From the NCBI GenBank assembly GCA_028826165.1, contig JAPDFW010000092.1, positions 1,054,001-1,118,000 on the forward strand: 64,000 nucleotides of DNA. Reading direction: 5' to 3'. Each line of letters begins with the position of its first letter. Within the stretch, counting starts at the first letter, position 1. A program made the translations under genes and the position numbers. The notes beneath the pieces were generated by a model. The model was not told the DNA's origin, did not search any database, and saw only the letters and a list, made by a program, of their open reading frames with translations. Below are positions 1 through 64,000 of the stretch, in pieces. The stretch comes from Anaeramoeba ignava BMAN (Eukaryota; Protista; Anaeramoebae).

Positions 1-3000
1 ATATTTTGTTGAGATTTAATTGAATCTGAATATCCATTAATATTTGAATTTGCTTGAAACCCATCATTATAATTACGGTTAAAAGAATTATAATTTGAAT
101 CAGAAGGATTAAATTCATAAAGACGGAAATGTGAATTATTTTGCCAAGAATTTTGAGAATTTTGAGAATTTTTTGAATAAAAACCAGAATTTTCTTGATT
201 AATAGAAGGATGTGAAGAAACTCGATAAAGTGAAGACATATATTGATAATCTGAATCAAATCCATCATGGTGTTGATGAAGAGATAAAGAAGGAAAAGAA
301 GAAATTCTCTGACCTGAGCTAAATTGAGGTTCGTATTGATTTATTCTATGAAGATGTTCTGATTGTTGAATTTTTTGTGATTCTTGATTTTGTAATTGAT
401 TTTGCATTGGATTTTGTAATTGATTTTGCATTGAATTTTGTAATTGATTTTGCATTGGTTGATTCGGTGATTGTTGTTGCTTGCTTTTTTGTTGTTTTAT
501 CTTTGGCTTATTTCTTGTTTGTTTTGTTTCTTTATGTAGTAAAGTGGTATTCCCACTTACTTTATTCTCGTTTGTTGATTCCTCTTTTAATAAAGTTGAA
601 AAAGCATCTTCAGAAGGAAGAAAATATTCAAAATAAAAATCTTGAAATTTATTTGAATCAATCAACTTTTTATCATTAAAATCTGCCAAATATTGTTTCC
701 AAAGTGATAAATTAAAACTCTTTGTTTTTTGTGAATAAGATCCTATAGTGCTAATAAGTGAATCACAAAAATTCAATAATTTATTTTTGTATTGCTTTGG
801 AATCAATGGTCTTGAATTAATGGGAATGAATTTTGAATTGATTAACTTTCCGCGTTCATTTCTCATATCTAATTTATCTTGTTGCTCTTCAGGAATTAAC
901 TGAATTTGTTGCTTTCCAATAACTAATAATTCATATAAATGAATTGCATATTTATCAAGTAAATCATTTTGTTCTTGATTAAATTCATCGCTTTTGGAAA
1001 TTACAGTTGCAAATTTTTGGATTCTTTCTGAAATTCTTCTTAATTGTGTATGATGATAAAGTAGATTTAGTAAACATTCATTTGTTAATTCCTTTAGAAT
1101 GAGAAAATAATAAAAGAATATTTTTTTTAAATATTTTTTAAATATTTTATTATTTTAAATTGTTTTATTTACAATTTCATTAATATCTTCATTTTCAGGA
1201 ACTGTTGGAAATCCAAATTCATCATCAACAATTGCTTTACTTGAATTCCAATCATTCCATATTGACTCGATAATTTCATCCACTTTCATTTCAACAAGTT
1301 TCCCTTTTTTCTTTGCATGACATGATTGATTCTTCATATTTTTGTTTCCAATCACAATTAAAAAATCAAAAGAAGTTGAAGTAATAATTTGAGCAAGATT
1401 TTCAGGTCGAATATCTAATTTTAAGAGAAATATTATTTTTTTTTGAAGATGAATAAAAAAATCTCAATTATAATAATAATAATAATTATTATAAAAACAA
1501 ATTACATCCTGAAAAATCAAGTTCTATATGAAGATAAATATCAATTCCATTTTTCACAAACATTTCTTGAATATCAAGTGCATATTTTCGTACTTTGGGA
1601 TCATTTGCATATAAAACAATAATATGTAAAGTTGGATTTCTATTGTATCTATGAATATGTTCTGTCATTGAATTAACTGTTGTTAAAATAAATTGTTCTT
1701 TTATTTTTGATTCTTTTTTTTCTAATTCTAATTTGGGTTGCATAGTTTCAAATGATAAAAGTTGATTTTCAATTAATTTTGTTGGATTTTCTTGAATTGT
1801 TTGATTTAGATTTGGTTCGCTATTTATTTTTTTTATTGGATTTTGGTTTAAATTTTGATTAAAATTTAGATTCTGATTTGGATTTAAATGTAAATTTAAA
1901 TTTTGTATTTTGATTTGATTTAAATTGGGATTTTGATTTTGATTTTGAATTTGATTTTGAATTTTGATTTTGATTTTGATTTTGATTTAAATTTGGATTT
2001 TGGTTTTGAATTTGAATTTGATTTTGATTTTGATTTTGAATTTGATTTTGAATTTGATTTTGAATTTGATTTTGAATTTGATTTTGAATTTGATTTTGAA
2101 TTTGATTTTGAATTTGATTTTGAATTTGATTTTGATTTTGGTTTTGATTTTGAATTTGATTTTGATTTTGATTTTGATTTTGATTTTGATTTTGATTTTG
2201 ATTTTGATTTTGATTTTGATTTTGATTTGAATTTTGAATTTGATTTTGATTTTGATTTTGATTTTGAATTTGATTTTGATTTTGATTTTGATTTTGATTT
2301 TGATTTTGATTTTGAATTTGATTTTGATTTTGAATTTGGTTTTGATTTTGATTTTGATTTTGATTTTGATTTTGATTTTGAATTTGATTTTGATTTTGAA
2401 TTTGATTTTGATTTTGATTTTGGAGAAATGGTTCCATTTTTAAATTAGTATCATTATTTAACAATAATTCATCATTAGGAAGTGGATCATCTTGTTTTCT
2501 AGAAAGTGCTGTTAAAGAAGGTGTAGAAAATGAATGAGATTGTGAGGAATTATGAATATAAAAAGATTTATCTTTTGAAGAAAGTGAATTTCTTCTTTGA
2601 AAAGAATAAGAAAGAGCATCAGATTCTTCAAAAGAATGATATTCCTGATCAACATTTTGAGATTTTTGTAATGGAGATTTTGTTCGTGATATTGAATCCT
2701 TTATATTTGTATTTTGATTTTGATTTGTATTTTGATTTGTATTTTGATTTGGGATTTATTAATTCAAAAGTTCCATCTGAAGTAAATCTAACAGGTGGAC
2801 CAGTATATTCTTCTCTTCTAGGATCTTCAGATAACTAAAATTTTAATTTTAATTTTAATTTTAATTTTAATTTTGAATTTAATTTTAATTTTAATTTTAA
2901 TTTTAATTTTTAATTTTAATTTTGATTTTAATTTTAATTTTAATTTTAATTTTAATTTTAATTTTAATTTTAATTTTAATTTTAATTTTAATTTTAATTT

Positions 3001-4142
3001 TAAATTTTAATTTTAATTTTAATTTTAATTTTAATTTTTAATTTTAATTTTAATTTTAATTTTAATTTTAATTTTGATTTTAATTTTAATTTTAATTTTA
3101 ATTTTAATTTTAATTTTAATTTGAATTTTAATTTTAATTTTAATTTGAATTTTAAATTTAATTTTAATTTTAATTTTAATTTAATTTTTAATTTTAATTT
3201 TAATTCCAATTTTAAATTTAAATTTTAATTTTGATTTTAAATTTAATTTTAATTTTATAAATGAATTTTTACTTTCGAACCGTGAAGAAATCTACACTGT
3301 AAACCCATTTTACAGGTTCCCTTTTGCCAATACTTACAAGGAACAGTATAAAGACGAGGATCTTTTGGATCAAAAACAATACTTTTTGAACCAATATACA
3401 TTATAGCACTTTCTTTCTCACCATCTTTACCAGAACGAGAAGGAATCACAAAACATTTCATATTTTTTGCTTTTTGCTTTTTTTTCTTTGATTTTGATTT
3501 TGATTTTGATTTCGGTTTTGTTTTTCCGGCACTTTGAGTTTGTTTTGGAAAACCGTTATTTGATTTTTTTGTGTCAAGATCTTGATGAATTGAATCATGA
3601 TTAAAATTATGATTAAAATTCTCATAATTTTGAGAATTTAAAGACAAAGAAGTCAAATTTTCATTTGGATCATTTGGGTCATTTGAGTCAGTTAAATCGT
3701 TAAGAAAGTGAAGCATCTCTCCATTAAATCCATCCATATCATCCTGGTCTTCCTGATTATGGCTCTGCAACTGATTATAATTCATCACAAATTGTTGGTA
3801 ATGATCAATATTTTGGGCATTAGTTGCGCGTTGGATGTCATCGTAGCTCTTGTTCTTTATTGGCTGATTATGTCCAGAGAAAGTAAACTTGTATTTGTTC
3901 GTTTCTTGTGGAAAACTTATATACTTAGACTCCCCTGTTTCTTGTTGTTTTCGTCCAGATTCAAATAAGTTTTTTTGTCCAAATATTTCTCCCATTCCTC
4001 CTTTTTTTTGAGGTTCTTTTTGTTGCGTTAATTCTTGGAAATTATGTAGAAAGTTTCCCTCTTGATGATCGTATTTGCTTAAGTTGAATAAAAATCCTTG
4101 TTTCGTTGGATATTCTGTATTCGTTTTTGGATTTTGTGTCAT
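1..4142 (-). CDS. Multi-exon protein: CCCH zinc finger, long NQ tract, and an alpha/beta domain resembling the class II aaRS anticodon-binding/NCOA5-like fold; 3' end lies outside the window
   Basis: Exon 1 (4142-~3272) ends in CKYWQKGTCKMGLQCRFLH (C-x7-C-x5-C-x3-H). An (AAAATT)n intron follows, and exon 2 resumes at 2834 (ag|TTA TCT GAA GAT CCT). There is an apparent frameshift in the NQ repeat near 1950. Short introns at ~1415-1505 and ~1092-1172 join LHIIVLYANDPKVRKYALDIQEMFVKNGIDIY...IRPENLAQ...FDFLIVIGNKNMKNQSC, and the frame stays open to position 1. Confidence 0.6.
1935..2420 (-). repeat. Coding hexamer microsatellite (AATCAA)n with ATT variants, encoding NQ/IQ repeats
   Basis: Directly visible (gatttt/gaattt)n on the + strand. 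Confidence 0.9.
2835..3256. repeat. Intronic (TTTTAA)n microsatellite
   Basis: Nearly pure hexamer array between a GT donor at ~3271 and an AG acceptor at 2835-2836 on the minus strand. Confidence 0.9.
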
Positions 4143-4261
4143 TTTGTTTTTTTCGAATAAGAAAAAAAAAATTGAAAAGAAAAAAATGAAAAATTTAAAA
4201 AATTTTTTTTCATTTTTTTTCCTTTTTAAAAAAATTAAAATTAAAAATTAAAAAAAGAAAA

Positions 4262-6028
4262 ATGAATGAAATTATATTTTTTGGAAGAAATGAAAAACCA
4301 GAACTTATTAAAAATGAACAATATCAAATAAAAAAACCAATTCAATTTAAATTTGAAAATGAAAATGAAAATGAAAATGAAAAACAAATTAAACAAATTT
4401 CAACAGGAGATTTTTCAACAATTTTCCTTTTTAAAAATGGAAAAGCAATAGAATATTTAAAATATTCAAAACAAAATCCTGAAAAATCCAAATTGAAGAA
4501 AATATTCAAAAAGTAACTGTTGGTTTTCAAAATGAAGCTATTTTAACAATAGAAGGAAATGTATTTGCTCAAGGAAAAGATATTAATCCAAAAAATCCAA
4601 AAGAATTTATCAATATTTCATCATTAATTGAAGATATAAATGATAGAATAATTCAAGATATTGTTTCTGATTGGAATTCAATTTATTTATTAACTTCAAA
4701 TCAAAATGCTTATGGAATTGGTTCAAATGAATATGGTCAACTTGGTTTTGATTATAAAACACTTAAAGAAACAAAAACCAATTTTAATAATGAAAAATGT
4801 TTCTAAAATATTTTCAGGAAATACTTCAAGATCTGTTTTTCTTTTAAATTCAAATCAAGAATTATTTGGATGCGGATGGAATTATTATGGTCAACTTGGA
4901 TTAGGAGAATCAAGAAAAGAAAGAAAAATCCAAAAATTAACCCAAATACAAAATATTCCAAAAGGCAAAATAATTGATATTCAATCTGGATATTTTCATT
5001 CAATAATGTTGATTGAAAATGAAAATGAAAATGAAAATCCAAAAAGAATACTTTATTCATGTGGATATTATCAATATAATGGACTTGGTCAAGATATTTA
5101 TGAATTTACTGAAATCAAATCATCTTTATTTGAAAATGATTATGATAATATTCTTGATTTTTCTGTTGGAAATGCTCATACCTTGATTTTAACTTCTAAT
5201 TCAAAATTAATAGGATTTGGACTTAATTATTGTGGTCAATTAGGAACTGGAGATACAAGATATCAATTAATTCCAATACAAATTGAACTTCCTAAATTAA
5301 GATTTAATGAAGATATTTCTAATTATCATGTTTATTGTGGATTTAATAGATCATTTCTTTATTATTCTTCTCTTCCTTTTTCCAATCTTGAAGAAGATTT
5401 GATAAAATTATTTGAAAGAAAAGAATTTTGTGATATTTCATTTAAAACCAAAAATGGAGAAATAACCAAAGCTCATAAATTAATATTGAAATATAGATTA
5501 AAAAATCAAAATGAAATTGAAAAACTTAAAGAAATTATTTCAAATAAATCAATTAAAGAATCAAATCAAATATTTGAAATGATTTATTCAAACAGAATAA
5601 TAAATCCAAAATTATATTCTGAAATTAAAGAAATTATAAATTCAAATGAAAAAATTGAAGAAACAATGAAAAGAATTTATTTAAATGAAAATGAAAATGA
5701 AAATGAAAAAGATTTTATTATTGAAAGAAAAGAAAAGAAATATAAATTTCCTAAATTAATATTAATAATGAGAAGTGAATTATATCGAGGAATGTTTTTA
5801 TCTGTAACAGAAGATAAATCAAATAAAGTTAGAGATTATAGTGAATTAAGTAATAAATCATTTCAAATATTTGAATATTGGATTTATTCAAATCAAATTA
5901 AAAATGAAATTGAAATTACACAAGAAATCATTGATGAAATTCAAATTGGAATTGATTATTTTCAATTAAATGAAACAAATCCAAATTTAATTGATTTATT
6001 AATTAACAAATTTAATAATCAAAATTAA
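4262..6028 (+). pseudogene. RCC1-repeat + BTB protein, tandem copy 1, frameshifted (pseudogene or consensus error)
   Basis: Highly similar to 6339-8126 along its length. A 1-nt loss in an A run (~4485) and a 2-nt loss (~4772) split it into ORFs 4262-4516 and 4706-6028. Confidence 0.8.
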
Positions 6029-6338
6029 AATTAAAATTAAAATTAAAATTAAAATTAAAATTAAAATTAAAATTAAAATCAAAATTAAAATTAAAATCAA
6101 AATTCAAAATTAAAATTAAAATTAAAATTAAAATTAAAATTAAAATTAAAATTAAAATTAAAATCAAAATTAAAATTAAAATTAAAATTGAAATTAAAAT
6201 TAAAATCAAAATTAAAATTAAAATAATTAAAATTAAAATTAAAATTAAAATTAAAATTAAAATTAAAATTAAAATTAAAATCAAAATTAAAAATTCAAAT
6301 TTCAAAAATTATTTTTTTCATTTTTTTTCTTTTTAAAA

Positions 6339-8126
6339 ATGAATGAAATTATATTTTTTGGAAGAAATCAAAAACCAAAACTTATCAAAAATAAACAAGA
6401 TAAAATAACAAAACCAATTCAATTTAAATTTGAAAATGAAAATGAAAATGAAAATGAAAATGAAAACGAAAATGAAAATGAAAAACAAATTAAACAAATT
6501 TCAACAGGAGATTTTTCAACAATTTTCCTTTTTAAAAATGGAAAAGTAATAGAATATTTAAAATATTCAAAACAAAATTCTGAAAAAATCCAAATTGAAG
6601 AAAATATTCAAAAAGTAACTGTTGGTTTTCAAAATGAAGTTATTTTAACAATAGAAGGAAATGTATTTGCTCAAGGAAAAGATATTAATCTAAAAAATTC
6701 AAAAGAATTTATCAATATTTCATCATTAATTGAAGATGTAAATGATAGAATAATTCAAGATATTGTTTCTGGATACAGTTCACTTTACTTATTAACTTCA
6801 AATCAAAATGCTTATGGAATTGGTTCAAATGAATATGGTCAACTTGGTTTAGATTCTGAAATACTTAAAGAAACAGAAAAACCAATTTTAATGATGAAAA
6901 ATGTTTCTAAAATATTTTCAGGAAATACTTCAAATCATGTTTTTCTTTTAAATTCAAATCAAGAATTATTTGTATGCGGTTGGAATTATTGGGGTCAACT
7001 TGGATTAGGAGAATCAAGAAAAGAAAGAAAAATCCAAAAATTAACCCAAATACAAAATATTCCAAAAGGCAAAATAATTGATATTCAATGTGGATATTTT
7101 CATTCAATAATGTTGATTGAAAATGAAAATGAAAATCCAAAAAGAATACTTTATTCATGTGGATATTATAAATATAATGGATTTGATCAAGATATTTATG
7201 AATTTACTGAAATCAAATCATCTTTATTTGAAAATGATAATATTCTTGATATTTCTGTTGGAAATGCTCATACCTTGATCTTAACTTCTAATTCGAAATT
7301 AATAGTATTTGGGCTTAATTATTGTGGTCAATTAGGAACTGGAGATACAAAATATCAATCAATTCCAATACAAATTGAACTTCCTAAATTAAGATTTAAT
7401 GAAGATATTTTCAATTATCATGTTTATTGTGGATTTAATAGATCATTTCTTTATTATTCTCCTTCTTTTTTTTCCAATCTTGAAGAAGATTTGATAAAAT
7501 TATTTGAAAGAAAAGAATTTTGTGATATTTCATTTAAAACAGAAAATGGAGAAATAACCAAAGCTCATAAATTAATATTGAAATATAGATTAAAAAATCA
7601 AAATCAAATTGAAAAACTTCAAGAAATTATTTCAAAAAAATCAATTAAAGAATCAAATCAAATATTTGAAATGATTTATTCAAACAGAATAATAAATCCA
7701 AAATTATATTCTGAAATTAAAGAAATTATAAATTCAAATGAAAAAATTGAAGAAACAATGAAAAGAATTTATTTAAATGAAAATGAAAATGAAAATGAAA
7801 AAGATTTTATTATTGAAAGAAAAGAAAAGAAATATAAATTTCCTAAATTAATATTAATAATGAGAAGTGAATTATATCGAGGAATGTTTTTATCTGTTAC
7901 AAATGATACTTCTAATAAAGTTACAGATTATAGTGAATTAAGTAATAAATCATTTCAAATATTTGAATATTGGATTTATTCAAATCAAATTAAAGAAGGA
8001 ATTCAAATTACACAAGAAATAATTAATGAAATTCAAATTGGAATTGATTATTTTCAATTAAATGAAACAAATCCAAATTTATTTGATTTATTAATTAACA
8101 AATTTAATAATCAAAATCAAAATTAA
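6339..8126 (+). CDS. RCC1-repeat beta-propeller + BTB/POZ domain protein, copy 2 (595 aa, intronless)
   Basis: RCC1 motifs GSNEYGQLG, GWNYWGQLGLG, GLNYCGQLGTG and SVGNAHTLIL. BTB-like motifs FCDISF...KAHKLIL and KDFII...FPKLILIMRSELYRGMF. Confidence 0.9.
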   Translation: MNEIIFFGRNQKPKLIKNKQDKITKPIQFKFENENENENENENENENEKQIKQISTGDFSTIFLFKNGKVIEYLKYSKQNSEKIQIEENIQKVTVGFQNEVILTIEGNVFAQGKDINLKNSKEFINISSLIEDVNDRIIQDIVSGYSSLYLLTSNQNAYGIGSNEYGQLGLDSEILKETEKPILMMKNVSKIFSGNTSNHVFLLNSNQELFVCGWNYWGQLGLGESRKERKIQKLTQIQNIPKGKIIDIQCGYFHSIMLIENENENPKRILYSCGYYKYNGFDQDIYEFTEIKSSLFENDNILDISVGNAHTLILTSNSKLIVFGLNYCGQLGTGDTKYQSIPIQIELPKLRFNEDIFNYHVYCGFNRSFLYYSPSFFSNLEEDLIKLFERKEFCDISFKTENGEITKAHKLILKYRLKNQNQIEKLQEIISKKSIKESNQIFEMIYSNRIINPKLYSEIKEIINSNEKIEETMKRIYLNENENENEKDFIIERKEKKYKFPKLILIMRSELYRGMFLSVTNDTSNKVTDYSELSNKSFQIFEYWIYSNQIKEGIQITQEIINEIQIGIDYFQLNETNPNLFDLLINKFNNQNQN

Positions 8127-8269
8127 AATTAAAATTAAAATTAAAATTAAAATCAAAATTAAAATTAAAATCAAAATCAAAATTAAAATTAAAATTAAAA
8201 TTAAAATTAAAAATAAAATTAAAAATTCAAATTTCAAAAATCATTTTTTCATTTTTTTTCTTTTTAAAA

Positions 8270-10060
8270 ATGAATGAAATTTTATTTTTTGGAAGAAACA
8301 AAAATCCAAAACTTATCAAAAATAAACCAAATAAAATAACAAAACCAATTCAATTTAAATTTGAAAACGAAAATGAAAATGAAAAACAAATTAAACAAAT
8401 TTCATCAAGTGATTTTTCAACAATTTTCCTTTTTAAAAATGGAAAAGCAATAGAATATTTAAATAATGAATATTCAAATCAAAATCCTGAAAAAATCCAA
8501 ATTGAAGAAAATATTCAAAAAGTAACTGTTGGTTATCATAATGAAGCTATTTTAACAAAAGAAGGAAATGTATTTGCCAAAGGAATATATATTAATCTAA
8601 AAAATCCAAAACAATTTATCAATATTTCATCATTAATTGAAGATACAAATGATAGAATAATTCAAGATATTGTTTCTGGATACAGTTCAATTTACTTATT
8701 AACTTCAAATCAAAATGCTTATGGAATTGGCTCAAATAAATTTGGTCAACTTGGTTTTGATTATAAAACACTTAAAGAAACAGAAAAACCAATTTTAATA
8801 ATGAAAAATGTTTCTAAAATATTCTCAGGAAATACTTCAAATCATGTTTTTCTTTTAAATTCAAATCAAGAATTATTTGGATGCGGATATAATTATTGGG
8901 GTCAACTTGGATTAGGAGAATCAATGAAAGAAAGAAAAATCCAAAAATTAACCAAAATACAAAATATTCCAAAAGGCAAAATAATTGATATTCAATCTGG
9001 ATATTTTCATTCAATAATGTTGATTGGAAATGAAAATGAAAATCCAAAAAGAAAAATTTATTCATGTGGATATTTGGAATATAATGGATTTGGCAAATAT
9101 GAAGATATTTATGAATTTACTGAAATCAAATCATCTTTATTTGAAAATGATTATGATAATATTCTTGATATTTCTGTTGGATATAACTATACCTTGATTT
9201 TAAAAAGAAAAGGGAAACTAATAATATTTGGAAATAATTATTATGGTCAATTAGGAACTGGAAAAACAGAAAATCAATTAATTCCAATTCAAATTCAACT
9301 TCCTAAATTAAGATTTAATGAAGAAATTTCTAATTATCATGTTTATTGTGGATTTTACAAATCATTTCTTTATTATTCTCCTTCTTCTTTTTCCAATCTT
9401 GAAGAAGATTTGATAAAATTATTTGAAAGAAAAGAATTTTGTGATATTTCATTTAAAACAGAAAATGGAGAAATAATTGAAGCTCATAAATTAATATTGA
9501 AATACAGATTAAAAAATCAAAATCAAATTGAAAAACTTAAAGAAATTATTTCAAAAAAATCAATTAAAGAATCAAATCAAATATTTGAAATGATTTATTC
9601 AAATAATTCCAAAATAAATCCAAAATTATATTCAGAAATTAAAGAAATTATAAATTCAAATGAAAAAATTGAAGAAACAATGAAAAGAATTTATTTAAAT
9701 GAAAATGAAAAAGATTTTATAATTGAAAGAAAAGAAAAACAATATAAATTCCCTAAATTAATATTAATAATGAGAAGTGAATTATATCGAGGAATGTTTT
9801 TATCTGTTACAAATGATACTTCTAATAAAGTTAGAGATTATAGTGAATTAAGTAATAAATCATTTCAAATATTTGAATATTGGATTTATTCAAATCAAAT
9901 TAAAAATGAAATTGAAATTACACAAGAAATCATTGATGAAATAGAAAGAGGAATTGATTATTTTCAATTAAATCAAACAAATCCAAATTTATTTGATTTA
10001 TTAATTAACAAATTTAATAATCAAAATCAAACTTCTAAAAAAAATTGTTTCATTTTTTGA
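8270..10060 (+). CDS. RCC1-repeat + BTB protein, copy 3 (596 aa), ending in CaaX-like CFIF
   Basis: Paralogue of copy 2 with a unique C-terminal extension TSKKNCFIF. Confidence 0.9.
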   Translation: MNEILFFGRNKNPKLIKNKPNKITKPIQFKFENENENEKQIKQISSSDFSTIFLFKNGKAIEYLNNEYSNQNPEKIQIEENIQKVTVGYHNEAILTKEGNVFAKGIYINLKNPKQFINISSLIEDTNDRIIQDIVSGYSSIYLLTSNQNAYGIGSNKFGQLGFDYKTLKETEKPILIMKNVSKIFSGNTSNHVFLLNSNQELFGCGYNYWGQLGLGESMKERKIQKLTKIQNIPKGKIIDIQSGYFHSIMLIGNENENPKRKIYSCGYLEYNGFGKYEDIYEFTEIKSSLFENDYDNILDISVGYNYTLILKRKGKLIIFGNNYYGQLGTGKTENQLIPIQIQLPKLRFNEEISNYHVYCGFYKSFLYYSPSSFSNLEEDLIKLFERKEFCDISFKTENGEIIEAHKLILKYRLKNQNQIEKLKEIISKKSIKESNQIFEMIYSNNSKINPKLYSEIKEIINSNEKIEETMKRIYLNENEKDFIIERKEKQYKFPKLILIMRSELYRGMFLSVTNDTSNKVRDYSELSNKSFQIFEYWIYSNQIKNEIEITQEIIDEIERGIDYFQLNQTNPNLFDLLINKFNNQNQTSKKNCFIF

Positions 10061-10084
10061 CTAAAATTAAAATTAAAATTTAAT

Positions 10085-10880
10085 TTAATATTTAATTTAA
10101 TATTTAATTTTATTATTAAAATAATAATTTAATGTTTTAGATTTAAATATTTTATTATTTAAATATTTAACATATAAATATAAAAAATAAGAATAGATTT
10201 AATTTAATATTTAATTTATAAATTAATTTAAAAATATAATTTAATATTTAATTTTATTATTAAAATAATAATTTAATGTTTTAGATTTAAATATTTTTAT
10301 TATTTTAAATATTTAACATATAAATATAAAAATAAGAATAAGTTTAATTTAATATTTAATTTATAAATTAATTTAAAAATATAATTTAATACTTAATTTT
10401 ATTATTAAAATAATAATTTATTGTTTTAGATTTAAATATTTTATTATTTAAATATTTAACATAAAAATATAAAAATGGGAATAGATTTAATTTAATATTT
10501 AATTTATAAATTAATTTAAAAATATAATTTAATAATTTAATTTTATTATTGAAATAATAATTCAATGTTTTAGATTTAAATATTTTATTATTTAATTATT
10601 TAACATAAAAATATAAAAATAAGAATAAGTTTAATTTAATATTTAATTTATAAATTAATTTAAAAATATAGTTTAATACTTAATTCCATTATTGAAATAA
10701 TAATTTAATGTTTTAATTTTAAATATTTTATTATTTAAATATTTAACATATAAATATAAAAAATAAGAATAGATTTAATTTAATATTTAATTTATAAATT
10801 AATTTGAAAATATAATTTAATACTTAATTTTATGTTTAAAATAATAATTTATTGTTTTAGATTTAAATATTTTATTATTT
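10085..10880. repeat. AT-rich tandem satellite, ~144-bp unit, ~5.5 copies
   Basis: Anchor 'gttttagatttaaatatttt' recurs at ~10141, 10285, 10430, 10574, 10716 (variant) and 10861. Confidence 0.85.
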
Positions 10881-11290
10881 AAAAATATTTTGAAAATTGA
10901 TTTTTGAAATTAAAATTTTATCTTTTTTTTTTGAATTAAATTGAATTAATATTAATTTGGAAATTTGTTTTTAAAATTTAAATTTATTAATAATTTTTAA
11001 ATTCCAAAAAAAAAAAATTAAAAATTAAATTAAAATAATTTTCCTTTTTTTTTTAATAATAAAAATTAATAAAAAATAATAATAATTTATTAATAAATTA
11101 ATTTAAAATAATAAATTAAAAAGAAAATTAAATTAATTATTAATTTAAATTTATTCTTATTTTTTATATTTTTATTTATTTTCAAAATCCACTTTTTTTA
11201 TTTAAATTTTTTTATTTAAATTTTTTTTTTCATTTTTTTCCTTTTTTTTTAAAAAAAACACAAACACAAACAAAAAACACAAAAAACAAA

Positions 11291-12940
11291 ATGGATAATA
11301 ATGATAATAACCAAAATGAAAATGCAAATCAAAATGAAAATGAAAATGAAATGAAAAATTTAGAAAAAAAAGTAACAAAAAATTTAATTAAAGATTATTC
11401 AAACCTTTTAAATGGAAATTCATTTAAAGATTTTTCAATTTTTGTTGAGAATAAATCAAATCCTTTTGAAATTAAAGTTCATAAATCAATTTTTTATCTT
11501 CAAGATCTCCTTTTTAATGAGTCATTAAGGCAAAGAATCTCTTTCTATTTCTTTAAATCAATTTAATAAAAAGAAATGGAATCAATTTTTGAGTTATATT
11601 TATTATGGAAATATTTCTTTTGAGAATCAAGAAAATCTTATTCAATTATTAGAAATTTCAATTTATTTTTAAATTAAATTTATTGAAAGAAATTATTCAA
11701 AAAAAATTTTAAATTCAATTAATTATTCAAATTTTTCCAATTTTTATTCCAAAATCGAAATTTAAATTCAAATGAAATTGAAATAAAATGTTTTGAATTA
11801 ATAAATCAAAATTTTTCCCAAATTCAAAATAATGAAAATTTATTCAATTTAACTAAAGAAGAAATTATCAAATTTATTCAATTTAAACAAGAAAAAAAAG
11901 AAATTTTTCAATTTGATTTTTTTCAATTTTTAAATAATTGGATTGAAAAAAGAAATGAAAGATTAAAAGGAAAGAAAGAAAAAGAAAAAGAAAAAGAAAA
12001 GGGAATTGAAAAGAAAAGATTATTTCATTCTTTTTTTTCATTATTTGATAAAAATTCAATTTCAAAACAAGATTTTGATAAATTAAAACAATTTGATTTT
12101 TTTCCTAAATCTTTTTTAGTTGATATTCAAAACAAAGTTATTCAAGATAATCAAAAAGAAATTGAAAACAAAGAAAAGGAGATTGAAGAGAAATGGAAGA
12201 AAGAGAATCAAGATTTGAAAACAGAAATTGAAAAGAATCAAAAAGAAATTGAAGAGAAATGGAAGAAAGAAGTTGAGGATAAAAACAAAGAAATTGAAGA
12301 GAAATGGAAGAAAGAGGTTGAGAAAATGAAACCTGTTTTTGATCAATATCAAATGGAGATTGAATTAAAAAAGAATTTTCCTCAATTTTCAGATTCAGAA
12401 ATTGTTAAAGATATTGAATATGTTAAGAAATTACAAGAATGGATAAATGATAATGATTTTTTTTCTAAAATGAAAAAAGGATTTTCAGCAAAAAGAGATG
12501 GATTTTCTTGTCAAAATTGGCATAAAGCAGTTGATGGGAAAGGAAAAACATTAGTTATTATCAAAACAAAACATAATTTTATTTTTGGTGGTTTTACTCA
12601 AGTTGGATTTAAATATTCAAAAGGTGGAGAATTGAGTAATGATTCAAATGCATTTATTTTTTCATTAAGAAATGATAAAGGGGATAGAATACCTGCAAAG
12701 TTTACTTGTAAAGAACCTCAATATGCAATTTATTCTCGCTTTAACGATCGTGGTCCAATGTTTGGTAATTTTGAACCTGATTTTTATTTAAATTCTAGTT
12801 TACAACCTGGTTATTCAAATTTTGGTTCTAGTTATAATCCACCTAATGGAATTACTTATGGAACAACTGAAGCTCAAAGTTATTTAGCTGGTTCTAAGAA
12901 TAAATGGGTTGTTGATGAAGTTGAAACTTATTTCATTTAA
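11291..12940 (+). CDS. BTB + coiled-coil + TLDc domain protein; several frameshifts in the 5' two-thirds
   Basis: FKDFSIFVENKSNPFEIKVHKSI (BTB start), EEKWKKE repeats x3, and TLDc motifs FSAKRDGFS..WHKAVDGKGKTLVIIKT..FIFGGFT, AFIFSL, GPMFG, VDEVETY. Frame breaks in homopolymers between ~11490 and 12010. Confidence 0.8.
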
Positions 12941-13414
12941 AAATTAATTAATAATAAGAAAATCAAACTTTTTTTTTTTAATTTTTTTTTTCAAAATTTA
13001 ATTCAATTTTAATTTACTTTTAATCAAATTAATTTCTTTAAAATAATAAATAAGAAACAAATTTAATTTTAAATAATTTAATTTTAATTTAAAATATTTA
13101 TTAAAAATTTAATTAATAAAAAATAATCCAAAAAAAAAAATAATAAATTTTAAAAATTGAATATTTTTAATATAATAAATAAAAATAAAAATTGAAAATA
13201 GAAATTAATAATAATTAAATTTAAATTCATTAATTAAAATATTAAAATAAAAAAAATCAAATAAAATTTATTATTTATTAATATTTAGATATTAATAAAT
13301 TATAATCAAAATCAAAAATAGAATAATTAGTAAATTATTTTTTTTAGAAAGTTTATCTTATTCAATCATGTTAAATTCAATTTATTTAAAATTTTTTAAT
13401 TTTTTTAATTTTAT

Positions 13415-13930
13415 TTTTAATATATTTTATTATAATTAAAATTGGAATAATAAATAATTAAAAATATTAATATAATAAATAAAAATATTATATCAAATTA
13501 AAATAAAATCAATCTAAATTAAATTATTATTAAATATTATTAAAATTAAATATATATTTTTATTAAAATATTTATTCCAATTTTTTTAATATATTTTATT
13601 ATAATTAAAATTGAAATAATAAATAATTAAAAAATTATTAATATAATAAATAAAAATATTATTTCAGATTAAAATAAAATAAATCTAAATTAAATTATTG
13701 TTAAATATTATTAAAATTAAATATTTATCTTTATTAAAATATTTCAATTTTCTTTTCAATTTTATTATAATTAAAATTAGAATAATAAATAATCAAAAAT
13801 ATTTAATATAATAAATAAAAATATTATATCAAATTAAAATAAAATAAATCTAAATTAAATTATTGTTAAATATTATTAAAATTAAATATATATTTTTTAT
13901 TAAAAATATTTCAATTTTCTTCTCAATTTT
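13415..13930. repeat. AT-rich tandem repeat, ~167-bp unit, 3 copies
   Basis: 'tataattaaaatt(g/a)(g/a)aataataaataa' at ~13431, 13600 and 13766. Confidence 0.8.
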
Positions 13931-14634
13931 ATTAAATTATTGGGAATAATTTTTATATTGTTTTAACTAAAGAAATGTTAATAAAATATATAAAATAGAA
14001 TTAATTTTAAGTTTAATTATTTAATATTCTTTATTCCATTTTTGAAATAAATTAATTAAAATATTTTATTAATTTTATTAAATTATTTAGAATAATTTTA
14101 TATTATTTTAAATAAAGAAATATTAATAAAATATATAAAATAAAATTAATTTTAAATTTAATTATTTAATATTCTTTATTCCATTTTTGAAATAAATTAA
14201 TTAAAATATTTTATTAATTTTATTAATTATTGGGAATAATTTTATATTATTTTTAAATAAAGAAATATTAATAAAATATATAAAATATAATTAATTTTAA
14301 ATTTAATTATTTAATATTCCTTATTCCATTTTTGAAATAAATTAATTAAAATATTTTATTAATTTTATTAAATTATTGGGAATAATTTTAGATTAATTTA
14401 AATAAAGAAATATTGATTAAATATATAAAATAAAATTAATTTTTAAATTTAATTATTTAATATTCTTTATTTCATTTTTGAAATAAATTAATTAAAATAT
14501 TTTATTAATTTTATTAAATTATTGGGAATAATTTTATATTATTTTAAATAAAGAAATATTAATAAAATATATAAAATATAATTAATTTTAAATTTAATTA
14601 TTTAATATTCTTTATTCTATTTTTGAAATAAATT
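13925..14634. repeat. AT-rich tandem satellite, ~145-bp unit, ~5 copies
   Basis: 'tgggaataat' anchor at ~13941, 14087 (variant), 14231, 14377 and 14523. Confidence 0.85.
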
Positions 14635-14960
14635 AATGAAAAGATTTTATAATTGAAAGAAAAGAAAAACAATATAAATTTCCAAAATTAATATTAATAA
14701 TGAGAAGTGAATTATATCGAGGAATGTTTTTATCTGTAACAGAAGATACTTCTAATAAAGTTAGAGATTATAGTGAATTAAGTAATAAATCATTTCAAAT
14801 ATTTGAATATTGGATTTATTCAAATCAAATTAAAGATGGAATTCAAATTACAAAAGAAATCATTAATGAAATTGAAACTGGAATTGATTATTTTCAATTA
14901 AATCAAACAAATCCAAATTTATTTGATTTATTAATTAATAAATTTAATAATCAAAATTAA
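14635..14960 (+). pseudogene. 3'-terminal fragment of a fourth RCC1-BTB copy
   Basis: Near-identical to 9704-10025 (KDFIIERKEKQYKFPKLILIMRSELYRGMF...NKFNNQN*). It begins abruptly at the end of the satellite and has no 5' part. Confidence 0.85.
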
Positions 14961-15262
14961 AATTAAAATTAAAATTAAAATTAAAATCAAAATTAAAATT
15001 AAAATTAAAATTAAAATTTAAATCAAAATTAAAATTAAAATTAAAATTTAAATCAAAATCAAAATTAAAATTTAAATTAAAATTAAAAATTTTTTTTCTT
15101 TGTTGGAATTTTTGAATCTTTATTTTTGAAAAAGAAAAGCAAAAAGAAGAAAAATTCTGATCAAAACAGAAAAACTTTTTTTTTTTTAATTGAAAAATAA
15201 ATTTTTTTCATTTCTCATTTTTTTCATTTTTTTAATCAAAAAATTCAAAACAGAAATAAAAA

Positions 15263-18200
15263 ATGAAAATTATTGAAAGAATAAAAAAACAAGAAGAAAA
15301 AAACAAAAAGCAAAAGAAATTTGAAGCATTTTTTTCATTTGAATTTTTTCCACCAAAAACAATAACAAGAATTGAAACATTATATGAGAAAATAGAAAGA
15401 TTAATAGAATTATATCCACTTTATATAGACATAACATGGGGAGCAGGAGGTTCAACAAGTGAAAAAACATTAGAAATTGCAACCAAAACACAAAAGTTTC
15501 TTGGAATTGAATCAATGATACATTTAACTTGTTCAAATATGACAAAAGAAAAAATTGATAAAACTCTTTCTCAAGCAAAACAAAATGGAATTCAAAATAT
15601 TTTAGCTTTAAGAGGAGGTTCTTTTTAAATCAAAATCAAAATGAAAATGAAAATTTTTTTTTCAATTAAATTTTCTTTTTGCTTTTTTTTTTTATAGATC
15701 CTCCTCAAGGTTATAAAGAATTTAAAGCAGTTGATTCAAGTTTTCAGCATGCGATTGATTTAGTTAAATATATTAGATCTTCTTATGGAGATTATTTTGG
15801 TATTGCTGTTGGTGGTTATCCTGAAGGTCATTCAGAAGCCAAAAGGTATTTTCCAATTACAAATTATAAATTACAAATTTAAATCAAATATTTAAATCAT
15901 AAATCAAATATTTAAATCAAATATTTAAATCATAAATCAATTATTTTAATCAAATATTTAAATCAATTATTTAAATCAAATATTTAAATCAATTATTTAA
16001 ATCATAAATCAATTATTTAAATCAAATATTTAAATCAATTATTTAAATTAAAATATTTAAATCAAATATTTAAATCAAATATTTAAATCAAATATTTAAA
16101 TTAAATATTAAAATCAAATATTTAAATCATAAATCAATTATTTTAATCAATTATTAAAATCAAATATTTAAATCAATTATTTTAATCAAATATTTAAATC
16201 AATTATTTTAATCAAATATTTAAATCAATTATTTAAATCAAATATTTAAATCATATATTTAAATCATAAATCAATTATTTAAATTAAATATTTAAATCAT
16301 AAATCAAATATTTAAATCATAAATCAAATATTTAAAATCAATTATTTAAATCAAATATATTAAAATCAAATATTTAAAATCAAATATTAAAATAGTTATG
16401 AAGAAGATTTACAACATTTAAAAGAAAAAGTTGATGCAGGTGGAGATTTTATTATAACTCAAATGTTTTTTGATACAAATATTTTTTTAAAATTTGTTCA
16501 AGATTGTAGAAATATTGGTAAATTGAAACAATTTAAAATTAAAAATTAATTCGAAAATTATTTTATAAATTTAAACAAAATTTAAAAGGAATAACTTGTC
16601 CAATAATTCCAGGAATTATGATTGTAGCTGATTATGCTGGATTTAAAAAAATGACAGATTTTACTAAAATGAGTGTTCAAAAAGAAATTATGAATAAACT
16701 TGAAAAAATAAAAGATGATAAAGTTGCAATAACAAATTTTGGAGTTGAATTTGCAATTGATATGTGTAAAAAATTAATTAATGCAAAAGTTCCTGGACTT
16801 CATTTTTATACTTTGAATAGAGATAATGTTACAAAAATTCTTGAAGGATTAGGACTTATTCAAAATTGTAGAAGTAGAAGAGAATATCCTTGGAGAAAAG
16901 TATCTATTCGCAAATTAATATTAAATCAATTATTTAATCAAATATTTTAATCAATTATTAAAATCAATTATTTAAATCAATTATTTAAATTAAATATTAA
17001 AATCAAATATTAAAATCAATTATTAAATCAAATATTTAAATCAAATATTTAAATTAAATATTTAAATCAAAATATTTAAATTAAATATTTAAATCTATTA
17101 TTTAAATCAAAAATCAAATATTAAAATCAAAATTTATTTAAATATTATTTAAATTAAATATTTAAATCAATTATTTAAATTAAATATTTAAATCAATTAT
17201 TTAAATTAAATATTTAAATCAAATATTTAAATCAAAATATTTAAATCAAAATATTTAAATCAAATATTTAAATCAATTATTTAAATTAAATATTTAAATC
17301 AATTATTTAAATCAAATATTAAAATCAAATATTAAAATCAAATATTAAAAATTAAATATTTAAATCAAAAATATTTAAATCAAATATTTAAATCAAATAT
17401 TTTAAATCATAAATCAAATATTTAAATCAATTTTTAAATTAAATATTTAAATTAAATATTAAAATCAAATATTAAATTAAATATTTAAATCAATATTTAA
17501 ATCAAATATTAAATCAAATATTAAAAATCAATTATTTAAATCAAATATTTAAATTAAATATTTAAATCAATTATTAAATCAATTATTAAATCAATATTTA
17601 AATCAATTATTAAATCAAATATTTAAATCAAATATTAAAATCGAATATTAAAAATCAAATATTTAATTTAAATCAAATATTAAATCAATTATTAAAATTA
17701 AATATTTAAATCAAATATTTAAATCAAATATTTAAATTAAATATTTAAAATCAATTATTTAAATCAATTATTTAAATCAATTATTTAAATTAAATATTTA
17801 AAATCAAATATTAAAATCAATTATTAAAATCAAATATTTAATTTAAATATTAAAATCAATTATTAAAATCAATTATTAAAATCAAAATTAAATTTAAATA
17901 TTAAAATCAATTATTTAAATCAAAAATTATATTTAAATCAAAATTATATTTAAATCAAATATTTAAATCAAATATTTAAATCTATTATTTAAATTAAATA
18001 TCTAAATCAATTATTTAAATTAAATATTTAAATTAAATATTAAAATCAAATATTAAATTAAATATTTAAATCAATATTTAAATCAAATATTAAAATCAAA
18101 ATTATATTTAAATCAAATATTTAAATCAAATATTTAAATCAAATATTTAAATTAAATATTTAAATCTAATATTAAATCAAATATTTAAATCAAATATTAA

Positions 18201-19163
18201 AATCAAATATTAAAATCAATTATTAAAATCAAATATTTAAAATTTAAAATTAAGTCTGCTCATCCAAAACGTAAAGATGAAAATGTTAGACCAATTTTCT
18301 GGAAAAATAATAGTCAAGGATACATACATTTAACAGATGATTGGGAATACTTTCCAAAACATTTTTGGAATTCAAAAGTGCAAAAACAAAAATACAAAGA
18401 AATAACAGAAGATTATTTGAAAAAATTTTATGGAATAGAAAAAGATGAAAAAGATTTACCAGAAAACATCAATTCAACAGAAGATATCACAAAATTCTTT
18501 ATTGATTATTATGAAGGAAAAAAGGATTTTTTACCTTGGAATTTAAAACCATTAGGAATTGGAAATTTAATCATTCAAGAAAATTTACTGCATTTATCAA
18601 AATTGGGATTGTTTGTGATTAATAGTCAACCAAGAATAAATGAAGCATTATCAACAGATGATGCAGTTGGATTTGGTGGATTTGGCGGATTCATTTATCA
18701 AAAAAGATATATTGAGTTTTTTATTTCGTTGGAAAAATTGAATATATTATTCAAATATATGGATCAATTCCCAAATATTACTTATCATGCAGTTAATCAT
18801 AATGGAACTAAGATTTTCACAAATGATCCTGATAAACAAACCACCACTGTTTGTTGGGGTGCTTTTGGTTGCGGTGAAATCCAACAACCTCTTATTGTTG
18901 ATCCTATTTGTTTTGAAACTATTTGGAAAAATGAAGCTTTTGGAATTTGGACTAATGTTTTTGGTCAATATTACAAAAAAGATTCTACTTCTTTTAAGAT
19001 TCTTCAAGATATTCATGATAATTATTTCTTGATGAATATTATTGACCATGATTTTGTTACTCCATCTCAAGTAGGAAGAAGTGTTTGGCAATTATTTCTG
19101 ATTTTGGAAAACCATCTTTCTAATCAAAATCAAAATCAAAATCAAAATCAAAATCAAAATTAA
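15263..19163 (+). CDS. MTHFR: Methylenetetrahydrofolate reductase, eukaryotic type with C-terminal regulatory domain; 5 exons (15263-15617, 15698-15845, 16396-16517, 16589-16899, 18255-19163)
   Basis: [90 protein letters not shown] and INSQP. All joins are GT-AG and in frame. Confidence 0.95.
15860..16390. repeat. Intronic ~13-bp minisatellite (AAATCAAATATTT / AAATCAATTATTT)
   Basis: Fills MTHFR intron 2. Confidence 0.85.
16915..18250. repeat. Intronic ~13-bp minisatellite, same family as intron 2
   Basis: Fills the 1.35-kb MTHFR intron 4. Confidence 0.85.
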
Positions 19164-19283
19164 AATTAAAATCAAAATTAAAATTAAAATTAAATTCAAA
19201 TTCAAAAATCAAAATCAAAATCAAAATTAAAATTAAAATCAAAATTAAAATCAAAATCAAAATCAAAAATTAAAAATTTTTTA

Positions 19284-20464
19284 TTAATGAACTGAAATAT
19301 TTTGAATAGAAAGATTAATTGTTGTTAAATCTGGATTTTTTGAATAATCAATCTGAAGAATAGCTGCAGAAATTTCACCAGTTTTTTGAGAGAAAAAAAT
19401 ATCAAAATCTGTTCCAAGATTTGGAATTTTTTGTTGAATCTGTTCAATAAAAATTGGAATTGTAAATTGAGAATAAACTTCAAATTGATTTTTTGGATCT
19501 CCTCCTTCATGAGTTTTGGTAAGTGAATAAAGTGAGTCTTTGCAAGAAGCTTGATTTTTAAAAATTGATGCAGGTAAATTTAATTTGGAGATATTTGGAT
19601 CAGAAGAAGGAATTAAGAAGAAATTTAAACTTTTATTTCCAACAGAAAAATATTCATTGAAAAACCAATAATTTTTTGAAATATTTTGAAATTGTTGATG
19701 ATGATCTGAAATATTTGTGATCGATAAATTTGCAGAATATTGATTTGGAAGCGATTTTGAGTAATCGAACTGAGTTAATTGGAATTGAAATGATTGATTT
19801 CCTTTTTGGATTGAGATATTTACAAATTCAGTTAGAGTTGGATTACTGAATGAATAAGAATCAAAACGAGAATTATAATCATATTGTAAACAATGTTTTC
19901 CGTATCCTCTTGGTGAATCTAGACAGCAAAGAACATATTTTTCATCTCCGTTTTCTGTAGGCGGTTGATTTGAAATTTCAGAACATGATCCAATATCAAA
20001 AGATAACGGACATGATTCATCATATTCAAAATTCTCATAAACATTGAAAAATGTTTGAGAAAAACTTAAAGGCCAAAAAACTAATGATGGAATTCTTTGT
20101 ATTGTTATTAATATTGATTCATCTAGAAAATATTCTTGTGATTCTGATTCAAATGATTCAAATTTTTCAAAAAAGAATAAATGATCACAATCTTGAGTTA
20201 TTTCAACATTCAATTCTGTTAAACAACTAAAAAATTTTTATATCAAATCAATTAAATTTTAATTTAATTTTAATTCAATTTAGATTTAAATTTAGATTTA
20301 GATTTTTTTAGATCAATTTGATCTCATTTTTTTTTTTACATTTCATTTCCATTAATTTCTTCACAAATTGGTTTTTTCCAAGATTCCAAATTACATAAAG
20401 AAAAAAGAGGAAAATGAAAAAAAATTAATATTAAATTGAAACAATTCAAAATGGAAAAAATCAT
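19284..20464 (-). CDS. Divergent HAP2/GCS1 (fusexin)-like protein: signal peptide + domains I/II only, ~355 aa; exons 20464-20340 and 20226-19284
   Basis: Hydrophobic N-terminus MIFSILNCFNLILIFFHFPLFSLC. Colinear HAP2-like motifs: C-x8-C then LNVEI, ILITIQR..LVFWPLSF, VLCC..R..KHCLQYD...FDSYSF, NFFLIP...SKLNLPASIFKNQASC...KNQF, and terminal TTINLSIQ. Confidence 0.7.
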
Positions 20465-20692
20465 GAAATAAAAAATGATTAAAAAAAAAATGGAAAATTT
20501 TTCTTCCCAAAATAATAATGAATATTTAAATTTAATTTAATTTAAATTTAATTTGATTTTAATTTGATTTTAATTTGATTTGAATTTAAATTGAGTAAAA
20601 TTTAAATTGAGTAAAATTTGATAAAAAAAAATTCTCAATTCTCAATTTTCATTTTTCATTTTTCATTTTATTCGAATTAAGAACAAAAAAAA

Positions 20693-21817
20693 ATGTATGA
20701 CGAATATTCACCGGAAGCAATTATAATGGATAACGGAAGCTTTGAAATACGAACAGGATTTGCAGGAGATGATGCCCCTAAAGTAATCACACGAAATATT
20801 GTGGGAAATCTAATAAACGAAACAAACTTAAATGATATTAACAAAACAGAATACATTGGAAATGAAACTCAATCAAAAAGAGAAATATTAAATTTAACTT
20901 ATCCAATTCAAAGAGGAATTATTCAAGATTGGGATAATATGGAGAAAATTTGGAATTACATTTTTACTTCTCAATTAAAAGTTGATCCAAAAAATCATCC
21001 ATTTATGATGAATGATATTCCATTTAGCTCAAAATCTTCAAAAGAAAAAATATGTCAAATTATGTTTGAAACATTTGATTTTCCATCATTTTATATGAAA
21101 AATTCAACAAATTTAGCGTTATATTCATCAGGAAGAGTAACAGGAATAGTTTTTGATATTGGACATGGAATTACAAGTCTTGAACCGATTTATGAAGGAC
21201 ATGAAATTACACAAGGATTTGACAAATATAATATTTCAGGAATTGACGTAACTGATTATTTAATCAAATTAGTTGAAAATCAAGGATATTCATTTAAAAC
21301 AAGCAATGAAATTGAAATTGCAAGAGAAATCAAAGAAAAATTATGTTTTTGTTCACTAAATTATGAAGAAGAATTAAAAGGAAATCAAAATGAACTAGAA
21401 AAAGAATATGAATTAAAAAATGGAGATATTATCACAATTTCAGAAGAAAGAATGAAATGTTGTGAATGTTTATTTAATCCAAAATTAATTGGAGTTGATC
21501 TAGAAGGAATTCATAAATTGATTTATAATTCAATTATGGAATGTGATATTGATCTCAGAAAAGATCTTTTTGAAAATATTGTTTTATCAGGAGGAACAAC
21601 ATTAATTCCAAATTTTAATGAAAGACTTAAAAAAGAAATTGAGTTGTTAGCTCCTAAACAAACAAAAATTCATATTGTTTCAGTTCCTGAACGTAAATTT
21701 TTAACTTGGATTGGTGGATCTATTTTAGGATCATTAACTGCTTATAAAAATATGTGGATTCCCAAAGAAGACTATGAAGAATATGGACCAAGTATTGTTG
21801 ATCGGAGATTCTATTAA
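20693..21817 (+). CDS. Divergent actin / actin-related protein (374 aa, intronless)
   Basis: IIMDNGS...[67 protein letters not shown] and [10 protein letters not shown]. Many substitutions relative to conventional actin. Confidence 0.93.
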
Positions 21818-21884
21818 ATTCATTTTCATTTTCATTTTCATTTTCATTTTTTAAATCAAAATTAATATAAATCCACTTCAATTT

Positions 21885-22570
21885 TATTTTAGATCTATTT
21901 GAGATTTATTTTTAAATTTTGATTTAAATTTATTTTTAGATTTGTTCCAATTATTATTTATTTTAGATTTTATTTGAGATTTGTTTTAGATTTATTTTAA
22001 ATTTTATTTTAAATTTTAATTTTGGATTTGTTCCAATTATTATTGATTTTAGATTTATTTGAGATTTTATTTTAAATTTGATTTTTGGATTTGTTCCAAT
22101 TATTATTTATTTTGAATTTATTTGAGATTTTATTTTAAATTTGATTTTTGGATTTGTTCCAATTATTATTTATTTTAAATTTATTTGAGATTTATTTTTA
22201 AATTTTATTTTTAGATTTGTTCCAATTATTATTTATTTTAGATTTATTTTAAATTTTGATTTAAATTTGATTTTTAGATTTGTTCTAATTATTATTTATT
22301 TTAAATTTATTTGAGATTAATTTTAAATTTGATTTTTGGATTTGTTCCAATTATTATTTATTTTAGATTTATTTGAGATTTGATTTTAAATTTGATTTTT
22401 AGATTTGTTCCAATTATTATTTATTTTAGATTTATTTGAGATTTGATTTTGGATTTGATTTTTGGATTTGATTTTAGATTTGTTCCAATTATTATTGATT
22501 TTAGATTTATTTGAGATTTTATTTTAAATTTTAATTTTGGATTTGTTCCAATTATTATTGATTTTAGATC
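21885..22570. repeat. ~63-bp tandem minisatellite, ~10 copies
   Basis: 'gatttgttccaattatta' recurs at ~21940, 22026, 22089, 22151, 22214, 22277 (variant), 22339, 22402, 22477 and 22540. Confidence 0.85.
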
Positions 22571-23284
22571 TCCTTTTTTATTTTATTTTTATTTTATTTT
22601 TAAATTCGAATGAAAAAAAATATTTTAACAAAAAAATAATTATTCTTCTTTTTATTTTTATTCTCCTTTTTTAGAGATTTAATTTTAATTTTAAATTTTA
22701 AACAAATTTTTAAATTAAATTTAGTATTAATTCCTTTATAATTTTAATTTAATTCTTTAATTTTTATTTTAATTTAATTTAATTTAATTAAAAAAAAAAT
22801 TTTTTTATTTATTTGGGCAAATTAAAAATAAAAAAAAAAAAATTAAAAAAATTTTTTTTGATTTCATTTTCCCATTTTTTTTTTCTTTCTTTTTTAAAAA
22901 AACACATATTTCTATTAAGTAAACTTAATTTTAAACTTAATTTTAAAAATAATTTATAATTTAATTTATAAATTAAAAAAAATTATTTATAAATTAATTT
23001 AAAATTAACTTAATTCACAAAAATATTAACTAACTTTAATTTATTTTAATTCATTTAATTATTAATTTAAATTTTTTTTTTTAAAAAATTTTTTTTTTCT
23101 TTTAAATTTTCTGAATGTTTACAAAACAAAAACACATTTATCTCAAAATTTAAACAATTTGAAAAAAAAATGAAATTAACATTTGACATTGGAACAACAA
23201 AAAACAAAAACAAAATAACAAAAAAACAAAAAACAAAAACAAAAAATGTTCAAATAAATTGTTATAAATAAAAGAAAATTAAAA

Positions 23285-25171
23285 ATGACCCGTTTCAAGT
23301 TAGTTTGTATTGGTGACGGAGCAACAGGAAAAACATGCATGCTTATTACATACGCAAAGAATAAGTGCGTTCATTATTTATTTTTTTTCACTAATTTAAT
23401 TTTAATTTTAATTTTAATTTTGATTTTAATTTTAATTTTAATTTTAATTTTGAATTTTAATTTAAATTTTAATTTTAATTTTAATTTTAATTTTAATTTT
23501 AATTTTAATTTTAATTTTAATTTTAATTTTAATTTTAATTTTAATTTTTAAATTTAATTTTAAATTTTAATTTTAATTTTAATTTTAATTTTAATTTTAA
23601 TTTTGATTTTTAATTTTAAATTTTAATTTTAATTTTAATTTTAATTTTAATTTTAATTTCAAAATTTAATTTTAATTTTAATTTCAAAATTTAATTTTAA
23701 TTTTAATTTTAATTTGATTTTTAATTTTAAATTTTAATTTTAATTTTAATTTTAAATTTTAATTTTAATTTTTAATTTTAAATTTAAATTTAATTTTAAT
23801 TTTAATTTTAAAATTTTGAACAATATGTTTTACTGTTTTTAAGAATAATGTTAATTGATAATTTTAAATTTAAGGGAGAATTTTTAATTTTAAATTTTAA
23901 TTTTAATTTTAATTTTAATTTTATTTTTCAATTTTATTAAAAATTAAATTTAAATTTAAATTTAAATTTAATTTAAATTTAAATTTAAATTTTAATTAAA
24001 AAATTTTTAAATTTTAAATAAAAATTTTTAAAAATTTTAATTTAAATATAAATTTTAATTTTAATTATAAATTTTAAATTTAAATTTAAATTTTAATTTT
24101 AAATTTAATTAAAATTTAAATTTCAAAATTTAAAGATAAAATATAAAACAATATGTTCCTACTGTTTTTATAAAATTATGTTAGTGATGTTGAACTTGAA
24201 GGAGAGAATATAAAAATTAAGTCTTTGGGATAATAAAAATAAATATAAATTTTTATTTTATTATTTTATTAAAAATATAAATATAAATATAAATATAAAT
24301 AAATATAAATATAAATATAAATATAAATATAAATATAAATATAAATATAAATATAAATATAAATATAAATATAAATATAAATATAAATATAAATATAAAT
24401 ATAAATATAAATATAAATATAAATATTCCAAATAAATATAAATATAAATATAAATATAAATATAAACATAAATAAATATAAAAATTTAATTAATAAATAG
24501 GTCAGGATGATTATGATCGACTTCGTCCTCTTAGTTATCCCGATTCACATGTTATTTTGATTGGATATGCTATTGATAATCATGTTTCATTTAATAATGT
24601 TAAAGAAAAAGTAAAAATTCAATTAAATTAAAAATTCAATTAAATTAAAAATTCAAAATTTCAAATGAAAAATTCAAAATTAAAAATTAAAAATTCAAAA
24701 TTAAATTAATTAAATTAAAATAATAGTGGCAACCAGAAGTTCTTCATTTCTGCCCAAAAACTCCAATTATTTTAGTTGGATTGAAAATTGATCTTCGAGG
24801 TGATCCTGAAACTCTTGAAAGATTGAAAAAGAGAAATGAAAACATTATTTCAAGTGATCAAGTAAATTCAAAATTAATTAAATTTAAATTAATAATTAAA
24901 ATTTGAAAATTAATTAAAATTCATTTTGAAAATTAATTAAAATTTATTTTAAATTTAAAAATTAATAATTAAAATTTATTTTGAAAATTAATTAAAATTC
25001 ATTTTGAAAATTAAAAAATAAAAGGGAAAACAACTTGCAACTGAAATTAATGCTTTCTCATATATTGAATGTTCAGCAAAAACAAGAGAAAATTTAAAAG
25101 ATGTTTTCCAAGAATCTGTACGAGCAGCCAAATCAAGAAAATCTTCAGGTGGAAAGTGTATTCTTCTGTGA
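23285..25171 (+). CDS. Rho-family small GTPase; 5 exons, exon 2 (~24140-24235) corrupted
   Basis: [30 protein letters not shown]...[55 protein letters not shown], and C-terminal CaaX CILL*. Confidence 0.9.
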
Positions 25172-25536
25172 ATTCTTTTGATTTTGATTTTGATTTGATT
25201 TTGATTTGATTTGATTTTTGATCCAAACAAAAATATTTTTGGCATTTTTTTTTTCATTCATTTTTATCAGTTTTTTTTTTTTTTGGATTCCTTCATTCTT
25301 TCTTTCAAAAATATATCCCTGTTTCATTGCCAAGAGCAAAAAAAAAACTTTTTTTTTTCCGTTTAATTTGAAATTTTTTTTTTTTCTATTTTCTGAGACT
25401 TTTTTTTTTTTGAAACTTCGATAAAATTCTCAAAAAAAAAAAACTCAAAACAAAATTATTTTTTTCTTTTTGGAATTTTTCATTTCTTTTTCTTTTTGTT
25501 TTTTGTTTTTGAAAAGAAAAAAAAAGAAGAATGAAA

Positions 25537-28500
25537 TTATTTTTTTGAATTAAATTGATTTAAATCAAGTGAAATTGTTTGTGAAGTTTTTTCTGAAAGT
25601 GATTTATAAATTCCAATTAAAGAATCAGTATGTTGAAAGAATTCATCTTTTAAAGAAATTGTAATAATTTGTAAAGAATGAAAATCTAATAATAATAATA
25701 ATAAATTTTATAAATTAAAAATAAATAAAATTTTCTTTAATTTTTGAAATTTACCTTTTTTATCATCTTCATCATTTTCTTGATTTTCTTGATTTTCTTG
25801 ATTTTCTCTTGTTACATCCTTTAAAAATTTAGTTACTATACTTAAATTAGATTTATCTAATGCTGCATCAATTTCATCCATTATGAAAAATGGAAATGGT
25901 TTTGAACGATAAATTGAAAACAATAAAGCAAGTGCTGCAACAGTTTTTTCTCCTCCTGAAAGTTGTTCCATTTCTCGAAACCTTTTTGTTGGAGGTTTCA
26001 CTGTAAATTTCACTCCATGAAGATATGGTTCTTCTTGATTCTCAAGACTTAAATATGCTGTTCCACTAAATCCATCTCTTGTTTTTGTCAATTGATTATA
26101 TATTGAATCAATATTCTTTGCAATATTGTTATATGTTTGCAAAAATAATTCAGATCTTTCCTTTTTTTTCTTGTTAAATTTTGTAGCTGATTTTTCCGCC
26201 TTTTTTCTTGCTTTTTTATATGCGTTACTAACTGTTTGAAACTTCGTATTCAATTGCTTCAATTTTTCATTTGCTTTCAAATTCGGCGCAAGTTTATCAA
26301 TTTTGTTCTTGATTTCATTGATTCTTTCTTCATATTGTTTGTCAATATCTTCATATTGAGCCGATGTTTTAATCAAAAGATGTTCTTCTTTAACACTTGA
26401 AAAATCAACCTTGATTAGATCTTCCTGGAAAAGACTTTCTGCTGTTGCTTGACTTAATCTTGACTCAATCTTCTTTTTCCCCGCTCTTTCAACTTTTTCC
26501 TCCAAATCTTCTTCAAACATGATTTCATCTTCCTCAAATATTTGCTCAAATAATTTCCTTGATTTTTTCTTAATCGGTAGTTTGATTTGCTCCATTTTGC
26601 ATTTCTGATATAAAGAATGTCTGTAATTCCGAAGATTTTCTAAATTTGATTCGTTCACATTAATTTTGTGATTTAAATCAACAATTCGATTGTTAAGTTT
26701 CTTCAATTCAATTTTGAATTTTTCCATTTCAAAATTCAAATCATTCATTTGTTGTTTTTTCTCATCAAAAGATTGCTTGAGTTTATCAAGTTTGGTTGTG
26801 ATTTCCTTAATAGCTTTAGTCATTGTGCGTTTTTCCTCTTTTAATTTCTCAAGATCCTTCAAATACTTTGTTTTGGTTTCAATCATGTAATTTTCACTGT
26901 GTGATTTTGTTTGTTTTTCATATTCTAGTCGTGTTTCAAGTTGTGCCTTTTGTGTTTCCAATTCAAGTCGTGATTCCTCTTGTGATTGGATTTTCTTCTT
27001 CAAATCTTCATAAACCTTAATTGAATCTGATCCAACATTCTGATAAAATTCTGCAAAAACCTTATTTTCTATATTTTGAACCTCTTCTTGTTTTTTTTGG
27101 ATTTCCTCTTTTTGTTGCTGAATTTCCTGTTCAAATTCTGTCAGTTTTTTTCGTATCTGTTGTTTATTTCCAAGTAGTATTTCATAGTCTTTCTCATTCT
27201 TCTCTAGTTTGGCATCTGTTAATTTAGAATCAATTTGCAAATATTCAAGTTTCTTGTTCAAATCATTGATTTCATTTTCCAGTCTTTCTCTCTTCTCAAT
27301 TAAATATCTTTCATTCTCCATTTGGTCAAATTCATTCAAAAATATTTCTTTTTGTCTTCTTAATTCTAATAAATAAAATATAAATATAAATATAAATATT
27401 TTTTTTAGAAAGAAAAAAAAGAAGAACAAAAAAAAATAAATTAAACAAACCATCAGTATTTTTATCTTCCCAAAGATTAGATCTTCGATCAACTCCACTA
27501 GGACCGCCAGTTATTAATCCAGATTTGAAAATCAAAGTTCCATCAAGAGTAACAACTTTTTTTTTTTTGAAAGAAAATTTAATAAATTAAAAAAATTTGG
27601 AAAATTTAATCAGTTTATTAAATTTATTCACCTTTATGTCTACTTTTTTGATCAAAAGCAATTTCTCTTGCTTCTTTAAGAGTATCACAAACAAGTGTAT
27701 TTCCACAAGCATATTGCATTGCCAACCGAATACTTGGATCAAAACTAATCACATCATAAATTAATTTTGCATTTGGAAGTGTTCTTAAATTTTCTTGAAC
27801 TGGTTTGGATTCAATTGTTGTTAATGGAATAAATTTGGCCTTTCCAGCTCGAGTATGTTTCATATAATCAATACATTGAATTGCTGTTGAATGATCCTTT
27901 ACAACAATAGCATCTAAATTTCTACCAAGAGCAGTAGTAACTGCAATTTTATATTTAGATTGTGTTAATTTGCAAAGATCCCAACTAGAAAATGAAAATC
28001 AAAATAAAATGAAAATAATAAAAGAAAAAGTGGATCAATTTTTCATAAATTTTTCATAAATTTTTTATAAATTTTTCTTTACATTCTTCCATAAACTCCT
28101 GGAAATAACTTCTTTAAATTGTTTAATGTTTCTTTGAAATTTTTTTCTCGTTGACTTTCTTTCGCTTCATCTTTGGCTCCTCTTAATAATCTTGAAATAT
28201 TCTCAATATTTCCCATCAATTCTTTTTTCTTCATTTGATGCTGATTAATTGTTTCAATCAATTCTTGGAGTTTCTTTTGATTTACTTGAACTAAATTTTG
28301 TAATTTTGCAACATCTTCTGTGATCTAAATTAAAAATTTTGTTTTAAAAAAAATTAAATCTTTAAATGAATTTATTGAAATCTTACTTTTTTCTTTCGAT
28401 TTGTTAAGTTTTCTTTAATTTCTTTCATTTGATTTTCTCTTTGTTCGAGTTCTTTGTGATTTTGTTCAAATGTATTTTTGTTTTGGGTTTTGAATTCGAC

Positions 28501-30932
28501 ATCATTTTGAAGAGTATTGATTTCTTCTTGAATAAAAATTGTTAGTTTTTGAGCGACTTCCTTCAGAATATCATATTGTTTTAAAAGTGAATCGGGTATC
28601 TTAATTTTGTTTTTTTGTTGATTTAATTGATTAATTTCCTTCTCAAGTTTTTCCACTTGATTTTTTTTAGTTTTCCATTCTTCTTCAAGTTTTTGGATTT
28701 TAGAATTTTTTTCTTCCAATTCTTGTTGGTTTTGAAGTTCGTTATCTTCAATTTGAAATCTTCGATTTTCTAAAACACGAATTTTTTGAGTAAGTTCCAA
28801 ATATTTTGGTTTCTATTATAGAGTTATGAATTAATGAGAAATAAATAAAAAAGTTAAATTGGTTTTTTTTAAAAAAATAATACTTGAGTATGAAGCTCTT
28901 CTTGTCCTTCTCTAAGTTCTTTTTCAATCTCAAGTTTGGCTTTATGAAGTTTTGCTTTTTCTTGCTTTTTTGTTCTAACTTGTTCCAAAAGAACTTTTTC
29001 CCTAATTTGAAGTCTTTTAGAAATTTCATAATAATCACTCAATTCCTTTTTTGTTTGATTGAAATTGTTATCAATCCATCCCAATTTCCAGAGAATATGT
29101 TCCAGCTTGATATCATGCAAAACTTGGAATAAATGGTTGAATTCTTCAACTTCTCTTAATTGAGCTTGAAATTGCTTTTTCTCGTTAATAACATCCCTTT
29201 TCTCTTTGATTTTTGTCATTGCTTGCGTTTCTGTTTCTTCTTTAATTTTCTTAAGTTCTTCATATTCCTTTCGTAATTCTTTTGGAGTACTCAAATCATC
29301 AATCAATTCAGATATTTCTTTTGGTGATTTTTGGGCAATATTTTGTACATCTCCTTGGAAAACTAAAAAATGCTTTGTTTTCACATAAATTCCAACTTTC
29401 TTCAAATTTTCCAGATATTTCTTTTGTGATTTTTGTTTGTGATCCACTCTATATTCTGATGTGCCATTGGGCAGTATCAATCTCGTAAAACTCATCTCTT
29501 TGGATTCGTTATCCTCCTTTTTTACGTTCAAAACAAGAGTTACTGATGCTTTTCTTCTTTGATTTTTTTTCTCGTCTTCATCTTCTCTTGATTTATCATT
29601 TTCGTCTTCAATAACCAGTTGTGGATCAAGCTCTTTCTCTCTATAAATCAGATCAGTTATTTTGGCTCCTCTTAAAGAAGATGTTGCGATCCCCAAAACA
29701 AAGCAAATTGCATCCATACAATTACTATTGTGAGTAACTGTTAAATCTCCAAGAAGAAATCTCCCGTTTCCATTTAGCTGGAATCCATAATAATTTTGGC
29801 ATCCAATTGATTCCACTTTTATATCTGATTCCAAAACTTGATTTCGGATCTTACTCGAAATTGCTTGTTTGTTTTTTTCTTTATCAATCTTGATTTTGAT
29901 TAAGGGTATTTTGCGGATTTGATTCCCTTTGAAAATCAATGTTTGCGAAAATGAGGAATGGTTTATGATTTGGGTTTTTATTCCAAGAGAATGCGCCAAA
30001 AAGGTTAAATCTTCAATTAATTTCTTGATTTTTTCTTGTTCAAGAAGTTGGATAGAAATTTTGTTCGAAGAAAATTTTGAACTGGAACATGAATCAATCA
30101 ATCCTGCTAATAATTCAAATCTTATTTTTTCAGAGTTGAGTTTATAGTGTTCGGGAATAAAAGGAATATCAAGAAAAGAGGGATATTTATTGAGAAATGA
30201 TTTGAATTGGGAATCACAATTAGTATCCAAATTATCATTTTGATTCAATGCAAGTTTAGAAATCAATTTTCCAGCTTGATAGGGAGGAAGTAACACATTT
30301 TGATGAGGAAATTGTGGAGAAACTTTGTATCCTTTAAACATACTTTTCCATAAACTTGATTTTTTCAAATAATCTTGAATGGAAATATCAAGAATATCGC
30401 CAACTTGTTTAATTTCCTTTTTTTCCATCAAAAATGAATTAAGATATTCTTTTGCTTTTTGGAAAGCCATTTGTTTTGAGTCAAATTCGTTTTCACTGAA
30501 TTGTTTTGTTTTGAGATGGTTATTTTCTGAGATCCAAATCAAGTTCCAAATTCTTTTTGTTTCATCAAAAAATAAATTATGATTTTTGGATAGTCTTAAT
30601 GAAAGAATATGTTGTAAATTTGCAGAATAAGAATTTGAATATTTTTTGGATGATATTTTAAACATTTCTCCAAAACCTACTGTTGTTGATAAAACTGTTC
30701 TTGGTTTTGAATCATCACCCATTAATAAATCTCCTTTTTTGATATCTTGAACAAACTTAGTTTTTCCATTGAATAACATAATTGGAGTATTTTTTCCAAG
30801 ACATTTTCCTGATCCATTTGGTCCAATAATTGCTGTAAATTTTTTAAATGGACCAATTACATGTTTTCCTTTATATGATTTAAAATTTTCAATTTCCAAT
30901 CTTTCAATTAAAATTTGGTCTTCAATTTCCAT
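25537..30932 (-). CDS. SMC1: Cohesin subunit SMC1 containing an intein; exons 30932-28884, 28812-28387, 28324-28083, 27984-27632, 27555-27451, 27365-25755, 25685-25537
   Basis: LEIENFKSYKG, FTAIIGPNGSGK|SNCMDAICFVLG, FLVFQGDV (Q-loop), hinge PGVYGR...ALGRNLDAIVV...KFIPL...VTLDGTLIFKSGLITGG, signature KRFREMEQLSGGEKTVAALALLF, Walker B FFIMDEIDAALD, and QIITISLKDEFF. Confidence 0.95.
29727..30803 (-). mobile_element. Intein (359 aa, class 1, VMA/giant-virus-like Hint domain) with degenerate LAGLIDADG homing endonuclease
   Basis: Starts CLGKNTPIMLFNG...IKKGDLLMGDDSKPRTV (block A), has ANLQHILSL (block B) and RFELLAGLIDS (block E), and ends YYGFQLNGNGRFLLGDLTVTHN followed by Ser. Removal restores the Walker A GPNGSGKSN. 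Confidence 0.96.
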
Positions 30933-31180
30933 TAAGAAATTTAAAATAAAAAATTAAAAAAAAAATGAAATTTAAATTAAAACAAAAACAAAAACAAAAA
31001 ACCAAAAACAAAAACAAAAACAAAAACAAAAACAAAAACAAAAACCGTTAAAAAATTTAAATTAAAATTAAATCGTTAAAAAAGAAAATAAAATAAAAGA
31101 AAACTTTTTTTATTGAATTTGGAAACTAAAAAAAAAAAAAACTTAAACTTAATTTAGAAACTTAATTTAGAAACTTAATT

Positions 31181-34100
31181 TTAAAATTCATCAAAATCTT
31201 CTTCTTCCTTTTTTTCTTCTTTTTTATCTTCTTTTTTTTCTTTTTTATTTTCAATTTCTTTTTTAATTGTTTCTGTTATTTCTCTTAAAGCTCTAATTGC
31301 TTTAGATTCATTTACTTCATTAAAAAAAGAAATTCCAAGATCACAACTTTCTCTTAAACTTATATCTAAAGGTAATTTTCCAAGTAATTTAAGCTATAAA
31401 AATTAAATTAAATAAAATAAATTAGATTAAATAATTTAAATTAAATAATTTAGATTAAATAATTTAGATTAAATAATTTAGATTAAATAATTTATATTAA
31501 ATAATTTAGATTAAATAATTTATATTAAATAATTTATATTAAATAATTTATATTAAATAAATTAGATTAAATAAATTAATTAAATAATTTAGATTAAATA
31601 ATTTAAATTAAATAATTTAGATTAAATAATTTAAATTAAATAATTTAGATTAAATAATTTATATTAAATAATTTATATTAAATAATTTAGATTAAATAAT
31701 TTATATTAAATAATTTATATTAAATAATTTATATTAAATAAATTAGATTAAATAAATTAAATTAAATAATTTATATTAAATAATTTAGATTAAATAATTT
31801 ATATTAAATAAATTAGATTAAATAATTTAGATTAAAAATTTAGATTAAATAATTTTAGATTAAATAATTTAGATTAAATAATTTATATTAAATAATTTAA
31901 ATTAAATTCTCAAATAATTTATATTAAATAATTTAGATTAAATAATTTAGATTAAATAATTTATATTAAATAATTTAGATTAAATAATTTAATATTTAAT
32001 TTAGATTAAATAATTTATATTAAATAATTTTTAAAAATTAGTCTCAATTTAGATTAAATAATTTTAAGTGAGATCCAATTTGGATTAAAAATAATTTGGA
32101 TTAAATAATTTATATTAAATAATTTAAATTAAAATAATTTTTAAATAATATTAAATAAATTAGATTAAATATTTATATTAAATAATTTATAAATAAATTA
32201 AAAATTAGATTTAAATAAAATAATTTATATTAAATAATTTAAATTAAATAATTTAGATTAAATAATTTAGATTAAAATATATTTATATTAAAATAATTTA
32301 GATTAAATAATTTTTTAAATAATATATTAAATAATTTGGATTAAATAATTTAATTAAATAATTTATATTAAATAAATATTAAATTTAGATTAAATAATTT
32401 AAATATTTTAAATAATTTGGATTAAATAATTTTTTAAATAATTTATATTAAATAATTTATATTAAATAATTTATATTAAATAATTTATATTAAATAATTT
32501 AGATTAAATAATAATTTATAATTTAATAAATAATTTAGATTAAATAATTTAGATTAAATAATTTGGATTAAATAATTTATATTAAATAATTTATATTAAA
32601 TAATTTATATTAAATAATTTATATTAAATAATTTAGATTAAATAATTTAGATTAAATAATTTAGATTAAATAATTTATATTAAATAATTTATATTAAATA
32701 ATTTAGATTAAATAATTTAGATTAGATAATTTAAATTAAATAATTTAAATTTTTACATTCATTTCTTGACACATTTTTTCTGCACCTCCTGTAGTTGGTT
32801 TAAAAATAACTGATTCATGCTTTTTTTTTAAAATAAAACATTGGAATTAATTAAAATATTGGAATTAAATAAAACAAAACATACTCCACAAGAACAAATA
32901 AATGAAGACATATTTTCAACAACTCCAATAATGTTAACATTTGCTTTTTTACAAAATGTAACTTCTCTTCTAACATCTAATAATGATACTTCTTGTGGTG
33001 TTGTAACTAAAATTGCTCCATCAATTTTCTCTTCTAAAAATGAAGCAATTGATAAATGTTCATCTGAAGTTCCTGTTTTTTTTTTTTGGAATTAAAATTA
33101 AATTTGAAATTAAATTTGAAATTAAAATTAAAATCGGATATTAAATTAAATTTAAAATTAAAATTAAAATTAAAATTAAAATTAAAATTAAAATTAAAAT
33201 TAAAATTAAAATTAAAAATTAAAATTAAAATTAAAATTAAAATTAAAATTAAAATTAAATTTGAAATTAAAATTAAAATTAAAATCGGATATAAAATTTG
33301 AAATTAAATTTAAAATTAAAATTAAAATTAAAATTAAATTTTAAATTAAAATTAAAATTAAAATTAAAATCGGATATAAAATTAAAATTAAAATTAAAAT
33401 TAAAATTAAAATTAAAATTAAAAATTAAAATTAAAAATTAAAATTGAAATTAAATTTAAAATTAAAATTAAAATTAAAATTAAAATTAAAATTAAAATTA
33501 AAATTAAAATTAAAATTAAAATTAAAATTAAAATTAAAATTAAAATTAAAATTAAAATTAAATTTAAAATTAAAATTAAAATTAAAATCGGATATAAAAT
33601 TTGAAATTAAATTTGAAATTAAAATTAAAATTAATATTAAAATTAAAATTAAAATTAAAATTAAAATTAAAATTAAAATTAAAATTAAAATTAAAATTAA
33701 AATTAAAATTAAAATTAAAAATTACCTGGTGGTGTATCAACAATCAAATAATCTAATTCATCCCAATATACATCTCTTACAAATTGTTTAATCAATCCAT
33801 TTTTCTTTGGACCTAGATTTTTTGAATATAAATAATTTAAAAAGTAAAAAATGATAATAAAAAAAAGAAATACCTCTCCAAATAACTGCATTTTCAGGAT
33901 GAGATAAAAGAAAAGCTAAAACAATTATTATTTAAATCAAGAAAATAAATTATTGAAAAATTAAATTCTTTTATTTTTAGAATTGAAATATTTTTTTTTG
34001 TGAAATTGATTTATAAATTTTACCAATTGACATAACAGCAATATTATCAGAATTAAATACTGGTGACCATCCTAAAAAAGTTTCATGTATTCTTTCATCT

Positions 34101-35125
34101 TCTAATCCAAACATTTTCGGAATTGACGGTCCTGTAATATCAACATCAAGAACTCCAACCTATTTTAAATTATTAATTTAATTATTTGAAAATCGGATAG
34201 AAATTTAATTATAAATTTAATTATATATTTAATTATTTAATTAAAAATTTAATTATAAATTTGTTTTTTTATTATAAATTTAATTATATATTTATTTGAA
34301 AATCGGATAAAAATTTAATTATCAATTTAATTATAAATTTAATTATAAATTTAATTATAAATTTGAATATAAATTTAAATAAATTTAATTATAAATTTAA
34401 TTATAAATTTAATTATAAATTTGTTTATAAATTATAAATTTAAATTATAAATTTTATTATAAATTTAATTATAAATTTAATTATAAATTTAATTATAAAT
34501 TTAATTATAAATTTAATTATAAATTTATTATAAATTTGATTATAAATTTGATTATAAATTTGATTATAAATTTAATTATAAATTTAATTATAAATATAAT
34601 TATAAATTTAATTATAAATTTATTTATTAATTTGTTTATAAATTTGATTATATATTTAATTATAAATTTGATTATATATTTAATTATATATTTAATTATA
34701 AATTTGATTATAAATTTATTTAATTATAAATTTGATTATATATTTTATTATAAATTTAATTATAAATTTAATTATAAATATAATTATAAATTTAATTATA
34801 AATACTTTGAAATCTTGAGAAGCCAAAGAATAAGCTAATTGAGCAGCAATAGTACTCTTTCCAACTCCACCTTTACCAGACAAAACCAATATAATATGTT
34901 TTACATTTTCAAAACGTTCTTTTATTTGTTTAAGTTCTTTTAATTTGCAAGTTCAAAAAATGAATTTAAATGAAAAAAAAAAATTATTTAAAAATTTAGT
35001 TTATTTTTAAAAATACCAGCTGCTTCTTGTCTTGCTCCCATACAAACTTTATAATTAGGACATGTTTTACATGCATCATGATTACCTACGTTTTTTTCAC
35101 TAACTGCTGGACAACTAAAAGCCAT
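31181..35125 (-). CDS. NBP35: Cytosolic Fe-S cluster assembly scaffold Nbp35/NUBP1, ~8 exons
   Basis: N-terminal C-x13-C-x2-C-x5-C ([24 protein letters not shown]), [71 protein letters not shown] and GVVENMS. Confidence 0.93.
31400..32750. repeat. Intronic 14-bp minisatellite (ATTAAATAATTTAG/T)
   Basis: Fills the last NBP35 intron. Confidence 0.85.
33090..33722. repeat. Intronic (AAAATT)n array punctuated by AAAATCGGATA
   Basis: Within an NBP35 intron. The CGGATA word occurs at ~33135, 33286, 33371 and 33588, and again at ~34194 and 34304 in another NBP35 intron. Confidence 0.8.
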
Positions 35126-35357
35126 TTTTTTTAACAATCCAAAAAAAAAAAATTGGATAATCAAAGAGAAAAATGAAAAAAAATTTTTCCGAAATTAAAA
35201 TTTTATTTATTTTTATTTTTATTTTTAATTTTAATTTGATTTTCTCTTTAAATTTTTCTCTTTTAAAGTTACTAAGAAAAAATGATTAAAGAAATTATTA
35301 TTAAAATTATTATTAAAATTATTATTAAAATTATTAAAATTATTAAAATTATTAAAA

Positions 35358-38300
35358 TTATTTTTTCTTTGAATTCTTTTTTTTATCGTCTTCTTTTTTT
35401 AGAATGTTTCTTTGAAAAATCATATTTCTTTCTTGAGGTTCAAAAAAACTTTGATTGAATTCACTTAAATGTAACGGATTTTGAGAGTGATTAACTATTT
35501 TAAAATTTTCAGGATAATTTAAAGTTGTAATTTTTCTATTTGATTCAAAATTATTTCGATAATTAAATGTATTTTGAAAATTATAAAATTTTGGTATGTT
35601 TTTCTGTGAATTTTTTGAATTATATTCCTCAATTTCTTCGAGAGTTGTTGTCTTTTTCTCTTCTCCAATATTGTAATTATTCTTATATTGGAATGGAAAT
35701 TGTAATTGATTTGGAAGTTGGAATTGATTTTGAGGTTGGAATTTATTTGTAAATTGATTTGGAGGTTGTAATTTATTTGTAAATTGATTTTGATGTTGGA
35801 ATTTATTTGTAAATTGATTTCCATTTCCATTTCCATTTCCATTTTCATTTTCATTTTCATTTTGATCTTCATCTTCATCTTCATCTTCATATTGATTTTC
35901 ATTTTCATTTTCATCTTCATTTTCATCTTCATCTTCATTTTGATTTTGATCTTCATCTTCATTTTCATCTTCATCTTCATCTTCATCTTGATTTTCATCT
36001 TCATCTTGATTTTCATATTGATTTTGATTTTCATATTGATTTTGATTTTGATCTTCATCTTGATTTTCATATTGATTTTCATCTTCATATTGATTTTCAT
36101 TTTCATCTTCATCTTGATTTTCATATTGATTTTCATCTTGATTTTGATTTTGATCTTCATCTTGATTTTCATTTTCATTTTCATCTTCATCTTCATCTTG
36201 ATTTTGATTTTGATTTTGATTTTGTCGAGAATGTCGTGAAAATTTATTAAAATGAGACTTTTGTAATGAATATTGATTCGGATAATGTGGATCATGTGAA
36301 TAATGTGAATAATGTGAATTTTGATTTTGATTTCGATTTCGATTGTGTGAATGATGTGAATGACGTGAATATTTATTTAGATAATTATAATTAGGATTAT
36401 AATTAGGATTATAATTAGGATTATAATAAGGATTATAATAAGGATTAGGATAATAATTAGGATTAGGATAATAATTAGGATTAGGATTAGGATAAAGAAC
36501 AGGATTCTTATGTGAATATTTATGAATAGATTTATGTAAATGCTTATTTGATTCTTGTTTTGATTCTTGTTTTGATTCTTTTTTTGATTCTTTATTTGAT
36601 TCTTTTTTTGATTCTTTATTTGATTCTTTATTTGATTCTTCTTTTGATTCTTGTTTTGATTCTTTATTTGATTCTTTATTTAATTCTTTTTTTGATCCTT
36701 TTTTTGATTTTCTGTCTGGTTTCTTATGTTTTGGTTGATTTGGATAGGAATATTGATCATAAACTGAATAATATGAATATCCTTGATATCGATCATAAAA
36801 TCCTTTCTGAGGAGGATAATTATTATATGGAGGGATTTGTTGATGTTGAAAATATTCTGGATATTCACCTCTATTTATAAAACCTTCATTTCTTCTTGAA
36901 AACCTTTTATTTTCGGAAATATTTTCCCTAGTTTTATTTTTTGAATGTAATTTCTCTTTTTTTTCTTCTGATTTATTTGGATTTTTTTCTTCTAATCTAT
37001 TTGGATTTTTTTCTTCTAATCTATTTGGATTTTTTTCTTCTAATCTATTTGGATTTTTTTCTTCTAATCTATTTGGATTTTTTTCTTGTTCGTTTTTTGG
37101 AGTTTTTCTTTCATTTTCTTGTTTTTGTTTTAATTTCTTTGTATTATTTTGTGTTAATTTATTTGGAGAATTACTAATTTTTTGAGGAGATTGATTCCTT
37201 TGGTTATTAACTTGTTTATTTTTTTTCTTTTTCTTATTTTGATTCTGATTTTGATTTTTGTTTTGATTTTCATTTTCATTTTCATTTTGATTTTGATTTT
37301 GATTTTGATTTTCATTTTTGTTTTGATTTTTGTTTTCATTTTCATTTTTGTTTTGATTTTGATTTTGATTTTGATTTTCATTTTCATTTTGATTTTGATT
37401 TTGATTTTGATTTTGATTTTGATTTTGATTTTGATTTTGATTTTGATTTTGATTTTTATTTTTGTTATTTCCTTGATTCGTTTCTTTATTAGGATTATTT
37501 AATTTTTTCAATTTATTTTGTTGGATTTGCTTTGCAATATTCGAACTAAATTTTTTAAAAGAAAACAGAAAATTAATTTGAATTTTAAATTTCTATTTGA
37601 AATTTCTTTTTTTTTTGGAAAAGATAATATACTTTGGAAAAACAGAAATAAAAAGTTCTTGATCTTCATGCTCAAATTCATGAGCAAATTCACATAATTC
37701 TTTTGTACATTTCTCATCAGACAAAAATTGTCTACAATATTTTGTTGTTCCAATATCAACTTTAAATATTTTTTCTCCCATTTTTGTGTTTTGAATATTT
37801 TTAATACAGTTTTGTGCTTGGGATACAGTTTCAAATGTTACATAAATATCTATTGATAATAGTTCTAAAATTTTTTTTTTTTAAATTTATTGATTTTTTT
37901 TAAATAAAATTTTCTTTTTCTTAATTACGAGGAGAAATATTTGAAGGAACTTTATTATATGGATAATCTAAAAATCTTTTTTCCAATCTATGAAAAACTC
38001 TTTTTGTAAAATTCATACGAATAACTTTACCAAATTTTCCTAAAAATTGTTTGAATTTGAGATTCTATTTGATTTTTAATTTAATTTTGAATTTAATTTT
38101 GAATTTAATTTTGAATTTAATTTATAATTTAATTTTGAATTTAATTTAATTTTGAATTTAATTTATAATTTAATTTTGAATTTAATTTAATTTTGAATTT
38201 AATTTTGAATTTAATTTTAATTTTGAATTTAATTTTGAATTTAATTTTGAATTTAATTTTGAATTTAATTTAATTTTGAATTTAATTTTGAATTTAATTT

Positions 38301-39440
38301 TGAATTTAATTTTGAATTTAATTTTGAATTTAATTTTGAATTTAATTTATAATTTAATTTTGAATTTAATTTTTGAATTTAATTTTGAATTTAATTTTGA
38401 ATTTAATTTAATTTTGAATTTAATTTTGAATTTAATTTTGAATTTAATTTTGAATTTAATTTTGAATTTAATTTTGAATTTAATTTATAATTTAATTTTG
38501 AATTTAATTTTGAATTTAATTCTGAATTTAATTCTGAATTTAATTCTGAATTTAATTTTGAATTTAATTTTTGAATTTAATTTTGAATTTAATTTTGAAT
38601 TTAATTTATAATTTAATTTATAATTTATTTTATAATTTAATTTTGAATTTAATTTTGAATTTAATTTTGAATTTAATTTTGAATTTATTTTATAATTTAA
38701 TTTTTGAATTTAATTTTGTTACATCTTTAGCAATATTTAACGGAACTCCTTTTAAATAAACCAGATCGTTTCTATGTACTTTTTTTTCTTGTAATTTTTC
38801 AAACAGTTCTTCTTGTTTTTTTTTTTGAATTAATTTTTCATTTTCCTCATTTTTTTTATTCTTTTTATTTCTTGATTTGATTTGTTGTTGTTTTTTTTTT
38901 GTTAATTGAGCTTCTTGTTTTTTTTTTTGTCTAAATAATTTAATAAAAGAATTTTAAAAAAAATTTTTTTTTAATATAAAAAAAAATTCAAAATAAATTA
39001 TTTCTTTAAGAATAACTTTCTCATTTCTTCTTTGGCTTTTTTTATATGTTCATCATCATATTTTTTTCTACATCCAGGACAAGAATAACTACCATTTTTC
39101 AAGTCTTCCAAACAAAGTAAACACACCTTTTAATTTTAATTTTGATTTTAATTTTAATTTTAATTTTAATTTTAATTTTGATTTTAATTTTAATTTTAAA
39201 TTTAAATTTTAATATTAATATTAATTTTAATTTTAATTTTAATTTTAATTTTAATATTAATTTTAATTTTAATTTTAATTTTAATTTTAATTTTAATTTT
39301 AATTTTAATTTTAAATTTTAATTTTAATTTTAATTTTAATTTTAATTTTAATTTACTTGAAATTTGCAAACTGAGCACGGATAAAAATACTTTTCATTAT
39401 TATCAAATTTAGTATCACAAAGTGGACATTTGTTTGCCAT
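35358..39440 (-). CDS. CNOT4: CNOT4/Not4-like E3 ligase: C4C4 RING + RRM + C3H1 finger + long low-complexity tail; multi-exon
   Basis: MANKCPLCDTKF...FYPCSVCKFQ|VCLLC...CPGCRKKY (Not4-type RING), LVYLKGVP, GKFGKVIRM and IYVTFET (RRM), and IGTTKYCRQFL...CTKELCEFAHE. The last exon (to 35358) is rich in NQ/ED/NPNY repeats. Confidence 0.8.
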
Positions 39441-39747
39441 TTAAAATTTAATAAAAAAAGGAAATTTGAATTTAAAGGAAAAAATGAAAAATGAAAAATG
39501 AAAAAAAAAAAATTAAAAAAATTTTGTTTTTTTTTTTTAAAAACTAAAACAATTTAAAATTAAAAAATAAAATTAAAAAATAATCTCTTAATTTGATTTT
39601 AATCAATTTCTTTTATTTTTTTTAACTTCAAAAATTAAAAATTAAAAATTAAAAATTAAAAATTAAAATTTTTTTTTTTCTTTCAAAATTATTTTTTTTC
39701 TTTCACACTCTCTTTTTAAGTTAAGATTAATTCCCTTTAATTTTAAA

Positions 39748-42700
39748 ATGATCCATTCAAAAACGAAACAAAACAAAACAAACAAGAACAACAATCAATT
39801 TTCAATAAGTGAAAATACAATAGGTTCAATAGTTACACAATCCAAAAATGAAAAAAATGAAAACTCACAAACAAATTTGCAAATTTACCAACAAAATAAT
39901 ATGGATATTGATATAAATGAATTCAAACTTCCAAATGAATGGCTTTCTCTTTTTCCGAAACCTCAATATAAACCAGAAATTTACTCTTCTCTTATTCATC
40001 CTGTTGATAATAATTTAAAAAATGACAAAAATAAAATTTCAATCATTCAGTCTCAAATTTCTCCTTTTAATAATATTCCTCTTTTGTTTCATGAATCTGA
40101 AAATAGTTTCTTTATTCAAGATGATGATAATGAAAATATTAATGAAAATATTAATGAAAATATTAATCAAAATATTAATCAAAATATTAATGAAAATATT
40201 AATAAAAATATTAATCCAAATATTAATGAAAATATTAATAAAAATATTAATAAAAATATTAATGGAAATATTAATGAAAATATTAATGAAAATATTAATG
40301 AAAATATTAAAATATTAATGAAAATATTAATCCAAATATTAATCCAAATATTAATCCAAATATTAATGAAAATATTAATCAAAATATTAATGAAAATATT
40401 AATCAAAATATTAATCCAAATATTAATGAAAATATTAATGGAAATATTAATGAAAATATTAATCCAAATAAAAATATTAAAATATTAATCCAAATAATGA
40501 AAATATTAATAAAAATATTAATCAAATATTAATGAAAATATTAATGAAATATTAATGAAAAATAATGTTAATGGAAATATTAATGAAAATATTAATGAAA
40601 ATATTAATCCAAATATTAATGAAAATATTAATGAAAATATTAATGAAATATATAATCCAAAATTAATGAAAATATTAATCCAAATATTAATGAAAATATT
40701 AATGGAAATATTAATGAAAATATTAATCCAAATATTAAAAATATTAATGAAAATATTAATGAAAATATTAATCCAAATATTAATGAAAAATATTAATGAA
40801 AATATTAATGAAAATATTAATAAAAATATTAATGAAAATATTAATAAAAATATTAATAAAAATATTAATGAAAATATTAATCAAAATATTAATGAAAATA
40901 TTAATAAAAATATTAATAAAAATATTAATAAAAATATTAATGAAAATATTAATGAAAATATTAATGAAAATATTAATGAAAATAATCCAAATATTAATGA
41001 AAATATTAATAAAAATATTAATGAAAATATTAATAAAAATATTAATGAAAATATTAATGAAAATATTAATGAAAATATTAATCAAAATATTAATGAAAAT
41101 ATTAATAAAAATATTAATGAAAATATTAATGAAAATATTAATGAAAATATTAATCAAAATATTAATGAAAATATTAATGAAAATATTAATCCAAATATTA
41201 ATCCAAATATTAATGAAAATATTAATGAAAATATTAATAAAAATATTAATGAAAATATTAATGAAAATATTAATGAAAATATTAATGAAAATATTAATGA
41301 GGATATTAATGAAAAGATCTAAAAGATGATTTAAATCCAAAAGACTTAAATGAAAATCTAAAAATGATTTAAACAAATCTAGAAAAAATAAAGAAAAAGA
41401 AATGAAAATTCAACACTTTGGCTCATCTAAAAAACTCCCAAAATTAAATATTCCAAGAAGATTAACAATTTCATTTTTTAAACAGAAAAGTATTAAACAA
41501 TCCAAACTCTTACCTTTATATTTTGCTCAAGATAATGATATTGCAATTTTTGAACACAATAAAAACTCTCGAATTCAAGAAAAATATCCAAATGTTGACA
41601 CTTTAAATACAGAATTTGTTTTTCATTTAATCAAAGATGAAACGAACTTTATAAAATTATTAAAAAAATTTATTGAAGTAAGTATTCTTTTTACAAAAAA
41701 TTTAATTCAATTCCACTCTATTTTATTTGATAGGATTTTATTGAAAAACTTGAATCAAAAGAGGTTATATCCAAAAATATCCAAAGTTTATTGTTTGAAA
41801 ATATAAAAGAACTTTATGAAAATCAAACAAAATTTATTCAAAAACTTCATCTAGAAGCCAAAAAAAGACTTCCAAATATGATCTATCTTTGTTTCCAAGA
41901 TTTCAATTTTATTCCATTTAAAAGATATATCCAAAAATTTGAAGTTATTTTATATTTATTTGAAGATTTATGCAAAACAGATGAGCATTTTTCACAAATT
42001 TGCAAAGATTTGGAAAAAGAAATGAGAGAAAAACTCAATTTGCTTCTATTTTGTCCATTTCAAAGAATTGACCAGTATTATTTGACTATCTACAAGTTTT
42101 TATCAAATCTTGATCCCAAATCGGATATTTACTCAATTTCTTATCCTATTTTCCAAGAAATCTTGGAAATATCTGAAGAGCCTAATTTTCATCCCTATCT
42201 TTATTTGTTTGAACATCAAAATGAATTGGGTTATATACAGCACCAAATCGAAGGGTTTGAAAGATTTTGAGTTGGAAAATCCGCGCAGATATCTCCATCG
42301 AATTGGGAATTTCCAACGTGATTATGAGGAATAAAACTTATCCAGGAAAATACTATATATTCAATGATATGATGATTGTTGCCAAAGTTTCCAAATCAAA
42401 ACAAATTCCAAAATTCGATCATCTGTTCAAATACCAAGAAATACAACTTAGAAAACTAATGGATGACGAGAATATTGGGATCAAGAACGGAATTGAAATT
42501 ATTTTTTCGGAAACGGCTGATTTATACATTTGCTTATTTTCAACATCGGAAGAAAAAAACACAATTTGGAAAGAATTGACAGTTGATTTCAATGTGAAAA
42601 TTGATGAGACATCACTTTCTGAAGAAAAACTACAGCAAATGATGAAGAGAAGAGTGACCTTAAAGAAATATGAGAATCCCAATTCAACAGATATTGATGA

Positions 42701-43718
42701 TTTCCCAATTCCAGAATCTACCGATGAAGAAATGAGAGGAAATATCATTCTGGAAATTATTCAAACAGAAGAAGACTATCTATCAAGTCTCAATATCATC
42801 ATTCAATACTACAAAAAACCACTGATTCAGAAAAAAATCATTTCCTCAGAAGATTCAACAGAAATATTCAAACAAGTCGAAACCATTTTCGGAGTGAATA
42901 AACAACTTCTGGAACTATTAAGAAAAGATATGCCAATAAATCCAAACGAAATTTCGGATCTGAAAATAGGGAATATTTTCCTTCAAGTTGCTGATTTCCT
43001 CAAGCTTTATATCGATTATTGTTCCAATTACACCTTTTCAATGAAAAGGCTCAACAAATACACATCAAACTCAAAGTACAAAAATTTCATCTCCAACACA
43101 CGCAAAACAGTGCCAGAATGCAAGGGTCTTGATTTACTAGATTTACTAATCAAGCCAATTCAAAGAATATGCCGTTATCCTTTGTTGTTTGAAAAACTGC
43201 TCAAATCAACAGCAAAGGATCATCCTGATTTTCCCGAAATGAGAAAAACTTATTCAAAATTAAATGAGATTGCAAAAAAAGTCGACCAAAGAAAAAAAGC
43301 GGCTGAATCAGCAAAAATTTTAGTTGACATCACATCCAAAATCATTGGAATGAAAAGGAAATTTCCACTTTTAGAACCTTCAAATCCAAGGATTTTGATT
43401 AAAGAAGGTTTTATGAACAAAAAATCAGTTAAAAAAATTCAAGAAAGATATTTTTGGCTTTTTAATGATGTTTTGATTTATGCACAAGCTGTTATCAGAA
43501 ACCACAAGTACATTTACAAAGGTCGTTTATTTCTTGCTGGTGCTTTTGTTCGTGATTTATCTTCGACAAATCATACTTTCCATATGATTCCTTATGGAAG
43601 TAAAAAAAGTTATATTTTTTATTGCAATTCTGAAGATGAAAAATTAAGTTGGATTAATCAAATTAAAAATCAAATTTTGGATTTGGAATCTAATGGAGTT
43701 CTTCCAAGAATCAAATGA
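39748..43718 (+). CDS. RhoGEF with tandem DH-PH, DH-PH domains and an N-terminal (NINE)n tract; one intron (~41678-41733) and frameshifts
   Basis: First DH: FHLIKDETNFIKLL...LLLFCPFQRIDQY. First PH: YYIFNDMMIVAK. Second DH: ILEIIQTEEDYLSSL...LLIKPIQRICRYPLLFEKLLKST. Second PH: RILIKEG...ERYFWLFNDVLIYA...EKLSWINQI. Confidence 0.85.
40128..41315 (+). repeat. 12-bp coding repeat (AATATTAATGAA and variants) encoding NINE/NINK/NINP/NINQ
   Basis: Directly visible; indels at ~40310-40790 break the frame. Confidence 0.9.
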
Positions 43719-44064
43719 TTTAAAATTTTGATTTTTTTGTTTCAAAAACAAATCTAAAATTATTTTCCAGATTTGAACAGAATTCTTTATTATTAAATTT
43801 TTATTTTTATTTATCTTTATCTTTTTTATTAAAAAAGTTTTCAATTTGAAAAATCAAACAAACAAAAATCAAAATCAAAATCAAAATAAAAATCAAAACA
43901 AAAACCAAAATAAAAATCAAAACAAAAACCAAAAAAATAATGGAATTTGTTTTTATTATTTCTGCTTTTCTTTTTGTTTTCAACAAGTTAAATTTTTTAG
44001 TTCCTAAAAAAGGTGAAAAACTTAAAATTAAAATTCAAAATTAAAATTAAAATTAAACTTCAAC

Positions 44065-46948
44065 TTACTCATTATTCATTAATTTCCATTTTACTTCTTC
44101 ATTTTTATTTGGAACTTGTGGACCCATAACAATAGATTGAGTAATTGAAGGCAAAAGTTCAGGAATAAAATAAGCAAAAAACAAAAAAAACTTTTTTAAA
44201 AATTAAATTTAAAAATTAAATTTAAAAATAAGTCTTTTGCTTTTTGTTTTCTTTTTGTTTTTACCCAAGAATTCATATTTTTATCAGTAATTGGATGATA
44301 AACAAACATTATAAATTTTAATAAAAAACAAATGGAAACAAATAAAGTAACAAAAAAAGATTTGATTAAAAACTTCTTTCGATTTGCAATTAATCCAACA
44401 ATAATCTAAAAATGAAAATAATCAAAATGAGGAAAAAAAAATTTTTTTTGTGAATTTTTGTTAAAAAAAAATTTTTTTTTCTGAGAACTTTTAATTTTCG
44501 AATTAAAATTAATCCATAAACTAAAAAGGAAATTGAAACGACAAGAAAAGCAGCAGCAACAATTATTGAATTAATTTGATAAAATCCATTAGAATATTCA
44601 GGTTTTTCGACATCAGTTGCAAAAATGATGATCGAAATGATTGCAAATAAATAAAATATTGCATTTGTAATTAATAATGGAATTTTTAAAGATTTTGGAG
44701 TTTTTTCGTGATATTGGATTCCGTTTGAAATTTTTGCCCTAAATATAAAGATAAATATAAAGATATATATATAAAATATATAAATATAAAAATATATAAA
44801 TATAAGAAATTTAAATTAAAAACCAAAAGAAAAGAAGTAAAGTGAAAGAGGTGAAAAATGAAAGATAAGCTATTCTTTTAACAATAAATATTAAGAGGAT
44901 TTTTTTGTTTGCTGAGTATGAAATACAAGAAACAGCAATTCTAGCTTTATAATTTTTAATTTGAATTTAAAAAATTGATTTATAATTGATATAAAATTAA
45001 TATAAAATTGATATAAAATTGATTTAAATTTAATATAAAATTAATATAAAATTGATTTAAAATTGATTTAAAATTAATATAAAATTAATATAAAATTGAT
45101 ATAAAATTGATATAAAATTGATATAAAATTGATTTAAAATTGATTTAAAATTGATTTGAATTTGATATAAAATTGATATAAAATTGATATAAAATTGATA
45201 TAAAATTGATATAAATTGATTTAAAATTGATATAAAATTAATATAAAATTGATTTAAAATTGATATAAAATTGATTTAAAATTGATATAAAATTGATATA
45301 AAATTGATTTAAAATTGATATAAAATTGATTTAAAATTGATATAAAATTGATTTAAAATTAATATAAAATTGATTTAAAATTAATATAAAATTGATTTAA
45401 AATTGATATAAAATTGATTTAAAATTGATTTGAAATTGATTTAAAATTGATTTAAAATTGATTTAAAATTAATTTAAAATTGATTTAAAATTGATATAAA
45501 ATTAATATAAAATTGATTTAAAATTGATTTAAAATTGATATAAATTTGATATAAAATTGATTTAAAATTGATTTAAAATTGATTTAAAATTGATTTAAAA
45601 TTGATTTAAAATTAATATAAAATTGATTTAAAATTGATTTAAAATTAATATAAAATTGATTTAAATTTGATTTAAAATTGATATAAAATTGATATAAAAT
45701 TGATTTAAAATTGATTTAAAATTGATATAAAATTGATTTAAAATTGATATAAAATTGATTTAAAATTGATTTAAAATTGATTTAAAATTGATTTAAAATT
45801 GATTTAAAATTGATTTAAAATTGATTTAAAATTGATTTAAAATTGATTTAAAATTGATTTATAATTAATATAAAATTGATTTAAAATTGATTTAAAATTG
45901 ATATAAAATTGATTTAAAATTAATATAAAATTGATTTAAAATTGATTTAAAATTGATTTAAAATTAATATAAAATTGATTTAAAATTGATTTAAAATTGA
46001 TTTAAAATTGATTTAAAATTGATTTAATTTTGATATAAAATTGATTTAAAATTGATATAAAATTGATATAAAATTGATTTAATTTTGATATAAAATTGAT
46101 TTAAAATTGATATAAAATTGATTTAAAATTGATATAAAATTGATTTAAAATTGATATAAAATTGATATAAAATTGATATAAAATTGATTTAAAATTGATT
46201 TAAAATTGATTTAAAATTGATTTAAAATTGATTTAAAATTGATTTAAAATTAATATAAAATTGATTTAAAATTGATTTAAAATTGATTTATAATTAATAT
46301 AAAATTGATTTAAAATTGATTTAAAATTGATATAAAATTGATTTAATTTTTGATATAAAATTGATATAAAATTGATTTAAAATTGATTTAAAATTGATTT
46401 AAAATTGATTTAAAATTGATTTAAAATTGATATAAAATTAATATAAAATTGATTTAAAATTAATATAAAATTGATTTAAAATTAATATAAAATTGATTTA
46501 AAATTGATATAAAATTAATATAAAATTGATATAAAATTAATATAAAATTGATTTAATTTTGATATAAAATTGATATAAAATTGATATAAAATTGATTTAA
46601 AATTGATATAAAATTGATTTAAATTTGATATAAAAATTGATTTAAAATTTGATTTAAATTTGATTTGAAATTGATTTAAAATTGAAACAAACCAACTGCA
46701 AAAATAAGCATTAAACCATGAAATTGTATTTGTAAATCATAAAAGAGTTGAAAATCTTTAAATAAAACCAATCGAAAAACTTGAACCTGAATGGAAAAAT
46801 AAATAAACAATAAATTTAATTAAAAGTGAAAAATTTATTTGGTTTTTTTCTTTGTTTTTATTTTTTGTTTTTAATTTGGATTTACAGTTAAAAAAATCAA
46901 AAGAAGACTGTAAAAAATAACTTCAACAATAAATTGATCTACTTCCAT
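44065..46948 (-). CDS. Multi-pass membrane protein, THH1/TOM1/GPR137-like; ~6 exons, missed by the ORF track
   Basis: Spliced reading MEVDQFIVEVIFYSLLLIFLT|VQVFRLVLF...IQFHGLMLIFAV|ARIAV...LSFFTSFTLLLFFW|AKIS...FLVYGLIL...|...YFIPELLPS. It matches TOM1-family motifs FFSTYTLLVLFW and EILPS. The 3' end is uncertain (44065 or 43997). Confidence 0.7.
44970..46685. repeat. Intronic 11-bp minisatellite (AAAATTGATTT / AAAATTGATAT / AAAATTAATAT), ~1.7 kb
   Basis: Fills the intron between 46692 and 44945. Confidence 0.92.
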
Positions 46949-47056
46949 TTAAAAGAAAAAGCAAAAAAGAAAAAAAGAAAAAAAGAAGAAAAAATGAAAT
47001 TAAAAAAAAATTATTTTTATATTTTTTTTCATTTTTTTTCATTCCATTTTTTGAAT

Positions 47057-47943
47057 ATGGATGATCGACTTGTGATTGTAGGACCAACTTTAGCATCTCT
47101 TTTCTACGATATTTCACGATCCGAAAGTGATATTAAAGGACTTTTTTTTGGAAAATTAAAAGAAAGCATAATTGTATCAATAGAAGATACACATGAGGAA
47201 CATGAGCGAATAGTAACTACCACAGGTAAAAACCACAACATAAAAACGAGAGAGGAAAAGAAGATCTAATAATATATAATTTAATGCAAATATTCCTAGT
47301 TATTCAAAGTTTTGTAGTTTTAGAAGAAAAACAAATGGACAAAAAAATGATGATTGAAAATTCAAAATTAAATAAAGAAATGATAAATGAGATTATTCAA
47401 AAGAGACAAAGAAATCAACAAAGCTTACTTGGTTGGTTCGCTTTTCGCAGGAATACGCCTTTAAGACCATCAGTAAAAGAGATATATATTCATCGCGAAA
47501 TGAACAACTTTTTCCAAGAGAAAAAAATGAAATTTTCACCAATTTTTGCAGTTATGAATGAATATTTAAGCTCAACTTATGCAACTGATTTCTTTGATTA
47601 TCGATTTTTTAAATTTGATTTTTCAAGTGAAAATTATTTTCCAATTAAATTGGAAATTATTAACTTAAAAGATACTACAAGTGAAGAATATTCACAATTT
47701 TCTTCAAGTATTCCTTCTGTTGGTCTTTCTCAAAATCATTCTTATAATAAGATTGCTCAGAAATTTAGTAAAAATGGTCTTGATTCTTTTATTCAATCAG
47801 TTCCTCCTGATTTTACTAAAAATATTGAGAATTTTTTTGATGAAACTTCTAAAAAAATGAATGAACTTGTGAATCAATATGATTTAAAAGTTGCTCAAAT
47901 TGAAGAAATTGAAAAGCAAATTAATCTTTTAAAACAGAATTAA
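47057..47943 (+). CDS. Abraxas/ABRO1 (FAM175)-like MPN- domain protein; intron 47226-47300
   Basis: IVGPTLASLFY...SDIKGLFFG...SIEDT, VIQSFV, LLGWFAFRRNTPLRPSVKE, and a C-terminal coiled coil. Confidence 0.75.
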
Positions 47944-48424
47944 AACAATGAAAAAGGATTTTTTTTTTCTTAATTTTTTATTTTTTCATTAAATTTCTGA
48001 ATTATTTTAATTTTGATTTTAATTGATTTAAATTTTGATTTAAATTGATTTTGATTTTAATTGATTTTGATTTTAATTTAAATTGATTTTAATTTTGATT
48101 TAAATTGATTTTGATTTTGATTTTGATTTTGATTTTGAAATTGATTTTGATTTAAATTGAATTTTGATTTTGATTTTAATTTTGATTTTGATTTAAATTG
48201 ATTTTGATTTTAATTTTAAATTGATTTTGATTTTAATTTTAAAATTGATTTTGATTTAAATTGATTTTGATTTTGATTTAATTTTAATTTTAATTTTAAT
48301 TTTAATTTTAAATTGATTTAAATTGAATTTGATTTTGATTTTAATTTTGATTTAAATTGATTTTGATTTAATTTTAATTTAAATTAAAATTGAAATTGAT
48401 TTTGATTTAAATTGATTTTCAAAT

Positions 48425-49744
48425 TTAAATCACTTGACGTCCTTTAACAAAAACTTTTAAAATATTCCTATCATCACCAGAAAACAAGAATTTCTGGAAA
48501 ATCTCAATATCATCATCATCATCAAAAACATGAAAATTAGCAGAAGAAACAAAAGGAGAAACAATACAAGCATCAAAATCTTTACCAACATCAAAATTCC
48601 CAGTTTTGGAATCCAAACCAAGAGCACTTGCACCACCCAAAGTAGCAAAATAAAAGGCATCTTGGTAGCTAAGCTCGTCATCAGGGTTCTTGGTATTAAA
48701 CATAGTTGCTTTTGATGCGATAATTGCTTGGCGAATGCAGTCCATCATTGAAGGAGAATAACCTCCAGAAACATCAGTTCCAAATCCAACTTTGATTCCA
48801 TTTCTTAATAACTTCTTTAAATGAAGAACACCACTTGATAAAGAAAAGTTTGAATTCGGACAATGCGCAACTGCCGCATTTCGCTGCTTGAAAAGTTCGA
48901 TTTCTTTGTCCGTTAAGTATATTCCATGAGCCATAATTGTCCGATTGTTGAGCAATCCATATTTGTCATAAACGGCCGCATAACCGTCTTCATCAGGATG
49001 AAGTGATTTCACCCATTCAACCTCATTCACATTTTCGGAGATGTGAGATTGGATCGCAATGTTGTATTTTGCTGCGAGTTCTCCGAGTCCCTTCATCATC
49101 TGTGGTGAGCAAGTCGGAACAAATCTTGGTGTCACAATTGGTTCAACTAAGTCATTTTTTTTTTCTTTAACATACTTGATAAATTCCTCGTTTTGATCCA
49201 GAGAATCTTGTGTTTTTTCGACGTAGAAATCAGGAGAATTGCGATCCATTGAGACTTTCCCTATCAAAGCTCGTTGTCCTTTTTGGATCACCAAATCACT
49301 GAATATTTTGCTAGCTGTCAAATGTATAGTTGCAAAATAGCATGCTGTCGTGGTTCCGTTTTTGAGTGTTTGGTCAATGACCTTGCCGTAGACATTCTTC
49401 GCAAGGTCTTCGTTTGAGAACTTTGATTCTGTTGGGAAAGTGTATTTCTCAAGCCATTTTAATAACGGTAAATCAAGTCCTGTTCCCATAAACTTATATT
49501 GAGGTCCGTGTATATGAGTGTCTACAAATCCTGGGATGAGAAAGTTCCGTTCTAGATCATCGATTTGTTCTTTTTGAACGTTGTACTTTGCTGTTATATT
49601 CCCGAGTTCTTCTTCTTTTTCTCGAAATAGGATTTTTCCTTCTGTACTGATTCCTAATATTCCTTTTAATAATCTAAATGTCCCGTTTTTTGAACTATCT
49701 ATTATTGTTCCTTTGTAGATTTTTTGTAATTGATTTGTTGACAT
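48425..49744 (-). CDS. GDA: Guanine deaminase (439 aa, intronless)
   Basis: PGFVDTHIH, LPLLKWLEKYTFPTESKF, LKNGTTTACYFATIH, VTPRFVPTCS, QSHISEN, AHCPNSNFSLSSG, GTDVSGG and GDDRNI. Confidence 0.96.
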   Translation of the reverse strand: MSTNQLQKIYKGTIIDSSKNGTFRLLKGILGISTEGKILFREKEEELGNITAKYNVQKEQIDDLERNFLIPGFVDTHIHGPQYKFMGTGLDLPLLKWLEKYTFPTESKFSNEDLAKNVYGKVIDQTLKNGTTTACYFATIHLTASKIFSDLVIQKGQRALIGKVSMDRNSPDFYVEKTQDSLDQNEEFIKYVKEKKNDLVEPIVTPRFVPTCSPQMMKGLGELAAKYNIAIQSHISENVNEVEWVKSLHPDEDGYAAVYDKYGLLNNRTIMAHGIYLTDKEIELFKQRNAAVAHCPNSNFSLSSGVLHLKKLLRNGIKVGFGTDVSGGYSPSMMDCIRQAIIASKATMFNTKNPDDELSYQDAFYFATLGGASALGLDSKTGNFDVGKDFDACIVSPFVSSANFHVFDDDDDIEIFQKFLFSGDDRNILKVFVKGRQVI

Positions 49745-50419
49745 TTCAATTCAAACTTCAAAAAACAAAAAAAATGAAAAAAAAAATGAAAAATTGAAAA
49801 GCAAAAAAAAAAATGAAAAGCGAAAAATTAAATCTAAAATTAAAATTAAAATTAAAATTAAAATTAAAATTAAAAATTAAAATTAAAATTAAAATTAAAA
49901 TTAAAATTAAAATTAAAATTAAAATTAAAATTAAAATTAAAATTAAAATTAAAATTAAATTTAAAATTAAAATTAAAATTAAAATTAAAATTAAAAATTA
50001 ATTTATAAAATTAAAATTAAAATTAAAATCAAAATCAAAATCAAAATCAAAATTAAAATTAAAATTAAAATTAAAATTAAAATTAAAATTAAAATTTAAA
50101 ATTAAAATTTAAAATTAAAATTAAAATTAAAATTAAAATTAAAATTTAAAATTAAAATTAAAATTAAAATTAAGATTAAAATTAAAATTAAAATTAAAAT
50201 TAAAATTAAAATTAAAATTAAATTTAAAATTAAAATTAAAATTAAAAATTAAAATTAAAATTAAAATTAAAATTAAATCTAAAATTAAAATTAAAATTAA
50301 AATTAAAATTAAAATTAAAATTAAAATCAAAATTAAAATCAAAATCAAGTTTATTCCAAAAAAAAAAGTAAAAAAAAAGAAAAAAAGAAAAGAAAAGAAA
50401 AGAAAAGAAAGTGAAAAAA

Positions 50420-51805
50420 TCACTTCTTGAAAACGCAATTTTGTCCAAATTGACAACTTTGTGAATATGATGAATTCTTTCCAATAGTTGAATTACTTCC
50501 AATTTTGCAATTTTGTGAAAATTTGCAATTATCTCCAAAAAAACAATTTTCTCCAAAAACACAATTTTGACTAAATTTGCAACTCTTTCCAAAAGTAGTA
50601 TTATTTCCAAAAATTGAATTTTGAGCAAAAACAGAAGAATTTCCAAAAGTAGTTTGATTTTTAAATTCACAACCTTGATCGAATTTAGAACTTGATCCAA
50701 AAACACAAAGATTTCCCCATTTAGATAATTGTCCAAATTTAGAACTTGATCCAAAAACACAAGAATCACCAAAATGACATAATTGACCAAATTTGGAACT
50801 TGATCCAAAAATTGTGGAATTAGGAAAAGTTGAATTTTGAGGGAATTTCATGCCTGATTTATAAATTGCTCGAGAAGCTCCATTTTGTCCAAATGATTGT
50901 GAATTATTTTGTTGATTTTGTTGATTTTGTTGATTTTGTTGATTTTGTTGATTTTGTGTTTGTGAATTATATTGATATTCTTCAAATCGTGGTGTTTCGT
51001 GAACTTGACTGTATCTTTGTTCGTGAACACTTACTCTTGGTTGTGTTACATTGAATGAATAAGTAAATGAATGTGGTTGATTTGATTGAAATTGAAATGA
51101 ATTAAATGGAAATTGTGTAAATTGAGAATAATCATCATCATCGTCATCATCATCATCACCAAAAAATTGAAATTGTGTTTGTGTTTGTGTTTGTGTTTGT
51201 CCTTGATTATTTGAGAAAACTTGAGAGAAAACATTGTTGATAAAATTGGAAACATCTTGTCCAATTTGATTTGTTGATGTAAATTGAAAATTTTGGTTTT
51301 GAAAATTTTGATTTTGATTTTGATTTGGATTTGGATTTGGATTTTGTTGTTGATAAGTTTGTTGTTGTTGATAAAATTGATTTGGATTTGGATTTGGATT
51401 TTGATAACTTTGTTGTTGTTGTTGTTGATAATTTTGATTTGGATTTTGATAATTTTGTTGTTGGTAATTTTGTTGTTGATAATTTTGTTGTTGATAATTT
51501 TGTTGTTGATAATTTTGATTTGGATTTTGATAATTTTGTTGTTGATAATTTTGTTGAGGATTCGCATATGTTTCTTCTTGTTTTGCTCTTGTCATTAAAT
51601 GTATCGTATTTCCTTTTTGAATGTTATAAAATTGTATTGTTTGTGAATCCATTAATTTTCTTCCAGCAAAAATTAATGTCATCTCTTGGTTTTGAAGAAG
51701 TAATTTATCACTAATTTTCTTTTTCAATTCGGTAATTGTTTCTTTAGGTTCAACTTCCAATTCATGTTTTTCTGTTTTTGAAACTTGTAAAATAAAAATT
51801 TTCAT
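50420..51805 (-). CDS. Ubiquitin-like domain + Q/N/Y-rich linker + Phe-rich hexapeptide repeat (beta-helix) protein
   Basis: MKIFI...ELEVEPKETITELKKKI...LIFAGRKLMDSQTIQFYNIQKGNTIHL, QQQNY repeats, then ~23 consecutive hexads [FIWY]-[GS]-x-x-[SC]-x. Confidence 0.8.
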   Translation of the reverse strand: MKIFILQVSKTEKHELEVEPKETITELKKKISDKLLLQNQEMTLIFAGRKLMDSQTIQFYNIQKGNTIHLMTRAKQEETYANPQQNYQQQNYQNPNQNYQQQNYQQQNYQQQNYQQQNYQNPNQNYQQQQQQSYQNPNPNPNQFYQQQQTYQQQNPNPNPNQNQNQNFQNQNFQFTSTNQIGQDVSNFINNVFSQVFSNNQGQTQTQTQTQFQFFGDDDDDDDDDYSQFTQFPFNSFQFQSNQPHSFTYSFNVTQPRVSVHEQRYSQVHETPRFEEYQYNSQTQNQQNQQNQQNQQNQQNNSQSFGQNGASRAIYKSGMKFPQNSTFPNSTIFGSSSKFGQLCHFGDSCVFGSSSKFGQLSKWGNLCVFGSSSKFDQGCEFKNQTTFGNSSVFAQNSIFGNNTTFGKSCKFSQNCVFGENCFFGDNCKFSQNCKIGSNSTIGKNSSYSQSCQFGQNCVFKK

Positions 51806-51909
51806 TTTGTAAAAATTAAAAAAAAAAATGAAAAAAAATGAAAAATAAAAATTAAAAAAATTTTTTTTCATTTTTTCTTTCTTTTTTTTTTATTAAATTA
51901 AATTAAAAA

Positions 51910-54900
51910 ATGCCAAGAAAAAATAAATACAGTAAAAAAACAAATACAAAATCAAAAAAACCACAAAAAAAACAACAAACACAAAAATCACCAACAAAAT
52001 CCAAACAGAAAACACATACAAATACAGGATTCATTGGATTTTCAGCATTTAATTCAAACGAACCAAGTAAAAACACAACAATCAATCCGCAATTTGGAAT
52101 GAATTTTAGTTTGAATGATTTAGATTTTTTAAAACCAGAAATGCGGATTATTTTTAAGAAATTTGCAAAACAAGATCCAACAACAATATTAAAGGGAATG
52201 CAAGACTTTTTATCATTTGTGAATCAAGAATCAAACACACAGAATATTGTCCAACTTCTTCCTTATTGGACAAAAGTGTTTACATTTCTAGCAATTTCAG
52301 TTGAAAGAAAAGTGCGTGAATTTACGTTCATCATTTTTATCCAAATTTTTCCAAAAAATTCGAAAGGAAATTTCGCCTTTTCTTCATGATATCATTCCCA
52401 TTTGGTTTTGTGCTCAAAATGACCCAGCAAATGAAGTCAGAAAATTATCCAAACAAGCTTTTGAAATGGCTTTTCCAAAATTCCAAAATAGAATTAATGT
52501 TCTTAATTTTTGTTTTAAGGATTTTCTTCTTTATTTTCAAAACACTTTGAAATTGACTGTTTCTACTATTTCAAATCCAAGAATTACTGAGAAAGAAAAA
52601 AGACAAGAAATGTATGAGAGAATAATTTCAGCCGCAATTAAAACTCTCTCTTTACTCATCCAAACACTCCAAGAAAATCATGAATTAGTTGATGATATTT
52701 CTTTTGAAAAAGAAAAAACTTTTAATTCACGAATTGAAAGTAACTCCAAAATTCTCCCAGATTTTAAAGATATTTTAATGGATTGCTTCTCTAATTTTAT
52801 TGTTTCTGAATTCGCATCAATACGAACTGCAGCATTCCATTTATTGATGGTTGTTACAGATAATTTAGACAATGTGATCCAAAGCAATTCGCAAATTTTT
52901 CAATATTTTTTAATAGCTGCATTTACTGCTTTTAAAATGGAAAAAGACGCAAAAGTTCATCAAGAAATGTGGGAATTTATATTAATATTTTTGAAAAAAT
53001 TTTCAGAAAAGGCTTGGGATTTAATACAAAACGAAAATAATGAAAATAATGAAAATAATGAAAATAATGAAAAAGAAAAAGAAAAAGAAAATAACAAAAA
53101 AAGCAGAAAACCCAAATATCAAAATCGAAAGAAAATTCAATACACATTCGACACTATTCCAACACCAAAATCTATATTCCAATCTCTTTTTCATTTCATT
53201 CAAAACGATTGCTATAATTCATCCCAATATTCTTATTCGTGTCTACTTCCATTCATTAATTACATTCCTAAAAATCTCATTTATCAATCTTTTCTTGAAA
53301 ATTTCTTCAACTCTTTGTGGTATCCAATCGAAAAACCAAATGCGAAAATCATCACAAAACAAACAAAACCGCTCATTTCGGCTTGGCAAGAATGTACTTC
53401 CTATTTTCTATCACAAAATCAAAATGATCAATTCTCATTATTCATTCATAAGACACAAATTTTGGCCATTTTCCCTAAAATATTTCAATATAAAAATGAA
53501 TATTTGGCAAATCAATTCATACATATCCTTTCTAAAAGACAAATCCCAGAAGAAATTTGGAAACCTTTAGAAATCTCCATTTTCGAACAAATACAATCTA
53601 AACAAATTCTTCTTTTTGAATATTCCCCAAAATTTTTAAGAGAAATCAAGAAAATACCAGATTGTAAGATTAATTTCTCACGTATTGAAGAAGAGTTTAT
53701 TGCCAGTTTAATGCAAAATATCAAGGAAAATGCGGTTTTATTATCTTTCTTTGACGAAGAGAATATCACAAAAAGCAAATGGGAAAAAATATTGAATCAG
53801 ACAATTTCAATTTCAGAAAATGAAAACAATGATTATATACTGCAAATTGATAATGTGATTCAACTAATCAAATTTTCATCTCATTTTCTACAAAATATCA
53901 TTTCTAAAGAAGGGAAAATATCGATTCTTGAAAATTACATATTCGAAGCCATTTCTAAACAAGTAAAAGGAAACTTAGAAACTTTATTCGAGCTTTGTCT
54001 TAATTCCTCTCTTTTATCAGAAGATATGCTCTTAAAAATTGAGGAATATTTTATTAATAACCTTGAAAAATTGGATCCTTTATCACTTATTGTGCCAATT
54101 CTTACTTATATATTTCCCGAAGGATCTGAACTTAAGAATTGGCAATTTAAATTACTTTTAAAATTTTTTAGTAAATGTGATTTCCATGAAAAAGACAACG
54201 ATCAAAATCAAGGTCAAGACGAGGATCAAGAAATTGATAACAAGCTTATAAATGAAATTATAAACGAAAATATAAACGAAAATATAAACGAAAATATAAA
54301 CGAAAATACAAACGAAAATATAAACGAGAATATAAACGAAAATGAAGTGCATTTCCTTCGGGAAGAAGATCGTATCAAATTATTCCAAATGGACAAATTC
54401 CAACAACTTCCATTTGAGGAAGTCAAAGAAGAAGATGATTATTATGATAGTTATATTGAAGATATTTGGGATATAATTATTGAAACATTTCCCAAAAAAT
54501 TTAACACTGATTATTTCGGCACAGAATTTCGAAAGCAAATACTAGAATATATAATATCAATACATAACCACCAGGGAAGCGGAATAAATCAAGTTTATCA
54601 TTTAATCACAGATTTGTGTTTTAATATTGAACAACAGCTTGAAGTTCTCATTAATCTATGCCAAATACAACCCAATTATTCAACATTGGTTCTTCTTTTC
54701 CATTTAATAGAAATTATTGGAGCAGATGAATATCTCAAATCAGTTGAATTTCTTCAAGGAATTATTGATATTCAAGCTTTCTTATTTGATGAACACCAAA
54801 GAATACTACTTTTACTTGAGCCACAAACACAAAAAAATCAAATTCATGAAATACTTACAGATATTGTGTTCCCATTTCTCGAGAAAGAAGAAAACGAGAA

Positions 54901-56917
54901 AGTTTTGGATGAATTGATCCAAAAAGGCTTGAAAAATGCAGAAGAAAAAGGAGGAAGTCATATTTTAAGTGTTTCAATAATTCTTCATAATTTGCCAAAT
55001 ATTTGGAAAATCAAGTCGTTGCCAAAATTTTTGGAAGAAAAAACAAACTATTTTATGCAACTTATGGTTTCGGAAGAAAAACAAACACAATCAAATATTC
55101 CCTTTTTACTTTGCGCTTCAATAACTACCTCGATGATTGGAAACGAGGATTTTTTGGAAATTATTTATGCAATGAATTACACACAATTTTTGAGTTTGTC
55201 TTTCGATAATGCAAACATATCCAAAGCTTTGCAACATCTCGAAATGATGAGTATTTGTCTTTGCAAAGATGCCCATATTGATACTGAACTTATTTCTCAT
55301 ATTGTGAAATGGCACAATCTTTCATCAGAAAATCTTGGGTTTATTTCTTCTTTTTGGAAATTATACAATCACAAAATGAATCAAAAACAAGAAATTCAAG
55401 AATTACAAGAAATTCAAGAATTATCAACATCAAAAGATATTGCACAACATTTCACTTTTTACAATCCAAAAATTATCCCAGTATTTTTCTCCAAGCTATG
55501 TTTCATCTCAATTAGAAAATTATTCCTATTTATTGTTGTATCGGTTTTTTGTGTTTTAAATAATTTGGATCCAGATCAATTTGATTCACAAACTGAGAAT
55601 TTTGTACTTAAATTTTTCTTGAATTTGAACAATTTAAATGAAGCTAATATTAAGAAAATGGAAGCGATTCTTTGGATTTTAGTTGATATCATCCCAATTA
55701 TGCCCATGGACAATTTCCGCAAATTATTTGTGAGTGAAATACAAGACAATTTATCAATTCAAAATCAAAATCAAAATCAAAATCAAAATCAAAATGAAAA
55801 TGAAAATGAAAAATTTTATTTGAATGAAAAAAATATTCTTGTCGACTATTTCTTTAATATGCTTTTTTCACCCAATAAAAGCATACAATTTGCAACTGCA
55901 ACATTTGTTCGAAATATTTGTTATAAATCGGAAATTCTTGATATTTTGCAATTGACTATTGACAAAATGCAAAGAAATAAATACATCAAAAACTTGAACA
56001 ATTTCCACAAGAAACTTCAAGACAATTTCAAAGCAGATATTTATCGAAGAGAAAACGAATACAACTCCTTTTTAGTAGTTTGGGAAATTGCGCTTGATTT
56101 TCTGGATTCAAATTTTTCAGAACAAGAAAAAGGAACAGGTTTCATTGACAAAATTCGATCACACTATGCACCACATTTTTTTAATCTTCTCTTACTAATA
56201 ACACAAGTAGAAATTGGGCTCGAACAAGCAGAAACATATGCACAATCAAAACAGTATTTGGAAACAAAGGAATCAAATTCACTTCGAAAATATTCATCGC
56301 AACTTTTATTTCTTACATTTGTCAAATTCCCATCAACAATAAGATTCTGGTTTTCATCAATCACATCATCACGATTGAGTCGGAAAGTGCAACGGTTTGT
56401 GATGAATAATATCAGCCCAATTCTCATACAAAAGGAACTAGATGAAGTATCGAAAATGCCTCAAAAATCAAATCAAGTGATTCATGTTGACAAAAAAAGA
56501 AGAGAAATCACGATTATTTACAAACATGAAGAATTCACACTTGAGATTGCTGTTGAGTTACCAAAAGATTATCCTCTTCGTTTGATTCGCATTAATCCAA
56601 GTAGATTGCTTGGTGTTGAGAAAGTGTGGCGAAAATGGATTTATTCAATGATCCAAATTTTTTCAACTCAAGATCAAAAAATTGTCAATGTGATTCGTTA
56701 TTGGTTCAAAAATGTTCACAAACGGTTTGAAGGAAGAGAGCCTTGTCCTATTTGTTATTCTATTGTTCATCTCACTGACAAATCTTTACCGCGTCTGACT
56801 TGCCAAACTTGTCATCATAAGTTTCATGCTATTTGCTTATATAAATGGTTTGAGACATCTGTAAAAGATGCTCCTGATTGTCCTTTGTGCAGAAGTGTTT
56901 GGGTTACAAAAAATTGA
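51910..56917 (+). CDS. LTN1: Listerin E3 ubiquitin ligase (ribosome quality control); one frameshift near 52355
   Basis: N-terminal GFIGFSAF and KKFAKQDPTTILKG...ERKVRE, WFCAQNDP, FPSTIRFWF, RWD-like LEIAVELPKDYPL, and RING CPICYSIVH...LPRLTCQTCHHKFHAICLYKWF...CPLCR. Confidence 0.93.
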
Positions 56918-56999
56918 TTGATTTTCTTAGACTTTTTTTTTTTTGATAAAGATGAGAAAAAAACTAATTAATTAATAAAAATTACATCTTAAATAATCA

Positions 57000-58330
57000 A
57001 TTTTATTATTTAATTAATATTTAATTTATTATTTATTTATAATTTATTTATATTTATATTTTTATATTAATTTCCAAATTAAATATTAATTAATTATTAT
57101 TTAATATTTTGATTAAATTATTATTTAAATATTTTAATCAATTTTATTTCATTATTTAATTAATATTTAATTTATTATTTATTTATATTTTATTTATATT
57201 TATAATTTTATATTAATTTGTAAATTAAATATTAATTAATTATTATTAAATATTTTGATTAAATTATTAATTAAATATTTTGATTAATTTTATTTCATTA
57301 TTTAATTAATATTTAATTTATTATTTATTTATATTTTATTTATATTTATAATTTTATATTAATTTCCAAATTAAATATTAATTAATTATTATTTAATATT
57401 TTTGATTAAATTATTAATTAAATATTTTAATTAATTTTATTTCATTATTTAATTAATATTTAATTTATTATTTATTTATAATTTATTTATATTTATAAAT
57501 TTATATTAATTTCTAAATTAAATATTAATTAATTATTATTAAATATTTTGATTAAATAATTAATTAAATATTTTAATTAATTTATTTCATTATTTAATTA
57601 ATAATTAATTTATAATTTATTTATATTTTTATTTTTATTTATAATTTTATATTAATTTCCAAATTAAATATTAATTAATTATTATTTAATATTTTGATTA
57701 AATTATTAATTAAATATTTTTAATTAATTTTATTTCATTATTTTAATTAATAATTAATTTATTATTTATTTATATTTTTATTTTTATTTATAATTTTATA
57801 TTAATTTCCAAATTAAATATTAATTAATTATTATTTAATTTTTTGATTAAAATTATTAATTAAATATTTTGATCAATTTATTTAATTATTTAATTAATAT
57901 TTAATTTATTATTTATTTATAATTTATTTATATTTATAATTTTATATTAATTTTTAAATTAAATATTTATTGATTATTATTAAATATTTTGATTAAATTA
58001 TTAATTAAATATTTTAATTAATTTTATTTCATTATTTAATTAATATTTAATTTATTATTTATTTATATTTTATTTATATTTATAATTTTATATTAATTTC
58101 CAAATTAAATATTAATTAATTATTATTAAATATTTTGATTAAATTATTAATTAAATATTTTAATTAATTTTATTTCATTATTTAATTAATGTTTAATTTA
58201 ATATTTATTTATATTTTTATTTATATTTATAATTTTATATTAATTTTTAAATTAAATATTAATTAATTATTATTTAATATTTTGATTAAATTATTAATTA
58301 AATATTTTATTTATTTTTATTTCATTATTT
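57000..58330. repeat. AT-rich tandem satellite, ~146-bp unit, ~9 copies
   Basis: 'tattaattt(cc)aaattaaatatt' anchor at ~57065, 57211, 57357, 57504, 57650, 57799, 57945, 58091 and 58238. Confidence 0.85.
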
Positions 58331-58454
58331 AAAATAATTTTAATTTATTATTCAATTTAGAATTAAATTTAAAATTATATTTTATTGATATTTTTATTAT
58401 TAAATTTATACTTTTTAATTCAAAAATATTATTATTTTATTATTAAATTTTTTG

Positions 58455-59050
58455 ATCAGTTTTATTTCATTTTATTAAATTAAATTAAAAAGAAAATAAA
58501 AGAAAAAATTTTTTTTTCGAATTCAAAAGAAAGACGAATTATAATTAATTTTTAAAAAGAAAAGAAAAAACAAAAAACAAAATTCCTAAAAGAAAAAAAA
58601 AAATTTTTTTTAACTTTTTTTTGAATAGAATAGAGTTGAAAAGGAACTTGCTTTTATTTTAATTTCTTTTCTAAATTAAAAAGAAAGATCAGTTTTAATT
58701 AAATTTTTTTCTTATTCATTTGGGCAAAATTATTTTATTTTATTAAATTAAATTAAAAAGAAAATAAAAGAAAAAATTTTTTTTTCAAATTCAAAAGAAA
58801 GACAAATTATAATTAATTTTTAAAAAGAAAAGAAAAAGCAAAAAACAAAATTCATTAAAAGAAAAAAAAAAAATTTTTTTTTAACTTTTTTTTGAATACA
58901 ATAGAGTTGAAAAAGGAACTTGCCTTTTATTTTAATTTCTTTTCTAAATTAAAAAGAAAGATCAGTTTTAATTAAATTTATTTTAATTCATTTGGGCAAA
59001 TCTATTTTATTAAATCTAAAAAGAAATAAAAGAAAACAAAAAAATTTTTT
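58455..59050 (+). repeat. ~268-bp direct duplication (2 copies + partial third) upstream of the surface-protein gene
   Basis: 'attaaattaaattaaaaagaaaataaaag...aatagagttgaaaaggaacttgc...gatcagtttt...tttgggcaaa' starts at ~58474 and ~58742. Confidence 0.85.
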
Positions 59051-59193
59051 TTCAATTCATTTCTCTTTTCATTTTAAAATGTAAATCTTTCTTTTGTTTT
59101 TTTGTTATTTTTTTTGCCAGATGAAAAACAAATTATTTATTCAATTAACTAAACTTGTTGTTTTATTTTTAAATAGTTTTAAAACACAAAAGA

Positions 59194-62100
59194 ATGGCAA
59201 ATTCAAAACAGTTCTTATTCATTTTTGCTTTGATTCTCTTCTTATTTGGATTAACTCAAACTCATCAAGCTTATTCATCATCATCATCAAATGGATTGAA
59301 AGATTCTTATTCTTGGGAATTAGCACAAACTATTACATCTCCTGATTCTTCTACAACTTTTGGATTTAGTGTTTCTCTTTCTCCAACTATTTCTGTTATT
59401 GGTGATCCAAGTAAAGCAAAAGTATTGATTTATCAACTTGAAGATGGAAATTGGAATTCTTTTCAAAATATAACTCGATCTGATTATCCAAGTTATGGTT
59501 GGAGTGTTGCAGTTTCTCAAGATGGATTGACTACAGCTACTGGATCTCCAGATAACACATGCTTTTTTCCTTATTATTATGATGGCAGTAATTATGTATA
59601 TGGTTGGCTCCCTGAAGAAGATTCTGATCCAGAAATTATATCAGAGGGATTAAAAGGAGCTTTTACATTTGGATCAAATATGGCTATTTCAACTTATGTG
59701 AAAACTCAGTTTGTAGGAGCATCTGATTTCAATTACATACATATAGTATTTGGACCATATGAATATTTTGATTTATATGGAGCATCAGGAGAAGGTTTAG
59801 GATGGGCAGTTGATATTTCGGAAAATCCTTTTGTTGCTGTTGCTTCTTGTCTTTCAGTTAAAAAAGTATATATTTACTCAGTTTCTCGCTCAACTGGATT
59901 TACATCTATTTTTAATATTACATCAACTTTGGATGGATTTGGGAATGATGTTGCAATTTCAAATGATGGGAATGTTGTTGTTGTTGCTGCAATGGAATCA
60001 AATACAGTTGTTATTTACAGAAGATCTGGAGATAATTGGAATGAAGAAAAAGTTCTTTCAGTTGATTCTTCAAATTTTGGATCTTCAGTTTCAATTTCAG
60101 AAGATGGGAATATAGTTGTTGTTGGAGCTAATTTAACAGATGAAGTATATATCTATAGTTATTCTAATTCAGATTGGAATGAAGAAAAAGTACTTTCAGG
60201 TGCAAGTAGTTTTGGAACTGATGTTTCAATTTCAGGAGATATCCTTCTTGTTTCAGCTCCTCAATCAAATGAAGTTTCATATTTTAATAGAACATATATC
60301 CCTCCTCCTCCTCCTTGGGGTTTAAAACAAACAATTACATCTCCTGATTCTTCTTCAACTTTTGGATTTAGTGTTTCTCTTTGCCCAAATATTTCTGTTA
60401 TTGGTGATCCAAGTAAAACAAAAGCATTGGTTTATCAACTTGAAGATGGAAATTGGAATTCTTTTCAAAATATAACTCTATCTTATTGTTCAAGTTTTGG
60501 TTGGGATGTTTCAGTTTCTGAAGATTCATTTATGCTTTTTGTTGGAGCTCCTGCTATGCCTGGCGCCACGGCTTATTATTTTGATGGTAGTCAGTATATC
60601 TTTGGATCTCTTCCAACAGATGAAGTTATATATGATCCTCCAATTAATGGATTAATGGCTGATCCTACTCCATATGGTTGGAGTGTTGCAACTTCAGCAT
60701 CTTTGAAAATGTATTTGACTGGAAAATCACAATCTAATCAGGTTTATGGTCGTATATATCCAAATTATTTTTATTATCCTGGAATATCAGGAGAAGGATT
60801 AGGATGGGCAGTTGATATTTCAGAAAATCCTTCTATTGTTGTTGCTTCTTGTTTTTCAGTTAAAAAAGTATCTCTTCTTTCTGCTTCTAAAGTAACTGTA
60901 AGTGTATTTACATATATTTCTGATATTACATCAACTTTGGATGGATTTGGGAATGATGTTGCAATTTCAAATGATGGGAATGTTGTTGTTGTTGCTGCAA
61001 TGGAATCAAATACAGTTGTTATTTACAGAAGATCTGGAGATAATTGGAATGAAGAAAAAGTTATTTCAGTTAATTCTTCAAATTTTGGATCTTCAGTTTC
61101 AATTTCAGAAGATGGTAATATAGTTGTTGTTGGAGCTAATTTAACAGATGAAGTATATATCTATAGTTATTCTAATTCAGATTGGAATGAAGAAAAAGTA
61201 CTTTCAGGTGCAAGTAGTTTTGGAACTGATGTTTCAATTTCAGGAGATATCCTTCTTGTTTCAGCTCCTCAATCAAGAGAAGTTTCATATTTTAATAGAA
61301 CATATATCCCTCCTCCTCCTCTTATTCCTCCTTTAGTTGAATTAATAAATTGTAGTTCTGGATATTCAGAATTTGAATGTTATTGGAATCAACCTGAAAA
61401 TAATGTTTCTCTTTATTTTCAAAGTGATTATGGAAATGGTTATACTCAAATTATAAATCCTGTTTTTGATTTATCACAAAATGTTTTCTATCAAGAATTT
61501 AATTCATCAATTTATTTAGGAATTTATGGAAATAAAGAATATTTAATTCAACTTCAAGCTTGTAATTTAACAGAAGATGAATGTGGAGATCCTTCAGAAT
61601 CAACAACTTTAAAAACAATGATTGATGGTGTTGAAGATTTTGAATTAATTGGATTAGCAGATTCTATTAATGTTTCATGGAATCTACCTAATGTAGAAAT
61701 TATTGAAGAAGTTCCTCATCTTGATCATTATAAAATAGGTTATTTGTGTGAAAATATGGAAATTCCTGAATATTTGGATGTTGATAATACTTCAACTTCT
61801 TATCAAATTACTGAATTGGAAGCTAGAAATGAATGTAATGTTTCAATATGTGCTTGTAGAACACCTTCATGTTCTGGAGATGATGAAGGAGAAGTTGTTC
61901 ATGATATAGTTCAAGTTGGATTTGGACCTGTTTTAAATCTTAAATGTTTAGTTTCAAATGTTTTAGATGTTAATTGTTCTTGGCTTACTCCTGAAAGTTC
62001 ACAATCACCTTCTTATTATAATATCACTTATAAATCAAATTCATTTGAAGATGAAGAAGAATATCAACCAACTCAATTATATCAAAATTTTACAGTTAAA

Positions 62101-64000
62101 CTTCCAAATCAATATTATCAAATCAATGTTTCTGCTTGTTCTTCAAATGGAGAATGTGGAAATATTTCATCAACTTCAGTTACAACTGATAAATTACCTG
62201 CTCCTTCAAATGTTCAATCTTATTCTGAAATTGAACAAATCAAATTAAATTTCACAAAAGTATCTCAAGCAAAATCATATTTAGTTTCAATTGATAATCA
62301 ATCAACTTGGATAAATTTCACAACATTAATTCTAAATGAAAATGAAATTATTGGAACAATTAATGGATTATCTGGAAATGTTGATTATTATATTTCAGTT
62401 AGAGGATGTAGTGATACAAGTTGTGAACCTCAATATCTTGGAGATCAAAGTTCAACAATTACAATTAAACCTAAATTAGGGAATATAACAGGATTAAATT
62501 GTAATTCAACAATTTGTGGATTTGAATGTGAATGGAATAAATTAGAATTATCAGATGGATTAGAAAAATATTCATTAACTTATAATTCAACTCCAATTTG
62601 TTTGGATAAATCATTAACAAGTTATTCAATTTCAGATTTACTTGGAGGAGAAAATTATGAAATTTCAATATTTGCATCTGCTGATTTAAATTGTTCATTT
62701 AATGAATATTCAGGATTATCTTCATCAATTTCAGTTATAACTGATAAATTACCTGCTCCTTCAAATATTCAATCTTATTCTGAAATTGAACAAATCAAAT
62801 TAAATTTCACAAAATTATCTCAAGCAAAATCTTATTTAGTTTCAATTGATAATCAATCAACTTGGATAAATTTCACAACATTAATTCTAAATGAAAATGA
62901 AATTATTGGAACAATTAATGGATTATCTGGAAATGTTGATTATTATATTTCAGTTAGAGGATGCAGTGATACAAATTGTACAGTTGAATATGCAGGATAT
63001 CCAAGTTCAACAATTACAAACAAACCTAAATTAGGGAATATAACAGGATTAAATTGTAATCCAACAATTTGTGGATTTGAATGTGAATGGAATGAATTAG
63101 AATTATCAAATGGATTAGAAAAATATTCATTTACTTATAATTCAACTCCAATTTGTTTGGATAAATCATTAACAAGTTATTCAATTTCAGATTTACTTGG
63201 AGGTGAAAATTATGAAATTTCAATATTTGCATCAGCTGATTCAAATTGTTCATTTAATGAATATTCAGGATTATCTTCATCAACTTCAGTTACAACAAAA
63301 TTACCTGTTCCTTTAATTGAATTAATAAATTGTAGTTCTGGATATTCAGAATTTGAATGTTATTGGAATCAACCTGAAAATAATGTTTCTCTTTATTTTC
63401 AAATTGATTATGGAAATGGTTATACTCAAATTATAAATCCTGTTTTTGATTCATCACAAAATGTTTTCTATCAAGAATTTAATTCATCAATTTATTTAGG
63501 AATTTATGGAAATAAAGAATATTTAATTCAACTTCAAGCTTGTAATTTAACAGAAGATGAATGTGGAGATCCTTCAGAATCAACAACTTTGAAAACAATG
63601 ATTGATTGTGTTGAAGATTTTGAATTAATTGGATTAGCAGATTCTATTAATGTTTCATGGAATCTACCTAATGTAGAAATTATTGAAGAAGTTCCTCATC
63701 TTGATCATTATAAAATAGGTTATTTGTGTGAAAATATGGAAATTCCTGAATATTTGGATGTTGATAATACTTCAACTTCTTATCAAATTACTGAATTGGA
63801 AACTGGAAATGAATGTAATGTTTCAATATGTGCTTGTAGAACACCTTCATGTTCTGGAGATGATGAAGGAGAAGTTGTTCATGATATAGTTCAAGTTGGA
63901 TTTGGGCCTGTTTTAAATCTTAAATGTTTAGTTTCAAATGTTTTAGATGTTAATTGTTCTTGGCTTGCTCCTGAAAGTTCACAATCACCTTCTTATTATA
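59194..64000 (+). CDS. Large secreted/surface protein: signal peptide, two beta-propeller (FG-GAP-like) units, multiple fibronectin-III-like repeats; >1600 aa, continues beyond the window
   Basis: ATG at 59194 gives MANSKQFLFIFALILFLFGLTQT, and no stop was seen to 64000 (which explains its absence from the ORF track). Motifs FGFSVSLS, YGWSVAVS, FGNDVAIS, FGSSVSIS..VVGA, then FN3-like INVSWNLP...YKIGY...YQITELE and YSISDLLGGENYEISIFA. Confidence 0.85.
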   Translation, partial: MANSKQFLFIFALILFLFGLTQTHQAYSSSSSNGLKDSYSWELAQTITSPDSSTTFGFSVSLSPTISVIGDPSKAKVLIYQLEDGNWNSFQNITRSDYPSYGWSVAVSQDGLTTATGSPDNTCFFPYYYDGSNYVYGWLPEEDSDPEIISEGLKGAFTFGSNMAISTYVKTQFVGASDFNYIHIVFGPYEYFDLYGASGEGLGWAVDISENPFVAVASCLSVKKVYIYSVSRSTGFTSIFNITSTLDGFGNDVAISNDGNVVVVAAMESNTVVIYRRSGDNWNEEKVLSVDSSNFGSSVSISEDGNIVVVGANLTDEVYIYSYSNSDWNEEKVLSGASSFGTDVSISGDILLVSAPQSNEVSYFNRTYIPPPPPWGLKQTITSPDSSSTFGFSVSLCPNISVIGDPSKTKALVYQLEDGNWNSFQNITLSYCSSFGWDVSVSEDSFMLFVGAPAMPGATAYYFDGSQYIFGSLPTDEVIYDPPINGLMADPTPYGWSVATSASLKMYLTGKSQSNQVYGRIYPNYFYYPGISGEGLGWAVDISENPSIVVASCFSVKKVSLLSASKVTVSVFTYISDITSTLDGFGNDVAISNDGNVVVVAAMESNTVVIYRRSGDNWNEEKVISVNSSNFGSSVSISEDGNIVVVGANLTDEVYIYSYSNSDWNEEKVLSGASSFGTDVSISGDILLVSAPQSREVSYFNRTYIPPPPLIPPLVELINCSSGYSEFECYWNQPENNVSLYFQSDYGNGYTQIINPVFDLSQNVFYQEFNSSIYLGIYGNKEYLIQLQACNLTEDECGDPSESTTLKTMIDGVEDFELIGLADSINVSWNLPNVEIIEEVPHLDHYKIGYLCENMEIPEYLDVDNTSTSYQITELEARNECNVSICACRTPSCSGDDEGEVVHDIVQVGFGPVLNLKCLVSNVLDVNCSWLTPESSQSPSYYNITYKSNSFEDEEEYQPTQLYQNFTVKLPNQYYQINVSACSSNGECGNISSTSVTTDKLPAPSNVQSYSEIEQIKLNFTKVSQAKSYLVSIDNQSTWINFTTLILNENEIIGTINGLSGNVDYYISVRGCSDTSCEPQYLGDQSSTITIKPKLGNITGLNCNSTICGFECEWNKLELSDGLEKYSLTYNSTPICLDKSLTSYSISDLLGGENYEISIFASADLNCSFNEYSGLSSSISVITDKLPAPSNIQSYSEIEQIKLNFTKLSQAKSYLVSIDNQSTWINFTTLILNENEIIGTINGLSGNVDYYISVRGCSDTNCTVEYAGYPSSTITNKPKLGNITGLNCNPTICGFECEWNELELSNGLEKYSFTYNSTPICLDKSLTSYSISDLLGGENYEISIFASADSNCSFNEYSGLSSSTSVTTKLPVPLIELINCSSGYSEFECYWNQPENNVSLYFQIDYGNGYTQIINPVFDSSQNVFYQEFNSSIYLGIYGNKEYLIQLQACNLTEDECGDPSESTTLKTMIDCVEDFELIGLADSINVSWNLPNVEIIEEVPHLDHYKIGYLCENMEIPEYLDVDNTSTSYQITELETGNECNVSICACRTPSCSGDDEGEVVHDIVQVGFGPVLNLKCLVSNVLDVNCSWLAPESSQSPSYY

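Follow-up and report, generated by a model that had tools for sequence, protein, structure and literature searches.

HAP2/GCS1 gamete fusogens (Pfam PF10699; structures 5MF1, 5OW3, 5OW4, 6DBS, 6E18 and 7S0K) are type I single-pass membrane proteins of about 600-1200 aa with an N-terminal signal peptide, domains I-III including a Cys-rich domain II, and a cytoplasmic tail. They share the class II fold, a beta-sandwich domain I with two excursions that form the elongated domain II, with archaeal Fsx1, nematode EFF-1/AFF-1 and the viral class II fusion proteins (flavivirus E, alphavirus E1, bunyavirus Gc), all of which are membrane-anchored, fusogenic and built of three domains (four in Fsx1). 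Engineered soluble fragments of alphavirus E1 and dengue E appear to consist of domains I and II without domain III or an anchor; such laboratory constructs, which keep a hydrophobic fusion loop, can probably form core trimers on membranes, and separate domain III probably blocks fusion, which indicates how partial class II proteins may modulate fusion. Here we describe a gene of Anaeramoeba ignava whose 355-aa product is predicted to be secreted and to comprise domains I and II only. It belongs to a previously unnamed family conserved in several groups of free-living protists and is probably a natural non-fusing version of a fusion protein. We found no published description of a natural HAP2 paralogue of this domain content and no mention of the accessions of the family members, which the databases label 'hypothetical', 'uncharacterized' or, in UniRef, 'Transmembrane protein'.

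Gene model and genomic context

The analysed window is a stretch of 64,000 nucleotides of A. ignava BMAN (assembly GCA_028826165.1, contig JAPDFW010000092.1, positions 1,054,001 to 1,118,000), and all positions given here are those of the window. The gene lies on the minus strand and consists of two exons (Table 1). Its reading frame closes after 42 codons unless a GT at 20339-20338 is used as a donor, whereupon an AG at 20228-20227 restores the frame. The joined product is identical to the deposited protein M0811_02030, which is 100 % identical over exon 2 and whose N-terminus is exactly exon 1 plus the split Ile codon. Apart from the hydrophobic, signal-peptide-like N-terminus there is no other hydrophobic 19-residue window in the protein. 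A convergent MTHFR gene (PF21895, E 1.3e-51) stops at 19163, exactly 120 bp from the stop of the gene studied here, and an actin-family gene starts 228 bp upstream on the other strand. No minus-strand ORF of 70 aa or more lies in 13000-19283 apart from one antisense to MTHFR, and no partner gene lies next to the gene. Neither the protein nor a profile of its family found a second copy in the genome.

Table 1. Features of the two-exon gene and its 3' flank in the window.
Feature	Position	Strand	Description
Exon 1	20340..20464	-	ATG at 20464; signal-peptide-like hydrophobic N-terminus (about residues 1-24) and start of domain I with the first Cys pair; matches residues 1-41 plus 2 nt of M0811_02030; in the model, residues 1-25 have low pLDDT and a helix spans residues 3-14
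Intron	20227..20339	-	113 nt, GT..AG, AT-rich simple repeats
Exon 2	19284..20226	-	Rest of domains I and II; stop TAA at 19286-19284; identical to residues 43-355 of M0811_02030
Conserved domain II block 1	19854..20045	-	Residues 103-166: YNxYE, two Cys, the LCC pair, the short Arg-Gly-x-Gly cd turn and the HCL(R/Q)YDY strand; aligns to the HCLRF region of canonical HAP2 and, in three family members, to PF10699 positions 120-235
Conserved domain II block 2	19485..19622	-	Residues 244-289: (W/F)F, (W/F)xxxAxC, TxTH, (D/N)Q; first half aligns to the NWML...AF...AC region of canonical HAP2
Last beta-strand of domain I	19290..19325	-	Residues 343-354; the protein ends one residue later, where class II proteins start the linker to domain III
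Spacer	19164..19283	.	120-bp hexanucleotide repeat between the stop of this gene and the stop of the convergent MTHFR gene

A conserved protein family

The protein is not a peculiarity of one genome, a point that the original prediction had missed. An exhaustive phmmer search of 1.84 billion representatives found 29 relatives at E <= 1e-3, 13 of them at E <= 1e-10, of about 250-390 aa (overall range 92-392 aa, the complete ones 325-392 aa). Named sources are Anaeramoeba flamelloides (KAJ6230413.1), Acanthamoeba castellanii (ELR18566.1, partial), Balamuthia mandrillaris (KAL6078216.1) and the euglenid Entosiphon sulcatum (EukProt transcript), whereas the rest come from metagenomes and public run assemblies; a word-index search with the family alignment added no members. 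The A. flamelloides orthologue is only 37 % identical. A maximum-likelihood tree pairs the two Anaeramoeba species and places Balamuthia with Acanthamoeba with weaker support (87/54), which fits vertical descent, though branches are long. No member was found at E <= 1e-3 in HAP2 model organisms such as Chlamydomonas, Tetrahymena, Dictyostelium, plants or Plasmodium, and the protein is therefore not a universal HAP2 cofactor.

In the alignment of 31 sequences C123, C142, C143, G151 and C154 are invariant, and the consensus motifs are YNxYE, GxC, VLCC, RGxGxHCLRYDYxxxY, WF, WxxxAxC, TxTH and DQ. Of the 36 columns that are at least 70 % conserved, 31 lie in residues 103-166 and 244-289. Complete members have a signal peptide and no hydrophobic 19-residue window outside the N-terminus, and about 15 members with complete C-termini end within 0-8 residues of the same strand. 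These include transcript-derived ORFs and uninterrupted, intron-free ORFs on contigs, and in two other genomes a convergent gene follows within 0-5 bp. A missed domain III or transmembrane exon is therefore very unlikely, even though A. ignava transcripts could not be examined, as only one public run, of unknown kind, holds part of the stretch.

Sequence relation to HAP2

The same genome holds a canonical multi-exon HAP2 with domain III, a transmembrane helix and a basic tail, which scores about 180 bits on PF10699 in each of two exons; the one exon searched matched solved HAP2 chains down to E 2e-27. It also holds a divergent single-exon paralogue of 1186 aa (contig C98, L007:3884-7441), which passes PF10699 (66.9 bits) and keeps a membrane anchor and extra domains but has no detectable sequence similarity to the protein studied here, neither by BLASTP nor by hhalign.

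The 355-aa protein itself has no Pfam hit, and neither it nor exon 2 gives a PF10699 hit at E <= 1. However, alignment of the family profile by hhalign to the exon of A. ignava HAP2 carrying CC...HCLRF gives a probability of 92.9 % and E 3.6e-7 over 130 collinear columns, a comparison of a profile against a single sequence. It aligns HCLQYDY of the protein (family consensus HCLRYDY) with HCLRFSW of HAP2, followed by the W-rich and AxC motifs. In addition, three family members hit PF10699 below the gathering threshold of 27.4 bits (19.5, 15.0 and 14.8 bits; best E 4e-4), all at profile positions 120-235. The link is nevertheless remote. HMMER-level searches do not connect the family to HAP2: phmmer of exon 2 against the PDB found nothing, the family profile gave only a chance antibody hit in the PDB, and it did not pick up the HAP2 genes of its own genome. 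BLASTP against canonical HAP2 exons gave only a weak HCL match (E 0.004) and nothing for exon 1. The family aligns to HAP2 exon 1 collinearly but weakly (hhalign E 0.0013, probability 18 %), and the C-terminal third does not align at all, with nothing found against the last HAP2 exon. A word-index search with a HAP2 exon found nothing. We conclude that the protein is a remote homologue of HAP2 and not a Pfam-level member.

Predicted fold and domain composition

A single-sequence AlphaFold2 run on exon 2 was uninformative (pLDDT 32.6), but with the family alignment, which contained no HAP2 rows and was used without templates, the model reached pLDDT 90.7 and pTM 0.80. Foldseek against the PDB matched 277 chains at E <= 1e-3, those listed being class II proteins; eight HAP2 chains rank first (E 4.1e-13 to 1.4e-9, TM by query about 0.5), followed by bunyavirus Gc, a hookworm endogenous-virus glycoprotein, flavivirus E and EFF-1. 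Structural alignment with VIA, over 260-287 residues spanning model residues 20-355, gave Z 15.3 for 7S0K (rmsd 4.5, 287 residues, model 26-355), 14.1-11.9 for other full HAP2 ectodomains, 10.3 for a protease-resistant T. cruzi fragment, 10.0 for Fsx1, 9.8 for CCHFV Gc, 9.3 for EFF-1 and about 7.5-8 for alphavirus E1. Sequence identity in the structural alignments is only 12-15 %. A shape search of the ESM Atlas gave TM 0.66 over 297 residues to a plant HAP2 cluster, every other row being 0.25 or less, whereas a feature search of the same resource gave no usable hit; the viral library BFVD returned only more distant class II glycoproteins.

The last strand of the model aligns to the end of domain I, the alignments covering alphavirus E1 residues 1-290, dengue E residues 10-292 and Chlamydomonas HAP2 residues 24-456, the points at which the linker to domain III is established to start. 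Domain III, stem, transmembrane helix and cytoplasmic tail are absent. Nine residues, including one Arg, lie between the CC pair (C142-C143) and H153-C154 and form a tight turn (strands 141-146 and 149-168 in the model), whereas the canonical HAP2 of the same genome has 30 residues at this place. Hhalign pairs the LCC of the family with the later LSC of HAP2 rather than with its CCTC, so that it is unresolved which HAP2 cysteines are retained. The spacing around the cd turn is C-x4-6-R-G-x-G-x-x-C, and three family members read RGWGQHC. The apex residue of the RGxG turn is Tyr in this protein, Trp in three members, aliphatic in five and polar in the remaining 22; a hydrophobic apex of this turn is therefore not a conserved property.

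These results are in agreement with the structural part of the original prediction, which had proposed, on motif matches, a secreted HAP2-like protein of domains I and II without an anchor and with an apparently deleted fusion loop. The profile alignment, the predicted fold and the ESM Atlas search now replace those motif matches and agree with them in substance. The functional roles proposed at the same time (decoy, mating signal or half of a split fusogen) remain inference, and the hint of cryptic sex rests better on the full-length HAP2 gene elsewhere in the genome than on this gene.

Possible function

The gene encodes a secretory-pathway, disulfide-rich protein of predicted class II fold that is under long-term purifying selection. 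Lacking domain III, the stem, the membrane anchor and apparently the long hydrophobic fusion loops of HAP2, it cannot, as follows from the known mechanism of class II fusogens, drive the fold-back that merges membranes. We infer that it acts as a soluble extracellular binding module through the tip half of domain II, a region placed by the order of secondary-structure elements in the model, where nearly all conserved residues of the family lie. Our tentative preference is a role in cell-cell recognition and fusion, as a partner, chaperone-like factor or inhibitor of membrane-anchored HAP2-type fusogens, although function has not been shown experimentally and a homotrimer prediction with three copies of residues 24-355 (score 0.00, fold uncertain) gave no answer and is not evidence either way. 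It is only a little less plausible that the function lies outside sexual or cell-cell fusion and that the conserved polar tip binds a universal ligand, such as a membrane lipid head group, a glycan, or a prey, bacterial or cyst-wall surface. All named hosts are free-living phagotrophs, the family was not found in the classic HAP2 model organisms, and the tip motifs (YNxYE, RGxG, HCLRYDY, TxTH, DQ) are conserved across supergroups whereas HAP2 tips seem to vary between lineages, a contrast that fits a universal ligand at least as well as a HAP2 partner. Furthermore, sequence similarity to the organism's own HAP2 is confined to one core segment, which makes mixed trimers less likely. On the other hand, no ligand is known, every characterised cellular relative of this fold (HAP2, EFF-1/AFF-1, Fsx1) acts in membrane fusion, and the same genome keeps two anchored HAP2-type genes.

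The remaining alternatives are unlikely. The domain I+II rod could be half of a split fusogen, held on the membrane by a separate domain III/transmembrane partner or by an uncleaved signal anchor, and still take part in membrane merger; the hydrophobic N-terminal run of about 22 residues in A. ignava, the UniRef label 'Transmembrane protein' and the aromatic or aliphatic apex residue in nine of 31 members would fit this reading. However, other members have hydrophobic regions of only 9-15 residues, typical of cleaved signal peptides, the apex is polar in most members, nothing in the family resembles domain III, and the downstream neighbour in Balamuthia is a disordered protein with no signal peptide or transmembrane helix. 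Even less likely is an annotation artefact or decaying HAP2 fragment, a possibility left by the unavailability of transcript evidence for A. ignava and by the introns of the canonical HAP2 gene, which consist of the same kind of simple repeat as the 3' spacer: the ORF is intact, five positions are invariant, the stop position is identical in homologues from at least three eukaryotic groups, and the 120 bp after the stop run straight into the MTHFR gene. A convergent elongated beta-fold or a bias of the structure predictor is equally improbable despite the low sequence identity and the negative HMMER-level searches, given the collinear profile alignment that includes the HAP2 signature HCLR(F/Y), the three independent sub-threshold PF10699 hits in one profile region, a model made without any HAP2 row, and HAP2 chains that stand clearly above all other class II proteins.

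A further and rather unlikely possibility is that the family is ancient, possibly dating to early eukaryotes, and comprises soluble non-fusogenic HAP2 paralogues that bind membrane-anchored HAP2-type fusogens or their target membrane and control when and with whom cells fuse, as a natural dominant-negative, a block to re-fusion or a partner on the opposite cell. This would be the first cellular fusexin that regulates fusion rather than executing it.

To our knowledge, every cellular class II-fold protein described so far is a membrane-anchored fusogen of three or more domains. A conserved, naturally secreted form with only domains I and II would show that the fusexin scaffold has been reused for something other than executing fusion. 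How HAP2 is regulated and what it partners with is still poorly known outside Chlamydomonas, Tetrahymena and Arabidopsis, and the present family, with members in the culturable Acanthamoeba and Balamuthia, offers a concrete handle on that question. Together with the full-length HAP2 genes, the family also adds to the evidence that Anaeramoeba keeps cell-fusion machinery.

Genomic surroundings and related sequences

The cd turn of three relatives of the HAP2-like protein (family members P0007, P0011 and P0018) reads RGWGQHC, which appears to be close to the flavivirus E fusion-loop core RGWGNGC and to have a similar spacing from the preceding Cys. This resemblance may be ancestral or due to chance. 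The Balamuthia mandrillaris orthologue spans 1750 bp for a protein of 353 aa and thus contains introns. Its downstream neighbour on the same strand is a 528-aa low-complexity protein with repeated PPLPSPP motifs and without a signal peptide.

In the window, the last exon of the MTHFR gene reads into the hexanucleotide satellite and ends in an (NQ)n tail before its stop at 19163. The satellite continues up to the stop of the HAP2-like gene, so that two convergent genes are separated only by simple repeat. On the other side, an actin-family gene is transcribed divergently from the HAP2-like gene across a repeat-rich spacer of 228 bp. The encoded protein (374 aa; PF00022, E 1.6e-113) is clearly diverged from conventional actin and may be an actin-related protein.

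Coordinates of the loci considered (L001, L007 and L010, loci; G000, the A. ignava assembly; C137 and C98, its contigs)
Feature	Location	Strand
Canonical A. ignava HAP2 gene	L001 (G000:C137:93651-97205)	minus
Divergent HAP2 paralogue, single-exon ORF	L007:3884-7441 (G000:C98)	
End of the last MTHFR exon and hexanucleotide satellite	window 19100-19283	
Actin-family gene	window 20693-21817	plus
Balamuthia mandrillaris orthologue	L010:8001-9750 (JAVKOQ020000008.1)	

The canonical HAP2 gene of A. ignava has at least four coding exons, with domain III, a transmembrane helix and a Cys-rich basic tail. Two of its introns, of about 0.35 and 0.55 kb, consist almost entirely of (GATTTT/AATTTT)n simple repeats, the same repeat type that fills the intergenic spacers in the window. 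A further ORF of 1186 aa on contig C98 matches PF10699 at 66.9 bits, has a transmembrane helix near residue 840 and represents a second, very divergent HAP2 paralogue.
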